DNA of 64,000 bases, taken from the NCBI GenBank assembly GCA_977016875.1, contig CDRNST010000382.1, positions 868,001 through 932,000 on the forward strand, read 5' to 3'. The notes beneath the pieces are model-generated. The model was not told the DNA's origin and did not search any database. It saw nothing but the letters and a program-made list of their open reading frames with translations. The first letter of the stretch is position 1. The number at the start of each line of letters is the position of its first letter. Made by a program: the position numbers and the translations under genes. Of this stretch, positions 1-64,000 are shown in pieces. Source of the stretch: Pavona decussata (lineage: Eukaryota).

Positions 1-1093
1 ACTTTGTAATAAATTAAGCTGTCGCACTTTGTAATAACCTTTTAAATTTCCTTTGAATAAGATATTTGGTAGAAATTATGACTTGACTAATCCCCCAGGG
101 CACAAATACATTCTTCCTTGATATTTTGCTCTGCAAGCTAAACTGAGTCGAAAAAAAAGAGGAAAAAAAAAAAAAAAGAAAAAAAAACAAAAGAAAAAAA
201 GGAAAAGAAACGTGTTCTCCTCCACGCTTCTCGCTATTGTTATATTGGAGATCACACAGCTTGCTTAGAAATGATGGAATGCAATAAGTGAACAAAGGAG
301 AGATAACTCCTGGTTAAAATAAAAGATGCGCGAGAGGGTTGATTCCAAGGGTTAGTAAGGGAGATAAAGACTTCGAGTGAGTCGCTACTTGCTCTACTGG
401 GGAGCGAGGGAGGGAGGAGGGGAGTCACAGGAATGAAACATGAAAACAATGAACATGAAAAAAAAAAAACTTTTTGATAATAGAAATCTTTATAGTCATT
501 TCCTTGTAAAGTTCACTTTTATCTGCAACTGTGCCTTTTTCAAGAAGAAGAAATTCTATTCATTTACTATTCAAAATAATCACTATACGAGGGACGTACC
601 TAGCAATGGAGCGGCTTAACAAAACCGATTTTTAAAAGTCATTATTCGTGGTGACAAAGTGTTTCTGTCAAGATACATCGTGTCAAGACAAATAACGATT
701 GAGAGAAGCGTGGAGGAGATAGCGTTTCTTTTTCATCCCCTCAGTTTAGTATGCAAAGTAAAATATCAAAGAAGAACGTATTTGCTCCCTGTGTGATCAG
801 TGAATTCACTTATTTTCCACAGAACATCGTATTCAAAAGTAAATTAAAAGATTATTACAAAGTGCGACAATTTGTTATTACAAAGTGTGACAGCTTAATT
901 TATTACAAAGTGCGACAACTTGTTATTACAAAGTGTGACAGCTTTTTTATTACAAAGTGTGACAGCTTTTTTATTACAAAGTGCGACAAGTGTTATTACA
1001 AAGTGCGACAGGTATTACAAAGTGTGACAGTTTTATTACAAAGTGCGACAGGTATTACAAAGTGCGATGATTATTACAAAGTGCGACAGAACA
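1..1093. mobile_element. Foldback element with minisatellite-bearing inverted arms (left end outside the window)
   Basis: 1-245 is a diverged reverse complement of about 690-910; about a dozen TTATTACAAAGTG(C/T)GACA units at 853-1090. Confidence 0.75.
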
Positions 1094-1161
1094 ACGTCTC
1101 TCTACAGAGCATCCTTCGGTCCGTAAACGCCGGATACACTAGACTGCACTTCTCTTCTTTA

Positions 1162-1356
1162 TTAGCTGAGAGGTCGGAAGAAAGTAGAGATATCTGCATA
1201 CCCGGCAGCATACTGAAGATCCCTTCGATGTTTTAACCTTCTGTTTAATTCCTCAGTTGCTTTCCGATGGCACATGATACAAAGGGTTCGATAGTTATCC
1301 AATCCACACTCCCCACCCCCCTCAGACACGGGGATAATATGGTCCGCCTCCCAGAA
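1162..1356 (-). CDS. ZRANB3: ZRANB3 last exon: HNH core and C-terminal PCNA-binding (APIM-position) motif
   Basis: [32 protein letters not shown]...[11 protein letters not shown]; acceptor tttttcag. Missed by the ORF track. Confidence 0.92.
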   Translation of the reverse strand, partial: FWEADHIIPVSEGGGECGLDNYRTLCIMCHRKATEELNRRLKHRRDLQYAAGYADISTFFRPLS

Positions 1357-3126
1357 CTGAAAAACAGATTTGAAATTATATTACAACCTTGAATGAGTTA
1401 TTGACATAACCAGTTCAGCTACAAGTATTTAGTAATGGTCCCGTTGTTCGAAAGCTAAAGCTAATCCCTGTTCTTTAAATTATCCCAGGAAAGGATTTAC
1501 TTCCCTTTATCAAAAACGACCGTCTGAGCAAGTTTCAAGTTTATTTTTTTGCCACAATAAAAAGAATTACAAGACAGTGTAATAATACTACAAAAATAAA
1601 ACAAAACAACAAAAGATATTAACTACTACGTTCATCCTTGATTATCGTAAAGGTTCTGTTAACAACAGGTTAAAATAAATTTTACATTTCACATCGACCC
1701 CTGAAGATGGGAAGACACCACCACGGTTTACATCTAGCCAACATTTTCGGTTGGAAATTTCGTAAACTTTCCGTGTCAAACTTGCAATCATTGGTACCAA
1801 AAAACCTACGTGATGGTACAATGATGATGCAATAAAACAACAAAATGGAAATGGAAATTGTGTGCAAATGGAACAGTAATTTCCGTTCCAACCAGTTTGA
1901 AAGGAAAACAGTGGAGTACCTACCTCCAAAGGTCGTCCGTTTGTTACGGAAAATTCCATTTGATGCACGTGTACAATTTGCATTTCAACTGGTTAAGCCG
2001 AAAAATTGATTAAATGGAGAGCGCCCAAGGAATTCTTAATCCTGAATCCTGCTCGGGTTGATGTCGACCAATTGCAGAGATTTAAACCGATTCAAAATGA
2101 CGGCAAGAGGTTTGGGTAATGTTGTTTTTGTTTTTCAATGTGATAAACCATGCGCATTGTGCGATCAGAAACTTAAACCTCTTCCACAGGTACATTTGGA
2201 TTACCAAGTAAGAGAACTTTTTACCAAGTTCCAAATTACTCCAGGATAATTAGATCGGGAATTGAAGGAGGGTGACACGAAGAAAACATAATGCAAGCGA
2301 TGCAAGAGAGCGGATGAGCGCCTGCCTCTTATTCCGAACTTTCTCCGACTGCCTTCTTTGAATGCCTCATCGAAATAGAGAAGCAAAACAATTCCAGGCA
2401 ATTGAAATGTGAGCTTCTCAATCATAAGCAAGAAATAAGGGTCTTAAGGCTGGTTTTCACTAGCGACGGAGTCGGAGTCGGAGTCGTAATCAGAAGCGTA
2501 GAGCTTATGATCTAGTGAAAACAGCGTTCTGATTCCGTTACGTAAGCGACGGAGTCGTAAGCGGAGTCGGAAGAAAATGGAAACGTTCTGATTCTTCTGA
2601 CTCCGATTCCGTCGCGCTTATGACTCCGCTTACGACTCCGATTTTTGATTTTCACTAGGTCATAAGCGCTCTTACGACTCCGCTTACGACTCTGACGCCG
2701 ACTCCGTCGCTAGTGAAAACCAGCCTTTAATGTGCGTGTGGGTTTGACTGATGATGCACAAAACTAGCACTTTGATACATCTGAGCGTTTAGAGCAAGCT
2801 ACAAAATCAACATTTTCCTTACCATTCCTTCTTTGGGCTCCATAACCATCTTCTTCAAGGTCTGCTGCGGTAGTGATGCGTAAGGGGTCTGTGCTAGATA
2901 GGCTGGTCGATCTCTGACGTTCAATGCCTTGATGCTCAGATATAAACTGTGTACATCCAGAGAGCACAGCTGGCACACGCCTCGCTCGGCTTCAAACAGC
3001 GCCCTACGAGCAGCAGTACCACTCACACGAACCTGATGAGACAACAACATGGGTAAACATAAGGACTAATACCTGCTCAATTTGTTTATTTCACTGAAAT
3101 ATTTAACAGTTATTCCACAAGAGCGA

Positions 3127-3159
<33 letters not shown>

Positions 3160-6100
3160 ACGTAGCGCCGAGCTGGCTATAATCGTCTCATATCCAACAA
3201 GCTCGAGTGGAATAATTGTTTTATTACAAACAACCACGAAATATTACTAGATCTCGCTGATTTCGCTTTGCAAGAACAACTAGAAGACAATTTAATTGTC
3301 GCTATTTCTTGGGCATGGTATAATGGGTCATATACCATGGCCGCTAATCAAATCAAATCCCTGGAATTGCATTATACAATGATCCAGTTTTTAATTATAA
3401 TAATTGTCTAAAACAATTATCCAGCTAAGCGTCACTGGATGGTGATATCAATATTTACCTCGCCCTTTCGATGATCGGCAAATATCCACCATTATTATAT
3501 ACCTGGAGTTTCTTTGATTTTAACACGCGCTCTCATTCCGAGATAGGAAAGCACCAATTTTACCTCCAGTAAGGATTTTATTAGCTCTTCCATTTCTCAG
3601 TAACAGTGAGCGCCAAATAAGAACATTGTTACCTGGTACTCTTTCTTACAGTCGTGTGAACAGAACCTCTTGTCCCAGTCAGAGCACTTCAGCTTGTCAG
3701 CAAACTCAACTGGGCCCGAGCAGAACAGACACACAGGGATCCCATCGGCTCTCACCGCCTGGTAACAAGTTTTACCTTGTGTTGTGCTAGCACTTTGCAG
3801 GGTAGGGGTAGTAGACATTGTGCTACTTGAAGGGGTAGAGGTGGCATTTGACCGACCTGTGGAGTGTTGAACAAGTGAAAAAAACATAGTTTGCGGTGAA
3901 TAAGTCAATTTCGACATGCTATAATTCAGCTTGGCTCCAAAACTTAGGGGATTAATACAAAAGAAATTGTGGTTCACAATCATTTATGAATGAGTTATTT
4001 CTTCTGTATTATTCCCCCTAGCTTTGGAGCCAAGTTAAAATTTCAATATATCGAAATCAGTCTATAGCATTGCATTTCGTCTGAATTGTGAATTGAAGTA
4101 ACACAGGCAAGCAAAAGTCTAGAAACAGACTGGTGTGATTGGTGAATTGGTAATACGCAGAAAAGTACTAACGGTTAGGACACCCCAAAAGTACAACACT
4201 ACTGATTTTAGTGTTGTTTTGAATGGCCCAAACCAAATTTGAATCGTTGGAATCGTCAAAATAATGGTTCAAATGAGTTTTATTAACAATGCCCATAAAC
4301 TAGTGCCGGATGGCTAGGATGGAAATGCATTGCAACTTGAAAAATTGGCGAATTTGTTTTCGAGTTCTACCTGTGTAGTGCAGAATGAGAACTGATTATA
4401 GTCAGTTTTCTTCCTGGGAGACAAAAAAAAAGCCTACACCCCTCCCCCACCCCCTCCCCCCAAACAGTGGAGACTGGACCGCCATTTCTACGTGGTCATC
4501 TAGTTCCGCTATTACGGACCCTCTTTGGAGGACAATAAATCGTGATTGTGCATGAACTGTTAGAGATTTTTTAAATCTCGTGTCGAAAGTCATTTCGCAC
4601 TTGATTTAGTTTTGATTTGCAGTGCTCAAAAATGACGAACAAATCAAAAAGACAATCAGAAGGAAAAAAATCAAAACTTAACCAATGTCTGTAGAAGCAA
4701 TACAGTTCAGTCAAACCCAATGGTGACTCGCACGCATGCGTTTACAATGCTTAACGACGTTTGCTTGCAATTGATTGGTTTAACCAGTTGTTTACGTCTT
4801 TTGTGATTGGTTAGAGCGATCACTTTCTTTTGGGGCGGACATTCATCTGAAAACCGATTTTAATCCACAGCCATTGTCTTATCGTATAGTTAATGTCATG
4901 TACTTACCACCGATAGCCTTCTGGTCATCCCCCGTTCTGTTCTTCCTTTTCTTCGTTGTAATTCTCGCTTTCTTTACCACATGAACCTTTCCTCCGATTT
5001 CTCCAGCGGTATCGATGACCTTTTGAATTCGAGTTTCCTAAAATCATCGCCAAACATGAGCCTTGAGAGTAACTTTACTCTTTTCCTTGGATTCCCTGTA
5101 GTCTGATTCGGCAGTGTTCCAGACAACTTTTAAAGTCAAGAAGTCAATGAAGAATTTTGAGGGGCCAATAGGTGTGGTTCTCTCCTAATCTTGTTAAGTT
5201 TGCTATCCAATCTGTAGGGTCAGCAAGCCATCTTTCCCTAATTTTTGACCTGATACCCCACCCTTATCTGGAACACTGTGTTGATTCCTTCCGGCAAAAT
5301 ATGACCAAACTAGTGAGACGTACACACAGCACTACATGGCAACTCACTCGCAAGCTCATTAATAATTCAATAAGACAAGACAAAGGAAATCGCTACCGTC
5401 AGGGAAGTCTGGAAATGTAATCTTAATTATCATAAAATTTGGTGAACATTTGCTTTGAATGTCTCCAAGAGTTGTTAACGGTTTTAGAAGCGATATCAAA
5501 CACGATGAGGAATGTTTCATCCTATTTCCAAACACCTCGATGTTGGTTAAAAAACAAAAAATAAACAAACAAAAAACACTCGGCTGCGCCCCGTTTTTTT
5601 CAATCCACTTCTTGATGATTGGATATCGGACGGCACACTTTGTCTCTTGTTTCATTTATGACTTGATTCATACCTTGGATGGATGTCGAACATAGCTTGA
5701 GTCTCTAGTCACACCCTAAAAACAAAATGCATGTTCGGGTTACATTGGAGCTGTTAAACTGACTCAGGAAAATAAGCCGAGGTCAAAAACCGTTTATATA
5801 TTTCGTTTACGTTTTGCTATTTCTTTCATGGTGGTACCATGCAAAGCTGTCTCTTGAACAACAGCAAAAAAGACGATAACATAACTCACTCCATGCAACT
5901 AAACTGCAGTGGCCACGTAAGACCGTTTAAAACTGGTTTATCCAGTTTTCAAACCTGTTACAATACTGCCCACTCACCTTCCTCGCGTGTTCGTATGCCT
6001 CCAAAGGATCATCAAACACAAGCGCTGACTTGCGCAGAACTCGCTTCCTGCCTTCACCCATCCTGTAGATAGCAGGCTGCATTAGCACCGAAAATCAGGT

Positions 6101-9100
6101 CATGATCTATCTTCAATTTTCTTCACGTGTAAGGCAAGATACAAAGGATTAACAAACACAAGAAAAGACTGGGTGAACCACATTTCACAAAAGTGAGAGC
6201 AGAAATTGAAAGTGCCTAGTTTAATGGCCGTAGCTCCCACGAGTCTCCTGTAGCTCAGTGGTAGGGCATCCGAACTAGTAATCGGAAGGTCTTAGTTTCG
6301 ACTTTTCATGGGAGCACTCGGATTTCTTTTTTCCGAGTATGTGTGTGTCATTCACTGGACATTGCGTCATTCTCAAATTGAAAGTAGTTTAAGTAACAGG
6401 AAAAAATGCAACTTGGTGAAAAACAATACGGATTTCAAACTACAGTGAAAGCATGTTAATGCGACTATTTACGAGGGGCATATAAAAAAACGATGTAAAC
6501 AACTTCCACCTCAACATTCAATAAACTTTCTCGCCATAAAATAATTTACATTGCAGCCATTATCAGGTGTCTCACCTTTTCCAGGCCCCGATAAATCTCT
6601 TCACCTGTCGCAGATTATAATCTTGATGAAAAATGGTGGGAAGATCCTCAGTGCTCCCGTTTACAACATCCGACATACAGAAATTGATCCCCAGTGGTTT
6701 GTCGTCCTAGAAACAACGCACGTAAATTAACTGCATTGTCACGTGAATACCATTACAAAGTGTCCTTCCACACACACCCTCACCGCTCGGAGCGCCCCAC
6801 CAGGGAGCGGTATGCGGATTCTTCGTTGTGTTTTCACCGAGCTAAATACAATCCATCGTACGGAACTGAAAAAAAGATGGCGGCTGTACAATTTACTACA
6901 AATACCTTGTGAACCTAACACAGCCAATAGGCTCATAGAAAACCATAATTTTTTTTGCGATATTCGTCCGTGTGCTAACAGCATTGTGTTTGCTACGTTA
7001 AAAGTTTTCAGAGCTTTTCTGTGCGTTTTTAGGATTTCGTACGCTAAGAATTTTGGGTAAATGTACCAGTCGCCTGCTTTTCTGGATTACATTACTTCCA
7101 AACTGAAAAGTTGCTAATTTTCAATCTCTCCCCTTCACTGCGGCGACAAAAATATCTACTGACTTTAATTCAGTAAAAGCAGTCTTAACTAGGACAATAT
7201 ACACCAATAGTTATTCAGCAATGTCCATATCACCTGAAAGCAAGTAGTTATTTCACTTCGAAGCACAACTTTGCTTCTCTATCTATTCAGGCGTTTTGGG
7301 TTCTACCACAAAGCATTCGGGGAGGGTGGGGATAACCCTGCAATGGACTACATGTAGAATCTCATCCAGGGGGATTGCTAATGCCCTCACTTGCTTCATG
7401 CTACAGAAAATGGTGTCAAGCTGGCTCCGATTGTTTGGGTGTCCTGCGTCCAACTGCGACATTATGCCCATAACTAAACCTTACACTCAAAAACGGTCCC
7501 AGCGTGATAATAGGCCTTATCACGGTTTTCGACGCCATTTTGACGAGTAGGCAAACAGGCTCGAAATAACAGTGTTTGTATGGAAATCCGATGTCAAATA
7601 ATTTTCATAAAACATCGGTTCTGAAAAATTCATGAATTGGAAACTTTTGGCAATAGGAAAAGGATTTTAAGAAAAAATTTGGAGGGATGTAGCTGTGCCA
7701 GAAAGCGTCCAGTCGTGTTTTGAACTTTCCATACATTTGTCTGTTAGCGAACCAGCCGTGAACTGCTCTAAAAATAGCTCGCGGGAAAAAAAAAATACAG
7801 GGAAATGTATGGAAAGTTCAGAACACGACTGGACGCTTTTTGGCACGGCTACATCCCTCCAAATTTTTTCTTAAAATCCTTTACCTAGCGCCAAAAGTTT
7901 CCAATTCATGAATTTTTCAGAAGAAGCGATGTTTTATGAAAATTATTTGACATCGGATTTCCATACAAACACTGTTATTTCGAGCCTGTTTGCCTACTCG
8001 TCAAAATGGCGTCGAAAACCGTGATAAGGCCTATTGGAAATACACAACAAACAAACAAAAACAAAAAAAAAGAATATGAATTAGCAGCTAAAAAATCATT
8101 CCATATTTTGTTTACCTCATTGTACAAGTACACCCTCTCCGTGTACAGACTTAAACAAAACTTCAGTTTCATTGGTTCAGGAATCTCCTCTGGTTCATCC
8201 GTCTCCTCTTCCTCAACAGCTGAAGCACAATTCTCTTGATGTACAGGCGGTGGCGGCATTTTGTGATCAGGAGCAATTTCAAGTCGTGGAGTATTTTCTG
8301 GGAAAGAAGAATCTACGTTGGATTGTTCAGGAGTTGAATGCAGCTTGTTCCTGAGGTCAGTAATTGAGTAAAGATCAGAACACTTTGAAAAGCCTGTGTT
8401 TAACTGAGTAACCGATTGACTGCTTGATGTTGTGTCACCGCTGGAAGGATACGAGCTCTGTCCAGAGCTACTGTGGTCTTCCCACCAGCAGTCATCATCG
8501 TCTTCCCACTCAGACATAAACACTTCTGCCGCAGCAGCTTTTAGTTCTTCAATATTTTCTTCCTCTTTGCGCTGACTCGCAGTTTCTAAAACCGATTTTT
8601 CGAAAGGGGTTTCAATGTTGTCATTCATACCAACTGAATGATCTGTAAGCTCAAGCAAGTCACATTGTTCATTGCAATTACTTTTGTCAGGGTTCTCAAG
8701 TTTGTGTTGAGTTTGAGAACAAAATTTTCCCAATTTGCATGTGTCCTCATCTTTTAAAACAACAATGCAGTCTTCTGTATTAGCTATCCCCTTGCCATCA
8801 GTTGCTCTATCTGCCATTGAACCTTTCTGAACTGTAGGCGCCAAAACTGGACCTGTGTCATGCGTGCTGCCGGAATCGTCCGAAAAGTCAGCAATGTCAA
8901 CCTCATCTGTCGGTGTATTGATGTCCTTGCATTCGTCCAACTTCAGTCTTTTTCTTGGACGAGACTTGATTGTGCTGGATTTTTCATTTAAGACTGTCAC
9001 GTTGTTTTGGCTGGTGATGTTGAGGTAACTGTTAGGAAGATCATAGGGTGAATCCATTTGCTCGGGTGTTAAGCCTTTGTCACCACTTCCTAATGGAGCA

Positions 9101-12100
9101 TCAGAATCGCATTGAAATGACTTCAATTCTCCGGTTTTTAAGCTTTTTAACTGGGCATCAGTTACATTGTCACCACCACTGGTCTCGTTAACACGTTCCA
9201 AAGTGGAATCACTGCAAATGTCAACTCGTTGGATCTCATCCTTCTTCACTGTGTCCCTCTTCCATCGCCGCTTTCTATTCCGGTTCTTGTTTTCATTACT
9301 GTCACGTGCATACTTACTCGTGCTTAGACGCTGACTCCTCCTTCTCGGAGTCAAACACATTGAACACTCAATCAGCTCAGACATGTTGAAGAACGTGCAA
9401 ACGGAACATGACCACGAAGGCAAGCCAGAGTCATCTACAGCTCCAACTTCACCTCGAAAAGCGGAGTTATATCTGTCCTTACCATGACACGCAATGGTTT
9501 CAGGCAATTCTGTAGTTCTCCTATTATCATCGCTTTCCGTTCGTTGTGAAGATATTTCTCCTGAAGATGTTCTATCCTGTATCTCACCACTTGCACTTAT
9601 AACGACGCCGATGCTTTTAGCGTCCATTTGTGCAACTGAAATCCCTGCAGTTTCAACCATTTCAACATCGGGTGATTTGGTAATCGAGTCATCGCAATGA
9701 ATGCCCCCAGTAAGTTGAGTGCTATCCTCATCTGGGGTTGTACGAGGTGTGAAACAAATCGAACATTCCAACAGCTGGCCATCATTGATAAACGTACAAG
9801 CGCTACAAGACCAGCTAGGTGGCTCTTTGTTGTTGTGTCTATTATTCCTTCCCTTATGAATAGCTGTTCTGTTGTCCAGTTTCTTTTTCGCCTTTCGCTT
9901 TTTTCCCTTAGTTGGTTGTTTTGGCAATGTAGGGCCAGCAGACCGACTTTGTTTGACACCTGAAACTTCAAAATCATCCGACGAATCTTGGTCTACAAGT
10001 CCAGATCTTCCGTTGGTTTTCTCCTCTACATCTGATCTGCTGGATGTGTCTTCATTCAAGCGTTGCGAGCAGTTAAATGAATTTGAAGAACATTCAATAG
10101 GTTTGACTACAGTCATCTCTTTCAATGATTGAACATCTTCATCTTCTTTTTGTGGTGGAAGTTCGCACCTGTGATCCACGTTTTCATCTGGGGACTTGTC
10201 ATGGTGTACACAAGGAAAATCATTCTTGTGAGAAGAAATATTTGCCTTGCTTGGGGTCAAGGTACTGGCTGTGCCCAAACCAAGCAAATTTTCATTCTGA
10301 TTCACTTCGTTACCAACTGAATGACTACCTTTTATATCCACTTGCTCGGATGCAGCATAAACTGAATGTGCGTCCAGCCGATTGGTCGTCTCAGTTGAAC
10401 ATTCACTCTGCCATGTGCAGGTCGATTCAGAAGTAATGCTTACTTGTTCTTCTTCACTTTGTGGCATACAGCTTAGAACAGCCAGGCTTGAAGCATTAGA
10501 AATGGCGCTTTCTGAGATATGTGCATCGGTTTTAGCTGAGCTGATCTTTCCTTCTTCGTTGTCATCCTGTTTTGCTTCGCGCTTCTGATGGTCAAATTCA
10601 CCATTTTCTTCTTCTTCCTGACTACTTCCTGAAGCACTTTCGTCTCCTAAACTAAGGTTACTGCTCTGTGCCGTTAAGCTCGGAGTCTGTTTGCAAACAA
10701 CAGCAACACACTCAATGTCAGCTTCTTGTAGAGATACAAGAAAACCGCGGTCTTTTTGCCTGTCATCGTCACTACCGCAGCCAGTCTTGTCGCAGCACCC
10801 ACCTTTATCCTCAGCTTTTTCGAGCCCTGGCTCGCAATCATCATCCAAATAACTTCGCAATGTCTGCGACTCTGAATCAGGATCATTTCCAACAATCTTC
10901 AAAGGGCTCGCTTTACGCTGGGCTTTTTTCTTTTGCAGTTTTGTGTAGCTTTTACTTCTTGCAAAGGTAAGTTTCCCGTCTTTCTCTTTCTTGAACTTTA
11001 ACATTTTGGGCTTAAGTGGACAGTTCTCGTCATTAGTTGAGTCTTCTTCTGAATGTGTAACATGTTTGCTATCAGCATCAAGGCTGCTGTTGTGTTGCAG
11101 CTTACTCTCTGTGGTGGATTGTTCATATTCCTGAATCGTCCTCTCCTCAGGAACTTCCAGTGATACTAGTGGTAAATAAACATATAGCGTGATACATACA
11201 GCTATTTCAATTAACGTTGTCGGATCAAAGCTAAAAACATCTTCAAAGAGGCTGTCACGTCATTCACTTGGTATCCTAACATTTCTTTCATACATATGGC
11301 TCGCCATCTTATATCTTCACTGGACGGACGAGGCATAGCTGATTTTGATGTACTTATTCATAAAAAAAATCCACAGAATGTTGAGGTCTTGTCTTACAGC
11401 TTTATACTTTGATCCGACAACGTCAATTGAAATAGCTGTATGCTGGTAGATTGGTTACAGTGATGGAATATGCACAGGGACCTAAAATCGCAAACCACAA
11501 GAAAGGCACAACGCGGGCTTTCTCTTCTTCAAGTAATATATCAAACACGAGGAAGAGTGTTTCATCAGATATCCAAACACTGAGAAGTAAGTTGAAAAAA
11601 CGAAGCAGCCGAGTTTTTTTTTAAACGACTTCGAGGTGTTTGGATATCTGATGAAACACACTTTCGAGTGTTTGATATGGCTTCTCAAATGATCAATAAT
11701 TCTTGGAGAAATTCAAGGCTAAAGTTGGCAAAATTTTATGGTAATTAGGATCACATATCCAAACCACGGTTACGTAGTGATTTTCTTTGTTTTCTCTTAA
11801 TGAATTATTAATGAGTTTGAGAAAGGTTTTTACCATTCTGAATGAATTATACATACGAATCGGAATGTATTATTGCAACGCCCTTCTTATCGCAAAAATG
11901 ACGGACATAACCCTCGCACACTCCCTTTTGATGATAATTTTATTTGGTTATCCAAGCCAGCTGTTGACATGATTGGTATTATCATGAGCCCGCGAAATAC
12001 CAGTAAACCATGAGGCACAACGCATGCGCGTAGGTTAATGTTGTAAGACCCGCCATCTTGTTTTCTATAGTCGGTTATGAATACATGTCAGTTGCCAATT

Positions 12101-15100
12101 AGCGTTCAGGGCGTTCTCTACTGCCTGAAAGCAGCGCTTATCAACACCAGTATCGCCCATTGTTTGGACTCAAAATCTTTCTTTCCCAATATTTTCCTTT
12201 GTATTAAACTATCCCATATACTTCGGCTGAGGAGAAGCAATCCTCTTCAAGGAAAAAGAGCTGCACTTACTTTCTAAAGGCAGCTAGAGGCTTAAAAAGA
12301 TGGATAGTATTTGGTTTTGTGAACGGAGTTGATAAGGTAATTTTGCCACCGTGGGCAAAAGAGATTCGAGAGTCGACATTTCGAGCGTTAGCCCTTCGAA
12401 ACAGCTCGAATCTCTTTAAGGTGGCCGTCAAACTACCTTATCAACAAGTTTGGCCAATAATCTTATCGACTCATTTCGTTCAATTCACTCTCCCACCGAC
12501 GTTGTTAGTTTCTTTCTCAGATTTCATGACCTTGTTTAAAGTCTAAACGCTGCTTGAATAATTTGACTGTGTACCATGAAACGCTGGTTAAAAGTTCTTT
12601 GCTTACACAACTTTGTAAGGTGTTTGTTAATGGCACGGGGGTGTTGCTATGCAGTGTAAACGGTATAAAAACAGTTTCGGAATGAACTGATAATACCATT
12701 CACAACGGCATACACACAAAAGAAAGCCTTTTAACGTTGAAGTCTGCCGACAACAATATAAACAATAGTAACAAGTGGAGAAAATTACGCAGTAGTAATG
12801 CGACGAACGAAGCTTGAAACTGTTTTGGAAAGAACTATACGTGAATTGTTAATAAAATTGAGCAATTTCAACAACAAATGGCAAACAAATAATCGATACG
12901 AAAGAGGATACCGTAAAATAATTTGAAAAAGCTACGATTAAAATTCAGGGCCAAATCTGGCTAAAATGGTGAAAAATACAGTAGGAATTCTGTGGATTAA
13001 CTGTGTATAACGGTAAAACGCGCTGCATAACCACACTTCATTGCGTTTTGTAAGAAAACGAGGCAAAAGTCCCTTTATTCCTTACATTTGCCGACATGAG
13101 CGCTGTCTCGCTTGCTCCCAGTCGCTTCTGATCTCGCTCGCTACAACAACAATAATTTCATCCTCAGAAACCCAGGGGCAGCTAGTCGAGACGAAAGGAT
13201 TTTCATGGGCGAAAGTTTACAACAAGAACGGGACAGCTCTACCGTTCTTGTCAGTTGTAAACTTTCGCCCATGAAAATCCATTCCTCTCGACTAGCTGCC
13301 CCTGGGTCTCCGAGAATGAAATGATTCCTGACACGAGTTCCCGAGACATTCTTTACCTGACATCAGGGCGTCATCATCATCATCATCTGCACCATTCCAG
13401 ACAGACAAATCTTCATCATCACTTTCCAGTAAAGATATTATCTCTTTAACAGGCATTTCAGCAGTCGCCTGCTGACTGTTGCTGTTGCTCTCCGGTTTCT
13501 CCGAAGACCAGTTTGACTGCGATGATCTTGCACTTTGTGTTGGGGTGAAAAACGAACGAAGGTCCGTTTGGCTTCGATCCTGTTTGTTAGTTTTTAAAGA
13601 AAGCTGCAAAAAGAATTTTTAATTAAAAAAAAATTCGCATAATCCCGAGCATTTTATGCTTATTTGATAAAAAACGGAAAATTTTGGAGAGCTACTTATA
13701 TGTACTTGGAAGAGGCACATTCTTGATGATAGTTAACATACGAAATTACAAACAGCGTCATGTTAAAACTGTCACCATTTTAAACGCCAAAACGGCATAG
13801 AGCCATTTCCTTGCAGTAATCCTTTAGAGTAAACATTCAAATGAACTTAGGCATTGAGGTGATGTTACACGGGACGATTCGCAATGACGATTTTTTAATG
13901 TATGTTTCAAGGGACAATTTTTAGTGCAACAAATCGCGTACGAAGTATTAGACTGGTGCAAGTTTTTAAATCTTGTTCAAAAACTTGCAACGCAAAAATT
14001 GCGCGGAAAATCGTCCGCGCTCTTATGTTACACGGTATCAAGTTTTAGAGCAACATTGTTACGCTAAAAGTCGTCGTTGCGAATCGTCCTGTGTAACAGT
14101 CACGTAATAAAAGGTAATAGAGCCATTTCCTTTGAGTACTCTTTTAGAGTGAATAGAGTGAACATTCAAATGAAAGAAATAGAGGATTACTTCGCCGTCG
14201 TGGTGCAACGACACGATTATGATGAACAGCATGCTTCTACCTTTTGATTCTGTGGATATAGCAACATTTCAACAGAATGATCTTTCCAATAAAAACTATT
14301 GAGTAATTTTTTTGTTTTGTTTTGTTTTTTTGGTTTTTTTTTTTTTGTTGTTGTTTTTATTTTTATTTTTTTTTCGAAAAGAAACATTTTTTTTTTTTTT
14401 TCCGAAAAGAAAAAAAAAAAAAAAAACTATATTAAGTTGTTACGCTGTACCAGCCGGTCCATACAGTGTACTCAGTTAAGCTCGGGAAAATGTCTAAAAT
14501 AAAAGCATTTAATGAAAGCTATATCGAATACCATTTTCCGATGGTCATTTTTTCAGCACTGTCTCAGTGTCTTACCTGCGCCATTACAAAGTCCTCAAGT
14601 TCATCAGCATCCTCCTCCTGATCCTGTATCCATGCTGCACAAGCTGATAACTGACGACCTTGATCCTCATCACCATCCTCAGCTTTAAGCTCCTTACACA
14701 CACCATCAAGAGTGCTGCTGGTAACATAGACCTGCACGATGTGTTATGCACGTGTTATAAAGGGGCATTGTCATAAAAATTTCTCCATGCTTTGGTCGGA
14801 ACTGCTAAAATATTTGACGAGGTACCTTTTCGCTAACATCAAATTACTCTCAGAGCACCGAGAAGGAAAAATTAAGGACGGTGCCTACTAATATCGAAGT
14901 GTTTTTGTGCGGTTTATGACTATGCGGGAAAAGCAGATCTTAGGAAGGCCTATTGGAATCCAAAACGAAAATTGGGGGTAGCCACGCATTTTTCAGAGAA
15001 CATTAAGCAATAATATCTCTAAAAAGCGCCAAAATATGAAGCAATATAAAGGATTTTTTCCTAAATTGAAGCTTAATTATCTCTGAAAAATGCATGGTTA

Positions 15101-15223
15101 CCCCCAATTTTCTTTCGAGATACCAAAAGCGTTTGCTAAGTTCTGCTTTCTCCGCATAGTTTTAAAACGCGCAAAATATTCCTTTATTAGCAGGCAACAC
15201 CTATAGGAAACCCGAGTATCTCA

Positions 15224-15257
<34 letters not shown>

Positions 15258-18200
15258 AGCACCGTTCTTAAGTGATTCCTCCTGGGAAGAAGACACTATA
15301 ATCAGTTTGCAATGGAGTAAACGCGATGGAATATTTCAAGCCTGGTGAACAAATGAGAATGATTTATGCCTGTGTCACTTACTGAATAATATAAATTATA
15401 TAATCAGGTTTTTAGCGATTTCTCCAAAAGACACTAGAAGAATTAGTAAAAAATGGTCAAGTTTTTCAAGTTGCAATCCATTTCCGTATTGTTTTGAATC
15501 AGTTTCGTCACCCTACTACTACACAGAAACTAGTGTTACTTGAAGCTTTTAAAAACAAGTTGATGAAATACCTTCTCAGTTAATTTCTGCTTTTCCCCAC
15601 CCCCCCCCCCCTTTATAATAAACCTATTCTTTTATGTTTCGTTTTCCTCTACCTTTTGTTATTAGAAGTTATTATTAACTGTTATTTTACCTATCTCGCC
15701 ACTGCCGCGCTGTTAATCGCGTTACACTGTAATTTAACATCGTTTAGGAAGCCCATGCGCCATTTCTTTGGGTTTCCTCGCAATTTTCCTTATTTATTTA
15801 CAATTCTGTAAATTGTATTTGGTGGCAAAGAACTGGTCATTCAAAGAACTGTAACATCACAAATACATGTAGGTGACACTGCCTCTTCACTAGAAACATT
15901 TTTTTTTTCTTTTAACGATACAACACAAAACTGCTTTACAAGAAACATGCCACCAGCCGCATTCACCTTTATCTCCGCACTGGACATTAAACGTTCATTT
16001 TACAATGTCATTAGTCTACCTTGCGTCTGATCATGCTCCACAGAATCTCATCCACAGTGCCTCTCGCTATCAAATAGTGGACATTAACAGGTAAAGTCTG
16101 CCCAATCCTGTGAGCTCTGTCTTCAGCCTGTATGATAACACCTGGTGTGTGATGTAACTCTGCAAACACTACATGGTGAGCTGCTGTTAAAGTCAGACCC
16201 TATGGAGTAAGACACAAAGGTGAAAATGAATACACGTGTTTATTATTCGGTACAATTAATGAAAACACAGAAAGGTTTTTCTAAGTGGAAAGTCCAATAG
16301 CACAGGAAGCCTTATTGCAGCCAAAGTAGCTCATAAGCTACCCCTTCACTATGGTTTCCTGCAGTGAAGCAACTGCAGATAGACAAGATAGGGAATGCTT
16401 TACACTATACCAAGATGACCAGCACAATTGCAGGGTCGAGGGTGTGATCCACTCAAATGAAAGTTTAATGTCGGACGTAGTTTACAATTACTTAACCACG
16501 GACTGTAGTACACCTTCTCCAATAAACATATTCCATAAACATACACTGTATCAAGTGCATCCAAGAAACGTGTCAGTCGTACTTCAGAGTAATAAAAATT
16601 GAAAATGAATGAAACGATCATTTCAATACATCTTTATTACCCTTAGAAAAGCATTTATGCACCCAAGGTGACCAACCAGTGTCTTGGTTTCTCGCAAGAT
16701 AATTTGCCCGTAATTAATTCCAAAATTCCGCGACGGAATTCAGCACAGGAATTCAGTGACTCTCGCGACGGCGAGACGCGACTAATGTCTGTTGAAACAA
16801 GAGTCGCGTCTCGCGAGATGGCAACTTGCTTTTGAGCAATACTATAAATTAGCACCTTTCTTTAAAGCAAAGCTATCAGGGCGGCACTATGAGAGGCCAA
16901 ATCTTTTGTTCAGCAAAAATTACCCAGATGCAACATTTTTACTACATGTAAAGGACGGTACCTCCATTTGATATTGCCGGCCCATACATGTACGTTCCGT
17001 GCACCTGAGAGTGGTCCGAGAAATATCATTTCTTAAGAGCGGTGCCTACTACTTCAAAGGGATATTTGCACAGCTTTAAACTCGGTAGCTCAACATTAGG
17101 TGGCAGCTCAACATTAGGTAGCTCGAAGGAATTAGCAGTTCATGCTACTCTGTAAATTGGAGAATAAATAAAGTGAATGTTGTTATGTTTTAACTTGCAC
17201 TACATGTATGATCAGAATACATTGAGGTGCACTCTTTCAGCTACATGCATTTACTACATGCGTGTACAATCACAGAAGAACCAAGAGAAGAGAACGAATA
17301 TATGAAAAAAATGCGGTCAAACATCAAAAATACATGCATTTGCATGAACGTAGAACACTCACAAAAGAGGCAGCTTCAATGGATAGAACTGCAATGCGGA
17401 CTTGAGGATCAGTTTGAAATGAATGAACCAAATCCTAGAAAACAAATACAATCGTGTATGATACACATAACAATCCCTCTGAACATTATTGTTTTAAAAC
17501 TTAACAACTTACAGCAAAACAAAATCTTTAGGAATCATTAAGATTCAAACACGAACTTAAAAATCATTTAATTCCCAGTTACCTCTTACATGTGCATGTA
17601 CAATGATTGTTTTGTTAACACACTTTCAGTGGCTTTAATTTAAATACTTATTAACCTTGAGTTGAGATACCATGTAAAAGACACAAAGAAATTTTAATAC
17701 AATGACATGTTTATGCACCTAGTATAGACAAAAAATGAACCTGTTTTACAGACTACAGATCCTTGTTTGGCATAAACTAAACGTTTAATAAAAAAACTGA
17801 CTCGCCAAAACAGAATAATAATAAATGATGCCACAAAAAAAACAGGCATACCCCTCTTAACCCTGAGGGCACATCACCAGCGATGCAGATGTGTTTTATT
17901 TTCAGTGCCACTAACTTCCGAACTATAGCCTGGCGCACAAGAAGATGACGAAAAAACACAATGAACTTGCTATCCATGCCTTGGGCAAGGTCTTCAATGT
18001 ACTTCAGCACAGGGCCAATCTAAACAGATGAATGAACTTAGCTGTTAGTTAACAGTATTTCTGGAATGAATGCAGTGAGCGCATTTTTTTTTTTTTTCAT
18101 GGGATTTCAGAGAACACTGATAACAATATTTATCTACAGGTGCATGTGACTCAAAAATCAAAATGTGACCATTAATTTTTGCTGTTCCATACATGTATAT

Positions 18201-21200
18201 CAGTAACCAGACAAAAGCACTTGAGAAAAATAAGGGAGAATCTGAAAGTACATTTACACTACATAATTATTAACCCTTGGCTTGCAACCAAGATTGATTT
18301 AAACACTCAAATTCTACCCCCCAAAACACATTTTAGTGTATGTACATTCTGTACACCTGTATTATATGACTTTTGTCATTATTGAAGTAGCGTGAAGCCC
18401 GAATTGGGAAAATATTGGTCTCATCCTTTTGTTTTGCAAGTTGATGGACATCACCTTCAGCTGGAGGGTTAATAATACAATTTTTATTATATAGATATGC
18501 TTGTTGCTTTCTAGTCAGCGTGAAGCTTGTTTACATGTACTGTATGTTAAAGCAGTGCAAGACAGTTAAAATCCAGCATGACAGTTTGCTTTGTTTTTGT
18601 CAAAATTGAAACTTACAAATGTACATGTACACTGTAATGCAAGCAGTCTATCCTAGCAGTCTCTACAATAGGAAAATATGGCCCACTCAGGGAGCCAATC
18701 AGAAAGTTCCTTAAGCATGGACCAGTTCAGCTATATTATAACAGCATGATATTCATGAGTTCAGCATTAATTTGATTACTGATGCCACTGATGCCTGGAA
18801 CCTGATTCAAAATACATCATCTCACCTTTACAAGTTCTGTGTAATGGTAAAGTAACACGGACAGTCTGTTCATTTCAAACAGAGGTGACTGGATTGATGG
18901 ATCATCAGCATCACCTTTGAGAATGGCAGAACACTTCTTAAAGTCTTTCATAACCTGCTGCATTTCCTAAAATCCATTAAAAGTATGGGTGGTGAGTGAA
19001 ACAAACAAGAAATAAAACAGCTTCTATTATAAAAGAAGGCGTTATACCCTTTTACATTCATAAATTTGACGCATGTATGAAACCTAAGTATCAGGCCTTA
19101 CTAAGGGGAGGGGGGGGGGGGAGTGGAGGGAGATGGGAGGGTAGTCCGAAAAGGCTGATACTCAGTTTAACTGTGGGCCTAAATTTGAAATTGTCCTACA
19201 GAATTCCCTGGGTGAATATTACAGAGTACACTGTAGCAGCCCTTCTGCCAAAGTACAAAATGATTTTGAGAACTATGGATTGCCGCTAGGGTGCAACCCT
19301 TTTCCACCAAGTCCTACACATATATTATCAAATTTAAGTACAGTTATGTACACGTACATTTAGTTCTTTTGTTCTTTATTCACTTGCAAGTTTAATGGTG
19401 ATTTTGATACACTAGACCTCCAAGCGGCATGCTAAATGAACCAGCTGCCTTCTACTACTTCATGTTTAAATATGTAGTAGTACAAAAAAAATTAATGTGG
19501 AAAGCTCTATTCCTCACCGTTTTGTATTTACTAGACGACTCAGAGATATCAAAAGTCACTTTCTGTCTTCTCTTTGGTGGCAGCTGAGTTAAAACCTGCA
19601 ATATAATTTTAACTCTTTTAAAGTGAAGTTAAATAACAATGTACAGTACAGGTGCACATGTAACAATATTGAATGAGATACAACTTGGAGACCCATTACA
19701 ATATCCAAATTTAAAGGGGCCAGGAAAAAGTTAATTGATAACACCCCTACCCCAGAGGTGGGTCCTCTTAGAACAAACTTATTTTGACCACTTCCCTCAG
19801 ATATTGGAGGTGCAAGATATTGAGAGTACAATGTAAAATAACAAGGTTATGTTCACTGACCCAAAAGCTTGGGGCCTTCATGCCCAGCGGGGTACTCCGG
19901 ATTTCAAGTGACGGGATGATCAAATGGGGGCAAAAATCAAAACCCAAAAAAATCTCTGGAACAAAGATCAAGCCCAAAAAAATCCCATGCCAAATTTCCG
20001 AGACTTAAAAATTTTCAGAAAGCATTAAATGATATAACACGAAAAATAAAAACATTAGAAATTGAATGTTCGTGTTTGTTTATTCATCATGCCATCTGAA
20101 GTTATCTTTTCCGCATCTGGTAGTCATGCTAACAACACTCGAGACACCCAAGAACATCTTCTGTTTCAACAATAACATTATACAGAATGACAACGCGGCC
20201 AGGATACACGGGCACTACTACAAATCTTCAGATTGTTTTGCCAAATTTTCCTACCCAAAAAAATCCCCGAATCAAAAATTTCAAACCCAAAAAAATCCTT
20301 CGATCATCCCCGTCACTTGAGATAACAGGAAGTTCAGGACAAGCAAGGTTTAGATACAGTCAACTCCCTTTATTGTGGACACCCTCTGGACCGCAAGTTA
20401 GTGTCCTTAATAGAGAGAGTCCGTAATAGCGGGAATTATTTCAGTCAAACGTCTGTAATTTATTTTTGCTGGGGATTTAGCTGCTGTCATATTATTGGGG
20501 TGTCTGTAATAGCAAGCTGTCCGCAAGGCAAAAGTTGACTGTAGTGGGACTCCACTATTATTTTAATATGACAACAGCAGAGACATACCTCCTTCTTGAG
20601 TCGTCGTATCATAACATGCATTTTAAGGAGATTGTAAAGTTCATTGAGATTTGAGGCACCACTGTAATTAGAGGAGATCAGAATAAATGTTTCTAAAGAC
20701 AGAGCTGTTTCACAAGAAAACTTTTACCTCACAGGTTTCAAACTACATTGTACATTGAAATTGCTGCCAACACCACTGTGTCTGACTAGTTGCTTGAAAA
20801 TGAAAATTAATGTCACTATTCCGCATATACTTTAAATTATTATTGTTTAACAAAGCATGCAGCTAGATAACAGTATTGAGACAAAGTAAACAGACAACAA
20901 GGTGGCGTAATTGGGGGACACATCCCTGTGGCAGGTTAATACGACTTCGGGTTATGTGCGCACCCTCACTTACCTCCCCACTAACGTGGGGTAGGACAAG
21001 AGTATTGGCAGAGCCTTTCTTATCTCCCCAGCACCATACGGGCTGGATCGGACAAGATAAAGGCAAAGGTATGAGATGGCAAGATACGAGCAATGCCAAG
21101 AGCTTGAGGGAAGTCGCAACGCAGACTTAACTGAACCACAAGGAGTGACCCCAAGTTTAATGAATATATAACAATCCTCCTCCAAAGGGAGGGAGGGTGG

Positions 21201-24200
21201 GTAAACAAAATTTTTTAAACGTGTTTGCGTTCGTGCAATACTGCCAGGATAATGTCCTGGGATAGTGTTCTGACGCTTTTATAGCGAGACAGTGACTCAA
21301 AGTTCGGCCAATAGGTACAAACGTACTGTAAACTAAAAGACACAACGTGGCAAACTACTAGCCATCAATAGGGCTTTACAAAACGAGAACCAATCCCAGC
21401 AAAGGTAAGATTCATTTCTAGACAATTGTGCAACATATTGGTACAATTTCCTAGCCATGAAAGGCTTTTATCCTAACCCTACTGAATAGAGAGTATTCAT
21501 TTATGAATGAGGCGTTCGTGTATACATTGTTGTCTGGGGTCGACACAACATTGCGTGACCAACCACCCCTAAGGCGTCACGTTCCATTAAGCGCATTTTA
21601 CCGTTCGGTAAAAGCCTTAAAATAAAGAAATAGAAAAATAAAAATAGAACATTGTATAAAAGTACAGTACACGTAACAATGTACACTGTGGGCAAGATTC
21701 CCTGTAACGTCAACTCATGCAGCTTTTACAACAACTTTTGCAGGACACATTAATTTATATAATGTTATGAGAGCCCTAGATTATTCACTTTATGTACGCA
21801 TACCTGGTATCATAATGCCTTTCCCCACGATAGTAAACACAGTGAGCGTCACAGTATCTGTTGACAAAACTACTGAAGGAGCCAAACTTGCCTGGACAGA
21901 CAATATCAAGCTGGAAGTACAGCTAAAATAAAAATTAAAATCAGGTCAATTCAGAAATCTTTGTTGTGCAAAACAGGGTTGATTTTCAGCCTTGCGATAC
22001 AGATGTTTTTCAAGAAATTGGGCTGATGTACAATGTATTACAACTGTACAATTGAAAATGGGCAGGTCAGTACCAAACTACATTGTGTAAGGTGCAACAA
22101 ATTGGGATAGAAAGACACAGCATGAAGAATCACAGGCCTTAAAAGTTGTGAGATGTCTGCAAGGCAACTGTTAAATTTGTACAGTGTATACAACGTATGC
22201 TTAATACTAACCTCACGTGGTCTTGCTAGAGATGGTGTTCCACTTAACAGAATGGCATGCTTAGCTTTCTTGCAAAGCTGGTGCAGTCGCTTAGTGCGAG
22301 CAGCTTTTCTAGTCTTTAGGTAATGTGATTCATCCAGTATTATGAAATTAAACTTGTGGGTTTCCAGGGCTTCTATCAATAGTTTAGATGTGCCAACACT
22401 TAGCAGGCCATATCCAATGACATGAATCATACCTTTACCAAGGTTGCTGCAAAGCAAATAAGATAATAAAACAAAATTATTAAAATCTCTATACTTATTA
22501 AGTCCAACAAAGTATCCAGAAATAAAATACTACTAGAAATTGGATCCTTAAGAGCCATATATTAGGGCCCTTTCAGGATGGTGCCTCTAAATCCAAAGTT
22601 CTATTTTTTTTTTTGTTCATGACTATGCGGGAAAAGCAGTAAGGGCTATTGGAATACAATAAGATCAGGGGTAACCTCACCATTTTCAGAGATTAAACAA
22701 GATGCCTATACTGGCATTTACGTGTGATGCCCCTTGATTATTATAATTGTATGCTTCGCAGACTATCCTAGCTAATGGAATATTTTGAGTCACAAAGATA
22801 GCGTTATGTTGTTTCCCTTGTGTTACGCGTCTTATCGTTATACCGGAATTTCTATTACAATAACGTGGCCTGACACACGTTTCTGGTTATGTAAATAAAA
22901 GTGTAAGATTACAAATTGTTTTCGTTTCACCCAAAAAAAAAAAAACCGAAAGAAAACAGGCAAAAAGCTTTCCTAAATGAAAACTTTTAGTACAAATGGA
23001 CAATCAAGCCTTCAATCTTTTTGTAAAATGGATTTCCAGTTGCGTTTAAGCATCAATTCGACAAAGTGATGCGATCTGCGTTTTAGCTTAATACCAATGA
23101 CTTTTCCCCCGCATATTCTGAATGGTTCTACAACTGTCAAACAGAAGCATGATTCCTTCGCCTTGAACTCTCCGATTTCCACCATTTTTACTGTCGAGTG
23201 CTTCTTAGAAGTTATTCTTTCGATTTACCGCTTCAAAAGGGTTAATTTTCTTTTTGAAAACGGCACGTTGGAATCTAAAACATTAAAACAATATGGCCAC
23301 GCCACTAAAGTCAAACCTTTTCAGTTCCACCGAGAGACCACTAGGACCTGAAGAATCACAATAGTAATTAACTCCCCTCCGATCCCTCCTGACCTACACT
23401 AAGATATTGCATTCTGATTGGACCGTTTTTGCTAAAGACAATAAGGACAATAGGAGACAAAAAGATCCCATCTAGGAGAAAACTGAATTTGATACATCTA
23501 AAACGAGTTAATAATTGAAAGATGCGCATTTGTGGATACAAAGAAGAACAAACGGCCCCCATTTTATAACGTGGGCTGCACAGGCATCCCACGTAATAAC
23601 GCAAGAATAATTCAAAAAGAGCTCTACAATACAATTAACAATCTTGAGTCTTCTTGAGTCCTAAAAATGTGTGGTTCCATGTACCCCCAGTTTTCTTTTG
23701 GATTCCAGTAGCCCTTGCAAAGATCTGCTTTTTCCTCATAGTCATAAATTTCACAAAAATATCTTTGTTTTGGTAGGCACAGACCTTAATTAAGAAATCC
23801 AAATTTCTCACACCATTACGAACTACACGGAAAGTATGTATACAAAGCAGCAAAAGGAGGCACAGTCTTCAAACAATTCAAATGGCCTTTTTTTTGTTTT
23901 ATTTACTTACTTTTTTTCATTAGATTTGCAAACAGATAATACGTTACAATAATGATCAACAACTTACAGAATAAAATAAGAACACAATATGGCAGGGAGC
24001 CCGCAACAGCGCAAGCCATGTACAGAAGGTGCAATTGTGTACTTGAAAACACTTTTATAAATAATTTAATGTACACTACAAATTTAATCTGAGGAACATA
24101 GCCCCTCCTTGGTGAAATATGTTGTCCAGGTGATTAAAAAGCTTATTATTTATGCATCAGTCAATTCTAACAGTGCCCATCCCCCCTCCCCCCCCCCTTC

Positions 24201-26057
24201 CCCGGCCGACCCCCGGGAATTAGGACTTTTTTGAAAATAAACTGGCAAATGCCCCACCGCCGGGACAAAATAGTTGTTCAAATGCCCCGGGGTGGTGGCT
24301 CAAACATGTCAGTAAAACTTAAGCTAATTCAGGCCAAATTAAGTCCTAGCTGGGTCTTGTTTCCCTTATTTAGTGCAAAAATAGGTCATTCTACAGCTCT
24401 AGCGTCCCATTTAATGTCCTTCCTAAACGTTTTCAATAAGAAACTTACTGTATTTGTTGATGAATTTGTCATTAAGGAAGCAACAATGCTGTAGGGTGAA
24501 AAAAGTGAGATGGTCAAATGCCCTGGGGTAATTGGGTGGAAGGCCAATGCCTGACCCCCAGGATGGACAGTGTAGGAAAATGCCCCACTATTGCCGGGAG
24601 GGGGGAGGGGATGGGCAATTGGATGGAATTGACTGATGCATTAAATTTTTACATATGAACCCACCTGATATCACTGCCAGACCTAATCAGGTTTATGTTA
24701 TGTGGTTCCACTTCAGGCAACCATTTTTCAATCTCCTCAATCCATGAAAATTTAACAGAAGATGGTACTACAATCAAGAGTGGCCAGGCATCTCTGTAGT
24801 AATAAGCAATACTTATTGCTTGGAGTGTTTTTCCAAGTCCCATCTAGTGAAAAAAAAGTCCCCTTTTTATTTAGTGAAAAACAAAAACATAAGAGTATTG
24901 CAGTAGAACTTGCTCTGTGACTTGCTTACTAGTCTATTACAAAAAGAATGCTTCTATATTAATTACATGTTTACAAACATGGGATGACAAGAAATTACGG
25001 CTAGGAGTTGAAAGGTAGATCGCCGACATCGCAACGATCGCTCCGATTGCCAGCATAGCTGGGACCATCACTGGTCCACTGGCCAAGGTTGTTCGAGAGC
25101 CGATTACATGTAACGCTAATCCCTGATTAAAAGTTCACCGAGGTTTGTATCTCTCTCGTTAAAAATGTTTTTAAAAGCTGATTTTGGGCTGATGGCAAAG
25201 AAAATTCTAAGTCAAAACTGAAGGGGAAAATCTTTTGGAAAAAAGCTTATGGATTAGTAATTAAACTCGAATCAAACTTCACGTTAACCCAGGATTAGTT
25301 TAATCGGGCTTTGAACAACTGGGCCCAGGAGAGTTGTTTCCATGATGTCCACAACAAATTATGATCGCTCAATCACTGAACTTTTTTTTCGAAGATAGTA
25401 GCGATCGTAGCGATCATATGGAAACCAGGTCTTTAGGTATGCATGGGATTGAAGATTGTCATTAAGCTTAAGCCTAAGCAGGCAACGCTTAAGCTTAAGT
25501 TACTTGCAGGCATTCATTTTAAACATCAACACAACAAGAATGCGAGTGTGACATGAGAAATCGATGAAAAAAAATGTATGTATGGGATTGAAGATTGTCA
25601 TTAAGCTTAAGCCTAAGCAGGCAACGCTTAAGCTTAAGTTACTTGCAGGCATTCATTTTAAACATCAACACAACAAGAATGCGAGTGTGACATGAGAAAT
25701 CGATGAAAAAAAATAAAGCTTACCTCGTCTCCGATTAAACATCTGTACCAATGAGAAGGCCACATAGAATGCAAGAAATAAAAAAAAAAGCCTGGTTAGT
25801 AAGCGTTTCCGCAATAATTTGCTGTGAAAGGCAGATCACTGTGAAACAATGACCCATTTAAATGTCGAGCATCGAGCATGACACACAATTGTGAACGTGT
25901 AGAAAGAAAAACTGAGTTGCTTAGTTGAATTTTAACGTTCTCGTTACCTTCCTTGTTTGCTTATTCCAAATCGAACACCCTCTTTTTGAAAATTAAGTAA
26001 GGATCTTCGCAGCGAACGAGGTAAAAAGTCCAAACTTATTGGAGAGGAAGCTGCCAT
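1162..26057 (-). CDS. ZRANB3: DNA annealing helicase and endonuclease ZRANB3, 21 coding exons, about 1947 aa
   Basis: Phase-consistent GT-AG exons: 26057-25948, 25742-25724, 24843-24665, 22446-22212, 21922-21804, 20661-20589, 19595-19518, 18966-18826, 18019-17852, 17434-17363, 16199-16020, 14731-14576, 13603-13357, 11165-8116, 6706-6576, 6062-5978, 5715-5674, 5037-4908, 3856-3633, 3032-2823, 1356-1162 (5844 nt). Motifs: DEMGLGKT (Walker A), ILDESH (Walker B), [16 protein letters not shown] (motif VI), PIP box QTDLRSFF, two NZF fingers, SRD-like [19 protein letters not shown]...[30 protein letters not shown] (HNH), terminal DISTFF. The domain order is diagnostic of ZRANB3 rather than SMARCAL1. 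Confidence 0.95.
2447..2726. mobile_element. PIF/Harbinger-type MITE
   Basis: TIR AGGCTGGTTTTCACTAGCGACGGAGTCG; TTA target-site duplication (TSD). Confidence 0.85.
3104..3400. repeat. Hairpin-ended interspersed repeat
   Basis: Stem 3104-3222 (aacagttattccac...gtggaataattgtt) with loop core aacgaggcacgtagcgccgag. Confidence 0.65.
5405..5655. repeat. Hairpin-ended repeat, same family as 11535-11830 and 51705-51935
   Basis: Shared atcaaacac...tgtttcatc...ccaaacacctcga, with core ctcggctgcgcc. Confidence 0.7.
6222..6375 (+). mobile_element. tRNA-derived SINE-like repeat
   Basis: A box TAGCTCAGTGG, degenerate B box, no acceptor stem; related minus-strand copy at about 54520-54700. Confidence 0.7.
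7509..8035. mobile_element. Foldback MITE with near-perfect TIRs of about 225 bp
   Basis: AATAGGCCTTATCACGGTTTTCGACG...CGTCGAAAACCGTGATAAGGCCTATT; no clear TSD. Confidence 0.85.
8116..11165 (-). CDS. ZRANB3: ZRANB3 3050-nt exon with two RanBP2/NZF zinc fingers
   Basis: Open frame from acceptor actag to donor GAG|gtaaac; [20 protein letters not shown] (9742-9813) and [20 protein letters not shown] (9343-9414). Confidence 0.9.
11199..11438. mobile_element. Tc1/mariner-type MITE
   Basis: TIR CAGCTATTTCAATT(A/G)ACGTTGTCGGATCAAAG; TA TSD. Confidence 0.85.
11535..11830. repeat. Hairpin-ended repeat
   Basis: Stem 11537-11680; near-identical reverse-complement copy at 51720-51935. Confidence 0.8.
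12318..12515. mobile_element. Penelope-like pseudo-LTR remnant with a degenerate minimal hammerhead ribozyme
   Basis: Inverted arms gttgataaggta..aaagagattcgag and ctcgaatctcttt..taccttatcaac around the minus-strand sequence CGAAGGGCTAACGCTCGAAATGTC. Confidence 0.55.
13159..13318. mobile_element. Palindromic MITE with CATCCTC...GAGAATG termini
   Basis: Near-perfect hairpin; degenerate 9-bp TSD (caataattt/aaatgattc). Confidence 0.8.
13357..13603 (-). CDS. ZRANB3: ZRANB3 exon with PCNA PIP box QTDLRSFF
   Basis: Qxx[LIM]xxFF directly after the helicase; acceptor ttttgcag, donor gtaaag. Confidence 0.88.
13857..14104. mobile_element. Harbinger-like MITE
   Basis: TIR gtgatgttacacgggacgattcgcaa / ttgcgaatcgtcctgtgtaacagtcac. 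Confidence 0.7.
14876..15267. mobile_element. TTAA-flanked MITE (Kolobok-like)
   Basis: ttaa|GGACGGTGC...GCACCGTTC|ttaa; fragments also near 17035, 22575 and 23680-23790. Confidence 0.75.
19882..20322. mobile_element. Non-autonomous DNA element
   Basis: Inverted tcaagtgacgggatgatc / gatcatccccgtcacttga, with repeated aacccaaaaaaatcc motifs. Confidence 0.6.
20357..20541. mobile_element. Tc1/mariner-type MITE
   Basis: ta|CAGTCAACT...AGTTGACTG|ta. Confidence 0.75.
24151..24642. mobile_element. TIR element with GC-rich subtermini
   Basis: atgcatcagtcaatt / aattgactgatgcat; repeated caaatgcccc. An element of similar style lies at 42300-42715. Confidence 0.7.
25018..25430. mobile_element. Nested MITEs
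   Basis: Inner element ggccaaggttgttcga...ttgaacaactgggcc (about 25081-25328) inside a gatcgc-repeat element ending atatggaaaccagg. Confidence 0.6.
25443..25714. repeat. Near-perfect 139-bp tandem duplication
   Basis: atgggattgaagattgtc...gatgaaaaaaaat occurs at 25443 and 25582. Confidence 0.95.
25724..25742 (-). CDS. ZRANB3: ZRANB3 19-nt micro-exon (CLIGDE)
   Basis: cag|ATGTTTAATCGGAGACGAG|gtaagc joins GR of exon 1 to MGLGKT in the correct phase. Confidence 0.9.
25948..26057 (-). CDS. ZRANB3: ZRANB3 coding exon 1 ([37 protein letters not shown])
   Basis: ATG at 26057 in caacaaATGG context, just after an in-frame TGA; Q-motif LLNFQKEGV; donor GTAACG. Missed by the ORF track. Confidence 0.9.
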
Positions 26058-26664
26058 TTGTTGTTCCCGCCATCACATGAGGACAACTTGTATCCAGTCC
26101 ACTCGCAATCTCCAAAGCCCGCGCAATAATAAGATCCTGGAGACTGGAGACGAGATCGTAGTAAACAAAAATGGCGGCTTAGTGAAGAAGAAATTTTCAC
26201 TTTCAAGCGACTGAACTCCTCAGCTTCCCTGATGATCTCGAGTTTAATGTGAAACCTCCCTTCGCAGTCAGTTTTGTATGGTATGTATACACGTAGCATT
26301 TTTCCTAATAAATGTTAAAATATAGCGAGGAAATTGCAAGGCTCTTTGAACGAAGATGCCATGAACTGAACATGATGAAGTTTCCTTTCTCCTTTCAGTA
26401 GGGAAAACGTGCGAAACAAGGGGGTTGCACGCCGCTCAGCCTGGCTGCAGCTTCTTCTGATAACCATAAACTGCACTCATCATCATCATAGCTTTATTTA
26501 ATTAAACACGGTATCAATTCGTATAAATTCGTACAAATTAATTATAAGCCAGGGTGCATTCCGCGTCAACATCACGCCGAAGGAACGCCAAGGACGTCTT
26601 AATTCCACGCCAAGCCGAAAATTCACCTGGTAATACTGGTAAATTGGGGCTTAGGTAAACTCAT

Positions 26665-26783
26665 TGCTACGCAACCTAAGCAGCTGTGAAAAGAAAGCCT
26701 GAAAAAAAAAATTCAGGGTTGAACGGGATTCGAACCCATGACCTTCGCGATGCCGATGCAGTACTCTACCAGCTGAGCTATCA
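26665..26783 (-). mobile_element. tRNA-derived SINE-like head
   Basis: Minus strand TAGCTCAGCTGG (A box), GGTTCGAATCC (B box), then an oligo-T run. Confidence 0.75.
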
Positions 26784-26939
26784 ATAAGATATGTTCTTCC
26801 ATAAGATATGTTCTTCCATCGTGCATTCTGTCTAAAATCCTACTATGAATAAAATAACGCTCAAAAATTATGGAGCGTTATTTGGTTACGTATACCTTGT
26901 CATTACAAAATAATTTAATTTAATTTAATTTGCCGGCAG

Positions 26940-27735
26940 GAATTCTTTAAAGGAATTCATAGTGGTTTGATTTTTTTGTTTGAGTGGGAAGGCCGTTCCA
27001 GAGCATAGCACCTCAATGGTGAAAACTACATTTTCCTGCCTCAGACAGTGGCCTGGGAATGAATAAATTCTGATCCGAACTCCTTAAATTGTGGGTATGA
27101 ATTTTTATGTCTTTTGAAAATGTAATGGAGGCGAGTTGGGAAGAGACCATTTACGACCTTATATATAGTAACTGTCAACTCTTTAGCATGCCTTTGTTCA
27201 AGTGTATCCCAGTCAAGGTCATATAGTAAACATAAAACTAGAGGATGGTGTCGCATTACTAGAAAAAGCTGCAGGCAGCCCTATTTTGTAGCTTAATTGT
27301 AACCTGTCAGGTTGACATTTTCCTTTGCAACCCATACAGGGCTACAATAGTCAAAGCATGGTACTATAAAGGCATTGTACATGTTTATTAAGGTATCCCG
27401 TGGTACTAAAGCCTTAGTTTGCTTTAAAACAGCCAGGCTACCCGACACTTTTTTTACTATATGGTCAATAAGAGAGCGCCATGCAAGAGTGCATCTATTT
27501 TGATTCCTAAATATCTGTGACTTTTGACTCTGTCCATTTGACGTCCATCAATTTTTATATCCGGGTCAGTGGTGAACTGAGTGAGCGAGTTTATATTGAT
27601 TGACAATAATGGAATATTTAGGTTTAGGATCTTATGATCCATCCTATCAAAAGATTTCTTAAGATAAAGGAAAAGCACTCCGTTAAGTAAGCCATTATCT
27701 ATATTAGAATACCAATCATTAGTTATCATTAGCAC
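26940..27735 (-). mobile_element. Degenerate L2/CR1-group LINE reverse-transcriptase fragment
   Basis: NDWYSNIDNGLLNGVLFLYLKKSFDRMDHKIL and KSHRYLGIKID; contains stops and an internal deletion. Confidence 0.8.
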
Positions 27736-28827
27736 TGAAAAGCAAAGATAAATGATGAAAAGACCACAGTGTTTCTCTAAACAGTAAACTCAGATTGCAT
27801 GCTAACTGTGCCAATTATTTTAACAGTGTAACTTGTAACAAGTCAAAAATCATTCTTAATAACAGCAGATAGTAATAAAATTGTTACCATTCAATGACTC
27901 AATTTTTATTGATTTCTATTGCCAATTGATAGTAATCAAACTCACAACTTCAAATAAGCACCCCTTCCTATGGCCAAGCTAATATGCACCTCCCCTCCCC
28001 CCTCAAGAAACTGCCCTTCCCCCTGTTTTTGTTTTGTTTTTGTTTTTGTTTTTTTTTTTGCGGGGGGGGAGGTGGTGATAACTGAGACCACAAAGCTTGA
28101 GTATTGTGCTGGTTGTGTCGCGCATCTGATTCATCATTTTGTAGAATCATTCAGTATTCAGTAATCAAAGTTGAACTGCTCTTGTGAAAACAAGAAACCA
28201 GTTCTTTTCTTTCATGTCACATCTCACAATTTCTGGTCCATTTCTTTACAACACACCAATGAAACATGCTGCTAGTGAACAACTAGTAAACAGCTAAATG
28301 TATATTAAAACACAGGTTACTGTGTGCTGCTGTTTACATGCAAATGTTATTAATAATGCAAAAAAAAGATGTCCATCTTACTGACCACGATTTGGGAAAA
28401 TTAATAAAATAAGCTAACCCCAATAATATGCCCCTCCCAATGTACCCTAAGTTTGGAATAAGTGCCCCTGGTTCTTATTCAATTATTAACAGTATCTGTT
28501 TTAAGTCCGTTGGGGAAATCAAATGTAAGCTAATGAGTACTTTCCTGTGGTGCCGCTTTAATAATTATAGTCTGTGGGTGAAATCATATAGCGTGACAAT
28601 TTCAATGGAAGCATTGCTTTTCTGTGACACTGTGTGTATCAGTATCTAATAAAGCAATATATATTTTTTCTGTTTCTATTTATTGTTTTTTTTTTTTTTT
28701 CAGTTTCTATCTTTCGTTTTCTCTCAGTTTCTATCTAGATGTTAATGCGTGGTGTAATTTAAATTGACTCTTCTTGTTGTTATTGAATTGTAGACTCTGG
28801 ATCATGTAACAGACAATACAACATAAT

Positions 28828-30558
28828 ATGGCTGCAAAACCAGACAGTGAAAATTGTTCAGAAAGTGGCAGCATGAACCAGCTTGACGTATTTTTGAAGG
28901 AAATAGCAGAAACAAAAGCAAAGTTTCCAGACGACCAAAACGCTCGCATTATTCACGACGAGTTGGATGATATCATACAGGAAGCCGTGCTAGACCTTTC
29001 TGGTAAATACCGATTGTTCCACAATGCTAGTATCCAACAAGGTGGTAGTATGGTTGATGGTACCAAGATTGGACAGCCTGATGAATTCGACTATGTCATT
29101 GTTCTACCTGCGCTTCAAGAACAGTTGGTTACAATGAAAGAGGGCGAGCCCTTTTATGCCAACTCTTACGATATCAACATGCAGTCGACAAAGCTCCCTT
29201 TGAAGATGAAGGACCTCACATTCATGGACGATGTTCTTTGTCCTGAGTGGTGCGATGAAAACGAAAACAAAAAGAGGAAAAGTCAACAACTTATTTTTAA
29301 GGATGGAAAAAGTCCTTGGAGAGATGAAATCGCATCAATGGTGTCTGTGGCAATTTATCGATCCCTGAATGCTTCACTTGGAAAATACCAAAAGTGGCAA
29401 TATGTTGCAAGATTAAAATGTCCTTCTGGGAAAACCTATCTTCAAATTCTCAAGTTTTCTTGTGATGGGTTTGAGACATTTGTCTCAGTTGACATTTGCT
29501 TGGCCATAAGGATTCCCTACACGTCAGCTGATCAAGATCCTTTGCAACTCATTTTTGAGTTCTGGTCAATCAATGCTGTATCGTGCACCAGGAGATCAGA
29601 ATCCACGTGGGAAACTACCGCAGTGAGGTCACTAGAAATTAATTCAGTGGAAAAACAATGCTACCGTGTTGTGAAGTACCTCATTCAAACATTTCTTGAA
29701 TCATACTTTGACATCTACACGATGAGTTACAAGATAGTGATAGAAACGTACACACTGAAGACCATGTTCTTGAAAGTCCTGATGGAAAGTGAGACGAGAT
29801 GGGAATCACACCAACTTGGCGTGAAGGTCCTAGAGATCCTTGGATTGATTAAGCAGGATCTGAGCACAGTAGTACAACAGAGTACGTGTAATTCTAGCTC
29901 CATTCCACTCATTCACCCTCTGAGAGTTTCCCTCGATTACTGCCTGCATCCTGTCTCTGCCGAACCAGCCTTGTTCCCAAGATCTAAGTTGACCTCAACC
30001 AAAGCAAATAGAGAAGCAATTTTTCAAAGGCCTAGTGCTATTAAAGACCAAGTATCAACTCTCATCGACCTTCTTCTCATGGTTAGGGACACTGAGAAAG
30101 GCAGAGAGCATTTCTTGTCGCAAATTGAGTCGATCGAAAAGCTGCGTGTTCGCTTGAAAAATGGAACCTACCAGATTCCCATAATGGAAGCGCTTCAGGA
30201 GAGAAATGATGCCAGTGGTGTCTACAACAACTTTCTGACGATATGGCATGTTCTTCACAGAAACGATTTCAAGAGCTATATGCGAAAGACGAAGATTGGC
30301 ATTGTGGTTCATCCTGAAAGTAAAGCTGATGACTGCATCGTGTTCCCCAAAACGTTTCCTCTCCTTGGATTTCTTAATTGCCGCCTGTTTGATGAGGGTG
30401 ATCAAAACCTTGACGAGAGTGGCACAGAAATTTTAGAGATGGACGTATTTGAACATGCTGATCGCAACCAAGTGGTTTGTTGGAATGTAAATGATTCCGT
30501 GAATCTAAAGGTCATTATACAAGAAGAACTTTGTTCATTTTGTGCTTCAAGTCGATAA
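28828..30558 (+). CDS. cGAS-like receptor (cGLR), Mab21-family nucleotidyltransferase, 576 aa, uninterrupted ORF
   Basis: GGSMVDGTKIGQPDEFDYVIV (GS loop plus E86/D88), VSVDICLAI (D222), RRSESTWE, CYRVVKYL, ETYTLKTMFL and W..HQLG match cGAS/Mab21 motifs in order. Confidence 0.9.
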   Translation: MAAKPDSENCSESGSMNQLDVFLKEIAETKAKFPDDQNARIIHDELDDIIQEAVLDLSGKYRLFHNASIQQGGSMVDGTKIGQPDEFDYVIVLPALQEQLVTMKEGEPFYANSYDINMQSTKLPLKMKDLTFMDDVLCPEWCDENENKKRKSQQLIFKDGKSPWRDEIASMVSVAIYRSLNASLGKYQKWQYVARLKCPSGKTYLQILKFSCDGFETFVSVDICLAIRIPYTSADQDPLQLIFEFWSINAVSCTRRSESTWETTAVRSLEINSVEKQCYRVVKYLIQTFLESYFDIYTMSYKIVIETYTLKTMFLKVLMESETRWESHQLGVKVLEILGLIKQDLSTVVQQSTCNSSSIPLIHPLRVSLDYCLHPVSAEPALFPRSKLTSTKANREAIFQRPSAIKDQVSTLIDLLLMVRDTEKGREHFLSQIESIEKLRVRLKNGTYQIPIMEALQERNDASGVYNNFLTIWHVLHRNDFKSYMRKTKIGIVVHPESKADDCIVFPKTFPLLGFLNCRLFDEGDQNLDESGTEILEMDVFEHADRNQVVCWNVNDSVNLKVIIQEELCSFCASSR

Positions 30559-30630
30559 GGTTTCTAACTAGAGGATGATAAAATAGTGCCCTAGTGAATA
30601 AGCTGACAAGGTGTTTCACAGGGAAGAAAA

Positions 30631-30990
30631 AGGGAGCTTGAGCAACGGCGACGACAACGGCAACGAAAACGAAAATATAACTTTATTTCATTTGTGCTAC
30701 TTTGCGATTATTTCAACTCGCTCAACTTTTACAAAAATGGCGAACTATCCAGGAACCAAATTGGTCGGAGAGGCGTACAAGTTAAGAAAGAAAATGAAAA
30801 ATTCACCGTCGTCCGTTGACGTTCTCCACAAAAACCTTAAATTTGGTCATTTCACGTTGTTGTTTTGCAGAGAACGACAAAGAAATGTACCAAAATGTAA
30901 AACGCACGTGCAGAGCGATTGTTTTTATTCCTCAAACCTTGTTTTGCGGCGTTGTCGTTGACGGTGCCGTCGTCGTGCTTAAGCTCCCTA
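30631..30990. mobile_element. MITE 72 bp downstream of the cGLR stop
   Basis: agggagcttgagca / gcttaagctccct; related copy at 31703-32083 in the opposite orientation. Confidence 0.8.
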
Positions 30991-31536
30991 ATTTTTTTAA
31001 AGCGATGGAAAGCAATACCTTACGAAGGATGAAAACTATTTATTAAGTGAGTGATGTGAATTTTCTCGATAAGTCTTAGCTGGCTTTGGAACTGGAAACA
31101 GCAAAGCAAACAAACCGCAAAAAAAAAAGAAGAAACTGAAAAACAATAATTATTTTATGTAGTTAATGTCGATATTTTTTATGGAGAAATGTAGTGGCCT
31201 TCTTCCAGCATATTCACATATTGTGAGAAAATGGAACTGTAGACAGTTGATTTTACAGAAGCGTCAATAGAAGGACTACTGTCTTGAAGTAGAATGGATT
31301 AGTGTACGAAAGTTAAGCTAAATGATAAAACGTTTATTGCTGGTCCGTCGGGAAACCGTTTTATTAATAATAAATAAATAGATTTAAAACAAAATCTATA
31401 TTTTTAAATATAGTGTCAATTTATTTAGGACTAAGTGTCAATTGATTTAGCACTAACGGTGCTAATTAAGGCACTTTATACTGAACGCTTACCTTGAATG
31501 TCGACGTTTCTCTCAAATAACACCTTAGAATACTTA

Positions 31537-32657
31537 GGCCTAGGGCAAACGTCGAATCTAAGTCGCGTCGAATTTATTAAAAATAGGTTCGACAAAGAGT
31601 CGACTTAATTCCAGTGTGGTAGCAAACGTCGAACCTGCGTAGACCCTAATTCACCAGTTGCACTTCGTGAAACACGGCAATAAGCACGTGTCCCCGTGCT
31701 ATTAGGGACCTTATGAAAACACCACGGCGACGGCGACGACAAAGCCACAACATAAAAGGCTTAATGAGCAAAACCAATCGCTCTGCACGCGCGTTTTACA
31801 TTTTGGTACATTTCTTTGTCGTCCCCTGCAAAACAACAACGTGAAATGACCAAATTCAAGGTTTTGGGGAGAACGTGAACACACGACAGTGAATTCTCAT
31901 TCTCTTCCTTAACTCAGTTGTTAACTTGAACGGTACTCCCACCAATTTGATTCCTCGGTAGTTTGTCGTTTGTTTGCCAGTTGAATGAGTTAAAATAATC
32001 GCGAAGTAGTACAAATGAAATAAAGTTATACTTTCAAATGACGTTTTCGTTGGCGTCACCGTCTTGCATTCGTATGGTCCCTATTCACCCGATGCGCGGC
32101 TAGTTATTGCTAGGACTTGCAAGCGAAATGCCGAAATACAGTGCTTGTCGGGCTTTTCTTTGGCAATTAATTGCGAAAAATAGAAAGAGAAGACTCAAAC
32201 ACTGAGCATTTATTGCAAATAGGCAATTCGCATTTCAATCATTTATATTTAGTTTTCATGAAACACGAAAAATACATTTTCATCAAGCTCGCCATTTAAT
32301 TTCTGGTCGCGAAATTGTCTTTGTACAGCGCATGCTCGTCAGGGGGGAAATAGCGTTAGGCAGATGGGGGAGTCGGTATTTTTGTGACGTTTGCGCAGTC
32401 CATCACATTTGAATCAATTAGTTTGTAATTTGCATGATTTATGAATTGAGTTCAGCGCGTATTTAGAACGGCGTTTGCTGTAACGCCGAACCACTGTCGC
32501 ATTATCCGACTTGGCACGTCGAACTTATGCTGGAGTCGAACCAATTAATTTGAGTCGAACTTAATTGCGGCAAACGTCGCACCATTCATGCGCCTATTTC
32601 AAAATTAATAGGTTTGACGAATTAAGTTCGACTAAGATTCGACGTTTGCCCCAGGCC
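31537..32657. mobile_element. Harbinger-type element containing a nested MITE (31703-32083)
   Basis: tta|GGCCTAGGGCAAACGTCGAATCT...AGATTCGACGTTTGCCCCAGGCC|tta. Confidence 0.8.
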
Positions 32658-32806
32658 TTAGAGATTGTGAGTAGACGAAACAGTTTGTCAAATTAAGGGA
32701 CCAGTTATTACAAGTAAGCGTACAATATGTTATTGAGGCAGGCAACTAAACGAACAATCCGGAAGCCAAAAAGGCCCTGAATGGTGGATATAGCATGGCG
32801 TTTACT

Positions 32807-33191
32807 TGACTACGAGGAGTCCCTCTTTGGTTCGAAAATCCGCGGGGGAAACAAGCACGATATCCGAAGGGCGAGTCCCGCGCGAGCAACGAAGCCGCGA
32901 ATCGAGCCCCCAGTTGTTCAAAGAGCGGATAGCGCTCTCCAGTGGATAAATCGCTATCCAGCGGACAAAATGTACTCCAACCAATAACTTTTATCTGCTG
33001 GATAGCGATTTATCCACTGAATAAAGTTATCCGCTCTTTGAACAACCGGGGCCAGAAGGCGAGCGAAACGGCTCGTCTTCTGGCGTCCGCGCTACTCGGG
33101 GCTTTGCCGCTCGCGCTTCGAATTCGTGCTTGCTCAGTTGTTTGTGTTCTTCCCGCAGATTTTCGAGCAAAAGAGAAACTACTCGCAGTCT
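32807..33191. mobile_element. MITE containing a nested palindromic MITE (about 32905-33055)
   Basis: Outer gactacgag..ttcgaaaatc / gattttcgagc..ctcgcagtc; inner gttgttcaaagagcggata / tatccgctctttgaacaac. Confidence 0.7.
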
Positions 33192-34041
33192 GCGCGTTTA
33201 CACAAACGGCAAATGCCAGATTCTGGGTTATATTTCTTCAATAGAACAAGTAAATACATAAGAATAGTAAGCAAAACAACTCGCGTTTATCGCTAACGGG
33301 AAACTGCTCAACTTCTTAGAGAAACCGAAAACGGTAACCTAACAAGTCATGGTCACTTGTTATTTTCGGCCATTTGCCGTGACCGTGGTACTTAATCTAT
33401 GATATCCTTATTGCTCTATTGAATTGGTTGGAATATGATAGCTATAAAACTTTCGCCTTTAGCCTGTTACTCAACGTCTTTACAAAATAAAAGTGGATGT
33501 GCAATGACAGACGTCTAGTGGTCTAATATATCGGGGGCGGGGGGGAAGGGAGGGTAACGTGTTGTTATCCTGTGTATCCTGTTTTTTAAGTGAAGCACAA
33601 TATGTTTGTCCGTAGATTGAGAGATATACACGCTTTCCTTTTGAATGGAAAAGCCGGTCATTCTGGTAGGACAACAAATGGAATTTGGAATTTTTTGGAA
33701 AAAAGGAACAACTTCAGACGTATTCCTAGCTCTCTTCTCGTTTAAACCGAAATGACCGAAATATCACTGAACCATTTGCTTACGTACCATGCTCTTTGGT
33801 GAGATACGCAGTTTATTTCCCAAAATTGCCGGTTAAAGGAACCGTACCATTTTATTCCATTTGATTTTTTCTTCTTTTTTCATGCAAATGAAAAGCGCTC
33901 GAGAATTGTACTGTTCCATTTCGCGAAAATTCTCAACGAATTTTCCATACAAATGGAGAGCACTCATAATTTATGTCCAACTTAGCCGCTAAGGGTTATC
34001 TCCGAGTTGCACACATAAACCCAACTTTTTAGGAAAGAACC

Positions 34042-34111
34042 CATCCTCGGTCCCAGAGCCTACGATCTCGCAACAATTTTAAAATCCACGGGGGCTCTGG
34101 GCACGAGAATG
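34042..34111. mobile_element. 70-bp MITE with a perfect 9-bp TSD
   Basis: gaaagaacc|CATCCTCGG...CGAGAATG|gaaagaacc. Confidence 0.85.
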
Positions 34112-34765
34112 GAAAGAACCAGCCTTGACACCAGCCTTACAAACAGACACGCATGCGCTTTGATCTACTGCGAATGTTCAAATCTGATTGGCTCACTTGT
34201 TGTTGACTATCCGATGATAGACGGATAGACAACGACCTTGCACTTTAGAAAAAAAATATATCTAAATACTGTTTGCTGTTTTTTGCTCTTGTTGTGGTTT
34301 TTGATACTTCGTTCCAGACATTGTTATTTTCCGTTCAGTATTTTTCGATTACATCCATTTCGTTTGACTTCGCGTATTACACATACTTTTTTCTTATACG
34401 TTTTGGCTGGCCGTCCACGCTAGAACTAGATGGAAGACTCGGTCCTTTATTCACTAAAAACGGATTTTTTCGAAAACACTCTCTAGTTGGAGTCGAGACT
34501 TCTCTATACGGAAGTCAATCGTTTTGGTGTGGAACACACCAAAACGTTAATTTCCGACTAAATGCAGGCGTCGCAACCAATCAGGTGCAAAGTGGCGGTA
34601 ATTGCCTTTGAATTGAAGCATGCGCACTAGACAGCAAAAGGTCCGGAAAAAAGCCTAGTAGTGTTAGCGCATCTTTTGATGTCCGTTTTTCAGTCCTCAG
34701 TGTGGACAGTAGAAACGGTGTGAAAACGCGGTGTGGACGCATCTTTTTCTTTCTCAAGACACTTA

Positions 34766-35179
34766 AGCCCCGCCTACACGAGCAATTTTTATGTGGCAAC
34801 TGCATGTGGCAATTTTCATTTGCCCGAGAAGATGGCTCGACAAATATAAATATTTTTTGTTAATTTGCGTCAGTCATAATTTCGCACAGCGGAGATGACC
34901 ATGGAAAGGCAAAAAGCCATGCAGGAGGCGCAAATGTTAGGGACTGTAGGGACTGGGTTCTACAGATGACGTTGAAAAAAATGTCACATTTTATGTGGCA
35001 TCTCGTCTACACGGACAATTTTTTTTTTTTTTTTTATGTGGCAGTTTTTATTTGCCACATAAAAACTAACACGCCAGCTTTTCAGCAAATGCAGTTGTCA
35101 CATAAAAATTGGTTATTTCTCATCATCTACACGGGCAAATAAAAATTGCCACATAAAAATTGTTCGTATAGACCGGGCT
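34766..35179. mobile_element. Harbinger-type MITE
   Basis: tta|AGCCCCGCCTACACGAGCAATTTTTATGTGGCAA...TTGCCACATAAAAATTGTTCGTATAGACCGGGCT|tta. Confidence 0.8.
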
Positions 35180-37191
35180 TTAAAAGGCTAAAGAGGTTTT
35201 CGAAAACTCTTTAGGGTGGCCCGAAGAGACCTAAAAACAATCCGGCTTCTCGTCCACGTCAGTTCTCTTGGAGCGATACTCTATCGGCTCATTATTCGCT
35301 CTCGAGTTTTGTCACCTGCCATCTAATGAAGATAATGCCATATGTTACTGGCAGTCCGTAAAATAAATAATCGATAGAGAAACAAGTTGTGATTTCAACC
35401 TGATTTGCATTGATTTCCGAAAGTAGCCATTAACCGATTAATTCACTGATTTCAGTTGATTAGCATCTAAAGAGTGCTGTCAGCTTCAATGGACTCATCC
35501 ACAACTGCGTATGATAGAAATCTACTCCAAGTTGATGTTTTAAGCAATATTTTAAAATGAAAAATAAATTAATAAAGTTACATTCGATTTCAACTCTGTG
35601 TGATACATGATTCTCAGAAACGTATAAATTTTCATTAAAGAGGATTTAAAAAGAGACATTTACGTCACGAATGGAGAAAATCAATTGCATGAAACCTTTG
35701 AAGCTCCCAGTCGATATTACTGGTGATTGCAAAGACAGAAAACATTACTAGGTCACGTATCTGGTAAGATTATTTCAGCTGTGCGTTTTACTGGAATCGA
35801 AACACACACCCCGCCCCTCTCCATATAACAGAATCAAAGATCGTATATGAAGTGATCTGAATAATTCAGTTCGCAGTTGGCAAGACGTAAACATAAGTTC
35901 ATCTTTTATTCAGAACGGGCAATCGACCAGTCTAAGACATTTGCAAAGAATTAGAAAATACCGTGTTGCATTCATTGAATAGTAAACGTATTCAGAACAA
36001 ACTGTTTTAAATTAAAGCTGAGATAAATTATTATTTTTTTAATTTCGATGAATTAATCGAAACGTTCTACTGTTATATTAAGGAGAATGTCATAGTTACA
36101 TTGCGCAATATATTATCTAAAATTTCTAATTTTCGTGTACCTCAATAATTATTATTATCTTAAAATCCTGGTGAGATTAAGTAACGTTATATTTGGAATA
36201 ATCGGTTGCCTTTTTGTTGTTAAAAAGACTGAAAAACAGCTTTTTTTTTTTCCTTCATATTCTTATTTTGTCGTAGGGTAATTATGATTTGTACTAGGTT
36301 GGCCTTTAGCACTCGAGGTTAAGCAGTACACCGACTTAACAGTTTTGCTTTAGAAGCGTTCAAACTTTGAGCTTTGTTGAAAGTGTCCCGATTAAAGATG
36401 CGTAAGCGGCACAGGTGAAAGTTAAAAGAAAGAAAAAAGACAAAAGCCTCTTCGCCGAGTTCCGGATATGCACGAAACAGAATATGAATAAATTCTATTT
36501 TCTCGTTGAAAAATGCGCAGTTGAATCTGGTCTTGCTGCCTGTACTGTCTGGCAACTCCGTCGCTGCTAAAATTGAAGAAGTTTGCTTCGAAACCTGCTT
36601 GGGAAAGTCCAGCGTAAATCATTCGAAGGTATGTCACATTATCAGTTTATTTAGACAATTTAAGTTATATTTTATTTCATTTTTTGTTACGCAATTCGGA
36701 CCTTAGTTTGTGGCCGACGAGTGCTTGTGTTAAGGATAATTTTTTATTTTATTTTCAGCGTTCACTAGCAACCGCCGTTTACTAACATTGCCTTTTCGAA
36801 GATAAACGTTTTGAATCTTAAAGCTTAGCCGTACCTCAACACTAAATTTCGGTTACTCAGAGATTTTTTAACTTTTTTTCTACTTCCTAGATGGCTCTAA
36901 CACATGACTCTAGATCAACCAATTTAGAGTGTAAAAATTAGAAATAAGTCCTTTTTTCTCTATTTTACACAGAATTATGCTTCAACTACACAAGCCAGAG
37001 CGATTTTGATTAGCAACCTACACCTGCGACAACAAAACTGAAAACCGCAAAGATTATTTTTTTGAAGACTGCAAAAAGGTTCTTTGCGACTTCTGGTTTC
37101 GCTTGTAAAGGAAAATAAGAAAAAAATCGGCTCTCAACGTTTTCTGGTGAAGGCCACAACAGGAACGTAAAAGGAAGAAAAACGCGCAGCG

Positions 37192-38142
37192 ATGTCGAAG
37201 GGAGAATTTGCAAACACCACTGAGTATGTATGTTCCTGGCCGCTAAATCCAGCTGTAACCTCTTGCGCAGAACCAAACGTTCTTTACATGCCTCTTTTGG
37301 TGCTAGCGATTGCGATAAACGCTGTTCTCTCAATGGCCGCGGTGACGGGCAACGCGCTGTGGATTGCTGCATACGCCAAGACGCCTTCGCTTCAAACGCC
37401 CCTCAACATGTGCTTACTCAGCTTGGCTTCAGTTGGTCTCTTCAACGGTGTTGCCATGGAACCTTTGATTATATCAGACATGGGGTTCTTTCTGGCATGT
37501 CCTTCCACGACATGCTCGCTGGAAAACATTGTGTCTGGCATAGTAACCTTAGTTGCAGACAGTACCCTGCAAAACTTTGCTGTGATCTGTATTGATCGCT
37601 ACATAGCGATTCTTCACAGCGCCAAATACACTCGGTGGGTTACCAAAACCCGCATCTTCATCGCTTTTCTCGTTTACGCTCTGTTTCGTTTATTTTTAAG
37701 CGTCTGTGTTTTCACAGGATTGATCGATTATCACGCGCTTGTGATCTCGTCGATAGTTTTTAGTATCGTTATAATAATCTTTACTTCTCTAAGAATGTTT
37801 ATCAGGATCCGTCGCCTCGGTAGCATCATCATTGGGCCAATGAACACGGAAGAAGAAAGGAAAAAGGCTCAAGAACGTAAGGTTACAAAGACAGTTGGTC
37901 TCCTGATCGCTGTTTCTGGCTTATGCTATACCCCAGCTCTTGGATATTTCATCGCCACTAAAGCAACGGTTGTTAACGCAGGGTTTCACACTGTATTCTG
38001 GCGCTACATCGAAACTATAATGATGTTGAACGCTGTACTAAACTTTTCTGTTTATTTTTCTCGGCACAAAGACAAACGAGTTGCCGTCCGTAAGGTTATC
38101 AACGACACGTTTAACATAATTAAAAGTTGTGGCTGCCGCTAA
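37192..38142 (+). CDS. Orphan class A (rhodopsin-like) GPCR, 316 aa, single coding exon
   Basis: Seven hydrophobic segments; GN (TM1), LQTPLN, IDRYIAI, CYTP, NFSVY; N-glycosylation sequon NTT; splice-acceptor-like ttttacacag at about 36971. Confidence 0.92.
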
Positions 38143-39820
38143 GTACGTAACACGGCAAACAAATTGTTAAATATCTGTTCAATTACGAATAAAGTAAACG
38201 GTTGACAAATTTGACTAGATTATCCCTTTTTAGTATTATATAATGATTCTACTGCGAGGTTTCGATGAGAAATATGTAATTTTCCAACTGTATTTGCCAT
38301 TAATTTAGTCAGTTCCTTGCGTGCAGAATCACAAGAAATTAATTTCAACATAAACTCAAGCGTTAGTGATCAATATTAGTTATAAGAATGCTACTTAAAA
38401 TGTCCTTAGCGCAAACAAATCCATATATCCTTGCCAACCCAAATCTAGCCTAAATTTGCATCTGATTTAAAATTGGCACGTCTTTCAGACTTTTTTCTAA
38501 CAAAGAACTCAGAATGCCTTTTTAATTCGGATTTAACAAAAAAAAGTGTATTTTTATTTTCCGTCCCGAATTTCTAGCCAAGTTTCCTGATCAGTCAGAA
38601 TCTTTTCATTTAAACTGCGAGCCAAAAACATGTTTATAACCAGTAAATTTTCACTCAAATTGGGATCGAGCGCTCATTAAGGAACATGCAAAAGCTTTGT
38701 GGCAAATACAGTTTGTCACCCAAACAAAACCTTCGTCCGGCTTTAAGTGGCAATTGTTAATGGATTTAACTGCTCGATTTAGATATGACATTTAAACAGA
38801 AATATAGGATCAAAAAAACATTTCTGTGGGCGGAAATTGTGGGCTAACAAAACCTAGAGAAACATATTTTTTTCCTTGCTATTCATATGAAATGTTCACT
38901 CAACTGAGTTAATTTTTGATCCTCGCTCAGCAAATAAAATAAGCAAACTTTCATGTAAATAATAGTGTTTGGAATTTGGAGATTCTGATCAGGATGTTAG
39001 CTCTCAACTGTTGCTAGGTGTCCTGAATTATTCAAAATCTAGCTCTGTTTACCACTGATTAACATACAAAGCACACTTGAAAAACACATGATGAATTGAG
39101 AACTATATAATGGGATGGATCTTTAAATTCTCCGAACTGATCGGGTTGAAAATCTGTGAAAATCAGTTCGAGGAGTTGACATTTTAATCATGCTGTATAA
39201 ATTATGCCAACAACCAGAAGGCCTACTGGAAAGCTGTTCTCATTATCCAAAATTCACATCGGTTTAATTTGAAAGAATAAAATATTCAGCTCAAAATTTA
39301 TTCTTAAAAACAAATCATTCGTCGTTTACTTGCATGCATAATCAAACTATTGCCTCTGCTCTTTGCTTCAATGTTTAAGCATTTGCATTTACTTATCAAT
39401 TCTGAATGATATAAGTAGTCTCATTAAACAGTTTGTGAGTTTAATATAACATAAGTATATGGTTTGTTTTAAAGAATTATTACGCAGCGACTGCATTTTG
39501 TAACTCGGTTTTCTTCCCTCCACCAAACCAATATTTTCATATTCGAATTCGACCAGGAAACAGTGAGTGAAGAGCCATTCTGTGAAAAAACGGCATTGTA
39601 AACTCATATTTATTTATTTATTTAAATTTATTTACTCGTGTTGGCAAAAACGAGTCGGCCATGGCGACTATGATGAATTCACAAAAATGTTTGGTTAAAT
39701 GTTTCCAAACATTCTTCACAGTTGGAAAAGTGTTTTTTTACGACTTTCATCACATACGCAAACTTGTATTTCCCAAATCAGCTAATTTTACTTTTCCAGA
39801 GTACCTTGAACACCTGCCAG

Positions 39821-40004
39821 CAAATCTTGTTCCCAAAGCCCAATTTTGTTTTGGTCAACACCTCGGGTCAGTACCAACAGTTCTTGGGGGCTCAGGGGAC
39901 GAGACAATCTCGTTCCTAGAGCCCGCGTTACCCTTATCCAGCAGAACAGATTACCCTGGATAAGGGTAACGCGGGCTCTGGGAACGAGACTGGGGACGAG
40001 ATTG
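39821..40004. mobile_element. Two nested short MITEs with related TIRs
   Basis: Inner element 39905-39992 is flanked by the 9-bp TSD gggacgaga. Confidence 0.8.
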
Positions 40005-40499
40005 ACCCGGCCGAAAACTTTATCGGCATGTTCGCGCCAGATTGCCGGCCAGGGTCGCTGCCAGGTACAAGGTCACGTATTGGTTTAACGAATACGTGAC
40101 CAAATAGCAGAAGTTATGGCAGAAGGATTCAAAAACTCCTAATAATTATCACCTTGTTGACGAACAAAAAACCAAAAGAACTCTGTATTGTGTTAAAACN
40201 NNNNNNNNNNNNNNNNNNNNNNNNNNNNNNNNNNNNNNNNNNNNNNNNNNNNNNNNNNNNNNNNNNNNNNNNNNNNNNNNNNNNNNNNNNNNNNNNNNNN
40301 NNNNNNNNNNNNNNNNNNNNNNNNNNNNNNGGATGCTAAAATAGAACCACATAGGGCGCGCAGCGTAACCTATGCGATCTGAAGGAACTTATAAAAAAAA
40401 GCTGCTGAGTTAAAAAAAAATGGCGATAAAATATAAAAATCTCATAGACAATCTTAAGCTCTATAATGCTAAAACTATATTGAGCTCCTATGCTATTCC

Positions 40500-41638
40500 C
40501 TCAGGGAAACTCAAGTGACAGTAGTTTTGAAAGTTTTCACTATGGTTAGAGAACTCGAGATGGTAGCCTTCTGCATCCTTCTCAATACGTCATAGCCCCT
40601 GCTGCCAAAGAGCTTCCTCACATCCCTTGACCATCCCTCAGCACGTCAGTGATGATGTTATACTGTTCAATGTCATAGCCAGGGTACTGCTTCTTCAGCT
40701 CGAATCGCACTGGCCCGTACTTGACCGTCTTCTCCTCGGACTTCTTTTGCCGATGCTCCATCCACGGAGAGGACATCTCCACAGCCCACACCTTATTATT
40801 CTTGTGGTTCACAAATCGAGCGTCCACTCTGTTAGCCTTGACGATGATGTGTTCCGCATAAACTGGGAGATCCTAAAATGCTCATGCCTCAGATGACTCA
40901 TAGACTGGTTTGGGCACTGCACACGAGTACCAGGGAGGGACTGATTCAATTAGCCTCAGATCCCTCGTCATCTCGAAGAAGAGGACTTTCAGTGCTGTGT
41001 TGTGTCTTTCTAGGTATTTAGACTGGGCCAGAGGATAGCACCCCGCTAGCGCATGCACAAGAGTCTCAGGAGAGTTCCCACACAGTCTACACGTGACGTC
41101 GCCCTGTTCTGCACCTGTTTTGTGGACTGTGTACACCTTAGTAGACGTAAGCTGCTCGTACAACTCCACTACCCCAGCGATAGTATGGGTAGGATCACAG
41201 GTCCAATCACGCAACTAAGCAAAGCATTCACTCAGCATCCAGGGAGGGTACTCTAGAGACAGGCTCATGCCCAATTCCTCGGCAAACGTATGCTTTTCCT
41301 TCATCAGCGACGTATGTCCCTTCTCTACCGCCCTCTCTTCTAACTGTTGCACTGCCCTCATAGTGGGATCCAAGTTCTGACAAAGCTTCATTACCGCCTT
41401 GATCTTGGTCAATTTGTATTCACGCTCAACCGAGCACAAGCCACGCCCTCCTTTCTCTTTTGCCAAATACATTATCGCCGTCAAGCTTAAGGGATGCTTC
41501 CCACCATTTTCACAGATGATCTTTCTAGCCTCTCTGTTAATAACCCGCAGTTCTGTGATTGGCCAGTGTTGAATCCACATCAAATAGTAGGTTAGGACTG
41601 ACATTGCGAACTGCCCCCGCTCTTACTCGGTTAATATC
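40500..41638 (-). mobile_element. Degenerate restriction-like-endonuclease non-LTR retrotransposon 3' part (R4/Dong-like)
   Basis: GGRGL motif, CCHC knuckle [47 protein letters not shown]; in-frame stops; lies between N gaps. Confidence 0.85.
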
Positions 41639-43041
41639 NNNNNNNNNNNNNNNNNNNNNNNNNNNNNNNNNNNNNNNNNNNNNNNNNNNNNNNNNNNNNN
41701 NNNNNNNNNNNNNNNNNNNNNNNNNNNNNNNNNNNNNNNNNNNNNNNNNNNNNNNNNNNNNNNNNNNNNNNNNNNNNNNNNNNNNNNNNNNNGAGGCTTA
41801 ATTTGCCAGTTGTTGAGAGGAAATTGCCGCCAAAATGTCTGCCTGTTTCACTGTTTTAAACTGTTAAAACTAAGCTCGAGGTAAAAGGGTTTATATTAAG
41901 TCATCAGAGCAAACAATTCCAATCGCAATTTTTGGCAAGTTTGTATTTTTTCTTAATTGCGAATACCTCCTCAAGTCCCATAATTTCAACGAAGCAAAAA
42001 ATTGTTACGTCACTTTTTAGGACTATGCTGTCACAACAGCACTAATCAGCCAACCGAATCAACAAGTATGCATGGAATGATATTTCGTCTCAATTAACTC
42101 CAAAATTTGCTCTTGAAGTGTCTTCTCTTCTATTTGTTGTTGTCTTCAACATAGGGTACACCTTACGCCCACAATGTACCATTACCAACTGTTTCTTTGT
42201 GTTTTGCTTTAGTTGTGTTAGTAGAATTTGCTTTGTCCATATATTCTGGTAAAACGTAGGCTTATTCCTGCGCAAGACGTTCTGCGCAGTGCAATACGTT
42301 AGGTGCCGATCACTACCTTCAACATTCCCTCGGATATACCCCGGACTTTTTTTTATCCCCATGCCCGGGAGTAGGGCATTTGACGCGAAAGGCCTTCCAG
42401 AGGATGGGGAATTTAAAATTTACCTGGGTGGGGTGGGGTGAGGAATTTGAACCTAAAGTGTCAAGTGTACCCCTTGTCCGGCGGAATACACCTGGTTCCT
42501 AAGCTATGGTCGAGTTCAAGAGGATAAATGTCGCTTTGCTATATAGGGTAGTGCATTTGAACGGCTTTTTGGACCCGCAGGGGGGGGGGGGGGGGATTTG
42601 AATTTTTAGAATGATGTGAACAAGCCAGTCAGACAAATACCCGAGGGGGGTGGGGGTGTGCTCGGGGTGGTGGGTATTTTCATACTTTAAAAAGTTTCGA
42701 ATTGATCGGCGCGTTAGAATTCATTTAGATTTGAAATGTTAGTTTGACAGCGATGAGCACTATAATGCAACGTAAGCGCAAAACTGTTGTTCTTGCAGTT
42801 TCCGTAAGCCAAAGTCGAGTAACGATTAAAAAGTTATACGAACAAGCAGAAACGTGTTTTACTTATCATAACAATACTAATAGATCCAGGTGTTTAACAT
42901 GTCGCATGTTCTTCTCTGATCATGGCCACGGCTTGTCCAAATTACCCACGCCTGCATAGAGACTGACGAACCAGTTTTTCCTTGAATTGCGGGGAGGTAT
43001 ACTCAGGGCAAGGCAATAAGCAAACGGTAAGAAATTATAGT

Positions 43042-43608
43042 TGAATATGAATATATGAAACATATATTTGAACTGCAAATGAAAGATTAAATAGAACTGA
43101 AAGATCCTCGTAGTAAGCACGCAACTTAAGCAGTTGCGAAAAGAAAGGCTGAAAAAAAAAAAACCATGCAGGCTTGAACAGGTTCAAACCCACGACCTCT
43201 GCGATGCTGGTGTGATGCTGGTGCGATGCTACCAACTGAGCTATCAAGCCAGCTGGGAGCTGTTCGTAATATACCATGCATCATAGTTAATCATGAATGA
43301 TGAATAAATGAATGTGAATATATGGAAACATATATTTGAACTGTGGATGAAAGATCAAATAGAAGAAAGATCCTAGCAGTTAGTAAACAACTTAAGCAGC
43401 TGCGAAAAGAAAGCCTGCTTACCTTGCGTACTAACTGCGAGGATCTTTCTCCTGTTCAGAAAGTAACGTATAGTACTTGCGGGAGCGTACGTCCGGTCAC
43501 TGTTTATTTTCCGTTTCCTGAGGACGTACGCTACCGCAAGTACTATACCTTACTTTCTGAATAGGAGAACGATCCTCGCAGTTAGTACGCAAGTTAAGCA
43601 GGCTTTCT
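43042..43608 (-). mobile_element. tRNA-derived repeat, about 1.4 tandem units, ending in a hairpin with 87-bp arms
   Basis: Period of about 267 bp (43042 and 43309); arms 43408-43494 and 43522-43608. Confidence 0.8.
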
Positions 43609-45919
43609 GGTTTAAACCCGGAAATGACCATCGTTCCTTCTTGTGCGGTTCGATTTGATTTTTCCCGCTTTAGACTTATGCTAATGTATTTCGTCTCATT
43701 ATAAGCTTTTTTTTATGTAATATGCCACCGGAGTTTTGGAAATAATTTAATTTTGAGTATGTTCAATATACATGTCAAGGGATTCGAATTTTGCAATACA
43801 ATTTTTACCAGTTTACATGAAATCTTAATTTGTAGACATNNNNNNNNNNNNNNNNNNNNNNNNNNNNNNNNNNNNNNNNNNNNNNNNNNNNNNNNNNNNN
43901 NNNNNNNNNNNNNNNNNNNNNNNNNNNNNNNNNNNNNNNNNNNNNNNNNNNNNNNNNNNNNNNNNNNNNNNNNNNNNNNNNNNNNNNNNNNNNNNNNNNN
44001 NNNNTTTCCGTAACGGAACGCCATACAGAAACTTATTTTCCAATTTACTGGCCCTTTTGAAAACAAAACTGGCAACAGCCAACTACAATTTCGTGAATTT
44101 TTATATCAGAAAGGTATTGGTCCGTAACATAGCGTCATAGTTCTGATAATCTTTATTATTATTATTTTTTTTTAATCTAAAATTTCTACATTTGTGATAA
44201 ATCCTCGAAAAACCAGTTAATCTTCCTGATCTCCTGAAATCTTACGGACTGGAATCTTGTTTACTCTTTTTGTTATAAATTTCATCATTTTGAATGAAAA
44301 TCTTGTCTTTTCAGACTAATTTTACTTTATTTGTTCTCAAATTCCAAGTTTCAAAGTGCTTTTGGGATGTATTGCAAGAAAACTTTATTATATTTTGCAT
44401 TTTTCTTTAAACAAAAGAGATTGGTACTCATTTACAGAATGGGTTTTCAACCGTCTGTTTTGCGGGGGCTTTTTCGCGATATTATTAACCCAGATTTATT
44501 TCAACTGTTTGTTTAAGTAAATTAAACAGTGGTAAATGTGGTCTAGAAAGGTTCCGGGAGAAAGGAACTAAAATATCTTGTAATAAAACATGTTGACAAA
44601 TTGGACAACTGCACGCTGTGATTTAGAAACACCTTTTTCAGCTGTCTTGGGTTTAATTATGCGTAAACCAATCACATTCTTTTCACACAGACGGGTAATA
44701 AAAAAGCCGGTTAACGCGCAAAACAGATTACACTGAATTTAGATGATCTGGAGACACCTCTTTCAATTGCTGTGGTTTATTTAAGCCCCAACCGAGCCAA
44801 TATTATTCACGTTCAAAAACAAATTAACAAGAAGGAGCTCTTACGTGGCAAAGGTGTACAAAATGAAAACGCTAGAAATCGAGAAGGACGATATGATTTG
44901 GAGGAAAAATTGAGGTAACAAGTAATTTTAGGCAAAGATTTGCATTTTTACTTTCTATTTCTGATGTAACTTGTCATTTGTGCAGGTTACATGTAATTAT
45001 TGTGTTTATAACCGAAAGACAAGGACTGCTTGGCGTACATCAAAACGACCGCATAAAAGTCATCAATTCGTGCATCACAGAACCCTGGGGAAAGTTAAAA
45101 AAAAAAAAAAAGAAAGAATAAATTTATTTACAGATTTTGGCGAGGGAATTACTCTGGAGTTATATGATTCATGATCTCCCAAAAGGAAAAAGAAGAATCG
45201 AGATAACTGGCATGTCAATTAATTTTTGGTTTCTACAGTGGACGGCCGGAGTGAAATGGCACAAGTCCTAAATCTATGGAAACCCAGTTTAATTTTCAAT
45301 ACCTCTTTTTTTGCCTGAAACAAAATGGATAATATTCAGTCCAATTAACCTATATTTGTGTATTTGGTCAACTTTTTCATTAGTTCCAGCTAGTCTGTGT
45401 AAACATTCGTAGGAAATAATTATCTTGAGCTTAAAATTCTAAACCGAAGGCTTTTATTGATCATCTTCATCTGAGTAAATATACGTGAAACTCTATTCTG
45501 ACTAAAGAGCCAGCACCTTCTCCATCAAGCAATCTAACGTTCTACATAAGTCATAATTTAGTGAAACGCAAGCACTTAATGAATAGCAATTATCATCAAC
45601 ACCCAGTAACAGAACTAAGAGCGGCGCCACGCTATTGTCAAAGAAACGATCAGACAAATTTCCGATTAACAATTACAGTTCGACAAATATAAATACCTTT
45701 GACTATGATTGGTTTTAATTGATCATGTTACGCAATAGTGATGAAGTTCATCCGCTGAGAGTTATCACTAAATTTCCCCGAGTCTGATTGGTTTAAATTC
45801 ATCATGTGACGTGATAGTGTAGGCACTATCAGCGCATAGTGTCCATCCGGCAAAAATGCCCGCGAAAAGTAGACAGTGAACAGGGTAGTAACTAAATGGA
45901 GATATTTTAAACCAAAAAT

Positions 45920-46280
45920 AAAACAATTTTTACCACAATTGTTTCGAGTCTCGCAATCTGATTGGCTTATTTTCCATTGTCGATAAGAGTATAGACAACG
46001 TTGCTCGCGTCAATCAGCGCGCGGAAATTTTGACAATTATTGTAAAAAGTTTCTTTGACGTTGATATTGTGGTAAAAAACAACCCGAATGTGGTTTAGCG
46101 TTGTCTGTACTCTTATCGACAACGATATTCGTCATTACAGTGGTACAAAATTTGTTGTGGGCTCACTCGGCTGCGCCTCGTTAGTCCACTACATTTTGAC
46201 CACTGTGATGACGAATATCGTTGTCGATAAGAGTACAGCTGGAGTACAGACAACGCTAAACCACATTCGATTTGTTAAAT
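45920..46280. repeat. Hairpin-ended repeat
   Basis: Stem 46086-46270 with core ctcggctgcgcctcgtt. Confidence 0.75.
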
Positions 46281-47631
46281 TTAGGCTCGAGGTAGAACCA
46301 ACTTGAAGCTAACTCGAGGTAAACTAGGGTCGGAGTTTGGCTCATCTTTCAGTGAGGATGCACCATTTTGGTTACTGCTGGTAGGTGAAAGAGTAAGGAC
46401 AGTAAGAGCTGAGCCATTGCAATTGTTATTAATATAAGCTTTGTTAAAGCGACCGCGTGCAGTTTGGCGTTAATTACAATGTTAGCCATTGGCAATTTAA
46501 GTGCGTTACAACAAGTTGTGTAGAGTTCAAAGTGGGGTAGATTTCTGTCCGAACAAGGAAACTGTAAAAGGAAATAATTCTAAATCAGGATTTCAATAAA
46601 CATTGTGATGTCCTAATCCATCTTTCATTGAAAAGTTACAGTTTACAGTTAACCGGGAGTTAAAACACTAAATACCCAATGGTTGAGTTAATCGAAAAAA
46701 AAAAGGCTATGAAAAACTAAAAGTTCTATAAAAGGGGCCATTTATGGCAGAAATAATCTCAGTGTTTTTACACCCTCTCTTGGTAATGAAAAGTGCAACG
46801 GGTGCTGTTTGAAAATAATGTTAAAAAAAGACTGAAGTAGTCTCTAATTTATTTTCCTTACAATCGCCGCTGTCAAAAAATGGTTATAAATTATCATAAA
46901 ATTTTCAAAATTATGATAACAGGAGTGAGTTTACAAATTGAAAAAATACGACTTTTCTGGCTTACAATACAAAGCCTCGATGTTATTTGGGCGGTTTCAA
47001 TAATTCCTACTTTTGAATTTTGTTTTACAGTCAAATCCTATGTAAAGAACTCGCTGATTTATCGTTTACGAAACCAGTCGCTTGGTGCCACGCTTCTTCG
47101 TCTCTCAATTGGACAAGTCTCCGTTCAGTTTTTTTAATCAATTTTTTGTTGTTCCCTTTCGCTGTTGAAGATTTCTTTTGCTTAGAGTATGGCAGCTTGC
47201 TACTGAAAGATTTGTCACACCTCATGCAACTAACATGAGGAGGACACAGGTCTTGGAAATCTTGTTCACAAGTACAAAACTGAACTCAGCGTCATTATCG
47301 TCGACTTAATATTTTTATGGCCAATTGTTGCCTGAGGTGACATAAGACTCGTCTCGTTAATAAATTATAACCATGGTATTAACTTCTCAAATGAGGTTTC
47401 TATTTAGAAGGTTGTTTGTACATTTTCGCATTTTACAGTTCCCAGCGAAGGAGACATAAGGTTGGTTTTTTCCAGTACCATACACTAATGTATTAGAAAC
47501 TTTGCATTAACTTTAGAGGTCGGTCAGGTTATGATAAAAAACTTAGTGGTGGTTCCCTTGAAATAACTATTCGCAAGGATTTCACTAACCTAACCAAGGA
47601 TTTCAACAAAAAGAAGGAAAACTGACAACAA

Positions 47632-47750
47632 AATTCAAGCTTGAATGGTCTTCGAACCCTCCACGATACCAGTGCAGTGTTCTACCAACTGAGCAAGCAA
47701 GCCAAAAAAAAAAAAAAGCTGCATGGTAATCTTATGTTTTCGTAATATAC
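47632..47750 (-). mobile_element. Degenerate tRNA-derived SINE-like fragment
   Basis: aattcaagcttgaatggtcttcgaaccc...ctaccaactgagc. Confidence 0.6.
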
Positions 47751-50700
47751 CAAGAGGGCATGAATAAAAGAAATTGACACTTCATATATTTACTTAAAAC
47801 ATAGATATCCCTGTAAAAGGCTCTAGGGCTTTAAGGTTGTTTTTTGCTTATGCGTTTGCTTTTAATTCGTGGTAATGATAATTTAGACAGTTTGTAATAA
47901 CGCTACCGACTAACGAAGAGCGATTTACTAAACTAACGCGTAATTTAGTCAATTGTTATCTGACTCTGAAGTGTTATCTTATAGCAGCTGTTAGTTTTAA
48001 TTTTAAATTTTCCTATGTAAGTTAGGTTGGTTCAAGAGACTAAACAATTTCTATTTAGACGATGAAATTAAAACCTCGAATTACTTCAAATGTTATCTTT
48101 TTCTTTTTTCGGACAAAAGTGACCCGAGAATAGATACAGTGAGTCTTAGCTTAAAGGCTTAACTTGCAAACATTTAAAAGTATGAAATTAAAATTTTATA
48201 CTGACCTAAGGAAAAAAATATTCGTTATGTGGTAAGGTTGTAAATAGGTACTTGATCTAGGAAATAAATTTTAATATACTTGTGGATATAATGCAATACC
48301 AAAGCTGTTTGACAATAGAGAAGTGTTCTACTTTTCGAATAAATTAGAGTGCATGCTTCGGTTATATCGAAAATTCGGATTCTATACTTCATTAATTTAT
48401 CAGCAATCATTACGCTCGATTCATCCAGCTTTCTTTTCTGTTATATAATACTAAATGAGTATTCTTGAACCTTCCAAAGTCCTAACCGTTTCTAAAACTA
48501 CTAGAACTTTGTTGGAAGATTATCCGTTTGAAAATTTTTTCCCGGAAAATTGTATGCGTCCAGAATCAGTTTGGGATTCATTTTATCTGTATGCTTTTTG
48601 CACTACCTTGTTAATAATTACAAAGCAGAAAAAAATCGAATTACGCTGTTTTTGCTTTTGTAAAAAAAAAAAAAAAAGCTATTGCATAAATGAAGTTTTG
48701 GGCCCTTAAAGGAGTTTGCGGGAAAAGCCGGGTTAATTAATACCGTATCGTTAAAGCATTGTTTAATTTTTTTTTTTTCTTTCTATTTCCAATTCCAGTA
48801 AAAACTTTTTTCATTCATCAAACTGAATGTTAATGTTCGACGCAGCCGCAAAGTAGAAAGAAGTAATTATAAGATTTGTGCAAACAATTTAACAAGCTGT
48901 ATTTCAGTAAAAATGTCTGTGACTGCGCGAAATCAGATTTGCTCTTGATCGATCTTCAGATAATTGTGTTCGACGTAAAATAATGCACTCCTAATTGCGT
49001 TTAGAGTCAAGATTGTTTGGGACAATGAATGGATCTTGGGACACGTATCTGGCATCCCCCGCATATTTTGCAGCGGCGGATGACATCTTCACCAACTTGG
49101 CAAAGGAGAGAGAGCCTAAATGTTGTCCTTTGTCCTAAATGGGGTCTTGACTTATATATCATTGAAACTTGATGAGGCTGAACGAATCCAATGTTAAACA
49201 ATGTTTTAAAACATTGTGTGGATGGAAAAGATACACGTACCTTTATCTTCCCAATATATAATAAGCGCAAAATTGTAATTTCATCTCGTTTGGGTTGCTA
49301 AGATTAATGCATTTACAAGATGGGATTCAACTCTGAAGCGATTCATTGCGTAGAAGAAATTGCAATACCAGGATTGCGTTGGAAAACTGTAAACTGTTAG
49401 ATGTTTTACCACACTTAAGTTTACTACTCAGTCCGAGATGAAAGTTCAGTTGTGTACAGAGGTATCTTCAGCCATCATTTGCTAGCTTGAAAGTTCGCGG
49501 TTGATAAAATCAGGTTTCATGTAAGTAGTGCATAGTTGCATACTCCGTAGGTTTACGTATCCAGTAATTGCAAGGATATTTTAGCAGAAATTTGTCCAGT
49601 AGTCGGGAATGACCATACTATCCGTGCTGTTTTATATTTTACTTTATTTTATTTTATTTTATGTTACCACCAACACTTGCATTATCCACAGCAACCATAC
49701 AAACAGTTATATATTATATTTTCACCTACACTCGGCTGTGGTGATGGGCTTGTCATGCCCTTTGCAGTCTTTAGGCCAGGATGCCGGTTATCCACTACTG
49801 TTAACTATGAACACATCTACAAGTTTGTTTCCAAATATTTTTGATAAACGCTATTGCAGTGAAAAACTAGATAAATCTTTCCTATGATAATTATTTCACT
49901 GACTAAAATGTGCTTCCCCATAATGGTGCTAATGTGTGACATCATCTGACACTTTCTATATCGGCCGGTCCTTTTATAAAATTTTCAGTGAGATAGGGGA
50001 TCTTTCGCGCTGTAATTTCAGTCGATCTGGAAGGTAAAGTGATAGTAATTCTCACATTCACTTTAAATTGGATTTACAGAAAAACATAAGTAACAAAATA
50101 CCACCTAGAAGCTAAGGCCCTGTTCAGACTATAGGTGCGCCGTACCAGGGCTCTGTGCCCGGTCACCAAAAAGGACGTTGTCCAAGGAGCAATAGCCTTC
50201 GCCTTCGTCAATTTAGCGTCCGCCTTTTGTTTACTGTATCGTGGGGAGGCATGAACTGGGCAAGAACGCAACGATTGAAAAACCGAAGCGAATGACGGCT
50301 CAACCGTCTTCGATTTTACTCCTGAATTCTTCAGCTTCCAAAGTTATATTCACACACTCCACATCGAACATACCAAAAATGAAAATCCCCCTTAGTTCTA
50401 TTTCCATCCGAATGAAACGATCATAACGCGCATCCTAATAATTAAACGATCGGATTTTTATTCAAACTGCATTGAATGGAAATCTAATTGATCTAAATTC
50501 AATTGATCAAGCGCTTTTGAAACAAACTTAACCAACGATGTCTGTTGTTCGTTAGCTCTTTAACGAAAAAGATTTTACATTTCATTTGCTAATTCAGAAA
50601 AAGATAAATGAATCGAATAGTGAAACGGAAACATTTTATTTTCACGTACAGTACTGTGGAGCTCGAAACATCACCTTCCGCTCATGTAGTTTTCCTTTCA

Positions 50701-51514
50701 TTTCCTACGAATCTAACAGAGTTTTATGTTAGCAGAGTAAATGCTGATTCGTTTTTATTTCGATGGGATTACACATTACTCACATTAATCATTACCTTGT
50801 ACTGAAAGTGGCCTGTTTTCTAGCTATGGATCGACATATCGCCGCTGTAATACACCGTATCAAAAAAGATGGTGGCTGGTACAAATACCCATAATTCTTA
50901 GCGAACGAAAACACTAACAACGCTCATAAAAATGCACAGAAAAGTGCTAAAAACTTCAAACCTAGCATACAAAATGTGTTTAGCCCGTACAGGGACAAAT
51001 TTTGGCAATTAAATGGTTGTATATATGCCTATTGTCTGTGTTAGGTTTCGGCAAGATATTGTGGTAAAATGTAGAGCCTTTTTGCCGTTGGTGAATTGCT
51101 CAGTTTTCCAATCATGCTTGCAGGTATAACATTATCGCGTTCAGGAACAGTTCTGTAACATACAGCAATAAGTTCCTCTATGCTGAAGATCGTACGGGGT
51201 CGTAGGAAGTATAAGACCATTTCTTGGAGTGAAGATGATTTCCGTCCAGCTCTTGTACTTCATTTCGTGAAAGTAAGTGTCCCGTTTAAAAAATGTTCAA
51301 TGTTACTAGCTTCAAATCTGCAGCAATACAAAGCGTTAAACGTGAAATGTCTTCTTATTAATTAGTAAATTATACAGTGGAAAGTGTAGTCTTGCGAACT
51401 AAAACACCGTTGTTATAAAACATGTTGTAAAAAAATATGAAAAGAATCTTCGTACCACCCACCGCCGAAAATAAGATCTTAAGATATGGTTTCTCTCATG
51501 AAACTATTTATAAA

Positions 51515-51700
51515 GTGTCCGAATTACCTTAATTTCCAAATCAAAAATGACATTGCAATAACAATGTTCCCATATAAGATTATCCACAACATTCTTGCAA
51601 CCAAAGTAAGTCTGTTTAGAGCCAAAATTTGTGACAAAAATATATGCCCTCAATGCTTAACTGGTACGTATACACTCCTTAGATCACATGTTCTCAAACT
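51515..51700 (+). mobile_element. L1/Tx1-type LINE C-terminal fragment
   Basis: TMFPYKIIHNILATKVSLFRAKICDKNICPQC resembles the zf-RVT region. Confidence 0.65.
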
Positions 51701-51704
51701 CATT

Positions 51705-51935
51705 CATAATTCATCAAGAGAAAACAAAGAAAATCACTACCGTGGCCGTGGTTTGGATATGTGATCCTAATTACCATAAAATTTTGCCAACTTTAGCCTT
51801 GAATTTCTCCAAGAATTATTGATCATTTGAGAAGCCATATCGAACACTCGAAAGTGTGTTTCATCAGACATCCAAACACCTCGAAGTCGTTTAAAAAAAA
51901 TCTCAGCTGCGCCTCGTTTTTTGAACCTACTTCTC
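51705..51935. repeat. Truncated copy of the 11535-11830 family
   Basis: Near-identical reverse complement. Confidence 0.85.
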
Positions 51936-52089
51936 ACGACGTAATGCTCTCCTTTGATAGTTTTCTTACACTTTTACGGGAAAAACTGACAATTCAAAAA
52001 CAAATAGCTATCGGAAATAAGACTTTTTCTACCTTCCAAAATACCTTTAAGCACCTCCTTTAATACGCTCTTGTCACGTTTTTTCTTTT

Positions 52090-55000
52090 TGTTTCGTTTG
52101 TCTAAGTTATTGGCGTTGTTTCTTTTTTTGTAATTGTCAAGTGCTAGTTCAATCTTTTACTGTTAAAACTAGAAAGAAAAAAAAAGCATATCTTGTAACC
52201 TAGCTAGTCACTAACTGAAGAAATTGAATAAGTATTCGTAAATCGTTTATAATAATCGGTTGACAATTATGGTGTTCTTTGTAAATGTTTGTACTTGCAT
52301 TAAAAAATTAAAAGACAAAAAATATGAAAAGAGACTGACCATTATTCACAAACACTATTCTTCAGCTGTTACCTTTAATTACGCTTGGGCCAATCACATT
52401 TCTCTACACAGATAGTTAATGAAATGTGTATCGCGCAAAATAGATTGCCATGAATTTCCGCCCGATAATTTGATTTTTAAACATGTCTGTCAATTGTTTA
52501 TTTTCGATCGACCTACACAATATCATTCATGAAGTAAAGCTACGCTGATGACCGGCAATGTAACAACCGAATGAAACGATAAGGACGCTACAATTTTAAG
52601 GTAAATTTTAATAAATGCGCGTGAAGACGGGTATGTTTTAAGTCATTTTCTCAATTTTGTCGGTTAATTCTTGATTTTTTGAGACGAAAAAGATACCGGT
52701 GTACTTGACATCAAAACGACCGCGAAAACGTTGTCACCTATACTTTAAATTACTTTTTTTGAAAGAAGGAAAAATTTTGTTTGCGCAGATTTAAATTTGG
52801 ATAAATGATTTCACTTAATGAAGACTGAAATGCGTTGGAAACAACCAGCATACGTCGTCTTCACAGCTTTCAGTTAATTCTTTTCTTTCTTCGCCGAAGG
52901 TGAGTGAATTATATTGTCCAAATTTGCAATTGAATGATCTTGAAACAGATAGGTCAATGGAAACCCTGAGCGTTTTAATATAATTTTCTTTTGATAAAAA
53001 CAAAATGAATAAAGTTCATTCCAGTTGAGTAGTATTTGTATATTCAATGAACGTTTTCATTATTTCCAAGCTATGTAAATACTCAAAGGAAATAATCATC
53101 TTTGCCTTCAAAATTTCGTCCGCCGTTTCCATCTGTTTGAGAATATACTAAATTGAAGATTTAAGGGTCGAAGGCCTTTCGATTAAGCGCTTAATTCCGT
53201 ATGTAAGCACTTAATGGATAGAAAATGTCATCAACAATCATTTTCAAAAGAATGGCATCACTGTATTGCCTAATATTGGACAATAGAAGTTTCTATGAAC
53301 GATACAACTTACCAGTGACCCATTTGAGTTTAAGGATATAGGTTCTATTCAAAGAAAAAAATCAACAATCAAGTTGCTTTCATTGTATTTTTCTCTTGAG
53401 TTTTTCTTCGTCTTTTATTCTAACCGTTTCCTCTAAAAGATTAAACTGACGAGCTCAAAATTCAAAATGGCAGATTCAGATATTTTTGTACGGAAAACAG
53501 CTTATTGGCGAAAAGGCTCTTATAGTTCACCACTAAATTTTCCCTGAGTCTGATTGGTTTAAATTGCATGGCTATCATGTGATATGATAGTGTTCATTCC
53601 CGGTGATCTAGACTATCAGTGCATATCATGAAACCCGTCTGGCGAAAATGAACGGATGGATATTACTCGTCTTCTAATTCATTGTTTTAATTATGTTTTT
53701 ATCATCTGCGTTATTCATTTGTCTTTTTCATTTAACCGTGTGCCTTTTAGTGGCTTTTGTGTGGAGGAAACATTAGTGGTGAACAATAAAAACAATAGTG
53801 TTTCTGTGTCGACAATATCGGTCTGATATTTGCCTCTTTGAAATTTGATGTTTTTAACTGAAAACTTGTAAACAAGTACTCGAGATTTCGCTTCTCAGAT
53901 CAATATTTGTTTTAAAATACTATTTTACAAAGCTAAAAAGTAAAAAAAAAAAAGCCTAACATTTCTTTTAAGCAGTAAAAGCTTCACAGCGCATGTGAAT
54001 CAATTAATTGACGCCTAGCGTTGTTAGTTTGCTCATGAATTAAACCTGTATTTTTTCTAAGTTAATTGCATGTATATAACAATCAACTGTTCTCGTTTTT
54101 TACGCTAAGAAACAGGTAAAATTGTCTGGTTTTTTTTTTATTCCTGGTGAGTGTTTTTTCTCAGGGCCGACGGCTGTTTTTCGAAGTGCCTCGATGAATT
54201 TTGGAAAATTTTGCCCTCTTTGTTTTAAACAATTAATCGCAATGAGTCCTCTTAGAATTAACTGTGACTAATTTTCACTTGAAAATACACGTGAAAATTA
54301 ATACTTAATTGTACTCGGCCTTGAGAGATTACATACACATTAGTATGCATTCAAATTTATTTGTTATTAAAACGCAAATATAATTGGTCCAATCATATCT
54401 GCAACTCACTGGAATAGCATAAATAACTTTGATGTCATTCAGTTGTCAAGTAAAACAGTTAGGTTCCTCCGGCGCCAGGATTTAAATGTCGATGGCAAAT
54501 TATGGAATAAATGTGATGGTATATTTTAAATCCTGGTAAATACTGATGAGGATGATGTTTTATTCAGTCAGCGACACAGGAGTTGAACCTGCGACCTTCT
54601 TATTACTAGTCCCGATGCTCTGCCACTGAGACTCGTGGTAGCTAGACTGTTAAACCAGGTTCATGTGACAAACATCCTGCCATGATACTGCTAGCGCTGG
54701 GATGTGATGTCGACGAGTTACACATGCGCAATGGAAGACTCCCAAGGGGTCCCTACAGCTGTTTGTACAGTTTGAATCCTGCCGGGAGAACTCGGACTTC
54801 CTTTTTCCGTGTATGAAATGAAATACCTCTATCATTTATTAACTAGAATTTTTAAAAACACATAACATGGCATTTCTTTTCAAATTTCATTATAGGACGC
54901 CTCGACTTCTTACTGTTTCTGATTCTTTAGAACATTTCAAATGTTTCTGTAACTAAATGGAAACCAAAGAAACCAAACACCTTTTCCATTTGTCAAATGT

Positions 55001-58000
55001 TGACCTTGAGATTAACATCTCCGTACCAAGGACATTCCTTTCTAACCCTGCACGTTATAAGTGGATCTCTTACCGTTTCAGCGGCTGACGTGTTTTTGTT
55101 AAACACACTGAGGAAAATTTAGCGTCTTTACGGATATTTAACTCTTTTCATACCAGGAGAACGTTCTCAACATACGGTGTATTTTAAAGTACCACCAAGT
55201 GACAGTGATCAGTCTAAGCCAGGTAATTACATAAGTAAGTATTAAAAACTAAAAGCAATTGAGATCGTCGTAAGCGACCAAACCTAAATACCAAGAAAGA
55301 TGATGTACGCTTGAGAAACATCTCACATTTGGTGATTTGATAGGCAAGAGAAGCACGCGATCATAGATGAATGTTTTAGTGATTGAGAACAAAGACCATA
55401 GCATTTGGCCGGCATGCATTTGACTAATGCTAACATGTAGTTTCATTGGTTACCTGTCTTGTTGAATGTCATGGTTTCCTCAGTTCACTCATATGCGAAG
55501 ACCGAACTCACAGCAGGAGAATTTTATAAAACTTAATTTTCATAAATTGAAAATGATAACGAACCGTACCACATAATCGAAAAGTGATGCTCAGCAACTT
55601 TTATTTAAGTGGTCAAATAAGCAATTTATATACATTCCAAAGTTACAAAAATGTCGCCGTAAACTCACTAAGATTAACTTATCTTAGAGAATGGAAGTGT
55701 AGTTACAAGAACTGATATCAGCCCAAGAGAGTAGTATATCCCCGGTACATGTCCTATTCCATGTCGTCGAATGCAATTGAGTTATTTCTGTATCATACAC
55801 AGCATGCAGTTAATACTTAAGTTCAGCCATGAATATGTGCGTTGTTTATCAAAGGTGATCGCATGCGGTTTTGGCTAACAATTCAGTTTTAGCCATTAAT
55901 AATTCCAGCCTTTTTTTAGGAAGGTCTAAAGAGTTTAAAGTGGAGCAGATTTCTGTCGTAAGAATTCAACATATTTAAAACAAATAGCAAAACCCAAACA
56001 TAACTCAAAGTGTCTACAATTGTTTTAAAACGCACTCAACTTTTACGCGGTTGGTATTGTCAATCAATACCGCCTTGTACATTCTAAAGCTAAATATCTG
56101 AAGGTATGGTTCATGCAAATGTTAACTTGAGAGGAATTACTGCGGTAGACAAATTGCAAAATAATCTTCATCTTCATCTTCATTTTGTAATGATATATAA
56201 TCTTGAATCATTTATTTGCTTTTTGTTTTGTTGTTGTTGTTGTTGTTGTTATTACAACCCCTACTGTACGTTTAAATAATTGTAAGTTTGTCAGAATAAT
56301 TAACATTGTACAAGTGAGTTTTTAATAAGTTGCATCAGTGACAACGATTATCCTGGCTTAAGCTAAACTAACCTACGAGCACGAAGCTCTGGGCTAAAGC
56401 AAAGCTTGAAAGTTAAAATATACACGCCAATTTTCAGTAATTAAGAATTAGTGCAAAATCATTTTAACTGAAGTTCGCTGCTTTAGTGTTTACGAAACCA
56501 GTCGTTGAGTGTCACACTCCTTATGCCGACTGAACAAGTCTTCATTGGCTTTCAATTAATTTCTCGTTGCTTCCTTTGCGATGTTGATGATCTCTTTTGT
56601 AGCGAAGATACAGCTATCGCAAAAAGGCCTCGGGGCATTTTAAAGACATTAAAATGGTCTCAATTCAGTGCTACTATCGTAGGCAGAATTGCATTTTTGT
56701 AGATGTTAATCGCCCTGTATTTTCTTCCTATTTGCAAAGGAATAAAATTTTGTTTATCATATGCCTACAATAAACTCTGATTGAATGGAGATCGTGACAT
56801 CACAAATCATTTCTTTCTAAACTTCAGTTTCATTTCAACAGCCCGATGTAAACGAAGAACTCGAAACTACTTAGCGCGTATAGCGCCCAGAGTAAGCGCT
56901 TTCAACTACCCCAGTTAAATGTTTATCCACATACCAGCTTAATAAACATTTTTGCCACACAGTTTCAATCTCATTTAACGGCGATTTTCACGGTTATTAT
57001 ACCAGGTCTAGAAATTATATCAGCAAATCCACTGCCAATAGAAAACGGGGCCACTGGTCGTCAATTAATTTTAGTTCAGAAATCTAGAACAAATTAGATC
57101 CCGCGATAAGGGAAGCAGAGTCACTGACTACTTTTAAACGTGGACTGTCAAAAGCCACGCATTTTATGATCCTTTTATAGTTCTACTTTTAACTCTTGTA
57201 TATATATTTTTTTAATTTCGTGTTTCTATAATCAAGTAAGTAAGTAAGTAAGTAAAACCTTTATTTTGACACGATGAGTATTTAAGCTATGCAGCTTGTG
57301 GGGTCGTGATTAAGTTTTTATTTGTTCTTGATAATTTTTTAGAGGACCCTTCTATAATCCACTTTTGTGATGTTGGCATCATTAAAGATTACCCTCATCC
57401 TCATCACCCACTTCACCGTAAAACTGAAATTAGTCCGATAGACATGGACATATGTAATTACCGAACTCATAAGATAGGTTACTTAAATTAAAGGTATTAT
57501 TGTACCAGATGCTCTAATACACACAATCCTTGATTGCCATGCAGGTTTGTCTTCTCGTTAATAAATTATAAACATTGACTTTAGGTTTCTCAAGGCTTGC
57601 ATGCTTACATGACGGCCATATAATTTGTACCTGTGTCTACATTTTTGCAAGTTGTACTTCGTAGCGGAAGGAAAAATAAGGTTAGTACCTTTTTAGCACA
57701 CGCAAGTGTTTTAGAAATATGCATTTCGAGGCGCGGTGCAAGGATGGTTTCGTCGATAAACCTATTAGGAGGGTCTTCTTATCTTCACTTGACAATCGAA
57801 CTAATGAATCAGACAGTGTTTGTTTACATAAATATTCTTTTAAAAGGCCCTGTAACGATCGAAAAAACATGAAAAACCTTTTTCTGTTTTTTGTAATTAG
57901 CTGGACTTTTCGTCCTCGTGGAATCATTCAATCTGTATTCCTTTTACAGTTACCGTGCTTAATCTTTACAAAGCAGTTCGGCAGTTTGTGAAAGCTCTAA

Positions 58001-58200
58001 ATAATACTTCACAATTTTTTGCCTTAGTAAAAGAAAACCATTGTATAAACGACTTCTTTGGATCCTATAGGTGAGTCCAAATGAAACAAAAACTGTAAGA
58101 GAAGTATTTTTCCAATTCCTGTGGAAAATTTGCCTTCAACGCGGCTTGAAAAAAGGAATGAGCACATAAAAGCATCTCTAAAATTTTATTAAAACAAAAT
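52090..58200 (+). repeat. Old non-coding duplication, copy B
   Basis: Collinear with 44500-48210 and expanded by later insertions. Confidence 0.75.
56700..57255 (+). mobile_element. LINE (L2/CR1-group) 3' end remnant
   Basis: TRSRN...I*NKLDPAIREAESLTTFKR, followed by (AAGT)n. Confidence 0.6.
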
Positions 58201-58365
58201 AAACGAAATACCAGCTTATGAAGACATGGTATCAGGTTCGATCGTCGATGTTCTAATAAATACTGAGCAGATTCAGTGTTGCAGTAAGGAAAATAGAAAA
58301 TTAAAACAGCACCGGAGGCTGACTTGATTCTGTCTCAATGTTGTAATAATAAGCATAATATTTTT

Positions 58366-58531
58366 AATAGCCCTTTTCACGGTTAACTCTGCTCATTTGA
58401 ATTACAATGAAATCTAGCATGTATGTGAGGCAATTTCGGGCTATTTTGCCGTTTTAGCCCGAAATTGCCTCGCATCCACGTTGGATAACATTGTAATGCA
58501 AATGAGAAAATTAACCGTGAAAAGGGCTATT
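58366..58531. mobile_element. Palindromic MITE with AATAG...CTATT termini
   Basis: aatagcccttttcacggttaa / ttaaccgtgaaaagggctatt. Confidence 0.85.
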
Positions 58532-58686
58532 GTGATCCTGCAAAGCGAAAGGGAATTTTTAACTTTATGGTGATATGAAACTTTCCTTTTTTGTAATACT
58601 TCTGCGAAAATAGTGGACTTTTTATTTCAATGATCACCAAATGTCTGTTCGAGATTTGGACAATTTCTTTTTTTCAAAATGAAAAC

Positions 58687-59461
58687 AAGCGATAGTAATG
58701 TTGAATGACGCCTCGATGACTCCATGTCATCATTTTCAAATTCGTGTGAGTCCAATTATGTGGGTAGTTATACAGTGAAAAACGTGCGAACGTTAAGTTG
58801 CATGTGATTAAAAACACAATGTAACATGCAGAACGCGTTAATTATGAGGTAGATAGTTTTGCTTAAATAGAGTCAGATTGAGTATTCAGTTTGGGTTTCT
58901 TGTCTTTTATCATGAGCATTTCGTAGACTAGACAATCCAGCCTTTCGCGGCATTTCTTTAGAATCCTAAATTTGTGTATGTCACGTAAGAGTTTCCAGAT
59001 AGCAGAATGCATATGTTCATCAAAGCCTGAAAAAATTTTTAGCGTGGGTACCCTACATAATCTGCATCACACAGATCACATTTAAACGCACAGAGCAACG
59101 CATTGTTGATTAATGAGAGGTGTCAGTCTTGGCTTCTGTTACCTTGATCTCATCAGAAATTTTCTCGCTTTTGAACGCTGGGCGTAGCTCACTGTTGATT
59201 TTCGTTCCAAGATAGGAGAGCTATCTTTGTCTAATCTACGAAGTGCTCTTCACCAAAGACAAGAAACCCAAACTAAATCTGACTCTATTGAAGCTAAACT
59301 ATTTACCTCACAATTAACACCCTCTGCATGACACATTGTACTTTTAATCACATACAACTCGCAAGCTTTTCCCCATATAACCAACCCGCACAATCGAACT
59401 TACACGAATTTGAAAATGATGACATGGAGTCATCGAAACGTCATTCAACATTGCTATCGCT
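58687..59461. mobile_element. Foldback element with diverged TIRs of about 210 bp
   Basis: agcgatagtaatgttgaatgacg..gggtttcttgtcttt / aaagacaagaaaccc..cgtcattcaacattgctatcgct. Confidence 0.8.
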
Positions 59462-59593
59462 TTTTTAAATTCCTTTTTAGCTGATAAAAGTACCCGGGGG
59501 CAGTAACAGACAGCTTAATTTTCTGTAGGAACTGAACTAAATTTGATTAATGACGCCAGTTGGAAAGAAATACATATTATATATTGCTGGCTA

Positions 59594-60090
59594 GTATATA
59601 CCACACAAGTGAATAGTGCTTTTCTCGCGCGCTGATTGGCTAAATCGGAGAATCGGAGATGATTAGCCAAGTACTATTCACCTCCACTGAGCAGCCTAAG
59701 TGAACTGAACAAGATGGCTTCCCGTTTCGCCACGGTCTTTCAAGAGGAAATTATTTCGATAAACGAGGCGGCTGTTACAAGAAAAGAATACAAATATTCT
59801 AAGGCGAAAAATCAAATTTACCGTAAACTGTCGAGCTCTTTAAAAGTAAAAGATGAAACATCTAATGTTTTGCAGCATTGTTTCAAGACAAGTAAAAACA
59901 CCTATTGAAGAATGACACCCGGCCAGTTAAACAAGTGCCTCCAGAAGTTCTACTTATCCGCAGGAAAGCGATACGGGAATTCACGTTTAAAACAAGAAAT
60001 CGCTTACCTCGAAATTTTGGGGAAACTCAAGAAATTATATTTCCTTTAATCTTGTATTTTTATATCTTATTAAGGTTTTTTTCATTACTA
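59594..60090 (+). mobile_element. Crypton-like (tyrosine recombinase, DUF3504-type) 5' remnant
   Basis: MASRFATVFQEEIISINEAAV (59714) and frameshifted MTPGQLNKCLQKFYLSAGKRYG (about 59912); upstream hairpin gtgaatagtgctt / aagtactattcac. Family assignment is from motif recall. Confidence 0.6.
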
Positions 60091-60533
60091 CTATTATAAT
60101 GAAGATTCTTTGTGAGTCTTTTTTTTAATTCTTTTTTATTAAACACTTTATTGACAAACACAAGAAGAATCGCAAGTACGAAAAGAAGAAACGCATTGTA
60201 CGAAAAAGAAAGATTAAACTGGAAGTATTATTAACAAAAGTACAGTTACTGGCTTAAAATACATTGAGCACTAAAGTCAAGTCAATAAGTGGTGTATACG
60301 AGAGCATAATCCTCTCGTTGTGGTATTACAAAATTATACATGATACTGCTACAATAGCTTGCCCCACACAGAAAAAATTTTAAGTAATTGATTATTTGGT
60401 AAGAAACCTTTTACAATAGAAATTAGAAAGATTCTTACTTTATCGACAACACTCTGTGCAATATGTGTCCTACTCCAAGGAGGGTGGTCATTCGTACTTC
60501 CCAAATGTTGATGTTGCATTGTATGTATTAAAA

Positions 60534-60885
60534 GTGAGAAGTGAGCATCGCAGTGAATTTTCCAATTTATGCAACTGGAAATTCGAAGCCTGAAAAAAAT
60601 TCAGGCTTCAACGGGATTTGAACTGGTGACCTCCGCGTTACCGGTGCGATGCTCTACCAACTGAGCTATGAAGCCACACATTGGGAGCATGGTCAATTGT
60701 GGAGTCCCATTTTCCCGTGAGAGGAGTGAAATGAGTTAAAGTATATGGAATGGTTCATATATGAACTGCCGATGTAGATGAAATTTCCAGTTGCATAAAT
60801 TAGAAAATTCACTGCGATGATCACTTCTCACGTTCATCTACATCCGCAGTTCATATATGAATCATTTCATATACTTTACATCATT
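60534..60885 (-). mobile_element. tRNA-derived repeat with an inverted partial copy
   Basis: Layout A(60534-60583), tRNA-like head, B(60731-60782), A'(60782-60831), B'(60833-60885). Confidence 0.8.
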
Positions 60886-63800
60886 GTGTGTATTATTGAC
60901 AAACTTCTCCAGGTCTCTCTTGACAAGCTCTAGATTACCACTGGTGTTGTTTCGGTCTTCCGTACCCTACATCCTACTTATTTGTATCATAAGATATTTT
61001 TAATTCGTACTTCTTTTCTTCGCTGTCCTTGATAACCATGTCAGACTCTACATCAGCTTAATCCAGCGAAACTTGTCCACAGTTATTGGTGTAATATTTT
61101 ACCTCCTTTATCTACTTTGCAATTATTTACGTCAGTTACGAAAACAGTTGTGTTTTAGTGTTCATGGTAAAATGCTGACCTCCGGAAGTTGTTGCCAATA
61201 TCAGTGGGTTAATTAGGACCGTAAAAGTTTTGTCACAATATTAATTGAGATACTTGCTTTGTTATTTAAATTATAATTGGATTAATTAAAGACAGAAGCG
61301 CCAAAGCGAAAACTTTATAGCTTAAACCGTACATGTGCATCAGTAGGATTTGATGCTATAAACGGGTTCACTCCACGTTTTCTGTTCTGAGCAGGTGATT
61401 ATTCTGTAGCATGTACTTTTACAAAATTGTCAGTAAAATGGAAGCACTTTTGAGTGCTCTTCACACTAGATCTAGAAAGTAACACGATTGTAATTATCAC
61501 ATACACTTTAATCCTTTAAGTGATTTTTAATTGTATTCCGGAAAAACAGTGTTAAATCAGATAGCCCATAGACGATGCGTAGACTAAGAGACTGGACTTT
61601 CAATGACGAAGGATTATGTCGTTTGTTTTTAATCGAGAGAAGTTAATAGTTGAAAACTAAAGTAGCATTCACCCATGAGTAGTTTGTGCTTTTGTCATGA
61701 AGGTGGTATTGCATACAGGGAATCTCAGCTCTTTCTTAGTTTTAATTGATACGAGTAGGAGTGATAGGTTGATCAATCGGTACTTGGTACTGACCTGCTA
61801 TCTACTGAGTGATCGATTATTCTGTAATTATCTTTTCCATCACCATTGCAGACATAACATTATCACAGCGAGGCACAACAGTACAACAGACGACCGCCCT
61901 CCTGTGTGTTAATACTCCTGAGCCTTCATACAACCAATAGGTAACTAATCAGACCACATGTCATTTCTTGGAGAGAAGCTGAAGTTCGTTTACCTGGTCT
62001 TAACAAGTATTTCTTTGTTTGGAGGTAAGTTACTCGTTTAAACAAAAGTTGATTGCGATTAGCTGTATCTATACAGTAGCAACTGGCACTATATTACAAA
62101 AAGTGTTTTCAACAGCTCCATCAAAAATTATATAAATAACAACTGCAAGGAATATTCGAACTAAGTGAATCGGTCATATTTTCACATAGGATCACCGTAA
62201 TAATCTGTTCTATGAAAGGAACAAAGTGTAAACGTGTAAAAGCAATATATAACCGGCGTTCTATGTGAAAATATGGTTCGCCGGCGAGGACTCGAATCTT
62301 GGTCTCCTGCATTCAATAAAACCTGGTACGTATATTTCTTCCCCTATTCGTTGAACGTGAAAAGTATAAAGGATCCTCTTGGAAGAGCTTTTTTTTTTTG
62401 CTAACTGTGGTTAAGCCATATTGTTTGCAACTGAGCGATGTTTGGTCTAATGCCCTCCTCTGGGTAATCAGTATACTGCAGCTTAACTTGCAAAATGGCT
62501 ACAATTGCGAAACTTAACTGATACAACCCCATTTGGTGATTAACAAGCAATGTGATTATGGCCCTAAAATCACTACTTTTAACCATAGGCGATAACTTTT
62601 CTCGTGCTTGGAAGTTAAGCTGATTTTAGCTCATGAGCCAAATGAGGAATTTGGGAGAGTTTGAGGTTGTCAATACTCTACGGCTTATATAGAAACAAAA
62701 CACTTTATTCCATACAGGAACGACTTGATTAACTCAGGAAAAACGCACTTGAGATAATTAAGAAATTTCGATAGAACCGGAAAATTCTTAATTAAGTTAT
62801 TAAATGTCATTGATAGATTAAGTTATCTTAAGTGGGACGTTTGGAAATAATTTATGAAAATATTTTTGATATATTTTCAATCACTAGTTTTATGACATAA
62901 GGAAATTTGTGCCTTGTTGCCTGTGAGTTCATAGACAACAAGACATTGTGGAATAACGGTTTTTATTGTAATACACTCAACGTCAGGATGGAATACGAAT
63001 TGCCCCGAGGAAAAAAAACATAAAAGAAGCAAATAAATAATTTCCATTTTTTCTTTGGAAAACGGGCACTTGCCAAGTAAGGTAGCGATGATATATTGCG
63101 TCATACAGGTTGGGAAGGAACCAATCAGATTTCTGAAAACCATGCAACAGTGATCCCATGGAAAGCCTAATACAATACGAGCTGTCTTCGAATTCCAAGC
63201 ATTTTTGAGTAAAAATATTCCTTTAGATTTCCTTTGTATTTACCGCTATAATTCTGTGATATTTCAAAGTTATTCAAACATTTCTTGCCTTTAAAATGAG
63301 TGATGTTTCGAATGCAACTTTTCAATGAAATATTGACTGAAAAATACTCTGTGAAAATAGGTAATTGATTTCATTTTTGACATGCATTTGAATCCACCGT
63401 CAAATAAGTAATGATCGGTAATTTGATTTGTGCGAAGCAGTTGAAAATGATTAAGGCAATAATACCGTTTGAAAAAAATCATTATAACCACGCAGGCCAA
63501 GTACCGTACTCAATCACCGCAAGAAAGTGACCGAAGATTACTCTGAATAAGCAGAGCTGCCTCTGGTTTCCAAGAACACTATAGCTATATATGTAGCCTT
63601 ATTTCGCTACTTAAAACGACACATTTGACCTTCTGACGCAATAGAAATTAGTTTTTCAACATGACGAAAGTTGAGGGAAATTGCACTAAAGAAAACGAAA
63701 GTTTATCTTCACACTGACTTTAATTCGAATTTCTAAGGCAACGAGTGAAGGCCTTTGGAGCAGATATTCCATCAAATCGAACCATTGGGGCCCCCTGAAA

Positions 63801-64000
63801 ATCAGAAGCTGTACATCAGTGATCAAGTATACGTGCACTGCATGGTTTTCTATTGCTACTCAGTAGAACTTTCACCTTTATTTCAACAGTAGTTCGTTTT
63901 ACTTTAACTAAATGAATGCTAATAACATATCATTCTCAAGGTTATTTTCGTTTTGACTCAAAATAAACTCTGAAATATACATCGTCCATTTTAAATATTT

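Follow-up and report, generated by a model that had tools for sequence, protein, structure and literature searches.

An acidic, thumb-less cGLR of the coral Pavona decussata whose trigger may not be nucleic acid

Introduction

Corals, insects and other animals possess many acidic cGLRs, and we know of none whose ligand has been identified. The cGLRs that sense dsDNA or dsRNA were found by Li et al. (2023) to have pI values above 8.5, and the same work modelled negatively charged grooves for the acidic coral proteins Pd-cGLR (pI 5.0) and Sp-cGLR2, for which non-nucleic-acid ligands were suspected (PMC9980059). The same suspicion was raised for an acidic clade of Drosophila cGLRs in a preprint by Cai et al. 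(2023). Human MB21D2 is thumb-less and strongly conserved, with a neutral groove, an intact active site and no known ligand (PMC8410604). The zinc ribbon itself is an insertion of vertebrate cGAS, and the dsRNA sensors Tc-cGLR and Dm-cGLR1, as well as hMB21D2, are without one (PMC8410604).

The gene described here lies in a 64,000-nucleotide stretch of the genome of the stony coral Pavona decussata (the window: contig CDRNST010000382.1, positions 868,001 to 932,000, forward strand). It encodes a cGLR for which an earlier note had proposed, from its acidity and its lack of a zinc thumb, a trigger other than nucleic acid and with it an undescribed mode of sensing. We too lean, if only slightly, towards a trigger that is not nucleic acid; the mode of sensing, on the other hand, is not new as an idea, since it has already been published for acidic cGLRs of corals (PMC9980059) and of Drosophila.

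Acidic orphan cGLRs form a descriptive class and not a clade, and by its sequence the Pavona cGLR fits that class, having an intact catalytic site, a pI of about 5–6 and a groove that is non-basic as judged by proxy. It shares with Pd-cGLR, Sp-cGLR2 and the acidic Drosophila clade this pI and catalytic site, the absence of a thumb and a predicted non-basic surface, and with the first two also its coral origin. It differs from the acidic orphan cGLRs in possessing an insertion and a private five-cysteine module, and in being conserved across Cnidaria. Orthology to Pd-cGLR (XP_027049992.1) or Sp-cGLR2 (XP_022802921.1) was considered and rejected because the accessions differ: the Stylophora orthologue of the Pavona protein, XP_022805259.1, is another gene. 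Neither XP_022805259/60 nor XP_031563819 was found in the searched parts of the supplements of Li et al.

The gene and its orthologues

The features of the gene are collected in Table 1. Reading of the sequence upstream of the coding exon revealed a polypyrimidine tract and an AG acceptor ending at 28792, and the start codon was placed at 28828 because an in-frame TAA stop codon lies just upstream, at 28807–28809. Transcript contigs from two studies (runs X1 and X5) match the window exactly from 28793 onward and carry 65–93 unmatched letters at their 5' ends; these contigs gave no coverage across 27800–28737. An RNA library provided a contig of 1976 nt that is collinear with the locus. The gene is expressed, as the transcript contigs of the two studies and the RNA library attest. 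Another contig (L004), considered as a possible pointer to an exon of the 5' untranslated region, proved to be collinear genomic sequence and was set aside as uninformative.

Table 1. Features of the Pavona cGLR gene and protein (positions in the window)
Feature	Position	Strand	Residues	Basis
5' untranslated start of the coding exon	28793..28827	+		sequence reading; ends of transcript contigs
cGLR coding sequence, single exon, stop codon included	28828..30558	+	576 aa	ORF list, homologues, fold, RNA contig, dN/dS
N-terminal helix and putative spine helix, the main primary ligand surface of cGLRs, net acidic	28876..29022	+	17–65	helix prediction, charge
Activation loop (G72-G73-S74) and predicted catalytic acids E86 and D88	29041..29091	+	72–88	invariance, motif alignment
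KKRKS basic patch	29269..29283	+	148–152	position check, conservation
Strand with predicted third catalytic acid, D222	29482..29508	+	219–227	invariance; predicted strand 216–229
Loop in place of the zinc thumb of vertebrate cGAS, including SLEINSV	29596..29652	+	257–275	regular expression, alignment
Predicted first C-lobe helix, with basic K276, R280 and K283	29647..29703	+	274–292	conservation, alignment
Family-specific basic insertion in the C-lobe	29887..30039	+	354–404	pLDDT, conservation, pI
Predicted final helices of the Mab21/cGLR core	30040..30162	+	405–445	structural alignment, helix prediction
Private C-terminal module	30208..30555	+	461–576	invariant C503, C518, C551, C569 and C572

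Homologues of the protein (n = 49) mostly cover the query to 100%, and conservation over the full length extends through stony corals to a sea anemone (Actinia) and a scyphozoan jellyfish (Sanderia); on this comparison of sequences the cGLR is one orthologous group conserved across Cnidaria. It is under purifying selection (dN/dS about 0.2), the values, 0.20–0.25 for comparisons with three corals and 0.11 for that with Actinia, being low in every segment, and synteny around the gene is kept in another coral. A pseudogene or a retrocopy artefact was rejected on the grounds that the reading frame is intact, expressed and constrained and that synteny is conserved. In searches with the Pfam models Mab-21 (PF03281) and Mab-21_C (PF20266) the window protein reached 22.0 bits, under the curated cut-off of 24.1, and the jellyfish orthologue matched neither model; several orthologues have precomputed matches to PF20266, and the nearest paralogues exceed the thresholds of both. 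Scans of the whole protein and of its C-terminal third with NCBIfam and PADLOC returned nothing meaningful.

Fold and catalytic site

An AlphaFold2 model of the protein, of moderate confidence (mean pLDDT 60), has the bilobed cGAS-like arrangement of a spine helix, an NTase β-sheet core and a helical C-lobe. Foldseek searches with this model returned human cGAS, Sp-cGLR1 and MB21D2 among the first ten hits, with E-values of 6e-7 to 1e-5 (5.7e-7 for human cGAS). VIA-align superposed model residues 18–437 on residues 145–507 of mouse cGAS (Z 15.2, rmsd 3.4 Å, 291 residues) and model residues 18–435 on residues 10–376 of Sp-cGLR1 (Z 14.3). The cGAS catalytic domain is spanned in its entirety. The structural alignments end at model residues 433–437, where the cGAS catalytic domain and Sp-cGLR1 have their C-terminal ends, and C-lobe helices are predicted in this region at 405–421 and 423–444. 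When the family profile was compared with solved structures, Sp-cGLR1 (8gjy) was the best match by sequence (E 2e-7).

The residues required for catalysis are strictly kept. G73, S74, D85, E86, F87 and D88 are invariant in the 31 orthologues and align with GS...PDEFD in 8gjy, 7lt2 and 4jlx; S220, D222 and C224 are invariant in the same set; and G73-S74, E86, D88 and D222 are found also in the Sanderia protein. Judged by its sequence and modelled structure, the protein is a genuine cGLR with the same fold as cGAS and Sp-cGLR1, and these invariant motifs suggest a catalytically competent, apparently active enzyme. It resembles vertebrate cGAS in its bilobed fold (Z about 15), catalytic triad, GS loop and basic helix past the position of the thumb, and differs in having an acidic spine and an extra C-terminal module and in lacking both the H-x5-CC-x6-C zinc ribbon and a basic disordered N-terminus. 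With Sp-cGLR1, a dsRNA-activated 3'3'-cUA synthase from Stylophora pistillata, it has in common the GS and PDEFD motifs, the absence of a thumb and a cnidarian origin, but Sp-cGLR1 is a protein of 376 aa with a spine rich in K and R, whereas the Pavona protein has an acidic spine, the insertion at 354–404 and the C-terminal module.

A cGAS-like fold is shared with proteins that have other roles, and the structural score of MiD49/51 is nearly equal to that of cGAS (Z 13.9, VIA-align). The Pavona protein might accordingly have no immune role and be a Mab21-fold scaffold or a constitutively active housekeeping enzyme, in the manner of MAB21L1/2 or MiD49/51. That it belongs to one orthologous group, maintained at full length from corals to jellyfish under purifying selection and in conserved synteny, would suit such a role, for conservation of this kind is unlike that of the fast-evolving, lineage-expanded immune cGLRs. 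We nevertheless consider a non-immune role unlikely. The GS loop and the three catalytic acids have been invariant over more than 500 million years, and nucleotidyl transfer therefore appears to matter, since such invariance would not otherwise be expected; the catalytically inactive Mab21-fold proteins of which we know are without an intact triad. The closest relatives in sequence, moreover, are cGLRs, namely Sp-cGLR1 and cnidarian Mab-21 proteins.

The zinc-thumb position

The earlier note had observed that only a few residues (SLEINSV) occupy the place of the zinc thumb, and this is borne out. SLEINSV (aa 268–274, nt 29629–29649) forms part of a loop with a fixed length of 19 residues and a mean net charge of about zero, in which there is no conserved Cys or His. 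The regular expression H-x(4-7)-CC-x(5-8)-C for the thumb matched none of the 31 orthologues, and profile alignment sets residue 272 onward against the last thumb cysteines and the following helix of porcine cGAS. The absence of the thumb had also been taken as a hint against a nucleic-acid trigger, and this argument does not hold: it is uninformative as to ligand because the dsRNA sensors Tc-cGLR, Dm-cGLR1 and Sp-cGLR1 have no thumb either, as seen here for the core of Sp-cGLR1 (residues 10–376) when aligned with the coral model. In invertebrates a missing zinc thumb is the usual condition, from which nothing follows about the trigger.

Charge of the putative ligand groove

A hand count of about 80 D/E against about 65 K/R had been given for the whole protein, and scripted counting returns exactly these figures (D 38 and E 42; K 39 and R 26). 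The pI is 5.33 for the whole protein and 4.99 for the NTase part (aa 1–340), so that by such sequence proxies the protein does not have the charge of a nucleic-acid sensor such as cGAS, Dm-cGLR1, Tc-cGLR, Sp-cGLR1 or Cv-cGLR1; whole-protein pI is, however, a correlate of ligand class only, and the charge of the groove was judged from sequence charge maps and a helical wheel. Acidity is found in all 31 orthologues (pI 4.98–6.14; core pI 4.8–6.8) and in the jellyfish protein (pI 5.97). It is also the norm among the nearest relatives of the coral cGLR (core pI below 6 in 54 of 86) and thus not unusual. The conserved charged columns of the core are balanced, with 32 acidic and 30 basic, and part of the net charge therefore comes from variable positions.

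The two walls of the groove differ in charge. AlphaFold2 predicts helices at 18–29 and, longer, at 37–60, and the latter is taken as the spine because the structural alignment begins at residue 18, at the start of the cGAS catalytic domain. The string that had been quoted as the spine, DDQNARIIHDELDDIIQEAVLDL (aa 35–57, nt 28930–28998), was thus correctly recognised as the spine helix. Its net charge averages -3.6 in the family (range -6 to 0), and the conserved acidic positions 44, 45, 52 and 56 lie on a helical wheel at about 140 degrees from its hydrophobic face, so the exposed face of the spine is predicted to bear conserved acidic residues. In a hand count over the aligned spines, Sp-cGLR1 has about 12 K/R against 6 D/E, and the coral protein 6 K/R against 10 D/E. 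The opposing wall is different. The helix at 274–292, which aligns with the one that carries K-x3-K-x2-K-Y-L in porcine cGAS, has invariant R280 and K283 and a K276 conserved in at least 90% of the family, and its net charge is +1 to +3 in every orthologue. As far as sequence and model can tell, therefore, the groove has an acidic spine on one side and on the other a helix with conserved basic K276, R280 and K283. R255 and R256 are likewise invariant in the orthologues.

The basic patch KKRKS had been offered as the main evidence against a non-nucleic-acid trigger. It lies where it was said to lie and does count in that direction, but it is weak evidence because it is only half conserved and its context is acidic: only at positions 150–151 do 80% or more of the family members carry a basic residue, at position 148 half of them or more have an acidic one, and the surrounding segment 140–166 has a mean net charge of -0.8. 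As a conserved nucleic-acid patch it was rejected.

These basic residues are the foundation of a second reading, that the protein does sense nucleic acid after all, most likely dsRNA in the manner of Sp-cGLR1, and would bind it through K276, R280, K283, R150/K151 and the insertion, its net negative charge lying on the C-terminal module and on surfaces elsewhere. The alignment of a uniformly basic helix with that of porcine cGAS is in its favour; the insertion, with a pI of about 9, could add to nucleic-acid binding; the module does supply 14 conserved acidic columns against 6 basic ones; and dsRNA sensing is regarded as the older specificity of cGLRs (PMC9980059). On the other hand, the basic charge of the helix is the same whether a relative is acidic or basic (correlation with pI 0.007) and therefore does not separate the ligand classes, whereas the spine, which is the main nucleic-acid contact, is at net -4 with its exposed acidic residues conserved, and the core pI of 4.99 is far below the value of more than 8.5 in known sensors. 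On balance we hold it improbable that the protein senses nucleic acid in this way. The step that the earlier note had taken, from acidity to a possible non-nucleic-acid ligand, stands in part: it is strengthened by the published pI values of the sensors (PMC9980059) and by the acidity of every orthologue, and weakened by the basic residues at 276, 280 and 283 and by the frequency of acidic proteins among the relatives.

The insertion and the C-terminal module

By sequence, the traits that distinguish this family are the conserved insertion at 354–404 and the private five-cysteine module at 461–576. The insertion is modelled with low confidence (pLDDT 29–47) and yet is strongly conserved, with S368, H374, P375, E379–L382, R385 and S386 invariant, a dN/dS of 0.13–0.25 and a pI of about 9 in most orthologues. 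The jellyfish protein has the five cysteines of the module at identical spacing. The module was found in no other protein architecture among 1.84 billion representatives, and scans of it with Pfam, NCBIfam and PADLOC gave no match. Searches by fold, made on a low-confidence model (pLDDT 58), reached at best E 1.3 with Foldseek and Z 3.1 with VIA-align; confidence had stayed at that low value even though AlphaFold was given just the C-terminal 179 residues, with the jellyfish sequence added. A KA1-like fold was rejected, as the rows concerned (9m86, 5iri, 3ost and 3t4n, at Z of about 2.1) are noise on a low-confidence model. Human MB21D2 (7lt1) resembles the coral protein in that it is strongly conserved and thumb-less, keeps its active site intact, has a non-basic groove and is extended at its C-terminus. 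Orthology between the two is not detectable by sequence, however, and MB21D2 is extended by just one helix, packed against the spine, where the coral protein has a 115-residue cysteine module accompanied by the internal insertion.

One weak profile match would, if genuine, make this a lipid-gated enzyme. The module profile aligns end to end with myelin P2 (FABP8), covering 1–121 of 133 residues (E 0.0037, 20 bits), and the FABP signature in the initial strand and helix has its counterpart in W473 and F481-x2-Y484-M485. Cytosolic FABPs are ten-stranded β-barrels of about 130 residues, closed by a helix-turn-helix lid. An FABP-like barrel is nonetheless very unlikely: variants of P2 are the only FABPs that the profile matches, the Pfam lipocalin/FABP model matches none of the 31 members, the module is some 20 residues too short and its alignment needs a 12-residue gap, and the five invariant cysteines are absent from FABPs. 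The module is, besides, modelled with few strands, and neither Foldseek nor VIA-align returned an FABP for this low-confidence model (pLDDT 58).

Proposed control of the enzyme

To the full proposition that this is a competent cGLR with an acidic spine, not directly activated by dsDNA or dsRNA and controlled by a cationic or protein ligand or by its own additions, we would give, on sequence and model, an even chance. A ligand or partner would engage the back-face groove and thereby order the GS activation loop, and the product would most likely be a cyclic nucleotide second messenger, probably, by homology, for STING. The spine would offer its ligand conserved acidic residues in place of the K and R residues of the nucleic-acid-sensing cGLRs, and because this helix is acidic and not K/R-rich, dsDNA and dsRNA appear unlikely to activate the enzyme directly by binding to a basic groove. 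Control would more probably be exerted by a cationic or protein ligand, or else by the insertion at 354–404 and the five-cysteine module at 461–576.

The last of these options can be put more specifically: the module and the basic insertion might keep the enzyme autoinhibited through its acidic spine, until a cue other than nucleic acid lifted the inhibition and cyclic-nucleotide synthesis began. The module could then be zinc- or redox-sensitive, lipid-binding or partner-binding. In this specific form we regard sensing through the protein's own additions as distinctly unlikely. If it held, the strong conservation and one-to-one orthology of the family would suggest that the cue is itself conserved and possibly endogenous, as against a fast-evolving pathogen molecule.

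Conclusions

The Pavona cGLR is a member, with an unusual architecture, of a class for which the hypothesis of non-nucleic-acid ligands is already in print, and it does not in itself reveal a new mode of sensing. The family may, however, be a convenient point of entry to the question of what acidic cGLRs bind: it is a single orthologous group, its catalytic residues are intact, it is expressed, and its single coding exon makes for easy cloning. The acidic spine, the insertion and the cysteine module offer well-delimited targets for mutagenesis. Its trigger, if found, would reveal what a non-nucleic-acid cGLR senses.

Identity of the protein and its active site

Taken alone, the sequence evidence that the 576-residue protein is a cGAS-like receptor (cGLR) is marginal: its Pfam Mab-21 score of 22.0 bits falls below the cut-off of 24.1, and the best solved-structure relative found with the single sequence is coral Sp-cGLR1 (8gjy) at E 0.012, a match that rises to E 2e-7 when the family profile is used. 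An AlphaFold2 model, built from 31 orthologues (the window protein included), reaches moderate quality with a mean pLDDT of 60, and its core matches cGAS, Sp-cGLR1 and MB21D2 in Foldseek (E 6e-7 to 1e-5). VIA-align gives Z 15.2 and an rmsd of 3.4 Å over 291 aligned residues, residues 18-437 of the model covering mouse cGAS 145-507, its entire catalytic domain, and Sp-cGLR1 10-376. The activation loop (G73-S74) and the three catalytic acids (E86, D88 and D222) do not vary within the family; invariant or nearly so are R255, S257 and S259, which we take to be the equivalents of the nucleotide-binding R376, S378 and S380 of human cGAS. These fold matches and invariant motifs together identify the protein as a cGLR, and its predicted active site is apparently competent.

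Gene structure and surroundings

The window is AT-rich animal DNA (G+C 36-43%, with 450 N), and its relevant features are collected in the table. Exact matching of contigs from sequencing runs X1 and X5, which belong to two studies, begins at 28793, with 65-93 unmatched letters 5' of that point. These contigs are confined to the ORF region, with coverage absent over the unique flank 27800-28737, and the RNA-seq metatranscriptome run X14 contains a collinear contig of 1976 nt at ~94% identity. We read the gene as expressed, with a putative spliced 5'UTR exon and one coding exon; the coding sequence is likewise contained in one exon in the orthologues of another coral (locus L002) and of the sea anemone Actinia tenebrosa.

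Features of the window around and within the cGLR gene
Feature	Position	Strand	Remarks
ORF with RanBP-type zinc fingers	7975-11004	-	1009 aa; E 1e-9
Short ORFs with reverse-transcriptase-like peptides	27013-27735	-	directly upstream of cGLR gene
Polypyrimidine tract and AG acceptor	ending at 28792	+	sequence read
In-frame TAA	28807-28809	+	upstream of ATG at 28828
cGLR coding ORF	28828-30558	+	576 aa; largest complete ORF of its neighbourhood
C-lobe insertion	29887-30039	+	aa 354-404; pLDDT 29-47, modelled as disordered
High-copy interspersed repeat, first copy	30611-31020		directly downstream of cGLR gene
High-copy interspersed repeat, second copy	31701-32062		inverted, 78% identity, ~700 bp further downstream
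Rhodopsin-family GPCR	37192-38142	+	intronless, 316 aa; 7tm_1, E 5e-14

The gene order SNF2/ZRANB3, cGLR, rhodopsin-type GPCR is common to the window and L002. The neighbourhood is regarded as syntenic because a GPCR of similar type follows the L002 orthologue; in L002 an SNF2-domain gene fragment also occupies the position matching that of the RanBP zinc-finger ORF. The reverse-transcriptase-like ORFs appear to be a degraded piece of a non-LTR retrotransposon. Over the downstream repeat, the summed contig depth is 1e3 to 1e5, against ~20 over the cGLR gene, and many loose ends and internal joints of contigs fall in this region. About 7 kb downstream of the L002 orthologue (L002:18548-21728), weak Pfam matches to Pox_VLTF3 and to the packaging ATPase Pox_A32 suggest an integrated giant-virus-like or Polinton-like element.

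Distribution and constraint

A word-based search returned 49 homologues, mostly full-length, among them proteins of Oculina patagonica, Stylophora pistillata (XP_022805259.1) and Actinia tenebrosa (XP_031563819.1, 60% identity). An older Stylophora pistillata model, PFX16260.1 (1456 aa), joins the cGLR orthologue to an adhesion-type GPCR, 'GPR133', and is probably an annotation merge of adjoining genes. When 1.84 billion representatives were searched exhaustively with the family profile, 160 proteins came up at E ≤ 0.001, only two of them full-length members of the family: one coral protein, and one from the scyphozoan jellyfish Sanderia malayensis that scores 552 bits across profile positions 12-574. 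The remainder are family fragments, or other cGLRs that match the NTase core only (~110 bits or less), Nematostella XP_001629304.1 being the nearest named of these. In comparisons with three coral orthologues the pairwise dN/dS is 0.20-0.25, and with Actinia it is 0.11; no segment shows relaxed constraint. The family evolves slowly as one orthologous group. Coral cGLRs typically form lineage-specific expansions instead, and Stylophora has 42 cGLRs (PMC9980059).

Position of the charge and absence of the zinc thumb

The composition reported in the earlier note is accurate in every number (80 D/E against 65 K/R), as is its position for KKRKS (148-152). The pI is 5.33, and the spine string lies at 35-57 and SLEINSV at 268-274. 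Acidity is a property of all 31 orthologues (pI 4.98-6.14 for the whole protein, 4.83-6.76 for residues 1-350; 5.97 for the Sanderia protein). The N-helix and spine, the predicted ligand-surface helix (together residues 17-65), average -3.6 in net charge across the family (range -6 to 0). When residues 37-60 are drawn as a helical wheel, positions 44, 45 (invariant E), 52 and 56, all conserved as acidic, lie ~140 degrees off the conserved hydrophobic face, and so on the exposed side; D47 and D48 are restricted to Pavona decussata and its close kin. Over the spine stretch, the dsRNA sensor Sp-cGLR1 has ~12 K/R and 6 D/E, whereas the window protein shows 6 and 10, as counted by hand in the HMMER alignment.

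In the core, conserved acidic and basic columns are nearly equal in number (32 and 30); the C-terminal module, residues 461-576, is clearly acidic (14 against 6). At KKRKS, conserved basic character is confined to positions 150-151, most orthologues have an acidic residue at 148, and the segment around the patch has a net charge of -0.8. The helix following the thumb position has a net charge of +1 to +3 in all orthologues and retains K276, R280 and K283, which line up with the K-x3-K-x2-K-Y-L helix in porcine cGAS. These three residues presumably correspond to K407, K411 and K414 of human cGAS, two of which touch DNA. A nucleic-acid sensor working through such conserved basic residues is conceivable, but we consider it unlikely; the basicity of this helix is uncorrelated with pI among relatives (0.007) and, being alike in acidic and basic ones, says little about ligand class. 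The groove appears mixed, with an acidic spine predicted to face a basic helix.

The 86 nearest cGLR relatives with the core covered have a median core pI of 5.85, with 54 below 6 and only 9 above 8.5. Their spine averages a net charge of -1.8 where the relative is acidic and +0.6 where it is basic, the acidic pattern being common to many; the acidity of the window cGLR is therefore not very unusual. The nearest paralogues, P0071 and P0073 (from Nematostella and a coral), are likewise acidic.

Neither the window protein nor its 30 orthologues contain the H-x5-CC-x6-C thumb of vertebrate cGAS, as the earlier note had observed for the former; the loop in its place (257-275) is fixed at 19 residues and has no conserved Cys or His. 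The further step, from a missing thumb to a trigger other than nucleic acid, fails, since cGAS carries the Zn-ribbon as an insertion, which is also absent from hMB21D2, from insect cGLRs and from the dsRNA sensor Tc-cGLR (Slavik et al. 2021, PMC8410604). In hMB21D2 the groove is neutral and there is no known ligand (same source). The corresponding argument from acidity is reasonable, given that the acidity is conserved and lies partly on the exposed spine face, but it rests on a correlation: dsDNA- and dsRNA-sensing cGLRs combine a pI above 8.5 with long, positively charged ligand surfaces, while models of the acidic coral enzymes Pd-cGLR (pI 5.0) and Sp-cGLR2 show negative grooves, and these two probably answer to unknown non-nucleic-acid ligands (Li et al. 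2023, PMC9980059). Pd-cGLR and Sp-cGLR2, the two acidic coral enzymes that have been assayed, are genes other than the window cGLR. The same prediction has been made for an acidic Drosophila clade (Cai et al. 2023), and the sensing mode that had been called undescribed was already proposed for acidic cGLRs in PMC9980059.

The insertion and the C-terminal module

By structural alignment the Mab21 core extends to about residue 440. Within it, the C-lobe insertion is basic (pI ~9 in most orthologues) and keeps S368, H374, P375, E379-L382, R385 and S386 invariant; this pattern resembles that of a conserved linear motif or a regulatory segment. The C-terminal module has five invariant cysteines (C503, C518, C551, C569 and C572), whose spacing, C-x14-C ... 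C-x17-C-x2-C, is kept in the Sanderia protein. It was found in no other protein architecture in the profile search of 1.84 billion representatives, and had no match in Pfam, NCBIfam or PADLOC. Two predicted models of the module are both of low confidence, and on these no fold match was found (Foldseek best E 1.3, VIA best Z 3.1).

The family profile weakly matches the fatty-acid-binding myelin P2 (E 0.14 in full, 0.0037 for the module alone). That this match runs end to end might suggest an FABP-like module and a lipid-gated enzyme, but only P2 variants are matched, the Pfam FABP model matches no family member, the barrel would need a longer module, and FABPs do not have the five-cysteine pattern, so that we think this very improbable; a putative zinc site is an alternative. 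P0071 and P0073 share a different conserved C-terminal tail of ~100-150 residues, a hint that in this branch of cnidarian cGLRs differing C-terminal modules are joined to a common core.

Proposed control of the enzyme

Our preferred reading, held at about an even chance, is of a working cGLR that is not switched on by nucleic acid at a basic groove and is controlled by another ligand or by its own additions. Its invariant catalytic residues and purifying selection suggest that it would make a nucleotide second messenger, though a conserved Mab21 protein might instead be non-immune or constitutive, which seems to us improbable. Spine charge and the published pI correlation argue that DNA or RNA on a basic groove would not be the switch. 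More speculatively, control might lie with a cationic or protein ligand, or with the conserved insertion and cysteine module, for which the sole backing is their conservation and exclusivity. Nothing demonstrates a new sensing mode for this protein. It is a member of the known acidic orphan class of cGLRs, with a distinctive conserved architecture, and as such offers a good experimental handle on what acidic cGLRs sense.
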